Assembly: GCA_038496445.1 (NCBI GenBank)
Contig: JALMLS010000093.1
Coordinates: forward strand, 434,001 to 498,000
Source: Trichosphaerium sp. ATCC 40318
Lineage: Eukaryota; Protista; Tubulinea
Direction of reading: 5' to 3'
DNA: 64,000 bases
The position numbers and the translations under genes are program-made. Numbering within the stretch: position 1 is the first letter of the stretch; the number at the start of each line of letters is the position of its first letter. This document shows positions 1 through 64,000 of this stretch, piece after piece. The notes below the pieces were generated by a model. It was not told where the DNA came from. It worked only from the letters and a program-made list of their open reading frames with translations, and made no database searches.

Positions 1-30
1 ACCGTGTCATACAAGTTACATCTCTAACAG

Positions 31-583
31 AGTTCAGCAATCACCACTGACTTTGGATCTTTCGAAAAATTCCAAGGTGTTTTTTCAAAAGCTGCCAAAA
101 CTCTCTTTGGTAGTGGTTATGCCTTTCTTTATTACAGCACAGCTGAGAAGAAACTTGTGGTATCTAAATTCAAGGATCAAGCTTCCCCTATAAACTCAGG
201 TGACCTTCCACTTCTCTGTTTAGGTACCCTTTAACTTTTTTTTTCTTTTTTTTCGGTGAATTACGAAAAGTTTGTACAAAAAAATCCAACTGACAACTTT
301 TATTTCTTTAAATTTTATGCTAAATAAATAGGTGTATATCGGAGCTTTTATTTTATATAATTTTGGAACTAAAGCGTGATGTCGATTCTAGCTTTTTACC
401 TTTTTCTGATTTTGTGATATTTTTTTTTATTGATTCATTGTTTTAGATGTATGGGAACACTCGTATTATCTTCAATATAAGAACAAGCGTGCAGATTTTG
501 TTGATGCTTGGTGGTCAGTTGTAAACTGGGACAAGGTGAATCAGTTGTACTCTTTAACAGCACAAAATAATGTTGAGTTATAA
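31..583 (+). CDS. Fe/Mn superoxide dismutase, 3' part (5' end lies outside the window)
   Basis: Exons 31-223 and 447-583 splice to ...DFGSFEKFQ...FGSGYAFL...PLLCL|[28 protein letters not shown]...NNVEL*, which contains the DxWEHxYY Fe/Mn-SOD signature. Confidence 0.95.
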
Positions 584-937
584 ACAACTAATAAAGATCC
601 AACATTACGCACTTTTCTTTACAATGATTTACACAGGCTGTACTTCCTGAGACTATTAACATGGTGTACTATGTACTTCCATTTGTTACTCTGACCTTAC
701 TCTAGCGTCAACAGGACTCCCAACAACTGTCTAATACAAGATTTTAAAACACTAAGGTTCTAAAAGCAATAATTTATTGAATAAGGATGTATCCTCGCTG
801 AGTACTACCCAATAATGTGTACGTTATATGCATCACCTCCAGCTATTAATTTATTTGATTTTGAATGCCAAACTGTTTCACTGATGACATCATTGTCCAC
901 TACAACAATTAGCAACAATCAAAACATATATTTTCAG

Positions 938-2578
938 CTAGAAAATTTGTTTGGACGTACAAGGTAGTATGTGCACAACAGATTGATGGTACTTGTGAAT
1001 AAACAATACCCTTCCTTGAGCGCAACCAGTGGCTATAAATTTACCATCACTTGAAACACTTGGTCGCATCATGCAAATATGCTCTTTGGCTTCAGTTAAA
1101 AATTTTCCTAGCTCTTGGATTATAAACTGGACATGTTTAAACAAGGTACCCATTGATCCAAAGTGTCTTGAAAACACTATTGATGATGTATCAATATCAT
1201 ACAACATCGTTATGATAGGCGTATCAAATGATTGTCCAGGATCTTTACTTTTTTTACACCAACTAAGAAAACAAGTTAGGTTCAAGTTAGCAGCACAATA
1301 TTGTCAAATCTTGGTTATGCTTTTGATTGGCGTACTTGATTACAAGTTGCCTTGAGTCTGGTGTAAATGAGTAACCGAGTATAACTCCTCCAACACCCAC
1401 CTTACAACAAGACTGTACATCTGTACAATCAGATAACCATTCTTTTACGTTGTAGCAAATAATACCACTTTCTCCTTTTGTGAACCACATCACAGCTTGA
1501 TGTGAAGGTAAATATTTAAATATATGATAGGTATGTTGGTACCAAGAGTGGCACCATCTGGAGACACACACTTCATACGACTTATTTCACTGTCAAAGTC
1601 TTCAAATATCTTTTTGTGACCATATGTGCGTGTTTCTACATTGTACAAGTTCATACTTAATTTATCACCTGGTTCTAATAGAGAAGTAGTCACTAACAAT
1701 TAGCATTTTAAAGAGAACTTACCATTTATAATATGTGTGTTATCAAACCACGTAAATTCTTGCATCAGCAATGATTCTGCATTATAAGATGCTTCATGAA
1801 TTGCATACTGAGGCAACTTCTCTCCCTAGAAAAGAAAAAAATCAGATGGTTTTTTTTTTCTTCTTCTATTTGAACGTTTCCTTACATTTTTGTCACTTTG
1901 ATTATCATTGAATTTTATTACTTCCACTGTAGTACCATTATCTAATAACAAACCGAGATAATTACCATCAGGTGACCATTTATGAGTGAAATATGAACCC
2001 ATGTCAGCATTGGCAGTGTAGAACTTGTAAAATGGTGAACGTGTATGATTAGAGATTTCTGTAGGTGAACAGACATGAACACAACTTGGTCCAGAAAAAC
2101 AAACTTCATCATCATTACAAGAAGGTCTCCAAGAGCATGCCCATACCTATCAAATACTTTTGTTATTTTTAACTGTTGATTTTCATGTTCATCACGAAGC
2201 ACGTGAATGTGCAATAAATTTACGACTAGAAAAAAAAAGAACATACTTCATCGGCAGCATTACAACTGTGTAACTTTGTAAGCCGTTTTATGCCCAACAC
2301 TTTTGACAACTCCTTTATGGTACAACAGTCAAAACCAAGACCTAATATTCTGTTTTAACGCACAATACGCCAATTTTCTGCTGTAGGAGTGATATCACAG
2401 TTGATGGAAACAAGTTCGAGGTATTTTTTCTGAAAAAACGTGTGAGATTTAAACATGGCGATTATAAACCTTCCACAGCATATCAGAGCGTGTTACGCTT
2501 GACCAGTAGCTAGTTTCAGTTAAACTAACGTTAATAGTGTCAACCATACGAGCAAACCCTTGCAATTGACGCCACATC
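938..2578 (-). pseudogene. Decayed WD40/beta-propeller-like gene
   Basis: WD-like blade motifs (WSPDGNYL, VSPDGATL, YSFTPDSRQL, VSSDGKFIATG) are spread over different frames, with stops and frameshifts that introns do not explain. One clear GT-AG intron lies near 1826-1885. Confidence 0.55.
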
Positions 2579-3094
2579 ATATAAATTAGCGTGCTAAAGC
2601 GTAATTTAGACGAATAACCTCAATGAATAAAGTATTACCAAAAAACACTCCAACAAACACTCAATAGGTAGTATTGATATATCCTTCGCCGCCAGAGCCA
2701 TTGCATTTCGTTTTTCTCGCTTTGGTGTTGCCATTGTGACTGGGCTGTGGAACAAATGGTTAAGTATTCCAATTTACAGGTTTTTTTTACAATGTGTTTA
2801 CCATTGATAGAACATACTACCCTTCCTACCATTTCTTTCTTGTCACTTTAGAGAACAAACATCCTTAGTTTGGAATCGCTTTTGCATACTGTGTGTTTCT
2901 GTGACGAGCACTTTTAGCAACAATTTGGCTGTTTCATAACACGTGCCACAGACACTAAACGCTACCAACACCTTTTTAACAATGAAGCATACATGCTCTG
3001 TGACCAAGCAGTGAGAGATTTTCTACGTATGTTTATTACAGGTATTAGAGCCTTACAAAGGATTAAACTGTGTTGACATAGCAACTTTGAGAAA

Positions 3095-3869
3095 CTAGTA
3101 TCTTTGAATCTCATGTGCGCAAGTCAATTCCTTGACGCCTTTGTCATCTGTTATTGCTCCTGTTGACAAATTTATAGTATGTACACCTGTCAATGCCTTT
3201 AACCCTCCAGCTGTTATTGAGCTACATCGCACCAACGTTATAGTATGTACACCAGCCAACACCTTCAAGCCTTCATCTGTTACCTGTGTAAATGATAAAT
3301 CAATGTTATGTACACCTGCCAAGGCCTTGATGCCCTCATTTGTTATTAATTCACAACTAAACAAGTTGATAGTATGCACTCCCGCCAGCGCCTTCAAGCC
3401 TTCATCTGTTACTTGTGTAAATGATAAATCAATCTCATGTATGCCTGCCAATGCCTTGATACCCTCATCTGTAATTGATTTGCAATAATTCAAGATGATA
3501 GTATGTACGCCTGTCAATGCCTTAAGACCGTCATCTGTTACTGACTTACAATCATACAAGTTAATAGTGTGTGCCTCAGCCAACTCCTTCAAACTGTCGT
3601 CTATTTTTAATGACGTACATCAATAAAAGTCAATCATTGTATTTCGTAGCAATGGACTACCAGAAAGGAGTTTTATGTCATCTTCAGTACGTATTGTGAT
3701 ACAGCTGTATCCAACATGGTTGTGAATGATATCTCGCAAAAAGTGGCATGTTTAGGCTGAACGGAGTGTATGTGTCCCTTTGTTTCATAATATACACTAT
3801 CAGTTCAATTAGTAGTGCCATAAGGTCAAATATGTGCCGATTTGTACTGTCTGAGTCTTTTTCTTCCAT
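3095..3869 (-). pseudogene. F-box/LRR pseudogene, paralog of 13929-15092
   Basis: 21-22 aa repeats LAGVHTINLSFTQVTDEGLK. The N-terminal part (DIIHNHVGYSCITIR...LSGSPLLRNT) matches the 13929 gene but has a frameshift in the F-box and an in-frame TGA near 3620. Confidence 0.8.
3262..3480. repeat. Internal tandem duplication with 129-bp (43-codon) period in the LRR array
   Basis: ccttcaagccttcatctgttac(c/t)tgtgtaaatgataaatcaat occurs at ~3262 and ~3391. Confidence 0.8.
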
Positions 3870-4307
3870 TTAGTTAACAGTAATTCTCTCTTCAGTTTGT
3901 ATACTAGTTTTCTTCAATTTACGGCGTATTTCAGATGCCAACGTAGTCTCATTAGGGTTTTGTGACTATTGATAGTCAAGATTAATCACGTGAATCCAAC
4001 ATATTATCCGATAATGAAACAGAGAAGCTCATATCCAATTGTTGATTTAACATCATTCTTGTTCTCCTAGAATATAGCCCATTTATTAGGCAACCAATGA
4101 AGCACAAAATTTCAATCAAAGTTCTTGAATTGATTTCATAGTTAGGTGCAATTATGGTACACTCTAAGTAATGTTCTAAACGTAACATACATGCAAGCTA
4201 CACTTATCAACTACTTAGCAAAAAGTTCTCCTTAAAGTGCTTCAAGGAACCGTGGAAACTTAAAGATGACTTGTTAAGTGAACTTCGTGCTGTTAGGCTA
4301 AGGGGCA

Positions 4308-5392
4308 ATGGCTACCGTTCATCTCCAAAATATTAAGATTGTGCTATGTGGTGATCAAGGAGTAGGTAAAACATAATAAACATGAAAACAATGCTAAAGA
4401 CACAAACGGTAAGGCAAAACGCATCTGGCATGGCGTATAGATCTTGGGTTTAATCACGGAGAACCTTTTGGGGAAGTTAAAGCAAATGATGGATTAAATG
4501 TATGTTATGACAATTTCTCGGTAACACACAACTCGTGTTCCGTAGGTACGACGTATTTTGTAGAAATGAGAAATGTTTTTCGATTGCTGGTTTTGTATTT
4601 GCACGTGATGTAATCTTTACCTGGGTTTTTGTATTATGATTAACAATGCTTACTGTATGGTAGGAATATGGGATACAAGTGGTTCAGGACAGTATGATCG
4701 TTTGAGGCCTCTTTCTTATCCTTGCACGGTAATTTTTGTTTTATTGGTTTTTTTTTCTTTTTCGTTTGCTGTACAAGCGTAGAGCGATCTATTTGGCTAA
4801 CAATCGTTTGTATAGGATGTTTACTTTGTTTGCTTCTCCCTTGATGACTATGAATCGTATCAGAGCATCCCATCTAGAGTATGTTTGTAATTAATACAGG
4901 AACTTTTTTTCTTGTTTTACTTATTTGGTTTAGTGGATACCAGAGATAACACATCATACTCCTCGTGTACCGTTTATACTTGTTGGTTTAAAACCAGATG
5001 CTCGAGCTATGGCTATCTTGGAGGTAGGCCTTAAAATGATTTAGAAACATCTCACGTGCAAAAGCTAAAAATACTAAGGGTAAACCTCGTGAGTCTATTA
5101 TAAGTTGGGCGCAAGGCATTGACATGGCAAAAAGAATTCAGGTAAAGTGATAATCAAACACGTTGCTTAGTGTTCACTCGGTTACTCTTTTTGTGTAGGC
5201 TCATAGCTACATTGAAGTTGATACCATAAATGGTGTTGGTGTACGAGAATGTACTATACCTTAACTCTTTTCTAATACCCTTATTCACTTGGCTTTATAG
5301 TAGTAGATGAGGCTTGTGCTATAGTCTGTGGCGGTTGTGATAAAAAAAGTGAAGGAAGTACTTCTGATGCCAAACGATGTATCATACAATAA
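4308..5392 (+). CDS. Atypical Rho-family small GTPase (7 exons)
   Basis: IKIVLCGDQGVGKT; WDTSGSGQYDRLRPLSYP; WIPEITHHTPRVPFILVGLKPD; C-terminal CaaX CIIQ*. Confidence 0.9.
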
Positions 5393-5616
5393 GTAATAAT
5401 AAAAACAATGTGCAGTTTGTACTTTTATGGTTCAAAATTACAACTTTATTTACAGCTCACGTAACACTAGAGATGTGTACAAACGTTAGAAATGTTTCTT
5501 GTAACACAACCAGAGGAATGTGTTTTTGACACAAGAAACAATAGAAACGTTGGAAATTTTTCTCGCTGAAATGTTTCGTCACAACGTCCCTAGCGCCACT
5601 TCTTTTTCTCTATCCA

Positions 5617-7730
5617 CTATTTCTTCCTAGCTATATCAAAAGTAGCAAACAATGCACGATGGTCAGAAGGGTTAAAATCCTGAGTTCTACTTAGTTTATA
5701 ATAACAAAGAAGAAAAAACAAATTGATCAACTAACCTCTTCTTGTGGATCAAACATTGCTGCCCATGACATGTACAAGAACCAAGCAAAACAACACGAAT
5801 AGCTAACAAAAATACAGTAGTAGAGTATAGTAACGTGACAAAACCTACAATACTGGTAAGAGACATTATTAAGACCAATATAGTACCGATAAGCAAGGCC
5901 AATAACAATAGGCAAAGAAATGAGAATACATACAAACAAAGTTGTCATACTCTCTCCAAGTGATATTGACGCTCTCGATAAAACAATATTCCAATAATAC
6001 TCTGATTTATATTCTTTACCATCACCAACAATAGTAGTTTTCTTCAGTTTTAAGCTAGGGGTAGAGCTGTTAAGCCATCAAAATTTTTTTACGATTTTTT
6101 GTTGTACCGATTTTTGGAATCTTCGAAAAGAATTCTATCTGGCCTACAGATCATCCCAGGCCATGGCATATTTGAAAAGGTGTATCCTGCTTCTTCAGGT
6201 TTGTTTGGATTTTTTGATGAAACCCAAGCGTCAGTGAAGAGTGGAAGTGTGCTAGCAATAATCTGTTTAATATCAGTAAAAACAAACTTCAATATTGCAG
6301 CTGTTGGACCTCGTTAGTGCTTTCTTTGAAACGCTTCAGAATGCCTACACAAGTATGATTTTCATCAGTTATTGTATTGTGCTTTGTTAAAATATCCATA
6401 GGATGCTCATAATCCTAAATAAGAAGGTCAACGAAAACAAAACAAGAAATTTGCTCCAAAAAAAAAAGAACTGCAGTAATATAAATTGCATTGTGATTAT
6501 TTTCAACTCCACGGTTTAAAAATGAACTAATTCAAGTTCTCAATACCGTAATTTCTCGCAAAAGAACAATTAAACAAGAAACCAAGTCAAACCTTGTATG
6601 TATTGAAATCAGCCAAAATGAACTTTAAATTCTCATCAACACTATTCTCCTACAACTTTGTTACGAAGATTGCCTTTCTTAATAAATAACTAATAGCGTT
6701 GAAAATACGTACCTTAATGAACATAATGAGTTTTCTTACATTTCTGCATTGTGTACCCTTGTCGTAAGAGAAATGTGTCAAAAAAACATCCACAATTCCT
6801 ACTTTTGTGACATTCAACCTAGCCATTACACCAATCCTTGAATTCTTATCAGGAGACCTTGATCTATACTCTGAAACGTTAATAAAAGAAAATTCATTAT
6901 AACTAAAGGTGCAGGATTACTTAACGTACGTTGTAAATGATGTCTTTAAAATTTTTAAAATTGGATGACGTGATAAAATAGCTACGCCCTCTTCACTCCC
7001 CAAACCTAGTATTATGTTTTAAAATGTTTCTATAAACACAATACTATTACAACACTAATATGTGGGCATATCAGATTGCAAAGTAGGCGTGATACAAACC
7101 GAGAAATTAAAGTTCACTAAAACATCTTGGATTTTGTAGTCGAAAATAACAATTGATTGATTTTGTACCGCCTGTGACTGGTGTAGCTCTTTCATAATGA
7201 ACATAGTTATAGTATGGATTCATTAGCTTTTTTAATTGGTAAATTTGGTTGGAAGATTTATCACCGTAACTACGAACCTAAGGTGTTCATTAAGTGAAAA
7301 AAAAAAGTACAGAAAAAAAAAGTTGTACTTCTTGTAGAGCAATAACATCTGGCATTTCGCGTGTCAACTACAGATAACGTAAAAATAAGACCCCATCATA
7401 CCTTAACGTACAATACTAGCAATTTTGCGCTTACGAATAGGCCAATGAAACATAAAATTCCTAAATACCTCTGTTAATTAGCTATACATACTCTGTACGC
7501 ACCAAATATTGTATGTGCACACTTTAAACGTATTATCAGTGCTTAAACCTATAATAACGTTACAACGCTTTGTTATGTTATTTTCTACCTTTTTCTTCGC
7601 TTGTGAGGGGTGCTGGAAGCCTCGCAATGCCAAAAATGTTTAATAAAAACACTAGAGCAGCGACAGCGACCATGCATATAATAACACGACTTTTAAACCC
7701 ACGACGGGGTGTCTTATCGTTATTGTACAT
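5617..7730 (-). CDS. Membrane-anchored endonuclease/exonuclease/phosphatase (EEP) family protein
   Basis: N-terminal signal anchor; motifs TYNIW, PDVIALQEV, EGVAILSRHPI, THFS, ADFN, RPDRIL and PSDHRAL across spliced exons. Confidence 0.85.
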
Positions 7731-7996
7731 TTCAAAGTGTCAGTTTAATAACAAAGTGCTATTTTGAGAGTAATCAGCGCTTTACGTTGCATCTAATGTA
7801 ACAGTAGCAAAACACACGATTTCGACTATAATTGACCAACCGACAACAGCATCACAGCTTTCTTTCTTTCTGGAGTCACCTTCTTCCTCAGTTAATTTAA
7901 CATACGAGTTTCAAATCATCCTGGTATTTTGAGGTTCTAGAAGCACGATTTAACAACTTGTGAAAGTGAACTTGGGGTTTGACGTTTTATTCAAAA

Positions 7997-10900
7997 TCAA
8001 TGTGCTGTTCCCGTATACCATCGTTTGAGTACTATTTGAGCTGGCTTTCCTCTAGGTGTAAACGTATAATCAGATGAACCACCATGGGTTGGATCAGCTC
8101 TCCATAACCACCAGTATACTCCCTAAAATAGGTCAATGTGATTCACTACAACTTGAGAGTTAGCTCACTTTGAACCAAGGTTCAGGATATAAACTCTCTA
8201 ACAGAGCCTCATAGCAGTTAGCTTGTGCTGCTAGGTTATATGTCTGTTGCCAAACGCTTGAATCGAACGGATCAGTAGCGTTTACTCCAGTTGGCAAAGT
8301 ATGAGATGCATTACGTGGCTGATATCCAACTTCTACAAAAAATTGTTAACTTCTGTTTAGCATAATGTACCACTGTTTTCTCCTCACCTGTGAATATAAT
8401 ATCCTTTCCTGTCGCCTGACTGAGATCTTTAAGTTCTTGTACTATTGGTACCCAAGCTTCCTTTAGTTCGTCCACAGACGGATTAACTGCTTTGGTTTTT
8501 ATATTAAAGTAGCCCTCAACACTTTTTTTGGTATTTGTTAATAAAATAGCCTAACACTACCGGTTACGTACCCTATAATATCAAGTTCAGGCAGAAAACT
8601 GAGGTACGGCTTTGTTATTGCCACATTATTTGTTACAGCTGCTACAAGCTTCCCTTTATAAATAGTACGGACTACACATGTCAAAATGGTGATTGTTGAA
8701 CAACATTACCAAACTTTATGACGTCGCTCCAATCGCTCTGTCGTTCCGTGAAGGGTATAGCTGATTTATAATTAGTTAAAAGAATGCGATCCTAAATCTC
8801 ACCTAGCTCTGCGCCAACAGAAAATAGATCTACATTAATGTCTTGAGCAAGCTTGGCGTAATGACTAATGTATAGATTCTTGTAATTCTTAAAAAATTCT
8901 TCCCACATCTCTTCTGTGAAGTGGGTGCCTATTTCTCCTCGCCAATGTCCTTTTTTACCGCAATCAGGTCCCCGACAATTGGTTTGAATGTCCCAGTTTG
9001 GGTCAATATAAGGACCAAGCTGAACCTATTCCAAAAGAGTTTAAAGAAGAAAAAAATAAGAATATAATACCATCAATCCAAGGCTCTTTGCATGCTTTAC
9101 AAAATTTGAAATCTCAGTGTCTGAAGGTGTACGTAATTGAGATGGGTATTTTGCTGGATACATCAAGGTACTGTTGATATTATCAACATACCAAGTCACA
9201 AGAACTTTAATCTTTGAAGAAAAAATGAGAAAAAAAGAAAGTCTTTAACAAAAACTCTTGTTTGTACCGAATTACCACCAATTGCCGCATAACTTTCAAG
9301 AGATTCAAAGGTACCAGGGGAATCAAGTTTATAAATTGGGGAACTCCATTCACCAGCACCAAAAACAATGCCATTCTGCTTTGATTTTGGATCGTAATTT
9401 TTAGGGAAACGGATGGCAGGAACGTGTTGTATCAAACTTTTTTCTTCTTTTACCATCAATTCAATAGCTTTAGGTATAAGAGTTTGCGCTCGGCTATTTG
9501 GATTCGATGCATTAAACCTATATAAGACGTCAGCCACTTATTTACAGCAAGTTTAGAAAATCACCATTTTCTTAGTACAGTTTCTGCAGGTTTTCCGTAG
9601 GGCGTAAAGTCGTCATCACAGCCTCCACCTGTATTTCAAGTTAACAAACATAGTGCAAGTTCAATAAACCTACCATGGGTTGGATCATTCCTCCATAACC
9701 ACCAGTACACCCCTGCAATCCATTCCTGAGTGTAAACAGCTTGAAAAAAAGCTTCGAAACATTTCCTTTGTTCTTCTAAGTCAACAGCACGAACCCACAC
9801 AGAACCTTTTGCAGAGATTAGTTATTCTTCGTTTTTACCAACAGTTAATAAGTACCGTCAGTGGCATCACGACCTAGCTGTCCATAAGGCCTCTTATGAG
9901 CAGCGGAACGACTTTGATAACCGAGTTCTGCAATCAAAACTGGTAAACCAAATTTAGTATGCACTTGCTTCATTTGCTTTAGAATTGGTTGCCACGCCTA
10001 AAAGTTTCAATGTTTGCAACCTGGAAAATATGTTTTACATCTATGAGTTGAGTCACAGTAGCGTTTTCTATATCCACAGCAAGAGGGAAATATGCATCAA
10101 CACCAAGAAGATCGAGTTTAGAAAACCAATTAGGTTTCGCAAGAAAACTCGATGTGACACCAGCGTATGTTAGCAAACCTGTTACAGATATCAGCACCAT
10201 ATTATGAAAATAGTATAAACCTTTATATTGAGTGCGAACTTTGGATATAAGACCTTCCCATAGAGCTTCAGGAGCTCTTGTAGCTATAAATTGAGAAAAA
10301 AATTAGCATAACAAAAAGTCTAAGAAGGTCCTGTGTACCTATTGTTGATAGCTCTGCTCCTATTGCAAATTGTTCTACACCCTCAGATACCAACAAAGGC
10401 AAGTATGTATCAATGAGAATATCGTAGCCATCAAAGAATTTCTTCCAGTTCGGTGAGTCGTCAGGCCATGATTGACCAATGCTAAGTCTACTTGTTTCCG
10501 GCATTCCCTTACAACGTGGTGGCCCTGAGCTACAATATAACCATTAATAACCTTCGTATAAAGATAAATAAGATGTACGATCTACAGTTTCCTGGGAGCA
10601 ACCAGTTTGGATCAACGACTGGTGACAGTTCAACTTTTAACCCAAGTTTATGAGCTGTTCTTATAGCATGGCTTAATTCTTTTGTAGTAGGTGTTCTCAA
10701 TGGCGACGAATTGTTTGTGATTGGGTACACATCACTAGCGTTAATATTATCAACATACCTAGTGGCATAATAATGAGCGAGAAGCCTGTAACAAAGAAAT
10801 TGCGTTGGTGGTTTTTTTTTTATTCTTCACAGGCAAGAATCTGTACCACGTGACTAAAAATCTAATCCATGACGCTCCAGTATCAGCAACGTTAGCCATT

Positions 10901-11058
10901 GACATATCAGAAAGTGGATCATCAAAATGAATATCTGGATAAGACCACTCACCGCCTCCAAAAACTATTCCTTTCTGTTTTACGACAAAATCAGTGTTTA
11001 CTGCCGTTATGATAGTTAAAAAAAATGACAACACCAATAAGAACGCCAGAACACGCAT
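7997..11058 (-). CDS. Secreted protein with two tandem GH113-like (TIM-barrel glycoside hydrolase) domains
   Basis: Signal peptide MRVLAFLLVLSFF. Each half carries KQxGIVFGxGEWS, TWYVDNIN, DPNW, GAEL, G(V)xxYF, ExGYQ and GVYWWLW. Confidence 0.85.
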
Positions 11059-11367
11059 TTCCTTTGCGTTGTGCGTACTATCAGATACAAAACGTTGTTT
11101 GTAAAATGTCACTGCACCAGTCAACGCTAGTTGTAGTTATGTTGGCTCGTAAATGACCATATGAAGCAGTTTTGGAGCTTTTTACACTTTCCAAACTTAT
11201 CCAGCTTTTGTTTTTTTTTGGTAGTTCGCCTGTGCTCCTTGCGCGTGTGAAAGAGACTACAGTAGGTTTTTAGCTGTATTTAGATTTATAGCTTACGACT
11301 TAGAAAATACAGACCTTAACGCTTGTCCGCGAAGACGCCTTTGATCAAGCCACGCGCCTCATATAAT

Positions 11368-11815
11368 ATGAACGTAACCGCTGGAGATATTTTCTTTGCA
11401 ACTACATTCGTTTTGACTGTAATTGCTGCTCCAAAGAACCTAAACGCCTTCATGGACACTACATGGTTGACAGGAACAACCAAGAGCGATGCTTCGCCGT
11501 CTAAACAACAACACTCGAAACAAACCAAACTCCAACAAGAAGACCTCGAGATGTACGAAGAACAAGCTTTCATGTTCGAAATAGGCTGTGACGAGTGTTG
11601 TTGGTGAAAAACCAATAATACTGACAGATAGCAAACTTTGCTCGAAAGGAGTAAGAGTAAGATTTGTCGCTGGATTACCCACCAAGCACAATTTACTTTA
11701 CGTTTGTTGGCCTTGTTTTTACGAAGCAAAGATACCAGCGTCCAAAATGGGTAAACCACTCGCAACGAGTGCATGTACTATTACAAAGCTAGACAAATTC
11801 GTACAAGCGAACTAG
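11368..11815 (+). CDS. Small hypothetical protein with possible Cys-rich (Zn-ribbon-like) C-terminus
   Basis: Two overlapping ORFs (11323-11607, 11588-11815) can be joined by a short intron containing a CTGAC branch-like motif. Contains CWPC and other Cys residues; the exact junction is uncertain. Confidence 0.3.
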
Positions 11816-12036
11816 CAATCAAATAAAATCGAGTTGCGAAAAACTCAAGTGCGAATACCTTATTTTGACTCCTTTCGCGTCACTACGCATTTTAAACAAC
11901 AAAACAATCAAACAAAACTCCGAGTTGTCAAGAAAACCTGCGTATTCAAACAACAGAGCTTAAAACCACTTGAACACGTTACTAGTAATTTTGTGGTAAT
12001 TTTTTTACGGTATAACTTCCTTTTGGACGAGTTCGT

Positions 12037-13710
12037 TTATTGCAAATACGAATTTTCGTTCGGACATTTTATGACGATTGGTTTTTCGAAAGGAATGTTC
12101 GACGGTTTCTCTGATTCAGGCGTGAACATACTATTCCATAACCTTGTTATTATAGTTAGTATGTGGGAAGGTTGTTTTGTTGAATAGTTACCCTAGAGCC
12201 CATCCTGCGTCTGATACTTGATTTGGATGAAAACAATCTAGATTGCTTACTAGTTTTAGGCCGTACTCAGGTGGGATGACAACTAAGAAGTTTGTCAATG
12301 ACATGTGGTATATAACGTATATGTACGGTTTGTTAGGAAAGGTTGTATTACTACTTTGAAGTCTGTGAAGAGGTATTAGTTGCTAACTTATTTTTTCTGG
12401 TTTTTTTCTGCTGAGGTACCTGTCAAGTTTTTTGCTTTCCATTCATTTACAACTTTGTAAATTCTCTTATTGTACTCGGTAATTGCCAAGTCCATAGTAA
12501 GCAAGTCCTTAGGCGTTGACATGTTCTCCTTATCAGTCATACATGGGCACTAGGAGTTAAATCAAATACGATTTTTAAACATAACAAAACCGGAAAAAAT
12601 CTCACGTACTTCCTCACGTGATACAGTATACCACATAAAGTCGCAGTAATCTGTAGTTGCAAATTTAACTACTTGTGTAATATTGAACATGGGTAGAATA
12701 TTAACAAAAGTTCTTGGTATTTGCTTGTATATTTTATCAAGTGATGTACGAAGTACCTTCTTTTGTTAGTGGTATTTTCCAATACAGAAATATTAGTGTA
12801 CTTGTTCGTAATGATCACCTCCTGCTGTCACATTACCTCCAAAATGATAACAAGATACACAAGCATCATTTGCGCCTTAAACGTTATTAATTTTTATCAC
12901 GTGACAAGACTGATACCTATCAACATAGTCATCAGTTTCCAATCTTTGTTTATATCAACAGAATTTTTGTATGTAGTATTTAATTGTCCAGTGATATAAT
13001 CAATCTGGGATGGTACAGCCTCTATTTTTGCCATGCTCTGAGCTCCATTCAAATGCGTTATCTTAGCATCCCATGGCTAAAGAAACAAATGTGAGGAAAG
13101 TTTGTTGAAGTTTAAAACCGAACCTGAATTAATCCACCTTGCCATTTGATGGCATCCAATGGTGGCGAGTCACCAATAGATGCACCAACAATATCCTTGT
13201 TATAGCGCTTTTTGGAAAGAATTTAGCTTAGGGTGGAGCGTTTAACGTTACCTTTAAAAAATTTGCGACGGTGTTAGCTCCAGGATTGCCTCCTGTTTTT
13301 CTGTTGGTTTAGGAAAGTTAACAAAAATTATCACGTGCCTACAGAAAAAACGTCTCCTCTGTACTCTACGAGGTCTAGTACATCCCAGAATTCTCCAGCG
13401 CTCATGGCAAACCCAGCACTAAGGTATAATTATGTTATTAAAAGTGATATTAGCGTATGAGAACCTTATACTATCGCCGACAGCCATAATAGCTTTGATA
13501 TTCTAAAATTCGAATGAGATTACTGAAAAAAACTTTTTTTGGTTAAAAAATGGATTGTACCCCTGGACGAAGCTTATTAATGTCATTGGCGGGTGGAGGA
13601 GTAGGTAATGAAGGACATTGGAATATTGGAAACTGAGGTGGGTTGAATTGACCTGCAGATAGTGCAATACAAAAGAATGAAACAACAAGCAACGTCGCTT
13701 GAACTTTCAT
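12037..13710 (-). CDS. Phospholipase B1-like secreted GDSL/SGNH lipase
   Basis: Signal peptide; LRPGNIKAIMAVGDS; DWKLMTMLIGxNDAC; IPRTFVN; ECPC; LDCFHPN; LWNSM. Confidence 0.9.
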
Positions 13711-13928
13711 TGTTGTTAGCTACAAAAACTTTTCTGCTGTACGGACTTAAGCGTATCGTTCAGTACATAAAAATTGAAGGAAGTGGGCTAAATATTTTGG
13801 TGTAGCTGTAATCTAGATCCTACGCTGCTATTGATGAGCAAACGATGATCAGAATTTGCACTGTTCAGTGATCTAGCGCTTGGCTATGAAACTTAACTTG
13901 AGCTATTTTAACCTTTTGGCCATCTTCT

Positions 13929-15092
13929 ATGGAACCAAAATCGAAGGCTAAACCAAGTCACAGGGACTTTAAAACCAAGTCAACAATACCTCATGTTTTA
14001 GACGTTCCAACGGAGATGCTTGCTCACCTATTCGGGTTTTTAGATATTTGTAGTCGCTTTTCCGTATCTCAAAGCTGTAAACGATTCTCAGACATCATAC
14101 ACTGCTTTATTGGTTACGACACAATCAACATTCGATCAACATCATGGTGTTCTCGCCTCTGCGGAAGCCCTCTTCTAAAAAACACAACAATAGTTTTAAA
14201 TTTACGTGAAACAACAGATGAAGACCTCGTTTGCCTTGCTGGTGTTCGTTCTCTCGAACTAGCAAATTCAAATAACCTCACAGCAAAGGGATTCAACTCT
14301 ATCAAAGGAGTTCAACACTTGAGCATCTCAAGGTGTCCAGGATTCAAAGACTCAACATTGGAATATCTTGCTAAAAACCTCAAATCTATTGGCTTGTTTC
14401 AAGTTAGTGTTAGTGATATCACTATGCTGAATGTCTGTAATGGATTCACAGTGAATGATATGAAAGCGCTTGCTGGTATACCTAAAGTGAACATTTGTTA
14501 TACTGGTGTTACAGATGAACTCTTGCATGTCTTGTCCGGAGTACATACAATTGATTTGACTTCTACATTGGTAACAGACAGCGGAGTTTCGGCATTGGCT
14601 GGAGTGCATAGTATTAAGTTAGGTCACTGTAAGTACATTACAGATTTAGGTATTTCAGCTCTGGCTGGTGTGTATGACATTCATTTACAAGGTTGCCAAC
14701 ATATTACCAACAAAGGTATTTCTTCTTTGGCTGGAGTACATACTATTAGCTTGGCATATTGTAGAGGAATTACAGATGAAGGTTTATCGGCACTAGCTGG
14801 TGTGCATACAATAGATTTAACTGGTACTCAAGTAACAGACAGAGGGGTTATGACATTGGCTGGTGTACATGAAATATGCCTTGCTGAAAATAAGGTTATC
14901 ACCCAGAGATGCATGAAAAGTCTTTCAAGTGTTCATACAATAGATATAACAGCAACGTTTGCAACAGATGACTGGCTAAGTCCGCTCACTGGATTAAAGG
15001 TATTAAGCTTAAGTATTCACAATGATTTTACTAAGGGATGCCTCAAAGATCTTAGAGATAAAGGAGTGATACTTTGTTATGACGAAACTTGA
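13929..15092 (+). CDS. Intronless F-box + leucine-rich-repeat protein
   Basis: F-box LDVPTEMLAHLFGFL...VSQSCKRF followed by LAGVHTIDL..T.VTD.G repeats; single 387-aa ORF. Confidence 0.9.
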   Translation: MEPKSKAKPSHRDFKTKSTIPHVLDVPTEMLAHLFGFLDICSRFSVSQSCKRFSDIIHCFIGYDTINIRSTSWCSRLCGSPLLKNTTIVLNLRETTDEDLVCLAGVRSLELANSNNLTAKGFNSIKGVQHLSISRCPGFKDSTLEYLAKNLKSIGLFQVSVSDITMLNVCNGFTVNDMKALAGIPKVNICYTGVTDELLHVLSGVHTIDLTSTLVTDSGVSALAGVHSIKLGHCKYITDLGISALAGVYDIHLQGCQHITNKGISSLAGVHTISLAYCRGITDEGLSALAGVHTIDLTGTQVTDRGVMTLAGVHEICLAENKVITQRCMKSLSSVHTIDITATFATDDWLSPLTGLKVLSLSIHNDFTKGCLKDLRDKGVILCYDET

Positions 15093-15116
15093 CTTACTGA
15101 ATAAACTACACTGTTT

Positions 15117-15520
15117 TTAGGGGTAGCATGCTATTTTAAGTTCAGGTTTTTGTTTGCTGCAACAGAACTGTGATTGAAGGCTTGTGGGTATGACTTGCAA
15201 GCGATAAACACCAGTAAGGGGAAGATTTTGTTTAATATTTATTGATGGTGTTGTGCGACTTCCATCTTCCCTGTATCGCCAGTAAGGCATTTGAAAATAA
15301 TATACAATTTCAGGTATAGGGTGACGGATTATTGTAAATTGTTGCACGTTACAATTCTGGCAAATAGACAATCCAAACTTATTAAGGCATAATACAAAGA
15401 CTGTATAATCTCACTACAAGCATCAAGCAGGATTTGTTTGGCTCTTTGTATGAAAAAATTGTCACAGATATTACTCGTTAATTTGCAATCTTTGAAGAAA
15501 TAGGCCGTGTACTTCACTTC
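15117..15520 (-). pseudogene. Possible degenerate LRR-like fragment
   Basis: Broken ORFs with Leu/Cys periodicity (FFKDCKLTSN, CNNLQSVTL); no consistent intron model. Confidence 0.25.
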
Positions 15521-15918
15521 AATTGTTTTTTTTAGTAATTAAATGAACAAGTCGTAGAAGCGCTGAAAAACGGTCAGAGATTACACCGGAGATCTGGTTT
15601 ACTTTCTTAGTACTCCTCTATTCTGCATCATCTTTGAGGTGTGGTAAAGTTTGAAGTCTAAGAAACTAGTTAGATTACTACAATGAGCCCAAGCAGTACT
15701 TCTATGCAGTTTACAATCATTCTCAATATGCTAGTGATGCAGTAAACATATGCTTCATTTCAACGAATTCGTGGTACCCTTCTTATGGCATTCTCATGAT
15801 TAAACGGATTTTTATAGCACGTGGGATTATGAAACCCCAAAAAAATTGTTATTATGTACATGGTTTCGTTGTTGATTAGGTATTTACATTACATTTCGTT
15901 AAAATTGTTTGTTTGCTT

Positions 15919-17638
15919 TTATAACCCAAAGGCAGAGAAAAATTTGCTTATAAGCTTATAGCGAGGTGGACATTTCTGGGCGACCAACTAAATACAAAAA
16001 GTCAGAAAACTGATTTGCTTTTTTTTTGAAAAATCAAAACTTGCCTGTGCGCCTATTCTTTTGTTTGCCATTATACGAGTTCTAAGTTCTGTTTTCCATT
16101 CAAGTTTCTTTCCAGCATTCTTGAAAGCAACAACAATAGGTTCTCCCTCGTCCAAATGAAGCGTCATACTACATTCTCTGCTAACTCTTATTAAACAAAA
16201 AAAAAAAATTGACAAAACCTCTTCATTAAGACGTACTTTGGTACTACTTTTATGCTATCATCTACTCTATCTGATATTGTATCTATATTTGTGAATAATA
16301 TCTCCATCTTCGGCGTATGTGACTCTTTATCATGGTATATGCGCATGTAATTGTTTGACAATTCACACCATCTTTGCTTTGTTTTTTTTGTTGTACAATA
16401 AAATATTTTACCAGAGTAAACTAAACAGCGATAAGTCCCATGTGTTGTTTTACAAGTGTTAACGTACTCTCTGATTTATCCATTGCACTTATCATTACGT
16501 TTGCAGCCCAGTCATATAGTTTCAGCCATGCTATCTCGAGAGCTTTGGACCACTAAAGACAAGTCAGAAAATAGAACATCAAAAAAAAAAAAAAAAAAGG
16601 GAAAGTTGTTCGTCTTTAAAGCTTACTTTATCGCCCAAGCAGTTTTTTAAACTAAGAGAGTATGATACGCGCATTGTAGCAAAATAGGACTTCTTAACTC
16701 CGTATATACGGTGGGTTACACCTAAAGAAAATAAATAAATCATTATTGATTATTCTGTTTATCCTTACCAAGTTCTTTCGCTGTAGCATGGAACGCAATA
16801 GGATCATTTATTACCTTGACAAACCGGCCAAGCATTTTACCAAAGCTAACGGCTAAAATAGACACCTTTCTATTTTGAAAAGGCCCACGTGTATTAGGGT
16901 CGAGAGAGAACATTGTAGTATACAAACTCCTACAAAAACCGAAAAAATCAGATTAAGACAAATAACCAGTTCGTTTCGCAATTCTAAAATTAAGTCATAC
17001 GCACGTGGTAAATTTCGTAAGACGAGATTCATATTCTGTATCCTTCATGCTCGATGTATCCATTAACCAATCATATGCATCAAGGATGAGTTTTTTTTCT
17101 TTTTCCGAAATATCAGGCGTATGAGAAGTCATTGAAGACACAGACGATATAGACATTGACATATCACGCCCACATAGTCCTTTATCCATAGAACCACTTG
17201 TGTTATATTTTCGTGATATAACAATTAAGTGTCTTTGTACAACAATAGGGAGCTGAAGGCCTTTGATATCACTGGGCGTTATCCTAAAGACAAATCGTAA
17301 GAATTGATTTTACGTATTTTAATTTTTTTTTATTTTTGACGTTTCTCGAAAAGGCACAACACGCGTACCTTGCCAAATGACTTAGTCTAGTAATTAAGTT
17401 TTGTTCTAGCTTGTCTACAATATGTTTAATTTCCTTTTTCTTGTGTTTCACTTTGAGCTCAGAAAATAAATCTGTTATTATATCAGTCATAGGCGTTTCA
17501 GGATCTAAATCTAACGCGTTACGAGTTAGTATGATCACGTTTTCAAAAATACTTTAACTTCAATTTATAAGAGCCCGTATTCGTACCATAGAGATCTGGT
17601 TGGTCTTTAGACCATTTAGATAAGTACGGGCAGGTCAT
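15919..17638 (-). CDS. SAM-like + globin + PH domain fusion protein (8 exons)
   Basis: SAM-like: IVDKLEQNLITRLSHLARITPSDIKGLQLP. Globin: FTTSLYTTMFSLDPNTRGPF...ELGVTHRIYGVKKSYF...WSKALEIAWLKLYDWAANVM. PH: YSGKIF...LSNNYMRIYHD...PKMEILF...AFKNAGKKLEWKTEL. Confidence 0.85.
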
Positions 17639-18424
17639 TCTTTAAGATGTGCGGTCGTTATTGTAAGTTTCCGAGTTTTTGAATTTTATTTTTTTGCGTT
17701 AAGTTTTGCGCTTTTTTGTTCGAGTGTACCACGTGCCTTAAATAAGTGAAATGACTTTCCTCGTTCTTATGAATTACTCCGTCTATATCGGTTCTATACC
17801 CTCAAATTGGCTACATTTTGGCTCAACGTAAATCCGTAAGAAATGACTTCGCATAATGGACACGTTGAGATGTGATTTCTTGTTCTTGAAATGCGAGTCA
17901 TTCATTTCTCGTGGCACTGCAAAGACTTCAAAAAAGCCTTCACAACCCCAAAATATAACCCTAATCTGGCGTTTTATTTTAGTTTTAAAAGTATGTGACG
18001 ACTGTGTACTTCAGGTATTAACAATTTTACCGATGGTTTTACCTCGAGTTACCTACATGTATAATCGCCTTTGGGATAGCTAAGAATGATTTTTACTGTT
18101 AGCAGAAGAACTATGCATACCTCTCTTTACACTCATTAACAATCTCAACAGCATGATGAAGTACGTAGCTATAGTTGAGTGATAGTTAAAGAGGATAAAA
18201 CGCAATTCGCGAATTGGTAAGATAAGAAAATCAACGTTTCATTTATTTTATCCGGTTGGCGTAACTCGCATCACGATGCTTCTAACAGTGATTTAGGATT
18301 TTCTTGACTTATAACAATCATTACGTACACATTCATAACATGGGCCCAAAAAAGCGCGTCGCGAGATAGTTGTTTTTGCGTTCAGTAAGTTGCAAGCAAA
18401 GTGCCAAGTTTTTTTTGTGTTCGT

Positions 18425-19055
18425 TTATTTTTTCTTTAAATCCATTTTGTAATGCTCTATTGTTCCTGGTTTAAACCCTAAAGCATTGAGTTGACCAGCA
18501 GCTCGGATCTTTTTCGTTTCCATCTTTTTCTCGTGCATAGCAAGTCCTACGAAACAACCATTAGGATCCAACATAAAGCGTTCTTTGTAGTTACGAAATG
18601 AATAAAAAAAATAGTACGAACGTTTGGGGTTATCTTCAAAGTTGACCATCCAAAAGCGCTCCAACCCAGGGAAGAATAATAACTTAGCTCTCATTTTATC
18701 AATGCCATAAATGCGTTGGAGTAAAGTTATCGCTGGAACCTCCTCTATCATGCCTTCAACGCCAGGAATAATGCCATCTGAAATAGGTAAAAAACCTGTG
18801 TAAGAAAGTTTCTTCCTATCCCAAGTCGCGCATGTATTCCAAGGTGTTGTGGTACCGGTAGCGTTTGTCTTTGTTGTTTTATTATATTCGTGACCTACCA
18901 GAGCAACTCCCACTACAAGAGTATCATCCTTAAAGCAAACACAAGTTAGTAAAAACAGAGAATGTTAGAGGCGAAAATAATGTAAGATTTTGTACATCTA
19001 GTTGCTCCAAAGCTTGGTCGTAAACGTCTTTCTCAAGTTTAATTTCAATCGACAT
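18425..19055 (-). CDS. Hypothetical protein (2 exons)
   Basis: MSIEIKLEKDVYDQALEQLD splices (GT-AG) onto the long ORF ending at 18425; no recognisable motif. Confidence 0.6.
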
Positions 19056-19790
19056 GTATGTTATATATTGAACGTTTGGGTGCTCCACTGTAGCCAATAA
19101 TAATCTACCGTTGGCAATAAATATTTTTCTACCTACACGTGGCGCACGTGCACAAAAACTTTCTGTCCCAACAAAAAAAAACCACTAAGATTTAACGATA
19201 CCCGTTTAGTGCTGGTGTTACGTAATAGAACGAGGTGCCAGAGTGTACAGACCAAGGTGCAATCGGTACAATTCTGAGTTTTTGGTCTTGAGCTAGTTTA
19301 TAATCGTTCACGGCAGTTCTAAGGGAATCAGTAACCGCAACAAAGATGAATACTTTCAAGAATGGTAAGAAATTAAATTTGTGTCTTGAGATCGAGTGTT
19401 ACTCACGTTACATCTTCCATTAGCTCTTTGTTTTCTGCTTGTACAGCTATTAGAACCTCTTTGAAGTTAAATAAAACGACTTATCGGGTTCATACTGTAT
19501 TAACAAGCTCAAAAGAGCGTGAAACGAACGCCATCAACTTCTTAACGTCTAAATCAGGGTTACACGACATTATTATTAAAATTAGCCTTGTTTCCGTTTT
19601 ATAAACCGTTAAACATACCAGAACCATCGTTTAACGATTTAGGCGTTCTAAAAATACGTGTACAAATCGCAGCAGCGCTAGCAACACCCGACATCTTCGC
19701 AGGTTGTTGACGAATGTTGAAAATCCAAAAAAAAAAAATGGGATTAAACAAGAATCATTTACTGAAAAATAAATCGCTTTCTTACGGATT

Positions 19791-20633
19791 TCACTTTAAT
19801 ACACAAAGTCCGTCAGGTCCGATAATCTTAGTCATATCTGTAACTACATCTTGAGCAGCCTCTAGAGGTGTTTTAGTTCCTATAGAAGAAGTCCAAACAG
19901 AAACAGCGCGAATGGAACATTTGGCAGATCTATTTAAATGTTCCATTGCTTCCTCAAAGTTGGTTGCACCGAAAGGATCCATCCTAACCATTGCTGCTTG
20001 GAGTGTCTCGTTTTTGGTCTTTTGAGCGTCCTCCACGCTTGCAGTAACCATACCGCCCCATTGATCATTACATGTTTGTATTTGGTCCTTGGTTACTGGT
20101 GTTGCATTACAGGCTTTAACTGAAGAAGTCATGAAATCTAGAACGGCTTCATCCATTTCAGTCGAAATTTTCACTGGACCTCCATACAAAGCGTGTATCA
20201 CTGTGGCATCTATAGCATTCATAAAAGCCCATCCACGTATCCAGTAAGGAAGCTTAGATCCGATATAAGCATTAGGAGTGAAAAAAGCCGGTGTATCGGC
20301 GAGTATGTGGTTGGCGTATCCCAAAGAGAAGTCTATTAATTTCTGGTCACCTTGTTCAAGAGCAATTTTGTACTGACAACCGGCGAATACAATGTTATGT
20401 AATCCGGCTAGTCCTACGCACTTTGATCCTTGATAATATTCTCCGAAGAAGAATGCATCAGGTAGGTAAGCTCCTAGAACAAGTTCTGGACGAGAATTTT
20501 GGCTTATACAATCTTGAGGGTTGGAATTGTCAGCGTTGGTTTCGCACGCGATTAAGGTGTGATATACGGGTCCCCAAGCGATAGAAACGACTATTAGAGA
20601 TAAGAAAACTATAGAAACATGTATATTTAACAT
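19791..20633 (-). CDS. Intronless secreted zinc-dependent phospholipase C/P1-nuclease-fold protein
   Basis: Signal peptide followed by mature N-terminal WGPVYH, then GAYLPDAF, LH and GYANHILAD (zinc-ligand pattern W..H, D, H, HxxxD). Confidence 0.75.
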   Translation of the reverse strand: MLNIHVSIVFLSLIVVSIAWGPVYHTLIACETNADNSNPQDCISQNSRPELVLGAYLPDAFFFGEYYQGSKCVGLAGLHNIVFAGCQYKIALEQGDQKLIDFSLGYANHILADTPAFFTPNAYIGSKLPYWIRGWAFMNAIDATVIHALYGGPVKISTEMDEAVLDFMTSSVKACNATPVTKDQIQTCNDQWGGMVTASVEDAQKTKNETLQAAMVRMDPFGATNFEEAMEHLNRSAKCSIRAVSVWTSSIGTKTPLEAAQDVVTDMTKIIGPDGLCVLK

Positions 20634-21013
20634 TGTAGGGCAGACTAATATTTGCTGGGCTTCTACTACCCAATGAAAACAAGATTAGCTCTACTGAAAG
20701 TACAAAAAATAAAGGTGACTTAATCAGTGAATATGACTGAATGCTGCCGAACGAATTCGTCATTTACATCATATTTTACACTTTTAGAAAGTTCTCTATT
20801 ACGAAGTATGACTTATTGTAAGCGTTTACAATATTTTTTTACGAGTGTAGAGGTATGCGTAATGAGAGAAAGTTCGTGTCTTTTTTCTTTGGTTTTTTAC
20901 AACTTTTCTTTTGGTGCGCGAATCGTCAATTTTGGTAACTACCTACGACACTGTGATAAGAATATTTTGGTGAGTTTCTTAATATGTGTATCAGCTATAA
21001 TTAAAAAAAACAC

Positions 21014-24000
21014 TTACAAGTCAAGAGGAGAAAACTCTTGTTGGAGTTTCTTATCTTCTTTCTTTTTTGGTTTTTCCAATGAAAATTTCTCGATTGTACA
21101 AGTTGGGTTTGCTTCATAGTATTGATCAATAGCTTTGAATAAAGATTGTTGACCTTTTCAAATAATGGTTAGGTAATGGGAAATGAACGAGAGGTCAACG
21201 AACCACTTCCAAGCTTATTATTTGAAAAAACGAAAGAAACATTCGTTTTATCATTTGTATCACGTGGTTTTAATGTTTTTAGTTCTTCACTAGATTCGTC
21301 TTTTTTTATGATACCAACAACAAAACTAGATAAATCTATAGTATGGACAGGTACGGAGTTTGTATGCGAAAGACAAAAATACATTTGTCTTTTTGTTGCA
21401 GACATTGTCAAAAAATATGTTTGCCAACCGATGTAATGACGTTCACCTTATTTGTAAATAACAGCGTTAGTTAATAATAATACAAGTGGTTTTACTTACC
21501 TTTCTTGGAAGGTATACCAATATTGCACTCAGAGTATCCCATGAACAAAGGTTTTTTTTCTTCATGTGTTTCTAAATCTTCCCTATTCAATGCTAGGTTG
21601 TGAACTTCAGCATTCTACATCATTTAAGTAAGGTTATTTATAATTATAACTTCCAAGGCGTTTCTTAAAAAGTACTAAACTGTGTAGTTTAATATAAATA
21701 CCTTTGGGAGCATTTGAAGACCACGAAATGCTTTAAGCCATAAAAACTTTTCTACTTTTGAAGACGTTCCAACAATAAAAGCTCTCTTTATGCTTTTAAC
21801 TACCTAAATCAACACATGTTAGGCAAGAATTAATACTTAGTATTAGACCTGCGTACCATTAAGAAACTATCTGAGATGCCACAAATATCAGGAAGGTCAC
21901 AAACAACAATGTTATTAGTTGTAAAATGAGCAATTGCCAAGTATGGTTTTTTATGATCTCGCTTGATGTCCTTACAGATAAGCAAACAATCATTAAATAA
22001 GAATAATCTTCTTTTGACCCGCTTGTGTGGTGTAAGTTCTCCTGCTATCAGTACTGCGCCAGTCTTAACAACAAATCGAGACACGTTATCTTTGAACTAC
22101 AGAAAACAGATGAGAAAAAAATGAGAATGTGCAAAACTATTGATTTGTTGTTTTGGCCCAAACGGTTTTTGAATTTTTCGCAAAGGTTTATACTAACAGA
22201 TTGCGCTTACTACAGGAGGAGCAGTATTTCGCATTTCAAATATCACACGTGAAGGTAACAAGTTCTATTTGAAAAAATCATTTTTGAATAAATTTGTTCT
22301 TCAAAAGAGCGTACAGAGGGCAAATCTACAGCATCTATTTTTTCAAGTAGTTTCACTGTATTAAGCCTTGATTGTGATATAAGCTTTAAAGCTTGTCCTC
22401 TTGGTTTTGATATGCTATCCAACTCTAGAAAAGATACATTAGCCTAACTAATAATATTAAATAAATTCCTAAAGATTACCTTTTAGAAACGACTTGTATT
22501 CAGGAGTGACAACTAGCTGTAAGTTCTAAAGAAAGTAAATAATATTACACTAATTTGTATCAGTCACCCTGGCCAGCCGTGTGAAATCGTCAATATAAGT
22601 GTGGAGATTGCACCTAAACAATATTTGTCGGTTGTTAATAAATTTTTGTACATACAAAATGCCTACGAATGTCACGTTCAGACCTATTTAAGCAGTTAAT
22701 CAGACTAAGCTATTGACTAAAAGGTGTACCTTTTCGTTTCCATGCAGGGCCAAACATAGACTCCCAGCTGCTAAAATCTCCTTGAAGCGTATGTTGAGAA
22801 TGCTAAAAAGAAATTATACCTCTGAACCTTTGCAACTCTTACTCATACCATTATATCTTTGTGTATCGAGCTATCCATACTCCCTATAATCTCATATAAC
22901 TTTAAAGCGTCGAAATGTTTATGACATTCAAATGCTTTGCTTCCTATTTCAACAAGAGCACGCCAAACATTTTTTCCTCCTGATTCAATCAAATGATCTC
23001 TTGTGTTTTTTTAGCGCCTTGTACTATTAATAATACGTACGATAGAGCTTGAACAATAGTCTGTGTTAACGCTCTCATGTCTTTTAATTGTTCTAACGCC
23101 TTGCGAAGTTCTTCAGAAGCGAGTTTTGCCGCGAAAATTGGATACAAATACTTTCTAAGCATGATACTTAATGTTCTTATGTGACCTTCCTGGAAAGCCA
23201 TAAGAGCTTTATAGCTTCTCTTTAACTTATCCATCGGATCTGTTGAATCAGTGCCATTATTAACTTCTTTGGATTCATGACTTGTGCTAGCACTAGAATA
23301 CTTCTTCTTCGAAAAATACCCTGCAATAAAATCACTAAACTCCTTATTCTCTTTCTTTTTTTCAATGCTAAGCAAACGATCCTTATCTTTTTGTGATACA
23401 ACAGCACCATCTAAATATCAGTAAGATTTTTATACGCTATAAAATACATTGAAAATATCACGTGACATGGCGCCAAACTCGTTTCAAGTAGAAATTAGGT
23501 AGTTTTCGATAAAGTGCCTTTTGAATCAATGCGTACATGTCATAAGGAGCTGTATTTTCTTGTATGAAGTATTGTCGATTGCAATATCAAAAGGAGAATT
23601 ATCTTTACTATCTTTGTAATTTGGATTCGCCCCATTCTGTAACAAGAACTGCACTACTGTATCAACGCTTTACTTCAATGTAAGCAGCCAAGAAATAAAA
23701 GCAAGGGCATACCTATAAGACACCGCATAATGTAGTGGTGTTTGTCCAAGTGTGGTAGGTGAATTGACATGCTGCGTCAAATCTAAGGCATCAAGATCCT
23801 CAGCAGAGAACAGCTAGATCCGAGTTAGCATGTCTTGTCTCAGAGTCCGAGAGTTACCATTACTCCGATAGCTTGAAACATTTTAAGCTCCAAGTATTCT
23901 CTATCTTGACATTTCATTATATAGTGAAGCGCTGTTTGTCCTTGCTGACCTATTCGACGTCAATCAGGTTTTTCTGCTGTTGTAGCTGTAAATCGTACCT

Positions 24001-24433
24001 TGAGCTTTCTCAGAGAAACACTGACATCCCTCACTTGCCAATAAGTACACTGTTTGAGGCTTCCCTAAATAAGACGTTAACTTTAGTCAGAAAAGCTTTT
24101 TATTGAAGGTTTAGTACTGTAATACGCCGCCCAGAGTACTAAAGGCCATTCCTACAACGAAGTCAATATTTTCAATACGACGTCGCTTGTAATCACGTGC
24201 AGATTCAACAGCATCGTAATCTAATCGATTTGGTTGGCGTAAGAGAACAGCTAGTGATTGTACGCTCTCTTTTGTTTCATCTTCATCACAAACGATCCTC
24301 TCGAGCTCCTAGCGATAGAATTGAGCGTTTATAGCTGGCGGAGAACCTTTTTTCCACTTTTAAATTGTTTACATACAGCTTGTAATGCTCTGTGTTCTGA
24401 ACGCACGTTCCAAGCTATTTGTGCGAACGACAT
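21014..24433 (-). CDS. Ankyrin + RhoGEF (DH)-like + two PH domains protein
   Basis: Ankyrin: WPLVLWAAYY, GQTPLHYAVS, LLQNGANPN. DH-like: ALMAFQEGHIRTLSIMLRKYLYP. PH1: RFVVKTG...RRLFLFNDCLLICK. PH2: FMGY...WQTYFLTM...PVHTIDL. Confidence 0.8.
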
Positions 24434-24572
24434 TGTATTTGTAACAAAAGAGTCAGAAAACTCGTTTTACTTTTTCAGCAATCACGTGATATTAATGCCA
24501 AACAAAAAATAGGTCAACTACTATGGTCCTTACTTATTGCACTTGAGATTTAGTAGTGTCTACTATACAAAC

Positions 24573-25000
24573 CATGCATTTAATATGTGAAGCGCATGTT
24601 GCAAGATCTTTACTAGGCACAATCAATACTAAACTTACAACATTCTCATCATGAGCAAATATTTCGTACTTAGTATCATACAACGGAATGTGTTCGGAAG
24701 ATAATACATCTTGGCCAATAAGTTCTGATAGTACAAAAACGGAGCTATCTACAATTCTTCTAAACTAACCAAGTCCTTATAGAGGTCTTCAATTGAGACA
24801 TCTCGCCTGAACAATGCCACTACATTGCTTCAAAGCTCGCTACCATATAAACAAGGTTTGGTATCTTAGCAAGCAGGCGAGCTTGCTTTGGACAGCATTC
24901 CAATTGAACATATTTTGATAATCTTTGGTAAGATAACGGTTGCAAGTCACTAGTACTAGTACAAGATATTAGACCGAGTACATACGATAACAACACTTGC
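24573..25000 (+). pseudogene. Possible decayed coding remnant
   Basis: Coding-like composition with frequent stops and no workable intron model. Confidence 0.2.
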
Positions 25001-25319
25001 GTGTAAATTATTCAACAGGGACGTAGCAATTTGGTGAGAAGGCATGGAGTATTTTTGGAGACTTGTTCCATGTGAACCAACAATGATTAGGGTGAGTGCT
25101 TTAAACAGCGTCTTTGTCCCAAAAAAGTGTAAAAGTAATTGCAACAGCACAAACGGCTCAAGCTGAAAAACTGAAGTCTGTCGACTTATCCAACAAACAG
25201 AAGACCTAGTGGACTGCTTCTTTTCCACCACTATTAAGAACTATTAATAGACCAAAGTCATTTTTGGCCAGCAAGCTCGTAATGGCACAAAACGAAGACT
25301 CTTTTTCAATAAAAAGGGT

Positions 25320-25628
25320 AAAAGGGGGTTGCTATTGTATGCGGAGAACCACAGTAATATCAAAATCACCAAAAAGTAAGGCGGATTACTTCGGTGTCAC
25401 GGAAGCCCTTACTTTGACGTATCATCGGTTTTAGTTCTACATATAGAACGTGCTGCATCTGGATTTACAATTTTACTATACCGATTAAATACCCTGACTC
25501 AAGGTAGCAGCCCAATGAATGCCTGCCCGGGAAGTCATCCCCAGACCTCTGGAATAAAGTCCGACCTACCCCAGTGTGAATAAGTAGTAGGTAATTGGCG
25601 GAGACCACTCGCCGTCTCATTGACAATA
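25320..25628 (-). ncRNA. Candidate structured snRNA-type RNA of unknown family
   Basis: GC-richer island with at least 8 hairpins whose G-U wobbles mostly work on the minus strand; an Sm-like GAUUUUGA between two stem-loops; an upstream TCCCACAA element; downstream T-runs. Confidence 0.55.
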
Positions 25629-25673
25629 CAATTTTTTTTACTTTTGTACACCAAGATTCTGGCCAGAAATAAA

Positions 25674-25681
25674 TTGTGGGA
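25674..25681 (-). promoter_or_regulatory. DUSE-like upstream element TCCCACAA
   Basis: Matches the Dictyostelium upstream sequence element (WCCCAYAA) and sits about 55-63 nt upstream of the structured island. Confidence 0.5.
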
Positions 25682-26005
25682 TACACTTCACTGAAAATTC
25701 TATTTTAATACTTCAAAAATGGATAATGCACATTTCAAAACGCTCACAAAGGCTTGTGATGGCTATTTACACGCATGGAAACCTTATCAGCGATGTTTGG
25801 TTCGCAAAACATGCTACCAAACGGTAACTTCTGTTTTCTGGTTGCAGTTGATACGCTTCACTTAAATATCCAGTTAAAATAGTCAAAAATGGATAATGCA
25901 TATTAAAAACGCTAACAAACCCGTGTGCAACCTATCTCACATGTGAAAACCGTACGTTTTGTTTCGCGCAAAACGTGTATCAACAGATTTATTCTTTTTT
26001 CAGCA
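25681..26005. repeat. Degenerate ~170-bp tandem duplication
   Basis: atac(a/g)cttcact...tcaaaaatggataatgca...aaaacgct(c/a)acaaa...cgcaaaac occurs at 25681 and again at 25851. Confidence 0.75.
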
Positions 26006-26177
26006 AGAACACTCTTAATAATTTGGATGAGCGATTAAAGAAGCGTTTTAACGTTTTTTTTGCTGCTTAGGTCCAAAAAATGAGCAAATTGCAACAACGA
26101 CAAATAAAAAAAGTTGCTAATTTTATTTGACATTGGTGCTAAGCGAGAAGTAATCCATCTTTAAAAAAAATACTAAT

Positions 26178-26888
26178 TCAACTTACACAGCAACGCATCA
26201 TCCTTGTTTTACCATTGACAAAAATAGACTGAGCTGTCAGCAAGCCATTTTCATCCCAACTCTTGTACTCTCCGTGGCGGTTACCATTGACATAATTGCA
26301 CTGCTCTTTCATTTGGCCATTCCAATGCCATTCTCTATACTCTCCCTCTAGTTTACGATTGATATAATAACACTCACTACGCAATCCACTATGGTAATAC
26401 CATTGTTTGTACTCTCCATCTAGTTTGCCATTGCTGTAATTACAGTGCTTCATCATTCGGCCATTTAAATGCCAGCGTCTGTACTCTCCATCTAGTTTAC
26501 CATTGGTGTAATTACCCTGCTCAATCAACTCCCCAAAAGCATGCCAACGCCTGTACTCGCCGTCTAGTACACCATTAATGTAATTGTAGTGCTCTAACAA
26601 CCAGCCATTTACTTGCCAACACTTGTATTCTCCATGCAGCAAACCATGTTTCCAAGTTTCTTGAAGAATAAGCTGGCAGTGTCTTCGTTTTTGCCATTTT
26701 CCATGCTTTTTCAAATCACTGTCATACCTTGACATAATCGCTGTATTTTTACAAAGAAGTGGGTAAAGTAAATACACTGATGTGTCTAAATCGATAAGAT
26801 CAAGCTGAATCTCAACTGGAAGGCATAATAGACTGCAATGGTCCGATATTACATAAAATGTCTCTTTGTTGTTTGTTAGGTTAGTCAT
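26178..26888 (-). CDS. Intronless MORN-variant (YwqK-like) repeat protein with F-box-like N-terminus
   Basis: LLCLPVEIQL followed by ~24-aa repeats YxNGKLDGEYRRWHxNG. Confidence 0.85.
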   Translation of the reverse strand: MTNLTNNKETFYVISDHCSLLCLPVEIQLDLIDLDTSVYLLYPLLCKNTAIMSRYDSDLKKHGKWQKRRHCQLILQETWKHGLLHGEYKCWQVNGWLLEHYNYINGVLDGEYRRWHAFGELIEQGNYTNGKLDGEYRRWHLNGRMMKHCNYSNGKLDGEYKQWYYHSGLRSECYYINRKLEGEYREWHWNGQMKEQCNYVNGNRHGEYKSWDENGLLTAQSIFVNGKTRMMRCCVS

Positions 26889-27343
26889 TTTACAAGCTTC
26901 AGGCGGTTACGTTGTAAATGGTATCTACAATGTGTGTAAAAGGCACGTATTTAAACCTAGCATATAGAAATGTGGCTGTATACAGCTTAACGTATTAAGT
27001 CAACGACTCAAGCAGATTTATTGGAGTGCTTCATCGCTCACAAAATTCTTCACAACCATTTTTAGCAAAGGAGTATGCAAGGAAGCTGTCACGTGGATGT
27101 GGGCATGTTGGTCTGTAGACTAAGAGTATACAGGTAATGCTAAGTATAGGCAAGCGGTGTATTAAGGGCGATGACATCCGTGGTAAGCATGTTGTTGTAC
27201 TTATGCTATGTACTTTAGTATGTTGTTACATGAACTTCAGGTTCACTCATAATATGAACCTTTTGGTATCAACGTTATGCGACAAAATAGTGATGAAATG
27301 AGGCAATTTATTAATTGTAGTTAGTGGCTATGCTAGTTTGATG

Positions 27344-29853
27344 TTACATCCAAGGGCATTTACCTGTTCCTGCAACTTGGCATAAAGCTTTGAACTTAGC
27401 AGTTGTTAAGTTGTGATGTAAATCATTTGTTGCTCCCCAGCATCCATAACGACTGTACGATCCAGATAATGAAAAGTAATTATATATTGCTCCACCTAGA
27501 TCCCAGTAGTTTTTAGTGATATCGTCAACAATTACAGCTGTCATTCCTGGATCTCTGTTCGCAGCAATGACGTTACCAACTAATCACGAAATTAACAATA
27601 CAAAACCTCTTCGCAAAAGTACGTACTGTTATAAGTATCCCCTACTTTCATTCCTGGACCTGCTTCGTACGAATTGAGGGTGATACCATACGATTTGGCA
27701 ATAGCGACATTTGCCTGAGAAGCTGTTAAACAGTCGGAAAATATGAGAAAAAAATAAACGCACTATTGTGTCTTTGGAGTCACCTATTGAACCTTGAGCG
27801 TACGCCTTGACGATTTCTTGTACAGACTAAGTCTATGTGAGATTTATATGCGCTACTAGAACTACGTACTTTATTTGGAGGTGTCTTTGGATCTACAAAA
27901 TAGTTGTCAGCTCTTTATGCTTAAAACAGAAAAATACATACCAGGATCTCCGAAGTAATGAGTTTGTGCCATTCCCCAAATGACTTTGTTTACTGGACCA
28001 TATGTCTGTTGAACCCAAGCAAGAGTATCATTGTAATGTTGAGGGAAGATTGTCCACTCAGCGTATACCTGAAGAAGAAATTTAATGGAATACGCAAGGA
28101 ACGAAAACGACGAGCCGTACTGGTCTGATCTTGGAAATCAAAGAACTATCTCCGAATACATCAGCAAAGTACTGGCCGATTTGAACGACACATTTAGCAT
28201 GGCGTCTTCTAGCCCATATCTCAGCGCATTTAGTAGCATCAGTGCATCCACTTGCAAGAGGGTTATTTGGAATGCGTTTAACCTCATCTTCAGCAGCCAA
28301 CTTATTCCAAATGTATTGGGAGAAACCAAAGTTCCACACTTCATTGGAATGCTACACACATCAGTAAAAAAGGTTCACAAACTTGCTTAGCACTGTACCT
28401 CGATGTAAATATTACGAATGCTGTCAAGTCCTTTATTGTTGGTGAATTCGTTACCATTCTTGAGGAACAAAGCCAATTTGTACAAATATCTTTTGTATTT
28501 GTTAACAGATTATATCACTACATAATTCACGTACGAAGTCTTGTCGATTGCGTTAAGATACGAATCTGTATCCTTCCATAATGACATATCATCTGAAGTA
28601 CAACCACCAGAAGCAGTCACAGGGATACTGCCCATTAACGTTGTATAAATTGTATTAAGTCAGCTACGTACTTGATCCAAATATCTTTCTTTGCTGTATT
28701 GGCTACGCCTACGACGTCTTCCCATGGCATACCATGACAACCTGGTCTCAATGAAGAGTATGGAAAGTATGCATCAGAAGGCATGCATCTAAAATCACGT
28801 GAGAAAAAGAAAAGAAAAAAATCTAAAGTACCTATCTTCCCATCCAAAGATATGATGTCCTTTATCACCGTAATATCCAGTTTGATAGTTAGTACCAGTA
28901 GCGCCCATGAAGCGCAAATCTAAATATTATAAGCACAAAATGATTTGGGTCACGTGCGCACGGTCAAAAGGAGCCAATGCAGACATAACCCAGTCCGTAA
29001 TTACTTGATCTGTGTTTACATCATAGCCTAGTTAGAGGTTTAGTAATCTATTTCTCGTAACTTTAAGAATACCCGGTTGTATGATTTTCAAACTAGAAAA
29101 GCCAGAGTTCATTGGAGCTGAAGCATTGCGCTGTGTGTTCTTGAATTCAAGTACTAAAAGGTGATCAAGGCCAGGTGGCGGGGCATACTGTTATAAAGTC
29201 AGTTAACGAAAAAAAAAACTTGGCCAAGTTTTTTCCATACGGTATTGTGAGGTACAGTTATCTGGGCGGTTGTTGTCCACGTGGTAGAGTCAAATTTCAA
29301 GTTTGAAATCTTTGGAGATCCTTGGCTAACGGTGAGGTCAAATTTGCCCTATTGGATTAGTTAGCTTCTCTTCAAGCGAAAAGGAAAATAACAGCACGTG
29401 AAAAAGTTGTCCATTCGTTAAATTTGTGTACCTTCGCTACAAAGTTATAAATGCCTCCTATATCAGCAGCGAAGCTCTTTGGATCGTCTTCTGGAGGTGC
29501 CCACGCGAAAGCAGGGCGTTGGTCCCAAATTACAACGGAACAGTCACTACAAATTTGTTTTAAGTTCTAAAACAATATATCTTCATCACTACCTCATTGG
29601 GTATCCATTTGCATCAATTGGTACAGCCTTTCCTGAGCTGATGTCTTTAAAACCGCCATCTGTTATTTTTCTTGAGGCATCGACCCAACCGTTTGGCGTG
29701 CTACCAAACTCAGTGCCTACAATACAACTGTTTAATGTTCGTTTTTGAAAAACTTTTCGCATTACCAAGTAGCTGAAATGAGGCTTCATCTCTAGCATGC
29801 ACAAGTAGACATATACTTGCTAAAAGTACAAATATAATCTGCGTCGACGTCAT
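27344..29853 (-). CDS. Secreted putative glycoside hydrolase (bacterial-like TIM-barrel family)
   Basis: Signal peptide MTSTQIIFVLLASICLL; IDANGYP; PFDHLRFM; GMPWEDVVGVAN..KKDIWIN; IYIEHSNEVWN; SYEAGP. Confidence 0.75.
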
Positions 29854-30411
29854 TGTCTTGCTGTATGTGAGTCAAATGCACAGTACTTGCCAAATGGAGA
29901 AGTAAAAAAGGGCTTAAACTATGTGAACGCGGGCTGCTAATTTATACGAAAAGAAACAAACACGCAAAACGTACAATTTTTATAGCCGGTGTTGTATTTT
30001 TAAACAAAGCTTTGGCGTTGGCTGCCAAAATTGAGAAAAACAACTCAAAAGGTTTTTGTCGATTCTTTCCACTATTGGGCAGCAAGTCATGTCAAGTTAA
30101 CGGTCTGGTTTTTCTTAGTTTAGTAATTGTTTATACCACGTGGAAAGGCGTCATGCACACCGCTCTCAACAGAGTTCTCTGGTAAAGTTGTACAACGTAC
30201 TATTTGTTTGTTAAGAGTGCGGCGACAACGTTCCTGTACCAGAGTTTGACATAAATTTGTAGCTGTTCCTTACTACTCAAAAAAAAAACATGTGCAATGA
30301 GACCGCAGGGTACTGTACAACATTTTTGAAAATGAAAGCAGGTAACTTGCTGTACTACATTTGAAAAAAAACTGAAACGGCTTCAGTTTCGAAAAAAGGT
30401 GTGTACTAAAA

Positions 30412-30609
30412 TGTCGAAAAAAAAGTCGAAAAAATGTCAAAGTGATATTGAACTGTTCGCCACAAAGGGAGACAACTGGGTTATGGCGCTCAGTCGCCGC
30501 TAGGATCTGCGCCCCCAAACCCCCCCTGAAAGGGGGGGGGCTTTCTAAATAGTTCCTATGGCATAATATAGGATAGTTAGTGTGCCGAATTTTCGACTTT
30601 TTTTTGACA
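30412..30609. repeat. Inverted-repeat element with central C7-TGAAA-G9 hairpin (possible non-autonomous transposon remnant)
   Basis: Arms tgtc(g)aaaaaaaagtcgaaaa (30412-30432) and ttttcgacttttttttgaca (30590-30609); core ctgcgcccccaaacccccc. Confidence 0.45.
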
Positions 30610-31003
30610 AAGTTCTACATATTTGGGTTTCCCCGAAAAAAAAAACTTACTGACTCGACAATATCCTATTAAGTTGTAGTTGGAAAAACACTGTGTAGCG
30701 AAAAATACTTTTGTTTTTCAGTTGTTAACCCTTAGGTAAAGTGTCTCTGTACTAAGAACGTCTTTATCGTAGTACACTGTTCAGCCCTGTGGATACAACT
30801 TTTGAGACTTGATCGCTTTGGCCGATCAACACGTGATACATGAAGCGAAACATAGTTCTCTTGTATCACCTCCTTATCATGTTTTAACCTATGTTGCGTC
30901 ATATACAAACAACATTGATTTTAAATAGGAAATGTGTACTGAATTAAATTTTACGCGGCATTTTTCTCAGAGTCTCAATTGGGTAATTAGCCTCCCTATC
31001 GTT

Positions 31004-33759
31004 ATGAACAGAAAGCGTAAGATTGCGTTACCGTGCTTTAATGAGGCTGTAAAGTGCCGTAGACTAAACAAGGGCATGCAAAGCCCAAACAGGTAAAATA
31101 GCAGCTCATTGACTGTTTTAACGCGTTTTAGAGCGTTAGCTAAAGCCCAGCGAGAGAAGGAACTACTAAAAGGCTCAAACGAGTTTATATTGATACAACA
31201 ACACGATATAAACCACGTACTTCTCCCTCAGATGGATGTATCCGTTACACTTGCTGATACGCTTAAACGGGACGAAAAATACTCGTCAAGGTCTGTTTTC
31301 CGTGTAACTATCTCTATGGCTGATCAAACGTGGTCGTTTGAGTTAACAGCGCAAAGCGTTAAGAATTTTTCAAACGAGGTACAGAGAAATAACCGCTTTT
31401 TTTCTTTGCTTCTTGTTTTTATCTTAACTCCAAGAATAGTTGCAATCAACCTACCCAATGAAGACGTGGCCTAAATTATCTCATTCGTTCATGCAAGAGA
31501 TTATGTCAAAGGAAACTAATGAGACGAAGAGGATCAAGATTCAAGAGTTTCTACAACAGGTTTGGAACTTTGTAAAACAGAAAAAAAAACCAACTGCTTA
31601 CATTTGTTAAAGGCGCTTTCAACCCCAAGTGTCCGTGTGAATACAAGTCTTATACAACGCCTTACGACCCAGCATACTTCCTTTTTTCATGTTCCCGCCA
31701 AACCACTATTTATTTCTTTTCCTAATGGTGGCTTCTTGGACGTAACTGTTTTTTGTTTGGACACGAGGTAAGAACAAAAAAAACAAAGAAAAAAACGCGA
31801 AAAACCAAAAACTTGTTTACAATCACGTGTTTCAGATGGAAACTCATATACCTTTTAGTAAGTCAATGTGGAACAGTGGACGTATGGAAACCTCAAAGAG
31901 TGTTATACGTAATGCATTACAAAAGATAATGATAGCAAGCAGTGACGAAAGCTCCAGAGTAACTCTTATTTCTTTGGTTGTTTTTTCATCTAAACCTTTG
32001 GTTCTTGTTTCACCTCAACCGCTGAACCAGGACCTCATGACAAGAATAGACTGTCTACTGGATGAAATTAAACCATCTGCAGGGACAGCTCTGTTTCGTG
32101 CGGTATCACACTGCAAAGTACGCTCGAATACCTTAACGCAAGTTGACACTCTTAGAAATTGACAACCGAGTATGCTTCAACGTTTATCAACAAACTCAAT
32201 GCAAGCATTATAGTCATATCGGACGCAAACGATAATTCAAGCACTGCCAAGGTACCTTCAATTCAAAGGATACGTATGCTATATGGTATTAATACTACTC
32301 AGGAGCGCGCAGAGAGTGATGATATTGCAAGACAAATCCAACGTGGAGATTCTAAAACAGAATCCGTTTGGTGTTGCTTTGTAATGTTTGGCGATAGGAA
32401 AAAACGTCAACATTTGATAGCAGACCTAAAAGAAAAGGTTAGTTGCTGTACTTGCACGTGCGTACTCAAACGCACACTTAGGAAGGCAACAACACATCAT
32501 TTTTAGATGGAGCTCCAAATGCTCATCTTGAAACTACTTTTTCCGAGCTGATTGAGACGAAGCGAAAACAAATAAGTATTGGTATTCAAAGACAACAAGT
32601 AAGTGAAACACAATCATCTCGCTTTACAGACTCACAGTTTAATGTATAGATATTTGGCGTGGAGCTTGAATACGTACAATACCTTGAATTTGTTGATAAC
32701 CAACTGTTTTCTAACGTTATTTTAGGTGATGGCAACTCACTTTGCTAAACTTAATGTGCCTTCGTTTATTTCAGCTGCAAGCAAACAAATTGCAACTAAC
32801 TTAAAAAACAATAGTACGTTGTTAGTGTTAGTGCCACTTCAATGTATTGAAGCTAACGAATGATGTAATAGCGCTTTCTGAAGGTGTATTCCGTGTGCCA
32901 AGTTCAAAGCCAGCACTGCTCAAAATTATTGAAGATATTAACAATGGCAAAGAAATCAAGATCTTTGAATGTGACTACCTTGCTGCTGATATTATTAAAC
33001 AGTACCTCATGAGTCTTCCCAGCCCCTTGTTACCTATCCAAAAGGACACTCTATCATCAATAATGAGTACGAAACAAGATACTCCCTTGAGTTGTTCTCT
33101 AACAAAACGTAAGGTGACATACAAAGCAAACAAGCTCCAGAACGACTGAGCTTCAAATCTAAGGTGTCCTCTCTTTCAAAACATGTTTCACAAGAAAGCT
33201 TAAGTCAATCACAGGTATAAGAACAGTGCTGAGTTAAAGAAGGAACTAACTCTCTTTAAAGTACCAAGCGATTGAAAATATAAAAACTACACTTTCTACT
33301 CTATCATGTCAAAGAAGAGAACTGCTATTGCATGTCCTTAGACTTGCTCGGTTAATTTTACATGGTGTGGCCAACAACAAACCTCAAACAAGAAAACCAT
33401 TAGCACCTATTGATAACATATACGTACCAACATTACCAACAATGAAAAGTAAAACAACAAAATTAAGTGCACACTCTTTCGGTACGCTTCTAAATGATTA
33501 AAAAAACCAAAAATCTCGGCTTGCTTTGTATTGTAGTAAGGGCTTAATGCTGTTTTTATCGAGAAGAAAACTGAGACTTTAGTGAACCTTCTAAGTAGAT
33601 TGTTTCTTATACGTTCGTGTAGGTATTCTACTTGGTCCTTGTATACTAGGATCTGGTATTCTCGATAGTGTCAATACAGTATCTGGACTTGGTGTTCTTA
33701 ACCAAATAGCTGAGCTTGTAGCGTTTATGATAAAGCATGTAAAACTACTTGTTTGTTGA
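31004..33759 (+). CDS. PX-like + vWA + RhoGAP multidomain protein
   Basis: PX-like: VFRVTI..WSF...YP..WPKL...KRIKIQEFLQQAL. vWA: FCLDTSKSM...GTALFRAV...IIVISD. RhoGAP: IFGVEL...VPSFI...EGVFRVPS...ADIIKQYLMSLPSPLLP. Confidence 0.8.
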
Positions 33760-34150
33760 AAAATGCCTTTTCTACTTTAGCATTATTTTTACTTACTCTA
33801 GAGAGCCTTTACGGCTAGAGTAGATTAATAAACTTGTACCTTAGACCAGCGATTTTACAGTATTTTTTATACACGTGGTAATGCAATATTACTTTGTTAC
33901 GCTCAAAGTGCTCATTGATAAACTACTCTACAGCTAAGGCAACGCCTCTCCTACATGTATTCTTTCGTTTGGAATACACAAGATATCATCATGTTGCTGG
34001 TAGACTACAAGGAGAGCATGTTGGTTAAAAAACGATCAATTGGAGATTTATTACTATTCAGCGCAGCAAACTTGCTTCAGCTAACATGAAAACCGATAAT
34101 TTTCAAACACAAAATCAAACAATCTATATTTACATCACTACACGTGCGTC

Positions 34151-36812
34151 ATGGAAGATATATCTAATGAGCTATCAACGTGCGTTTTTAAGCTGAGGTG
34201 GATTATTCTAATGCATACTCAACAGCGCACTACAAAGTGGAGTCTTCAAAGACATTCAAGACGCTCTGTCGCCGTTTGAAGCTGATTGTACGCTAATTCG
34301 TTGATTCCTATTTAAAATAACTCTATGGAGGTTTTACGTTGCCCACAGGAGAACCACTACTCCTTTATGCAGCCAAAAAAGGTCAAACAGAGCTAGTTAG
34401 AGCTATTTTAACAGCTCCGACGTTTCCAAGCGATTCAATAGACGCCATTAAGCCCAAAAGCTTTGTAACGCCTTTATTCATTGCATCGCAACGCGGATAC
34501 GTTGAAATCGTAAAGCTACTACTAGACTATGGCGCTGACGCAAACATAAAGTACACTCAGAAAAAAAATTTAACGTACTTTTTTTTTTGTGTTTGCCTGG
34601 GCACCTTGCTTTTCTCTTAGTCCAAGTTACTTTTTCCTCGTTATGCTCACGAATTGTATTCAGGTGTTTGGCGGGAGGTAAAGGACCAAACTCATTCGGA
34701 ATTGCTTGTCAGAACAATCACCACGATTGTATTCTATTGCTGTGGGAGACGATAAAAGGATCAAAAGATGATGTGGTAAATGCATGTGGTAGAATAGGTA
34801 GAGCAGCCTTACACAATGCTTGTAGAAGTGGAGATGGTAAGTCACATTGTTATGATGTAACTAACAATAAGGTAGAGAGCTTGTGGGCTGTTAAGTTTCT
34901 TATCAGCAAGGGAGCGGATGTTAATATGGCTGAGAGGACCGGCGCGACACCAGCTCACCATGCTGTTACTCAAGGAGGTAATAGGGTTCTTGAAGAGCTT
35001 ATACGGTACCCATTGTTTGGTATTGTAATCAGATGATAATTTTTCTGTTTAGTGCAGATCCAAACGTTGTTCATTATGTTAAAAAAGGCAAAACAATGTT
35101 ACACTATGCAGCCAAACTTGTACGCTTACAACCAGTTGTCTTAGCTGGAAAAACTCGCGCTTAATGGAGGAAGCTGTATTAACTTCATTTACAACTTTAG
35201 GATAAGATGGAGATTGTTAAGATACTCCTAAAAGCTGGTGTAGATCCGAACATTCTTGATTCCGATGGAGACAGCTGCCTCACACTAGCATCGCGTGGGG
35301 CCAATACAGGTATGTGTATGCTTCTATGTAAGGTCGTAGATAGAAGCGTACCTGCACATACATATGCAATACGGCCTATTGTTAACTCCTTTTGGGACAA
35401 ATACAATCCGACAATAGGTACTAACACGTGTTTTCTCATATTTTTCTAACAACTTTAAGGCGTTAAACCAACTGTTCCATGGCGCTTTGGAGACAATGTT
35501 ATGTATGGAAGAGGATGGGATACTCATTATTCGAGTGTACATTGTGATTTTTGTTTAATAGTATAAAACATGTCTAAATGGTGTTTGCAGGAAAGTGTCA
35601 GCATGACTGACTACCGTACTCTTGAGTTGATACCAGCTCGAGAAAATGAACACATACTCTCTCTTGATAAAGAACGCAAACATGTTCGCGAATTGGTAGA
35701 CCTGTTAGGAGGTGAACGATATGAGATTAAAAAAGCATATGCTGTTGATAATACTACTTTGCTTTCTCAGTTCGAGTCGTTTGGTGGAATTCTTAGAGAC
35801 CGACAAAAGTATGCTTTACTACTCGTGTAGAAACTAACTTTGAATTGAAGAAAGTTGCCTCAGTTATGGAAAAAGACTAGTTGGAAAGAAACTCATACTA
35901 AAAAGAGAGAATGGGTGAATAGTAGATTTGAAGATGTGCGTAAGGAGAAAGGTTGTACAACACAAGACGGTGTACGAAAAAGAAAATAGATTCTGTGGTA
36001 CCAATTAAGTTTATTTAGATTTCAGCTGTATTGATGGTTCATGGAACGACTGGGGCTGTTGCTGAAGAAATATGTTCAAGTGGATTCGGGGTTGTAGCTG
36101 CGTTAGATCCAGGATGGTATGTAGTATTTCGTCAAGATCATTAACAACTAACATGACTTTTACTTGGTAGGTATGGACAAGGAATTTACTTTACAGTAAG
36201 TTGCAATTAAGTTCCGCTGGGTGCTTTGTCTAATGCTTTGATTTAGAGTCACATAAAGTACTCTTGTATGTATTCTAAAGAACCTGTTAAAGTAATTATT
36301 ATAAGCTATGGCATTCCTGGGTATGATCTTGTTTCTTTTTGACCGTCCGTTGCTAAAGTGTATTTAGCAATATCTTTCCTGTAGTTGAGAATCCTTTTGG
36401 GAATGAATCACTGCAAGGAAGCTCCATCAAACCAGGTTATCAAAGCCATTTCGCTGTTGGTAAGTAACTACCATAGTAGAGACATTATAACGGAAATTTA
36501 GTGAAGAAAGGGCTACCTATATCTGAAAATACAAACGGGAATGTGTATGATGAGTTTGTATTGGCTCAAGGTACGGTTGTAACAGTGCTCTCTATACTGA
36601 CATTATCGCAAGATGCACAAGTACTCCCAAAGTACGTTGTATTTCTAAAGGAGTCAAAGAAGAAGGACAAATCAAATGGCAAGAAGAAGAATAAAAAGAG
36701 AAAGAAAGAGAAGAAAGAACAAAAGATTGACGATGAAGAAGATAGTGATAGTGATTTACTGGAGGATGAGGATACAGAAAGTTTTATTAAAAACAGGAAT
36801 ATGTGGCAATAA
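34151..36812 (+). CDS. Ankyrin-repeat + PARP-like ADP-ribosyltransferase catalytic domain protein
   Basis: Ankyrin: TPLFIASQRGYVEIVKLLLDYGA, GATPAHHAV. ART: LMVHGT...GWYGQGIYFT...YDEFVL..AQVLPKYV. Confidence 0.85.
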
Positions 36813-36992
36813 AAACAGCCAGCAGTATAAATGCGCTTACATACATTGTGTTGTGCTTTACCTGTAGCATCATTTCTTCGTATTTTAGACAACGTGACAT
36901 TGTAGTAGCTCACCACTTAAGCGTGCCAAAATTTGTTAAGTCAGTACTTTTTTATAAAAAGCCTGTTTTGACATCTGGTACGCTGAAAAGAG

Positions 36993-39186
36993 ATGGAAGA
37001 GGGCTTGCAATCGCTTCCAATAGAAGTTTTGATGCATATTTTTGGTTCTATAGACATTATAGACCTGGAATACCTTTATTATATCTCTCTTGTATGCAAA
37101 GAGTGGAGAACACTCGCTTTCGATACTAGGTACGCTGAAACTGCCAATAAGCTTCCTAATATCGTAAAACAAGTTTAATTCGCGAATTATCGCTTGAAGA
37201 CGAAGCACCATGGTATGTAATGCGCCTAGCTACTATTTCAGGAGAAAACCTAAGAGAATTGAATTTGAGTAACTGTAGGCACGTGAATATTATTAAAGTA
37301 CACTACATAACGTTCAAATTAGCTTTTTAAACGACGATCATATCGAGAAAGTACGTTTAAAAATGACTTCTCTGAAAATTCTATTTCTCGAACAAATTTG
37401 CCCTTGTCGTAACTCTGTTGACACCTGTCAAACTTTTTACTAATGTTGATGACTGGTATAGGTTCTTTCTGTATGCACGGATATTATTTCTCTAAATATA
37501 AGTAATTGCTCATCACTCACTTGTGTCAAAACGTTTAAATCGCTATGTGACCATTGCAATTACATTCAAGTAAGCAAATAACTAATGTTGAAAAAGTACT
37601 CCTGCTTCATCCAACTTACCACGTTTTGGATCTTAGGACTTATCTATTGCAAATATTGGGTTCACTGCATCTCAACTAAACACGATACTTCGCAAATATC
37701 CAGAGTTGAGAAGGCTTGAGTAAGTATTTTAGAGTTATTGTTAAACCTATCACAAAACAATATGTTTGTTAACAATAAATAGCATATCCGGATGGAAACG
37801 TGCACCAAAGAAAACAACTTTCAAAGGTAAGATTTACTCTTCATAGCAGTCTTAAATTATCAAACGCACTTAACAACCATACAAGCAATACTTTAGAACT
37901 ACAAGAGCTTGAGTTTACCAAAAAAAAAAACCAGTGCATTTACTGACAACACTGACTTTTGCTGTTAGGTGTCTCGTTGACCAAACTTCATACTCTTATA
38001 GCCAACAGTGTTATGCATCTGGAAAAATTTCCAAACATGTCAACAGTTGCACCAGCTATTGAAAAAATCGAAATTGGAGGAATCAGATCTATATACTACT
38101 TCATTTACAAACTAAATTCTTCTTCACTTCTTGACGTCTCATGCGAATATCCACCTTCTCTTGGCTCTTATAGACGTTGTATGTCTCCTGAAGACTTCAA
38201 AAACCTACTACCTCTTATTCCGAATGCTACAGGAATCGACCTTTGCATCAGCGATGTCATCAATCAAGTTGATATCTTCAAAAAAACTATAGCTCACCAA
38301 CTAAAGCGTTTAAGGCTCTTTCCAAAAGTACAGTATACATTGGTTGGAGAACAAGTTAGTGCTATCATACCTTTAGCCACTAATCTTGTGAAACTTATAA
38401 TTGATTCTGTGGTATTCCCTACTGCTCCTGCGCTTTTTAAAGTCTTGGATGAATGTGGTGGGATTAAGGTACAATCTATTTTATTGTTACATTCTTTTAC
38501 CTTGCTTGTATAAAAACTACTGCTCCTTGTTGCTGTACCAAGCAAACTTGCTACTACTATCTACCAGTCGCTTTGTTTTTTTCTTTCGGTGTGATATACA
38601 CTAAGGGGTTTGTAAAGGACAGTGGTTGAACAGCAACACAATAGTCGTTGAGCAAAATGATATTTATAGTTTTGATGTCTTATTTTTTAGCTTTTATTAA
38701 CTTTATTTAAAGAGTTTGACACTGCGTTCTGTTACTGTCACTACCATGGATATCCCAGGGGGAACAAAAACAAATATAGAAAATTTGGAAGAGCTTATTA
38801 TAGATAGACTTACAGGAGATGCTGATATTCTTTATTTTATAAGAGAGCTAATAGAAAGTACAGGAAAACTAAAGACTATATCAATGCTCCATTTAAAAGA
38901 TGAAAGAATCAGATATTTATCAGCATATGTTAATGTGGTACGTACCTAAGCTAAAATCAATCTAATAATTAAAACGTCCTCATCACGTGATTTTTCTGCA
39001 ATGTTATAACTCTATTATCACTGTTGACTCTCTTTCTCGTTTTAGAACATACCATTCTTGGAAACACTTGTCAAGACAAATCCCATGTTGCGTACATTCC
39101 ATCTTGACTCATTGGCATATGATAATACAGCTGTAACATCATTTTTGGAGAGAAACAATATCAAAGTAATAAAACCAAAGAAATAA
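36993..39186 (+). CDS. F-box + LRR protein (intron-containing)
   Basis: LQSLPIEVLMHIF...SLVCKEWR F-box; LRELNLSNCSFLND and further LRR-like exons. Confidence 0.8.
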
Positions 39187-39431
39187 ACAGCTAGTCGTAA
39201 ATACCTCCCAAGCCTTCAGAAATTAGTACAGTTAACCTTTGTTTTTCGCACCTATTTCAACCTATGCAATGATATGCAATGATATGAAAAATGTACACTA
39301 GACAACATGATCGCTGCACTCTTTTTACAAAATTCAACCGGTTTTATTTATTTTAGCCTTTTTTTTTTAAGTTATTGAAATAAATAGTACTGTCGCCATT
39401 CTCTACAGTAGTACATAGAACAGAACGACAT

Positions 39432-45526
<6,095 letters not shown>

Positions 45527-45671
45527 ATTTTTGCTTCAACAGTCTTGATACTGCTTTTGTAGAATAACAAAGCGCGTGCGACGTTTGTTTGAGGGCTTTA
45601 ACAGATTTAGGCAAGACTTAAATGGCACAGCCTTACCTACAACTTTACATTGCCAACAAAAGAAGCCAGGG
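45527..45671. promoter_or_regulatory. Putative bidirectional promoter CYFIP/PCYOX1
   Basis: Divergent start codons 145 bp apart. Confidence 0.5.
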
Positions 45672-48307
45672 ATGTTGCCCGGTACTGCAACCCTCTTTTT
45701 GTTACTTATAGGCGCGACATGTGCTGCAGAAGTCAAAAGAGTAGCAATTATTGGCGCGGGCATGGGTGGTAGGTATGTGGGAATGATTCCAGCGTCATCC
45801 TAACGCGTTTAGCTCTACTGCCTATTTTCTACGTTCTGAAATGGGTGACAGCGTCGATATAACCGTGTTTGATCGTAATAAGACTGCAGGAGGTCGTGTG
45901 ATGGATATGACATTAGACATGTTTGTACGACCTTTCAGTGTATTAATTGGCAAACAAACTGTCATTTGCGCCTAACGATTCAATGACACAATCGTTCTAA
46001 CTTTGTTTTTTCGTAGGGTCGCGAAGACGTAAGAATTGAGCTTGGTGCTTCTATATATGTCCGTGTCAACGCATTTTTCAAAGGTTTCGTTGAGAAATTC
46101 GGTTTGTCAGCAACAGACGCTGAGTCAGGCACGTACTAGTACCTTCTTGTATTACAACATCATCACAGATGTAATTACCGTTAATGTACTTTAATTGCAT
46201 TCAAATAACGGCTGTTTTATCTAGATAACCTCAAAGCGCTTTTATCTATGGGTATTTGGAACGGGAAAGAGTTTGATTTCCTAGAGAGCCCATACACGCT
46301 TGTAAACTACGGAAAGTACGGAACAATTTTTCTTTGAAAAAAAACGTAAGGAGCTCGTTTTAAAGGCTACCAGCGCATTTGATTTTATCTTTTTTTTATT
46401 ATTTTTTATCTTTTGCGCGTTCTTAATTATTTTAGAGCGCTATGGCGTTGGGGACCATCACCTATGAGACTTACAAGCACGTGCACCAAACATCTTTTCT
46501 TTTTTTTTCTTTTTTCTTTCTTATATTTTTTAAAGGTGTTGGTGGTGATATAGTGAATAGATTTGTATCTTGGTATGACGAAAAAACTCCTTTCAAGAGA
46601 ATAGAGAACTTCTTAGATGCATGTAATTTATCTGAGTTAACGAACATAACAACCTCTGATTGGCTGAAAAATAAAGGATTTTCACAATCTTTTATCGATG
46701 AGCTCATAGGCGGTAAACTCTAGGTATCTCGTTAACGTATTTACCCTTTTTTTCGGTTAGGTGTAAGTCATGTTACATATAATCAAGAAGTTGATGAGAT
46801 GCATGCGCTTGGTGCTATGATATCTGTCGCTGGTTCCGGTAGGTGTTTATTTTTTTCTAGATTATTTTTCTGTGGCTTTTGGACGTTACCCTTCATTTTT
46901 GTAGCCACTTGTAGTTTTATGCTATGTTTTGATGCTATTCCGTTAGTTTAGTAATAGCTAATAGTGTAATAGGTGCCGATTGTTTTACCGTCAATGAAGG
47001 CAATGCAAGAGTAGCTGAAAACTTATTGAAAGAAGCTAAAGCTACTGTAAAATTCGAGACAGAAGTAACGCATATAAACCTTGATTTGGAAGTAGCTGAG
47101 GAAAACGAAGTAAAACCTACACATAGAAAAGATATACATGCATTTGTAGAATCTGCAAGTGATGCGAATGGAGGTAACGAATGAGCCCATATTCTAAAAT
47201 ATTTTTTAATCCTTTAAAGCGGCAACCAAGTTTGATGGTAACTATCCTGCCTATTTTGGCCAAGAAGAGGATTCTAGTGAGACGTTATATAGAGTTAAAA
47301 CTAGTGATAATACCATGGGCGAGGTATTCGATGCAGTAGTCATAGCGGCTCCACTAGGTAGGCAATGTTTTTTTTCTTCGTGCTTTTTTTTTTTTTCAAG
47401 TTGCTTTTGGTGTGGTATTAACCTTGTTGATGTAGAGTTTGCAAATATTGTATTAGATAAGCCAGTATCAAAGAGAGAGTACCAGGGTGTTTATGTTACA
47501 ATTGTACACGGACACCTTGATCCGGAGTACTTTGGGTTGGAAGACATAAAACAAATACCTCAACATATTCTTGTTTCTAAGGGTGATTCTAAAGAACCTT
47601 TTACTTCGATTGGCACTAAACTTCAGCTTGAGGTAATGTTTTAATTGTTCTATTTAACGTGTATGCTTATTGTATGAGTGATTTAGGATGGCTCAAGGGT
47701 AGTTAAGTTCTTCTCAAGAAGGCCTATGACAACTGAAGTTTTGAATTCAATTTTTAAGGAGTTAGTTCATGAACCATTCAGAACTTTTTGGTACAGCATT
47801 CTCTACCATTTTTCTTTTATCTATTGCAACAATTTTGACAAAACTCATTATAAGATATCCGATATTACTTTGTGTCGCTATTTTGTTTTCAACCCGGAAA
47901 TCACGTGACAAAAAAAACCGAAAAAAAAGTCCACCTGTTTCATGTCTTATTTTTTGCTCAAGTTAGGAGATAATTACCTGGAAGCTATAAGTACACAATA
48001 GTGAACTTTTCTTCCAGTAGAATTAATCCCAAAAGTGGCATGCAGTTTTTTTTGTGCAAACGAATGACTTGACCAACAAAGTGCAAGCAATTTTTTTTCT
48101 TGAGAGTTTTTTACTTCACCATACTAACACTAAAGTAGGTATGCTTATCCGAAGTTAAAGACACGTTCTTCATTCCCTCCTTTAAAGTTAGGAACAAACT
48201 TGTATTATGTAAACGCTATGGAGTCTGCTTTATCTACCATGGAAAGTGAAATGGTAGCAGCAAAGAATATTGCACTATTATTATCAGATGATTTTAATAA
48301 GGCTTGA
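45672..48307 (+). CDS. PCYOX1: Prenylcysteine oxidase/lyase
   Basis: Signal peptide; VAIIGAGMGG FAD motif; GGRV; ELGASI; GIWNGKEF; FDAVVIAAPL; AYPKL; LYYVNAMESALSTME...AAKNIA. Confidence 0.92.
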
Positions 48308-48778
48308 AAAAACCCTCTTGTAATTCAGAGGCAGAAATAAAAACAACCATAATCTATACACATTGAAGTCAGTCGTTTGAGTGTTGCTTCACCTTTCTTC
48401 AAGTCATACTTCATCAGTTGGAACATGTGAAAGAAATTTATGTTAATGAGTATTGTTGTAGGTGACTTCAACAGGGATTTCATCAAAGAATGCACTATTT
48501 TGGTTCATAGCTGTTCAAAATACATGTATTGTTGCTTCTTTTATCTCCTGTGTATTTCTCCAAAGTAGATCGTGACTTTCGCTTTGTTGACTTGAGGCAG
48601 TTAGAAAAATCACGTGGTACTGTCAAATCCACAACGACAATGTTGTACAATATATATGTGATAAACACGGAAGAAACTTACTAGTTGTACAACTTTGCTT
48701 CTAATAGATTAGCGATTTGCTTTTGATTTTTTTTTATTTTGTTTTATTTTTATTTTACAAAAAAAAAGTTGTTTTATT

Positions 48779-51325
48779 CTACCGATGTGTTCCACGTGTA
48801 GCCATTAAAGGATTATAGTTTGTTCTTGTGACAACAGGTAATGATCCTAAAGCAGGAGGTGCTCCACCATGAGCAGGATTTATAGTCTGTGCTGCACCTA
48901 CATAACCAGGGTTCATTGAAATAGGTGTAAATTGAGCTTCTTGCTGTTGTTCATCAGGTACAAGAGTATCTTGACTAATAGCATTCATTTCATCCCTCTT
49001 TGGTATATTATATCTATCCTCCATAGGGTCTCCTGGACGATTTCTGCACCTATTAAAAAAAAAATCAGCCAAAAACTTTTTTGAGCTTGCCCACGTTTAT
49101 ACGTGTTGTTCTTGGTCAAAAAATTCGATTTATGTCCTTGTAGGTACACATAGCATTGTATCAAAATGATACCAGGGTGAAAGAGTGATAATACGTACCA
49201 GAATTTAGTTGTGTTATCAGCTGAGCCAGTAGCAAGTATATGACCTAGAGGATGCCATGCCATTGTCCATACAGCGTTGTCATGAGCTTTAATTATATGA
49301 GCCATAGGGTCACTTGAGCCTACAACCCAATATAATATATTTCCATCGTAACCTCCTGATACAAACATGTTTTCACAAAAAGGGTGCCACTGACAATCTA
49401 CAATACAAAAAATTAGAAATCGATATCTTTTATCATGGTTTTGTAGCGCTAGATGATGCGTACGTGTTACTTCTCTATTATGTCCACGGAACGTTATCAT
49501 TTCTTTCATCATACGGATATCGTAAAGCTTCAATAATTGATCTCTGAAAGAAGTATTAACAAACAAAGAAAAAAACTGGAATTCGAAAAAGGCAAACCGC
49601 CAAAAAGAAGTTGAAGTTAGAGCTCCATGTAGGGTACCTAGATGAAGATAGTAACCAATTTCCATTCGCATTCCATTTTACACATAATACCATATTTTTA
49701 TGTCCGTGCCTATTCACAGTTAGTACCCAAGAGTTTGTAAAGTTTTTTGAAGAAAAAATTATAGGAGGCTTATTCGCACAAAGTTGCAATGTTCTTCGCT
49801 GATTTCGTATCCCAGATTTTAACAAGGTTATCTTTTGATCCTGATACAACCAATGAGTTGTGTGGATGCCAATCTACTGCTTTAACATCCCATCCATGAC
49901 CTACATAAAGTGAGAATCTAAAAAATAGTACAACTGACTAAGCCTTAAAAAAAAGAGTACCCATCAAGGTTGCGTCTGTCTCGCATCTAGCAAAATCCCA
50001 TACTTTTATTGTGACATCATCAGAACAGGAGACAAACTTAACGTCTGTGGGACAGAATCTACAAAAAAAAAGAAATGAGCAAAAACAAGTGAGTAACAAA
50101 GGAAGTGAGCGTCTTGTTAAAACCAAAAAAAAAGAAAACAAAAAAGTGTTTTTGATACACGTACGATATACATCGAACTGCTTCTTTATGTGCGTTAATC
50201 ATTTTAACGTTATTCATATTAGCTTGCCAATATTTTATTTGTCCGCCATCATCACCTAAGAACATAGTGACATTAATTTCCAAATCTTATTATAATTGCA
50301 AGTATTTTTTGAAAAACAAAGAGGTGACGCTTCCAGTGGTATCTTTCAATTTTATTACTATATTGATGTGTTGGAAGACGTACCTGTTACCATCCAATTC
50401 TCATTATGCGTCCAAACCATTGATCTGATTGCAGAGTCATGTGCTTGAAGGATTGTTTCGAAGTTAAATGTCAATCCATTCCAAAGTGTAAACTCTCCCG
50501 AAGAACTGCCTGTAATAAGTCTTCTTCCCTCTGGTGTCCACTAAACCCCAAATAAGTTAATATCCATAACCGGGTAACAGTTAGGTGTCAAACGAATAAC
50601 AAAGGACTGAGAAATCAAAAAATAACTTTGGCGTCTTTTCTATATGAGAAAAATGACTTGACGTACACCAACAGCGTTCACAGGGTATCTAGTCTTATTA
50701 ATACTAACGTGAATAAACCTTCCTGCCATAGCTGATGCTGGATTGGTATCCCAAGCCATTGTAGGCAAGATCTAGATCAAATGTCAGAAAGCCAAAATAG
50801 ATGTCAATTTTCTAGCTTATAAGTTGATGTAGCGTCGTCTGAATGTAAATAACGGTTAGTACCTTTCTTCCATAAGCTTCTTGAGGTTGTAATGCGTGTA
50901 TTGATTGCCTTGTAGAGTTGTAAATACGATCCTTGTTTATAAGTCAGTGAAATGGCATGCAATGGCACTTGATGGCGTACATGTTGGTGTTGTATGACAG
51001 TTGAGTTAAAATCGACTGTTTTACGCTGTATATGCTCTCGCATGCGTTTTCCGTCGCTAATACGAGTCAACGTATGCGTTAATGGCTATACGACGCACAA
51101 ATTACTGCGACCAGCTGGATAGAAAAAGTTTTGGAGCTGGTCTCTACTGAAATTCTTATTTCCTTGTCCACCGTGGCCTCCACCACCTCTACCACCGCCT
51201 CTACCGCCACCTCGGCCCCTTCCGCCTCTTAATTGATATTAACTAACATTAAATTGTTTAACCGCTTACCTTCCACCTCCTCGAGGTTGGTAACCGCCTC
51301 GTGGTTGGTAACCCCCGCGATTCAT
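48779..51325 (-). CDS. WDR33: Polyadenylation factor WDR33/Pfs2/FY
   Basis: DGKRMR..QRKTVDF; [35 protein letters not shown]; GHGWDVK; [27 protein letters not shown]; N-terminal RGG repeats. Confidence 0.97.
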
Positions 51326-51435
51326 TGTATTTGAGAGTTCGTTGCGTGTTCTGACAGGCAGCTATAAGCCACGAATGGCGTAACTTAACTCTCATTGTGG
51401 CATGCTGTTTTAACGCAGCTGTTACGCTTTAAAGT
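51326..51435. promoter_or_regulatory. Putative bidirectional promoter WDR33/INTS14
   Basis: Divergent start codons 110 bp apart. Confidence 0.5.
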
Positions 51436-53737
51436 ATGCCAACTGTTCTATTGGTGGATGTCTCCGCGTCACTTGGTAGGTTAGTAACGCCAAGTGATGA
51501 AGATTGTACTCGTTTGCAGCTAGTTCGTACAGGTAATGGTTATGTAAGATAATATGTAATTTGATGGTTAGGTTTGACCCACTTCCTTCAACGACTTGAA
51601 AATGAACATCCAGAGGAATCAGCGTGCCTGATCACATATTCTTCGACTACTGAGGCACTAAAATATGAAAATACAACCAACTAATTTTCCAACAGGTTGT
51701 TTGCCCATTTACACGCGATTTTGGTCTTCTCATAGATGCTATGTACGTTCTAGACAACTTTATCCAACCTTACAATCCAAAGTGATGAGCTGGAGTTACA
51801 GGATAAAACAAACCTCGCAAATGGGCTTGATAGGACGAAAAAATATGTATTAAAGAGCTGTGGGGCTGATTCGTTGGTACGCATCATTGTGGTGACGGAT
51901 GGCACACCAAATATGGGTACGACATTTTACTGAAAACTTATAGCCTGAATTAACGTTTAAGCATACTATCATGCTTCCCTATATACCATAGTATACAACT
52001 CACTCGTTTTATTTTAATTAGATGATCCTTTGAGAGTGTCATTTCCATTTCTTGTAAATATGCACATTGTTGCTTTTGGTGACCGTCGTGATATCGATAC
52101 AGAGTTCTATGACCAACTAGCAAGTAAAAACTCTGGTACACACTTACAACATCATCAATTAGACCGCTTACAACACTTTACTTAGGTACATTCCAATATT
52201 TTCAGCTGCCACAAACAGAAAGAGCTTTCACATTGCAGTTTGAGGCACGCTTTTTTTGCTTTGAAAAGGTTGATGTTGATTTACGATTAGGAGCTTCTTG
52301 AGACACATTATAAACCTTGTAAAGGAATGCTTATGCTTGGCCATTTATTAGGAGAGATTACACTGTTTCCTAGCCCACAAAATTCTGTGTATCCTCAGGT
52401 TGCTATGGACAATGGTAAGCGTTTTTTATTTTGTTTTTGGATATGTGCAAACGGTGTATTGTTTTCTTCCGTTGTTTATTTTTGTATAGATCTACCTTTG
52501 GTATTTCCAAATAACTTATCTATAATCGGATTTGTACATACAAATCTTATGTCAAGCCCACCATCACTCATACGCTTTGTGTTGTTCCCAAGGTAAGTAT
52601 TTTTTGAAAACAAAATTACTATTTGTGCACGTGGTCTGTTGTAACGTGTAAATTGTACACTATAAGATTTATTATCTGCGTACTAAGATATGCACTTAAT
52701 ACACTTAACATGGGCATATTAGGAGAGATTCAGATGCGTCACTAGTAAAGATGTTAAATGAAACTTTGAAAAAGACTAGAAAAGCAGGACTAGTTTGTCT
52801 AGAGAATAACTGGTTCGCTTTACTTCATTCACATACAGAATCGCTAAGAAATGAGAAAAAGAAGAAGGATGGAGCAGCTTTGAAAAGAGTACAAAAGAGT
52901 GGTAAGTATATATCGCACTCCACCTGCAAAAAAAAAGCTCGATGCTTCTTCTTACGACTATTAGCTTTGGTACTCACTGTGATGCCTCGGAATGTTGCAA
53001 TGCCATGGATAGGGCAGGTAAGAATCTAGAAGAACTCTTATTATCGTGCTAATGTTATTGGTTTTTTAGGTGTCAGGACTTACGAGTGCTACTACAGACC
53101 CACAAAATTTAAGGTTACCAAAACGTGAACCTTATCCGAAAAGTTACAATTTTGAAGAGATTGAAATTCCAAGCATCTCAGAAGGAGCAGCAAGGGTGCA
53201 TAGATATAATTGTTATTTCAGTATCTTGCGGTTTATACTGATGCTTCCTTTTGCAGGACGACCTTCTTAAAGTCATTGAATTCGTTGAAGAACTTCCAAA
53301 TACTATTGCTAAATTATACGATGTGTACGGCTTCGTTTTTGGTACTCTTCTTGGTTTGTTGATTGTACTTTCTAGATGCCAAAAGATGCGTCACAAGGCG
53401 GCTATTTTCTCTTGGAATGGTTTAGTAGAGATGCTTATAACCCTACTAGAACAATTGAAGACGTACAATAATAACCTTTCGCTGTAGTAACCGTTTCTCA
53501 TGTTATTCTTTTTTTAGGAGTGATAGTACAGAAACAGTGGAAGATGAGGAAGAAAAACAAGTTATATTAACTACTCTCATAGAACAACTGCGTACCAACG
53601 CAGATCGTGTTCCGCTACAGCTTCCAGGTATAAAACATTTAATCTTTTATTTTTTTGTTTGCATTGCAACTAATCTTCTCACTTCTCTTTTTAGAGGGCT
53701 ACGGTACAGAAGAGGTAAACCACCACTATGGCACTAG
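51436..53737 (+). CDS. INTS14: Integrator complex subunit 14 (VWA9)-like
   Basis: MPTVLLVDVSASL; PFTRDF; IIVVTDG; HYKPCKGMLMLGHL...LFPSP; IIGF...SSPPSL; AGLVCL..NWFALL; LVLTV...PWIG. Confidence 0.85.
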
Positions 53738-53997
53738 AGCTAGTAAGCGTTCTGGTAAGATGGATATATTAAATTTATTGACTTGATCACGTGTACATTA
53801 AAATAAAACCCAAGCGTTAAACCCAACATACAGTAGATCTTGTTTTTAATCAAAATCAACAATAAGCTACACATATGGCTTCTCACACCGTAGTTACTTT
53901 GTGCCCAAGAGCCTACTTAGGTGATGTATCTGAAAGTAACCCAAACAGTTGGTAGTTAGTTGATAAACATTTTATTTAGAAAACTGTTGCTAGTTTT

Positions 53998-55073
53998 TTA
54001 AGGACCCTTCACTGCGTCAGGTTGACTATCAGGATGAGCTGTTTTAAAGGAATCAAGTTCATTTAAAGCTTTATCAATACGATCAATTGTAGGGAATTTT
54101 GTCATGTCAACTTTAAAGCGTCTAGCATTGTACACTACGAGAGAAAAGAAGTTAAACAAGTTACTCAAGAAGTACAAATAAAAACCTACCTTGAGGAACT
54201 AAGCATGCATCTACAAGAGTGACAGTGTCACCATAAGAGTACTTTCCGGCTGTTTTTGTAAGTTCTTTTTCAAGAGACTCAAAACCAAGCGCTATCCAGT
54301 GTCTACCCCAAGCACCTTTATTTTCAGGTCCAATCTATCAAAAACAAAGTCAATTCAACACTCACAAAAAAATAGGAAAAAACTGTTTGTTTTCACTCTT
54401 AGTCGCTTTGTTGTACCAGTGGATGAAGCAATACGCGCAAGTTTTGTACTGGTTGTATGTCACAAGCGATTGATTGAGCCAAGGATCTAAGAACGAATTC
54501 AGTTATGTGGTACTTTGTTTAATAACGATAATCGCTTGTGACAATGCCTTACCTAACCGTTGCACGCGCAATAGGATCTTTTGGGAGCATTGGAATATCT
54601 GGATGGGCTTCCTCAAGGTATTCCATGATCGCAAGAGACTCAGTAAGGAGGTTATCGCCTACTTGTAGAGTAGGTAGTAACTACAAAAAAGGTTAAGAGC
54701 AGTTTACAATAAAAACAACGCCATCACGCCTGAACGTTTTACATAGCGTCAGAGACGAGGCCTATCTATTAATTTCGAAAAGTTTTTACCTTGGCAGGAT
54801 TTTTATTGCTGTAATCATCGTTCTTTTGCTCTCCTTTAAGTAGATTTACGCCTGGTTCAATCATTAGATTGGTCTACAACAAAATGTTGCGTCAAGCGAC
54901 AATGTCGTTACCTTTGTACGTATATTTTATCTTCTTTGTCTCTAGAGCAATACGCACGCGGTAAGAACACGAACTACGCCAATACGAGTAAAGAATAGGT
55001 TGTTGCTAAATTATAACGGCTTTATAAGTTACATAGCGGTTTATAATATAATATAAACTTGACGCACAGCCAT
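53998..55073 (-). CDS. GSTZ1: Glutathione S-transferase zeta / maleylacetoacetate isomerase
   Basis: ILYSYWRSSCSYRVRIAL; ESLAIMEYLEE; PVQNLRVL; DACLVPQVYNARRF; AHPDSQPD. Confidence 0.95.
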
Positions 55074-55167
55074 TTGTACACGGAACTGATTCGCACAATA
55101 GATCCAGTAAAACGTACTTCCGTATCAAGTCAACAACAAGTCATAGAGCGCTTGAGATCTCATCAAC
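55074..55167. promoter_or_regulatory. Putative bidirectional promoter GSTZ/GEF-kinase
   Basis: Divergent start codons 94 bp apart. Confidence 0.5.
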
Positions 55168-58100
55168 ATGGCTGAGGACAATGACTATGCCTCTCTTTCT
55201 TACTCTACATCTTCCATGTTCTCTCAATTGGCTTCTAGAAGAAGGACAAGACTAACTACATCAAATGGATCACCTAGATCATCAATTAAAGCAAGCACAC
55301 GTATATCTTCACATAGATCGTCCAGTTTTACATCAAATGAGTCATTGATTTACAATATTTGTATCGAGCTTCTAGATAGCGAAAGTTCCTTTGTAACATC
55401 GCTTAAAATCATCTTGGAAGTACGTAACTAGCGTAAAAAAAATAATGTCTTATTGATTACATACAACATTTTGTCTAATTTAACGCATAGGAGCTTGAGT
55501 TTATTATAAAAATAAAACCTGTTGATACTTTAGAGAGCATATACGCATTATTAGGTACGCACGTGGGGTTTTTTTTTTGGGTTGTTTTTCTAATTTTCTA
55601 TTTTGACCTTTTCAAAAAAAAGAGAGTAAATTTCATACCCAAACCATCTTTTTGAGTTTGTGTTGGTTGTGTTCTTAGTCTCGATGCTTTATGGTATTCT
55701 TATATTATGTAGAAGCAATATTAGAGGCTAATGTTACATTGGGGAAAGGTATAGAGCAAATTATAGCCACATGGGTAGGCCACAAAGACTTGAATATAGG
55801 AGCCATTTTTCATAAATGGGCACGTGATTTTTAACCACAACAACCCAAATACCACTAATTTCGAGTTTTGCGTTGTACGTCTTACAGAGAAATTATGTAG
55901 GCTGCGAAACTACCGCTGTATAAAGAGTATTTTTGCGTTTTTCCAAAGATCGCCAGCGCGTTAAACCATAATAAGATGTTAAACACTTTAAAGACGTCTA
56001 TGGATAAATCTCATACATCACCAGGTAGACTTACAGTATCAAGCGATTCCGTTACATGTAAGAACCGTCAAACAGTGCATTTTTTTGTTATCAAGATTGG
56101 ACATTACTGATTTCGCTTTCTGTTGTAGCTCTTTTCACACTTAACAAGAGTGCGAATGTGTTCACAGATTATCAACGCCTTGCTAAGAGTGTATCAGATC
56201 TAACAAAGAGACTGATGAAAAAACTAGTAATACCTCTACAGCGTGTACCTCAATACAAGATTTTAATAGAGGTAAGCATCCACAGTCATCAAGATAAGAT
56301 TTCTGACACCCATGTCTATCGTAGAAATTATTGAAGTACATTTACAAGAGTCAATACAAAGATAGGAAACTAGAAGCAGTAAAATTCCAAGTTGCAGAGA
56401 CATCTAACCTTGCAGATGAAGCGAGATGGGCATACAATAATGAGCGCATAGCTAAGCTTCAAGCAAGGTTTATTGGCACTTCTTCAGTTGACTTAAAAGT
56501 ACCCGGAAGGTTTCTACTGAAGGCTGGGAAACTACTCAAAGTCTGTAGAAAAGGTAGTATTCGAAAAAACCAAACAAAACAAAATATCAACTCTTATTCT
56601 AGGTGTACAATCACGTGAATTTTTTCTTTTCAGAGACATGTTATTATATGCCACAAATGTTGGTGGTAAGCTCACAAGAGGGCGTCAATTGAAGTTGGAA
56701 AATATATTAATAGCAGCAAGTGCTGATACCTCAAGTACGCGGTCACTATTTCCTGCTGATAGCTTTTCGTCAACTTATTTTGTTGCAAAGAAAAAACAAC
56801 TGGGTTTAAGATTATAAGCGATAGTAAATCCTTTGAAGTCTATGCTAGCAATACACAAGATAAAGAAGAGTGGTTATGTGCATTAAGTTTTACTATTGGA
56901 CAATGCAGGGAACTAAATGGTGTATTTCTTAATTCGAGTATTGACAGCGGTATGAAGAACGTGATTGTTTTGACACCCGTACCTAATTCCCTTTAGCTCC
57001 AGTATGGCAACCGGATTCTGATGCTAGAGACTGTAGCATATGCGGAGCAAATTTCTCTTTTCTTAAAAGGCGTCACCATTGCAGGTATGTTCTATTAATA
57101 AATTATTTTATTAATAATTTGGTATTAAACTTAGAATATGTGGCACTGTTATTTGTGCAGTACGTTTCGTTTTTATGTCCACTCCTCGTTTTCTACTTCC
57201 AACACTTAGTAACTAGGAATGCTCTGATAACCGAGAAGTTGTTCGTGGGACTCATAGACGCGCTTGTGATGCTTGTGTTAAACCGCGAGCTACCAAAGAA
57301 CCAAGAAGAACTACAGCAAAGGTTCATTCGATCATGAATCCTAACTTTAGGGACACTCACCAATTATTCCGTCTTCTCGTATCTGGAAAAGCGCCAATCA
57401 TACCAAAACCGCTACGAAACACTTCCTTAAGGTTAGTAATTGTTCCCTTAGCCAGTCACAGAAGCTTGAACTTTTTTTTCTCGAACCTTTTGTTCCACGT
57501 GCACAAATTTACGGCAGTTTCTTCATGCTTTGACCACTATTTTATCTCTGTGGTGACCACAGCAAACGACTGCACTTTTACTTTTTTTTACGCGCACGTG
57601 ATCAAAACTCAAATTCGGTCTTTATGAGTCTTGCTGAGTTATATTTTTGGTCAAAAAAAAATGGAGGCTTGTTTCTGTTTGCCAAACAGCCATAAGCATA
57701 TGGCTGAGCGTAAACCAAAGAGAAAGCAGTCAATAAGGCTTAGAAAAGGTTTTCGCAAGTTTTCACATTCACTTCGTATTAAAAAGTTTGATCCTGACGA
57801 TCTGGCGACGCCCATCGTATGGGTCAAGTAATATTATTTTTAAAACCGCAATTTGGATACTTTTTTTTTGTTTATTCGTATTTTTACATCCACACTATTA
57901 TTATCACGTGATTAATATCGTTTTTCGTATTTACTCTTGTCTTATTTTGATTTTAGCAATGGTGGAACACTTGTTATCGAAGGAACAACTGTATCTCTTG
58001 ATAAAACTTCTATAGTCTTTGAAAAGTACGTCAAAACAAAACGTTTTGGTTTTATAAGGTCATTTTGTCTTCTTTTAGAAAAGTAGCGTTTTTATTTACC

Positions 58101-60839
58101 ACCTAGGCCTATTGTAATGCGTCCAGTACATGAAGTGATAACGCTACAAAATCATGGATCACAGCCAGTAAAGTTTAAGTTCAATTCACCGTTTAATTGG
58201 GGAAAGCATAATGATTATTTACTTTCTTTCTATCCGCCTTCAGGTTCGTTCTAAAAAATATCACGTGATTACTGATTTTTGACAAAAAATGTTAATTAGG
58301 TATTGCTCAAAGTAGAGAATCTATTACTATAAATGTAGAGTTGATAGCAACGAAGCCTCTTGATACAGACAGAATTTGTTCTGTGCATCTAAATGGTAAC
58401 AAAACGATAAAAAGCGAAAACACCCAGTAACTTACTCAAGCCTAGTCGCAAATGAAACCTTTTGCTTCGCCCTTCCTCTACGTATTAAAACAGAGCCGTT
58501 CATACCACTTTTATTAAGGTATGATGTCAGAAAGATCAGTAATTTTGCGAAAGAAAAAATGCTTTCATTCGAAATAGAAGTCCAGATGCTTACATTTTTT
58601 AGAGCTTGCGCCAAAAAAGAAATTACAGATGAAGAGAGATCAAACCTATATCAATTTCTTCTTACTGATATAAAATCTGCAAAGGAATTACAAGATACAG
58701 CGCATAAGATACTTGCTGAGAACAGAAATCAAATCAAACGTGTTGCAAAAGATTTCGATGCACTGCGTTTTGTAAAAGTACTCCAACATACAAGGCTACT
58801 TTATTTTTTACTAAATCTTTACTCTATAGCTATCAAAGTATCACTTGGACTTTGGCCTAGGACCGAACGATATTGCTGAAGTGTGTTCTGTATATGAAGG
58901 CACGTGATAACAAATTTATTTACATTATAAATGACATGTTTTGACTTCGTTCTATTTTTAGATGCTATTGAAGTTTCTAATTTAAGTAATACTGAAGTTA
59001 CTGTTTGTGTTAATGGTGGAGTACCTTCTGATTCGACGAGTGTATATAGGATACGTGTGTATCCACGTCTTAAAGTTATTCCAGCGGTACATCTTTTTTA
59101 CCTTCTCACTGCAATTTTAATTCAAGCACTCACTGTGTTCAAGGGCAAAACTGTGACTATCGCAGTACATGTAATATTCTTCAAAAAGAGGCCAAAAACG
59201 CAGCATATCTTCCGGTTTGATGTTGAGGGTACTACCGCGAAAGTACTTGAAGATTTTTGACATTTTCCATTTAAGGTGTTGGCGTATTTTTTGTTTCGTT
59301 CACGCTAAAGAGTGAATGGCCTCAGAATGAGATGCGTGCCATAGAGATACCATTCAAGAAATTAACTGGAGGAACTTTCCTTGGTGCAGGTGGTAGTTCG
59401 GTTGTAGAAAAGGTCCGGACTTTGTTAAACACGTTGTATCAGATCTAACAACTTCTCATTAGATTAATCTTGATGGTGAAGAGGTTGCTGTAAAGCGTTT
59501 TAAAATCGCAGAGGAATGGGATAAAGAAATACTTGGAGAGTTTACACGAGAAATAAAGATAATGAGGCACGTGATCATAACGATTGAAAGAGTTAATGAT
59601 GATTCTTATTTTATTTTTTTTTAGTATTTTAAGCAGTCCTTATATTGTTTCGCTCAAGGGCGTTTGTACAGAATTCCCAAACTTATGTGTTGTTATGGAA
59701 TATTTACCAATGGGTAATTTACGTGAGCTATTGTACGATTCAGATCATCCCATCGACTTTGCTTTTGGTATGAAGGAAAACTGCTCAAGACGTGTTTTTT
59801 CTCACAAGTTTGTTTAGTTCTGAAACTAGCTTTGGATGTTTCCAAAGGAATACACTACTTACATATGCTTCGCATTCTTCACAGAGACTTAAAGAGTGAG
59901 AACTTATTGGTGCGTTATTTATAACAACAAAGCACATTCAGAGAGTGTAGCCTTCCAACTACACTATTGATAAAAAACTTTAATTTTAATGTTGATGTGC
60001 TGACGGGCTTGTAGGTAAAATCTGTGGATAGGAATGTAAAGGTCAATGTTGTGGTTACAGGTAAGAGATATTCGTTTATACAAAACCAACACCTTTTGCT
60101 AGATTTCAACATATCAAAAATAGTTGATAGAAAAAAGAAGCGTTTGACAAATATTGTTGGAAGTATATTTTGGACTTGTCCTGAGATATTAGATAGCGCG
60201 CCATATACAGAAAAATGTGATATTTATTCACTAGGAATTATAATGTACGACTTTAAGTAATAGAAAAAATCAAGTATATTTTGTGGTGACCTTCAGTCAC
60301 AAACGAACAAAATGGAAAATCGAATAACCAAACAAGATTAATTTTTTTTCAAAGGTGGGAGCTTATACATCGCCAAAAACCATATGTTGGCATGAACTGG
60401 CAAGCTGAAGTACATAAATATGTAGTAAGTGGAGGAAGACCAAAGATAAAGCCAGTAGTAAAGGATATATCAACAGGGTTTATTCAATTAATGCAACGTA
60501 TGTTAAAAAAGAAAACATTGACTTGGTTGAGTTACTCATAAGTTATAGGGTGTTGGGACGAAGATCCAGATAAGAGACCAGGAATAGAAGAAGTGGCCTT
60601 TTTCATAGAAGCAGAGAAAATGAGGGGAGAAGCTTTTAAACGCGGGGTATTAACAAACGTTCTTCTCAAGGTTTCTCACTTTTTTCTAGTTCGTTTCGAA
60701 AGACATGAAAATCCGCAGTAGAAGCACTGGAGAGTTTAGAAATCTTATAAGCTCACCACAAGCAGGTGAAAAGCGTAATAGGACAACATCTCCAGAGCAA
60801 AGCAAGCTTCCTATAATATCACCAAAGGATGCAGCCTAA
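55168..60839 (+). CDS. RhoGEF (DH)-PH-FYVE + Ig-like + TKL protein kinase (probably one gene)
   Basis: DH: ELLDSESSFV...LVIPLQRVPQYKIL. PH: RFLLKAGKL...FFLFRDMLLY. FYVE: WQPD...CSIC...RRHHCRICG..IC..CS. In-frame splice 57431 to 57691 leads into the kinase part: GAGGSS, VAVK, HRDLKSENLL, DFN, WTCPE. Confidence 0.8.
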
Positions 60840-61199
60840 AAACAGACAAAAAAGATTTGACAACAAAAACCCTTTCTTTTTTTTGTGTAAAATGTGAAAT
60901 ATAAAGCAATAGATAGCGTAAAATATGATATGTAAATTTAGGCACCTACCAACTATGATCTAGCTGTTGTTTACTTGTAATAATAAGCTCAATGTAAGTC
61001 AACGCAATTAAAGTACACGGTATTTCACTTGAACGATTGAGCAATACTCCTTGCCCAATATATCGTATCAAGAAATCTAGATAATGTTAAACAAATAGGA
61101 ATCAATGAGCATTGCCAAACTGACTGTTTGGTTTCTGTTATTTTGACTGATTGATTTCTTGATTGACAATCAACTTAGAATTTTTTAACAAACTTCAAC

Positions 61200-61769
61200 A
61201 TGGCAAGCAGCATATCAATAATTACTCTTCTTTTCATTATATCCTTTACCAATGAAGTTGCTTCAGTTTCATGTACAAACTTTGAAATCTACTGTGAACG
61301 TATGGCATTCCGCTGTTGTAATTGACTCTAACATTGTATCTAGCCGGTAAATATGCTGGCGGATGTTACAACCCTCAGAGGAACAGCTGTAACAATGGAA
61401 ACATAGAATGCTTGATAGGTGAGAGCCTCTGCAGCGGTAAGTTTACTCAACTACTTCAATCAGCTGAACTGTTTTCTTCAAGCATCTATTTTGGGAACAG
61501 GAGGCTGCTTTAACTCAAAAATGAAACAGTGTATCTTGGGAAGTGTGAAACGAATCACGCCATCTTTGATTGTGTATTTTGTACTTGGTGGAGTCCTCTC
61601 ATGTGTCGGGTGACTTGTTACTTTTATAGTACTTTATTGACCTTATTGTAGGTATGTTGGTATTTTCTTTGCTAGTATTTGGGCTTTCAAAAGATACAAG
61701 AAATATCAACTATCACTCAAGGATCAAGAAATAGTAATGGGCCATGTAGAAGGCGTTAGCACTTCGTAA
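61200..61769 (+). CDS. Small Cys-rich single-pass membrane protein
   Basis: Signal peptide; repeated GGCYNPQRNSCNNG / GGCFNSKMKQC; C-terminal TM segment followed by FKRYKK. Confidence 0.65.
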
Positions 61770-62020
61770 ACATGTTTAAGCTCCGTATCAACATTGTAAA
61801 TTAAAGGTCAATAAACAAAAGTAGAGTCGCGTTCTTGTTGGGATCTAATTGCCAACATACAAACAGAACCAATCACACTGGGGTGTTATAAAATTGTTAC
61901 GGTTTTGGACAACAGTTACTTTGGTCAAGTCTCCACAAGTTAAGCTGTCTCAATGATAATGATACAAGTAGCTATAACGTGCGTATACTCAGGCTTCATA
62001 TGAAGAAAAGAAGTATTTAT

Positions 62021-63757
62021 TTAGGAACGACAATGAAAATACAAATAAACTGGAGTGATAACAAACAGCACCAATCCAATCGCAGAAACTACACCAATGA
62101 TGGCAATGATACCTGCCTCAAGACTATTACCTTGGCAATCATCTTCGATTAACCATAGTACAGATAGTTTTGTTTCTGTCTGCATCAGAGAAAAGTCATT
62201 GCATGAATCTTCAACCCGACTTGAAACATTTGTTTGTTGAATGATTGAAGAGTCACAACCTGATGGAATTATCATGATTGTATGAGTAGACGCGATATTG
62301 GAGTCAATCAGAATGATATTCAGAGTATCATTGAAGGACGGACACTTTTGAAATGTGAGTGTTGCCATATTTGAGAGAAGTACTGTTGTGTTCTCTGTCA
62401 TGTTTACATTTCCTAAACAACCATAAATTGTTGTCTACCAAGAGCAATATTGAGTCATACCTTGGAACACGACTGACGTCTCAATAAGAATCTGTGATAT
62501 TGATTGCATCATAACATCATTGTCTACAATCCAAATACCATTTATTTCGTCACACTCAGCGCCTGGAGGCTTGACACCATTACATACTATAATAGTTGTT
62601 AGAAATAGTGCCGTAAAGCATGTAGGTACTTTTGACTTACATTGTACAGATGGAGTTGATATTGGAATGTTATTTTCTGCGTTAGAAGGAGCGATTGTTG
62701 TGTCAGTTGGAGGCATTGTAGGAAGACATTTTCCGCTTGAACCTGCATTGTAAATCTGTTGTATTTGTGCTTTACTCAGTGCATTATCTTTGTAGAAAGA
62801 CACCTATCAATTCAAATGTTACTTGAAAAATTGTACAATGATCTTTGATATGTACCTCGTCTATTATGCCTCTGAAATGATATTGACCTTCGTTATCAGA
62901 ACCAATAACTATCTTTGTGGAGTTGTTTGTAACCAGTATACCAGTTAAGGTTGTATTGTACTCTATACCATCTAAAAAACAAAAAGTTAATAAAAACGTG
63001 AAGCAACTCGAAAATAACGCACTGAAGTATGCAAGAATGTTTCCTCTACCTGTGGTAGCATCCCTAATAAAGTGAGAAGCTAAAACGGGTAAATACAAGC
63101 CTTACTTGACATAAGAAATAGCCACGTGATTCCAAGTGTTAGTGAGAGTCAATGTAAGTAGATTACGTCTCAGTGCAAATACATTTACTAACCTTGGCTT
63201 TAGTGTATTTAGAATTGAGTATCGCACTTACCAAATTTGTGGTGAATGACAAGACTATCAAACTCATCTATAAACAAGCTGAAACCTGCTTCATCCTCGT
63301 GGTGTATAAGATACTGTCTTCTGTCAAGTCTATCAATATTTATCCACATCTCAACCGTGAAACTCTCGTCTAACAAAACAAAATATAAGTAAGTATTTTT
63401 ACAAGATGACATCTAGTTCTCAGGTGAGTATAAAATAAGAAACGCACTTTGGATTATTCCAGTTTTATCTAAAACTAACGCAGCATTATTGTCCAAACGT
63501 AAACCATCTCCAACGCGTCCCTGTTACGCCGTAAGTTGTTTTTCAGTTTCGTAAACAATACGTACTTCAACTTTAAAAAAGTCGGTGGGATGTACTCCAG
63601 AAATCGCCCCAAAGCGCGAGTACAATGCGTCATAGGTGCCATTTGAAGCAATTGATTCGAATCGCCACCAGCCTGTCATATTTTGTTCCAAAGGCACGCA
63701 TTGAGCGTTGGCAAGCGCAATAATGATCCCAAATAGTACTGCTAACGAGATTGCCAT
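62021..63757 (-). CDS. LamG/concanavalin-A-like domain single-pass membrane protein
   Basis: Signal peptide; GWWRF; FTVEMWI; WNHVAI; IGSD...HFRGIIDEVSFYK.ALS..QIQQIYNAG; C-terminal TM segment. Confidence 0.85.
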
Positions 63758-64000
63758 AAAAACAGTTATCACGTGATGTAACGTTAACCTGTAGGTTACA
63801 AAATTGGAATTTTTATTTATTTTATCAATAAACCGACTAGCGGAGTGATAATTAGTCCGCAATTAAAAAGATAACTTTAGTTATCCATGTGACAGAACAA
63901 AACTTATTGGTTTTTTTTATTTACAATGAAAAGCAAAGCAAGCGCGTCATCAAACGAGTATGAATGGTGTATAGCGCAATTGCGAGGTCTACTAAGGTTG

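Follow-up and report, generated by a model that had tools for sequence, protein, structure and literature searches.

The gene described here lies on the minus strand of the window, by which we mean the whole 64-kb stretch of Trichosphaerium DNA that was analysed and which is AT-rich (GC about 35–39%). Its coding sequence spans positions 15919–17638, exactly the coordinates given in the preliminary description, and all features discussed below are on the same strand. The gene model was assembled from segments of open frame joined at splice signals, and was then corrected with contigs from public runs over positions 15300–18300. The start codon is the ATG at 17638–17636 and the stop codon is the TAA at 15921–15919. 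A longer N-terminus is excluded, since an in-frame TAA is located two codons 5′ of the ATG. The coding sequence of 1203 nt is distributed over nine exons and encodes a protein of 400 amino acids. The eight introns are 47–85 nt in length; seven have GT-AG boundaries and the last (16044–15988) is GC-AG. The preliminary description, which had eight exons joined by GT-AG introns throughout, was one exon short and too uniform in its splice sites. A model in which exon 8 reads through to the TAG at 15990–15988 is out, as every contig that reaches this point splices the GC-AG intron. A tblastn search of the window with the gene model returned no paralogue, and a scan for inverted repeats around the gene returned only poly-A/poly-T tracts in introns.

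The spliced form is seen in assembled contigs from four public runs (X1–X4), which come from four different studies. A single contig of 1293 nt in X1 and a single contig of 1511 nt in X4 each span the whole coding sequence and cross eight of the eight exon joints, and contigs from X2 and X3 cover the joints in part. For example, the joint 17587/17510, which follows exon 1 (17587–17638; residues 1–17 plus one base), is present in X1 and X4, and the joint 16045/15987 across the GC-AG intron is present in X1, X2 and X4. We take the four runs as RNA because all eight introns have been removed; the annotation of the runs as RNA is a guess. Contigs, as opposed to reads, reveal the spliced form and neither the level nor the exact ends of the transcript, and the extent deduced from the intron-free X1 contig (15862–17671, with 33 nt of 5′ UTR ahead of the coding sequence and 54 nt or more of 3′ UTR behind it) is a minimum. 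The X1 contig is identical to the MMETSP contig L001, whose coding sequence is the same as that obtained by splicing the genomic exons. The encoded protein is letter for letter that of P0001, a product of the MMETSP transcriptome (Transcript_6291, 1290-nt contig, JGI). The other runs contain only two coding differences, at 16084 and 16314, and both are synonymous, in keeping with constraint on the protein.

This is one expressed gene, and one transcript carries both the globin and the PH domain, as had been proposed from the genomic sequence. One could suggest that the domains reside on separate transcripts or that a contig was mis-assembled, given that contigs are in principle no proof of a single molecule and that the X4 contig extends into adjoining sequence. 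However, the two full-length contigs are independent assemblies, the partial contigs of the two further studies are concordant with them, the frame is open in the spliced form only, and the exons are contiguous within 1.7 kb of the genome. We consider an artefact of this kind hardly credible.

From the N- to the C-terminus, the protein contains a probable SAM-like module (residues ~28–92), a Ser/Thr-rich linker (residues 94–123), a globin (residues ~124–268), a PH domain (residues ~272–372), and a tail (residues 373–400). It is cytosolic, with no signal peptide and no transmembrane segment. Single exons give weak Pfam matches, to Globin with exon 4 (E 0.13) and to PH with exon 7 (E 1e-4); the domain assignments below come from searches with P0001. 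Pfam and NCBIfam show nothing significant in P0001 beyond Globin and PH, and no catalytic domain, which agrees with the earlier claim that the protein has no enzymatic output of its own. The Ser-rich linker that had been noted is likewise evident, as Ser and Thr make up 37% of residues 94–123. A model of the exact protein is present in the ESM Atlas, with a pLDDT of 0.68. AlphaFold, run without an alignment for want of homologues from which to build one, reaches a pLDDT of 33 on the full-length protein and of 50 on residues 1–100, values that are too low for structure searches.

The globin domain (16478–17108, with introns 3–5 inside it) is recovered by Pfam, by phmmer against the PDB, and in the ESM Atlas. 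Exon 3 (17005–17283; residues 65–158) encodes the end of the SAM-like module, the linker, the A helix and the start of the B helix. Exon 4 (16769–16929; residues 158–212) follows with the B to F helices, exon 5 (16627–16721; residues 212–243) with the F8 His and the G helix, and exon 6 (16468–16552; residues 244–272) with the H helix. The Pfam Globin family (PF00042) matches residues 160–262 of P0001 with an E value of 8.5e-10 and 39.6 bits, and residues 120–272 alone score 41.1 bits, the cut-off being 22 in each case. In the ESM Atlas, the model matches a bacterial globin cluster of 138 aa with a TM score of 0.93 over residues 123–272. The A helix is covered by matches to plant non-symbiotic haemoglobins that begin at residue 123, and helices A–H are all there. 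The description of this region as a full 3/3 globin is thus borne out. The introns within this part of the gene fall at B7 (phase 2), F5 (phase 1) and the G/H corner (phase 0), and a further one is placed exactly at the globin/PH junction (phase 1). The canonical globin intron positions are B12.2 and G7.0, and the sites in the Trichosphaerium gene differ from these. Atypical intron positions have been reported for other protist globins (PMC4101818).

The top matches in the PDB are 3s1i (E 1.9e-6), 3ubc and 3wfw, with E values up to 3.4e-6 and alignments that span the B to H helices. These structures are the Hell's Gate globins HGbI, HGbIV and HGbRL of Methylacidiphilum infernorum, which share the B10 Tyr, CD1 Phe and F8 His with the Trichosphaerium protein. 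They differ in that they are bacterial, have Gln at E7 and have no PH or SAM partner, and the similarity amounts to only ~30 bits. Plant non-symbiotic haemoglobins, leghaemoglobins, neuroglobins and Vitreoscilla haemoglobin occupy the lower ranks, and flavohaemoglobin is weaker (1cqx, E 0.58). A placement of this globin in the flavohaemoglobin family is backed by a modest likeness to bacterial single-domain F-type globins, together with the Tyr B10 that flavohaemoglobins share, a weak match to NCBIfam PRK13289 (E 0.0099), and a flavohaemoglobin cluster among the Atlas structural neighbours. The reductase module, however, is absent. Neither FAD_binding_6 nor NAD_binding_1 has a Pfam match in P0001, the PH domain fills the C-terminal half, and E7 is Leu where flavohaemoglobin has Gln.

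The phmmer alignments to 3s1i and 3wfw also assign the residues of the haem pocket. B10 is Tyr161, CD1 is Phe175, E11 is Phe187, and the proximal F8 His is His215 (16711–16713), while Leu183 at E7 lies opposite the Gln of both structures. All of these except His215 are encoded by exon 4. The two independent alignments concur on the four pocket residues named in the preliminary description (B10 Tyr, CD1 Phe, F8 His and E7 Leu). A register shift of one in either direction would still leave E7 non-polar, with Ile at 182 or Ala at 184. Leu F4 is conserved as well, along with the pattern typical of the G and H helices. Judged from these residues, the globin would bind haem b through His215, and the distal pocket would be non-polar (Leu E7, Phe E11, Phe CD1), with Tyr B10 as the sole hydrogen-bond donor. 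The absence of a distal His or Gln and the presence of this one donor argue against bis-histidyl six-coordination, and such a pocket would favor an iron that is five-coordinate and ligand-accessible.

A globin fold may also have lost its haem and serve as a structural or protein-binding spacer within a SAM-PH scaffold. The globin is indeed very divergent, with no word-level relative among 5.8 billion clusters, and globin folds that do not bind haem exist (PMC8717448). Nevertheless, the conservation of His F8, Phe CD1, Tyr B10, Leu F4 and the G/H-helix pattern, and a Pfam Globin score well over the cut-off, speak against such a spacer, and we regard it as improbable.

The PH domain (16063–16468, with intron 7 inside it) is identified by Pfam and in the Atlas. 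Its first half is encoded by exon 7 (16237–16420; residues 272–333) and its second half by exon 8 (16045–16180; residues 333–378). Pfam PH (PF00169) matches residues 283–367 of P0001 with an E value of 3.7e-6 and 27.8 bits, a narrow margin over the cut-off of 25.1, and residues 265–400 alone score 30.5 bits; the PH domain named in the preliminary description is thus upheld. In the ESM Atlas, PH-domain clusters match the model, for example SKAP1 with a TM score of 0.53 over residues 270–400. Trp361 is the usual Trp of the C-terminal helix of PH domains. In the β1/β2 region, Lys276 is followed after nine residues by Lys286-Gln-Arg288. Such an arrangement of basic residues at β1/β2, Lys-(9 residues)-Lys-x-Arg, is typical of PH domains that bind phosphoinositides, although specific phosphoinositide binding is absent in many members of the fold. 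The spacing between the globin and the PH domain is about five residues, with the H helix ending at ~268 and the PH domain starting at ~272; these limits are a reading of the sequence, and the Pfam PH envelope starts at 283. Exon 9 (15919–15987; residues 379–400 and the stop codon) encodes a basic, hydrophobic C-terminal tail. Residues 373–400 have a net charge of +6 and end in a stretch of 13 that is amphipathic, hydrophobic and rich in Phe, so composed that the tail would add membrane affinity. A phmmer search of the PDB with the C-terminal part of the protein returned chance-level matches only.

The N-terminal module (17202–17481, with intron 2 inside it) is encoded by exon 2 (17369–17510; residues 18–65), which holds its first part, and by the beginning of exon 3. 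The preliminary description called it a SAM-like domain. No SAM family (clan CL0003) reaches its cut-off: SAM_EPH matches with an E value of 0.0075 and 16.4 bits against 27, and SAM_2 with an E value of 0.066 and 13.8 bits against 20.5. Both sub-threshold matches cover residues 43–83 in the same register. Three SAM-clan clusters occur among the language-model neighbours, with scores of 0.77–0.82, and structural comparison of the Atlas model gives SAM-like and helix-hairpin-helix neighbours with TM scores of 0.45–0.59; both sets of scores fall short of what the tool counts as reliable and serve as leads. An Eph-receptor cluster with SAM_1 is found among these structural neighbours (TM 0.53). 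By eye, residues 59–88 fit SAM α3–α5, with Leu-x-Leu-Thr-x-x-Asp-Leu followed by Arg-x-x-Ile. A phmmer search of the PDB with the N-terminal part gave chance-level matches only. The weak signals are mutually consistent, though the formal family cut-offs are missed, and we consider a SAM-like fold somewhat more probable than not.

The preliminary description knew of no SAM-globin-PH architecture, and our searches found neither a relative nor a description of one. An exhaustive phmmer search with exon 3 as the query (residues 66–157) recovered P0001 itself (400 aa, 100% identity over residues 66–157) and no other true relative. Three bacterial repeat-rich surface proteins that also matched in this search are compositional or repeat artefacts on inspection. 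Word-based searching, which overlooks relatives of less than roughly 40% identity, recovered nothing but the protein itself with the whole sequence as query, and the same was true when the globin region was searched among proteins of 220–700 aa; the globin domain alone gave no match. A metagenome scan gave 435 pattern matches, none of which was confirmed, in a collection that evidently lacks this sample, as the transcript of the gene itself was not returned. Among the ESM Atlas clusters of at least 50 members, no set combines Globin and PH. A full-text literature search found no relevant paper in which a globin domain or a chimeric globin occurs together with a PH, pleckstrin or SAM domain; the lone mention of pleckstrin, in a paper on globin X, refers to a neighbouring gene and not to a fusion. 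A survey of amoebozoan globins makes no mention of such fusions (PMC4081604).

The combination of a globin with a PH domain and a probable SAM-like module therefore appears to be undescribed, although chimeric globins as such are known. Androglobin, for instance, is likewise a eukaryotic chimeric globin within a multidomain protein. It differs in its circularly permuted globin, its calpain-like domain, its IQ motif and its length of ~1500 aa, and the architectures are unrelated (PMC9249397, PMC13331133). The frame around the Trichosphaerium globin has its closest counterpart in SAM + PH scaffolds such as the CNK family and yeast Boi1/Boi2, which have SAM at the N-terminus and PH at the C-terminus and are non-catalytic, membrane-associated adaptors (for CNK2, PMC8774548). 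These proteins are without a globin, no sequence relationship to them was detected, and the SAM in the present protein is a candidate.

The reading that we prefer, with a probability of roughly 0.4, is that the protein is a haem-based O2/NO (redox) sensor-adaptor that is recruited by phosphoinositides. In such an adaptor, the PH domain and the basic tail would bring the protein to phosphoinositide-rich membranes, and the N-terminal module would provide self-association or the binding of a partner. The H helix of the globin, which would run straight into strand β1 of the PH domain, would shift with the ligand or oxidation state of the haem. This shift may alter membrane binding or SAM-type assembly, and the outcome would be a different scaffolding at the membrane, with no enzymatic output by the protein itself. 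We prefer the sensor-adaptor because a SAM-like module and a PH domain with nothing else constitute the frame of a scaffold, because the H helix feeds directly into β1, and because the Tyr/Leu pair of the distal pocket recalls a sensor globin. Indeed, YddV, an O2 sensor of the globin-coupled type from E. coli, has Tyr and Leu on the distal side of its haem, as indicated by references given in PMC10882959.

The globin-coupled sensors, such as E. coli YddV/DosC and HemAT, likewise have a haem globin upstream of another domain, and we use them as a working analogy. They are of the protoglobin type, occur in bacteria and archaea, and have enzymatic or chemotaxis output domains (PMC7475203). The Trichosphaerium protein differs from them in being eukaryotic, in having non-enzymatic partners, and in matching Pfam Globin rather than Protoglobin, the sensor-globin family, for which P0001 shows no Pfam match at E values up to 1; nor is PH a known transmitter domain. 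Another parallel is HGbRL (3wfw), the third-best solved relative, in which a globin is naturally joined to a Roadblock/LC7 domain. As in the Trichosphaerium protein, the partner is a small, non-enzymatic regulatory domain.

Several observations weigh against a sensor-adaptor. The nearest relatives of the globin are F-type, and there is the lack of a Protoglobin match. The known roles of F-type globins lie in O2/NO chemistry rather than in sensing. In addition, the SAM call is sub-threshold, and the PH fold does not in itself imply a specific phosphoinositide ligand. The earlier proposal of a sensor adaptor is accordingly sustained in its components, namely a single transcript, a globin that looks competent to bind haem, a PH domain and no catalytic domain, but its sensing function stands about level with that of a tethered globin that does not sense.

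Such a membrane-tethered, working globin is a possibility that we take seriously while holding it at less than even odds. In this case the PH domain and the basic tail would replace the lipid anchors of other membrane globins, and the globin, placed at phosphoinositide-rich membranes, would consume or interconvert NO, O2, nitrite or reactive oxygen species, or would protect lipids; it would be recycled by separate cellular reductases. The identity of the closest solved relatives, which are bacterial F-type single-domain and flavohaemoglobin-like globins, points in this direction. Globin X offers a precedent, as it is anchored by acylation and has a proposed role in redox processes or in protection against reactive oxygen species (PMC7475203). 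Globin X differs in that it is six-coordinate and is anchored through N-terminal myristoylation and palmitoylation. The N-terminus of the Trichosphaerium protein, Met-Thr-Cys-Pro, does not have the Gly2 myristoylation site of the globin X type; the PH domain and basic tail would serve instead, and the globin has no distal His. Against a working globin are the absence of a reductase domain, the Leu at E7, a position at which the aligned F-type globins have a Gln as the partner of Tyr B10, and the frame of SAM-like module and PH domain, which alone is typical of scaffolds.

A further-reaching version of the sensor-adaptor would make the protein the first eukaryotic "globin-coupled adaptor" and the representative of a lineage-specific family within an amoeba, in which O2/NO binding is coupled to recruitment to phosphoinositide membranes and to SAM-type assembly rather than to an enzyme. 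We consider this broader proposal unlikely, if worth stating. To our knowledge, globin-coupled sensors are regarded as prokaryotic, and the haem-based gas sensors known in eukaryotes are mainly soluble guanylate cyclase, with a few PAS or haem-regulated proteins besides. A eukaryotic globin flanked by a SAM-like module and a PH domain would mean a new output logic for globins, one of localisation and scaffolding and not of catalysis. Fusion to a PH domain would also be a third route by which a globin reaches the membrane, beside acylation and prenylation. If the protein is merely a tethered scavenger, it still presents a new set of partners among the chimeric globins and bears on the handling of NO by amoebae. 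The protein is small and soluble-looking and its transcript is defined, and thus the hypothesis is directly testable. The Trichosphaerium protein could represent a novel type of gas/redox sensor or scavenger that is directed to membranes.

On the 3' side of the globin gene, in convergent orientation on the plus strand, lies an intron-less ORF of 387 aa (13929-15092), which encodes an F-box and leucine-rich-repeat protein, as evidenced by its domain matches to F-box (E 8.9e-6) and LRR_6 (E 3.6e-15). The X4 contig, one of the transcript contigs aligned on the globin gene, runs beyond the 3' UTR of that gene into the region 15605-15817 of the window, omitting a 44-nt stretch at 15773-15816. This stretch has GT..AG termini when read on the plus strand, opposite to the strand of the globin gene. 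A possible explanation is that the convergent F-box/LRR gene has an intron here in its 3' UTR, with overlapping transcripts from the two genes having been merged by the assembler; alternatively, it may reflect an indel between strains.

On the other side of the globin gene, two further minus-strand features are seen. A 280-aa ORF with a hydrophobic N-terminus (19791-20633) shows a weak, sub-threshold likeness to zinc-dependent phospholipase C (E 0.004), and the ORF fragments of a multi-exon gene at 21830-23375 include a PH domain of the SOS1/NGEF type (E 1.7e-6). The latter gene probably encodes a Dbl-family RhoGEF.

Within the globin gene itself, several introns contain long homopolymer runs of A or T, up to ∼18 nt, at 16581-16598, 16194-16210, and 17321-17337. 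The aligned transcript contigs are apparently interrupted at 16570-16610.

Finally, the X2 contig, which carries a different organism label, has a deletion of 9 nt and a single substitution relative to the window in the globin-gene 3' UTR, at 15864 and 15903, whereas the differences within its coding sequence are all synonymous. This pattern suggests that X2 derives from a closely related strain and that the globin gene is under constraint.
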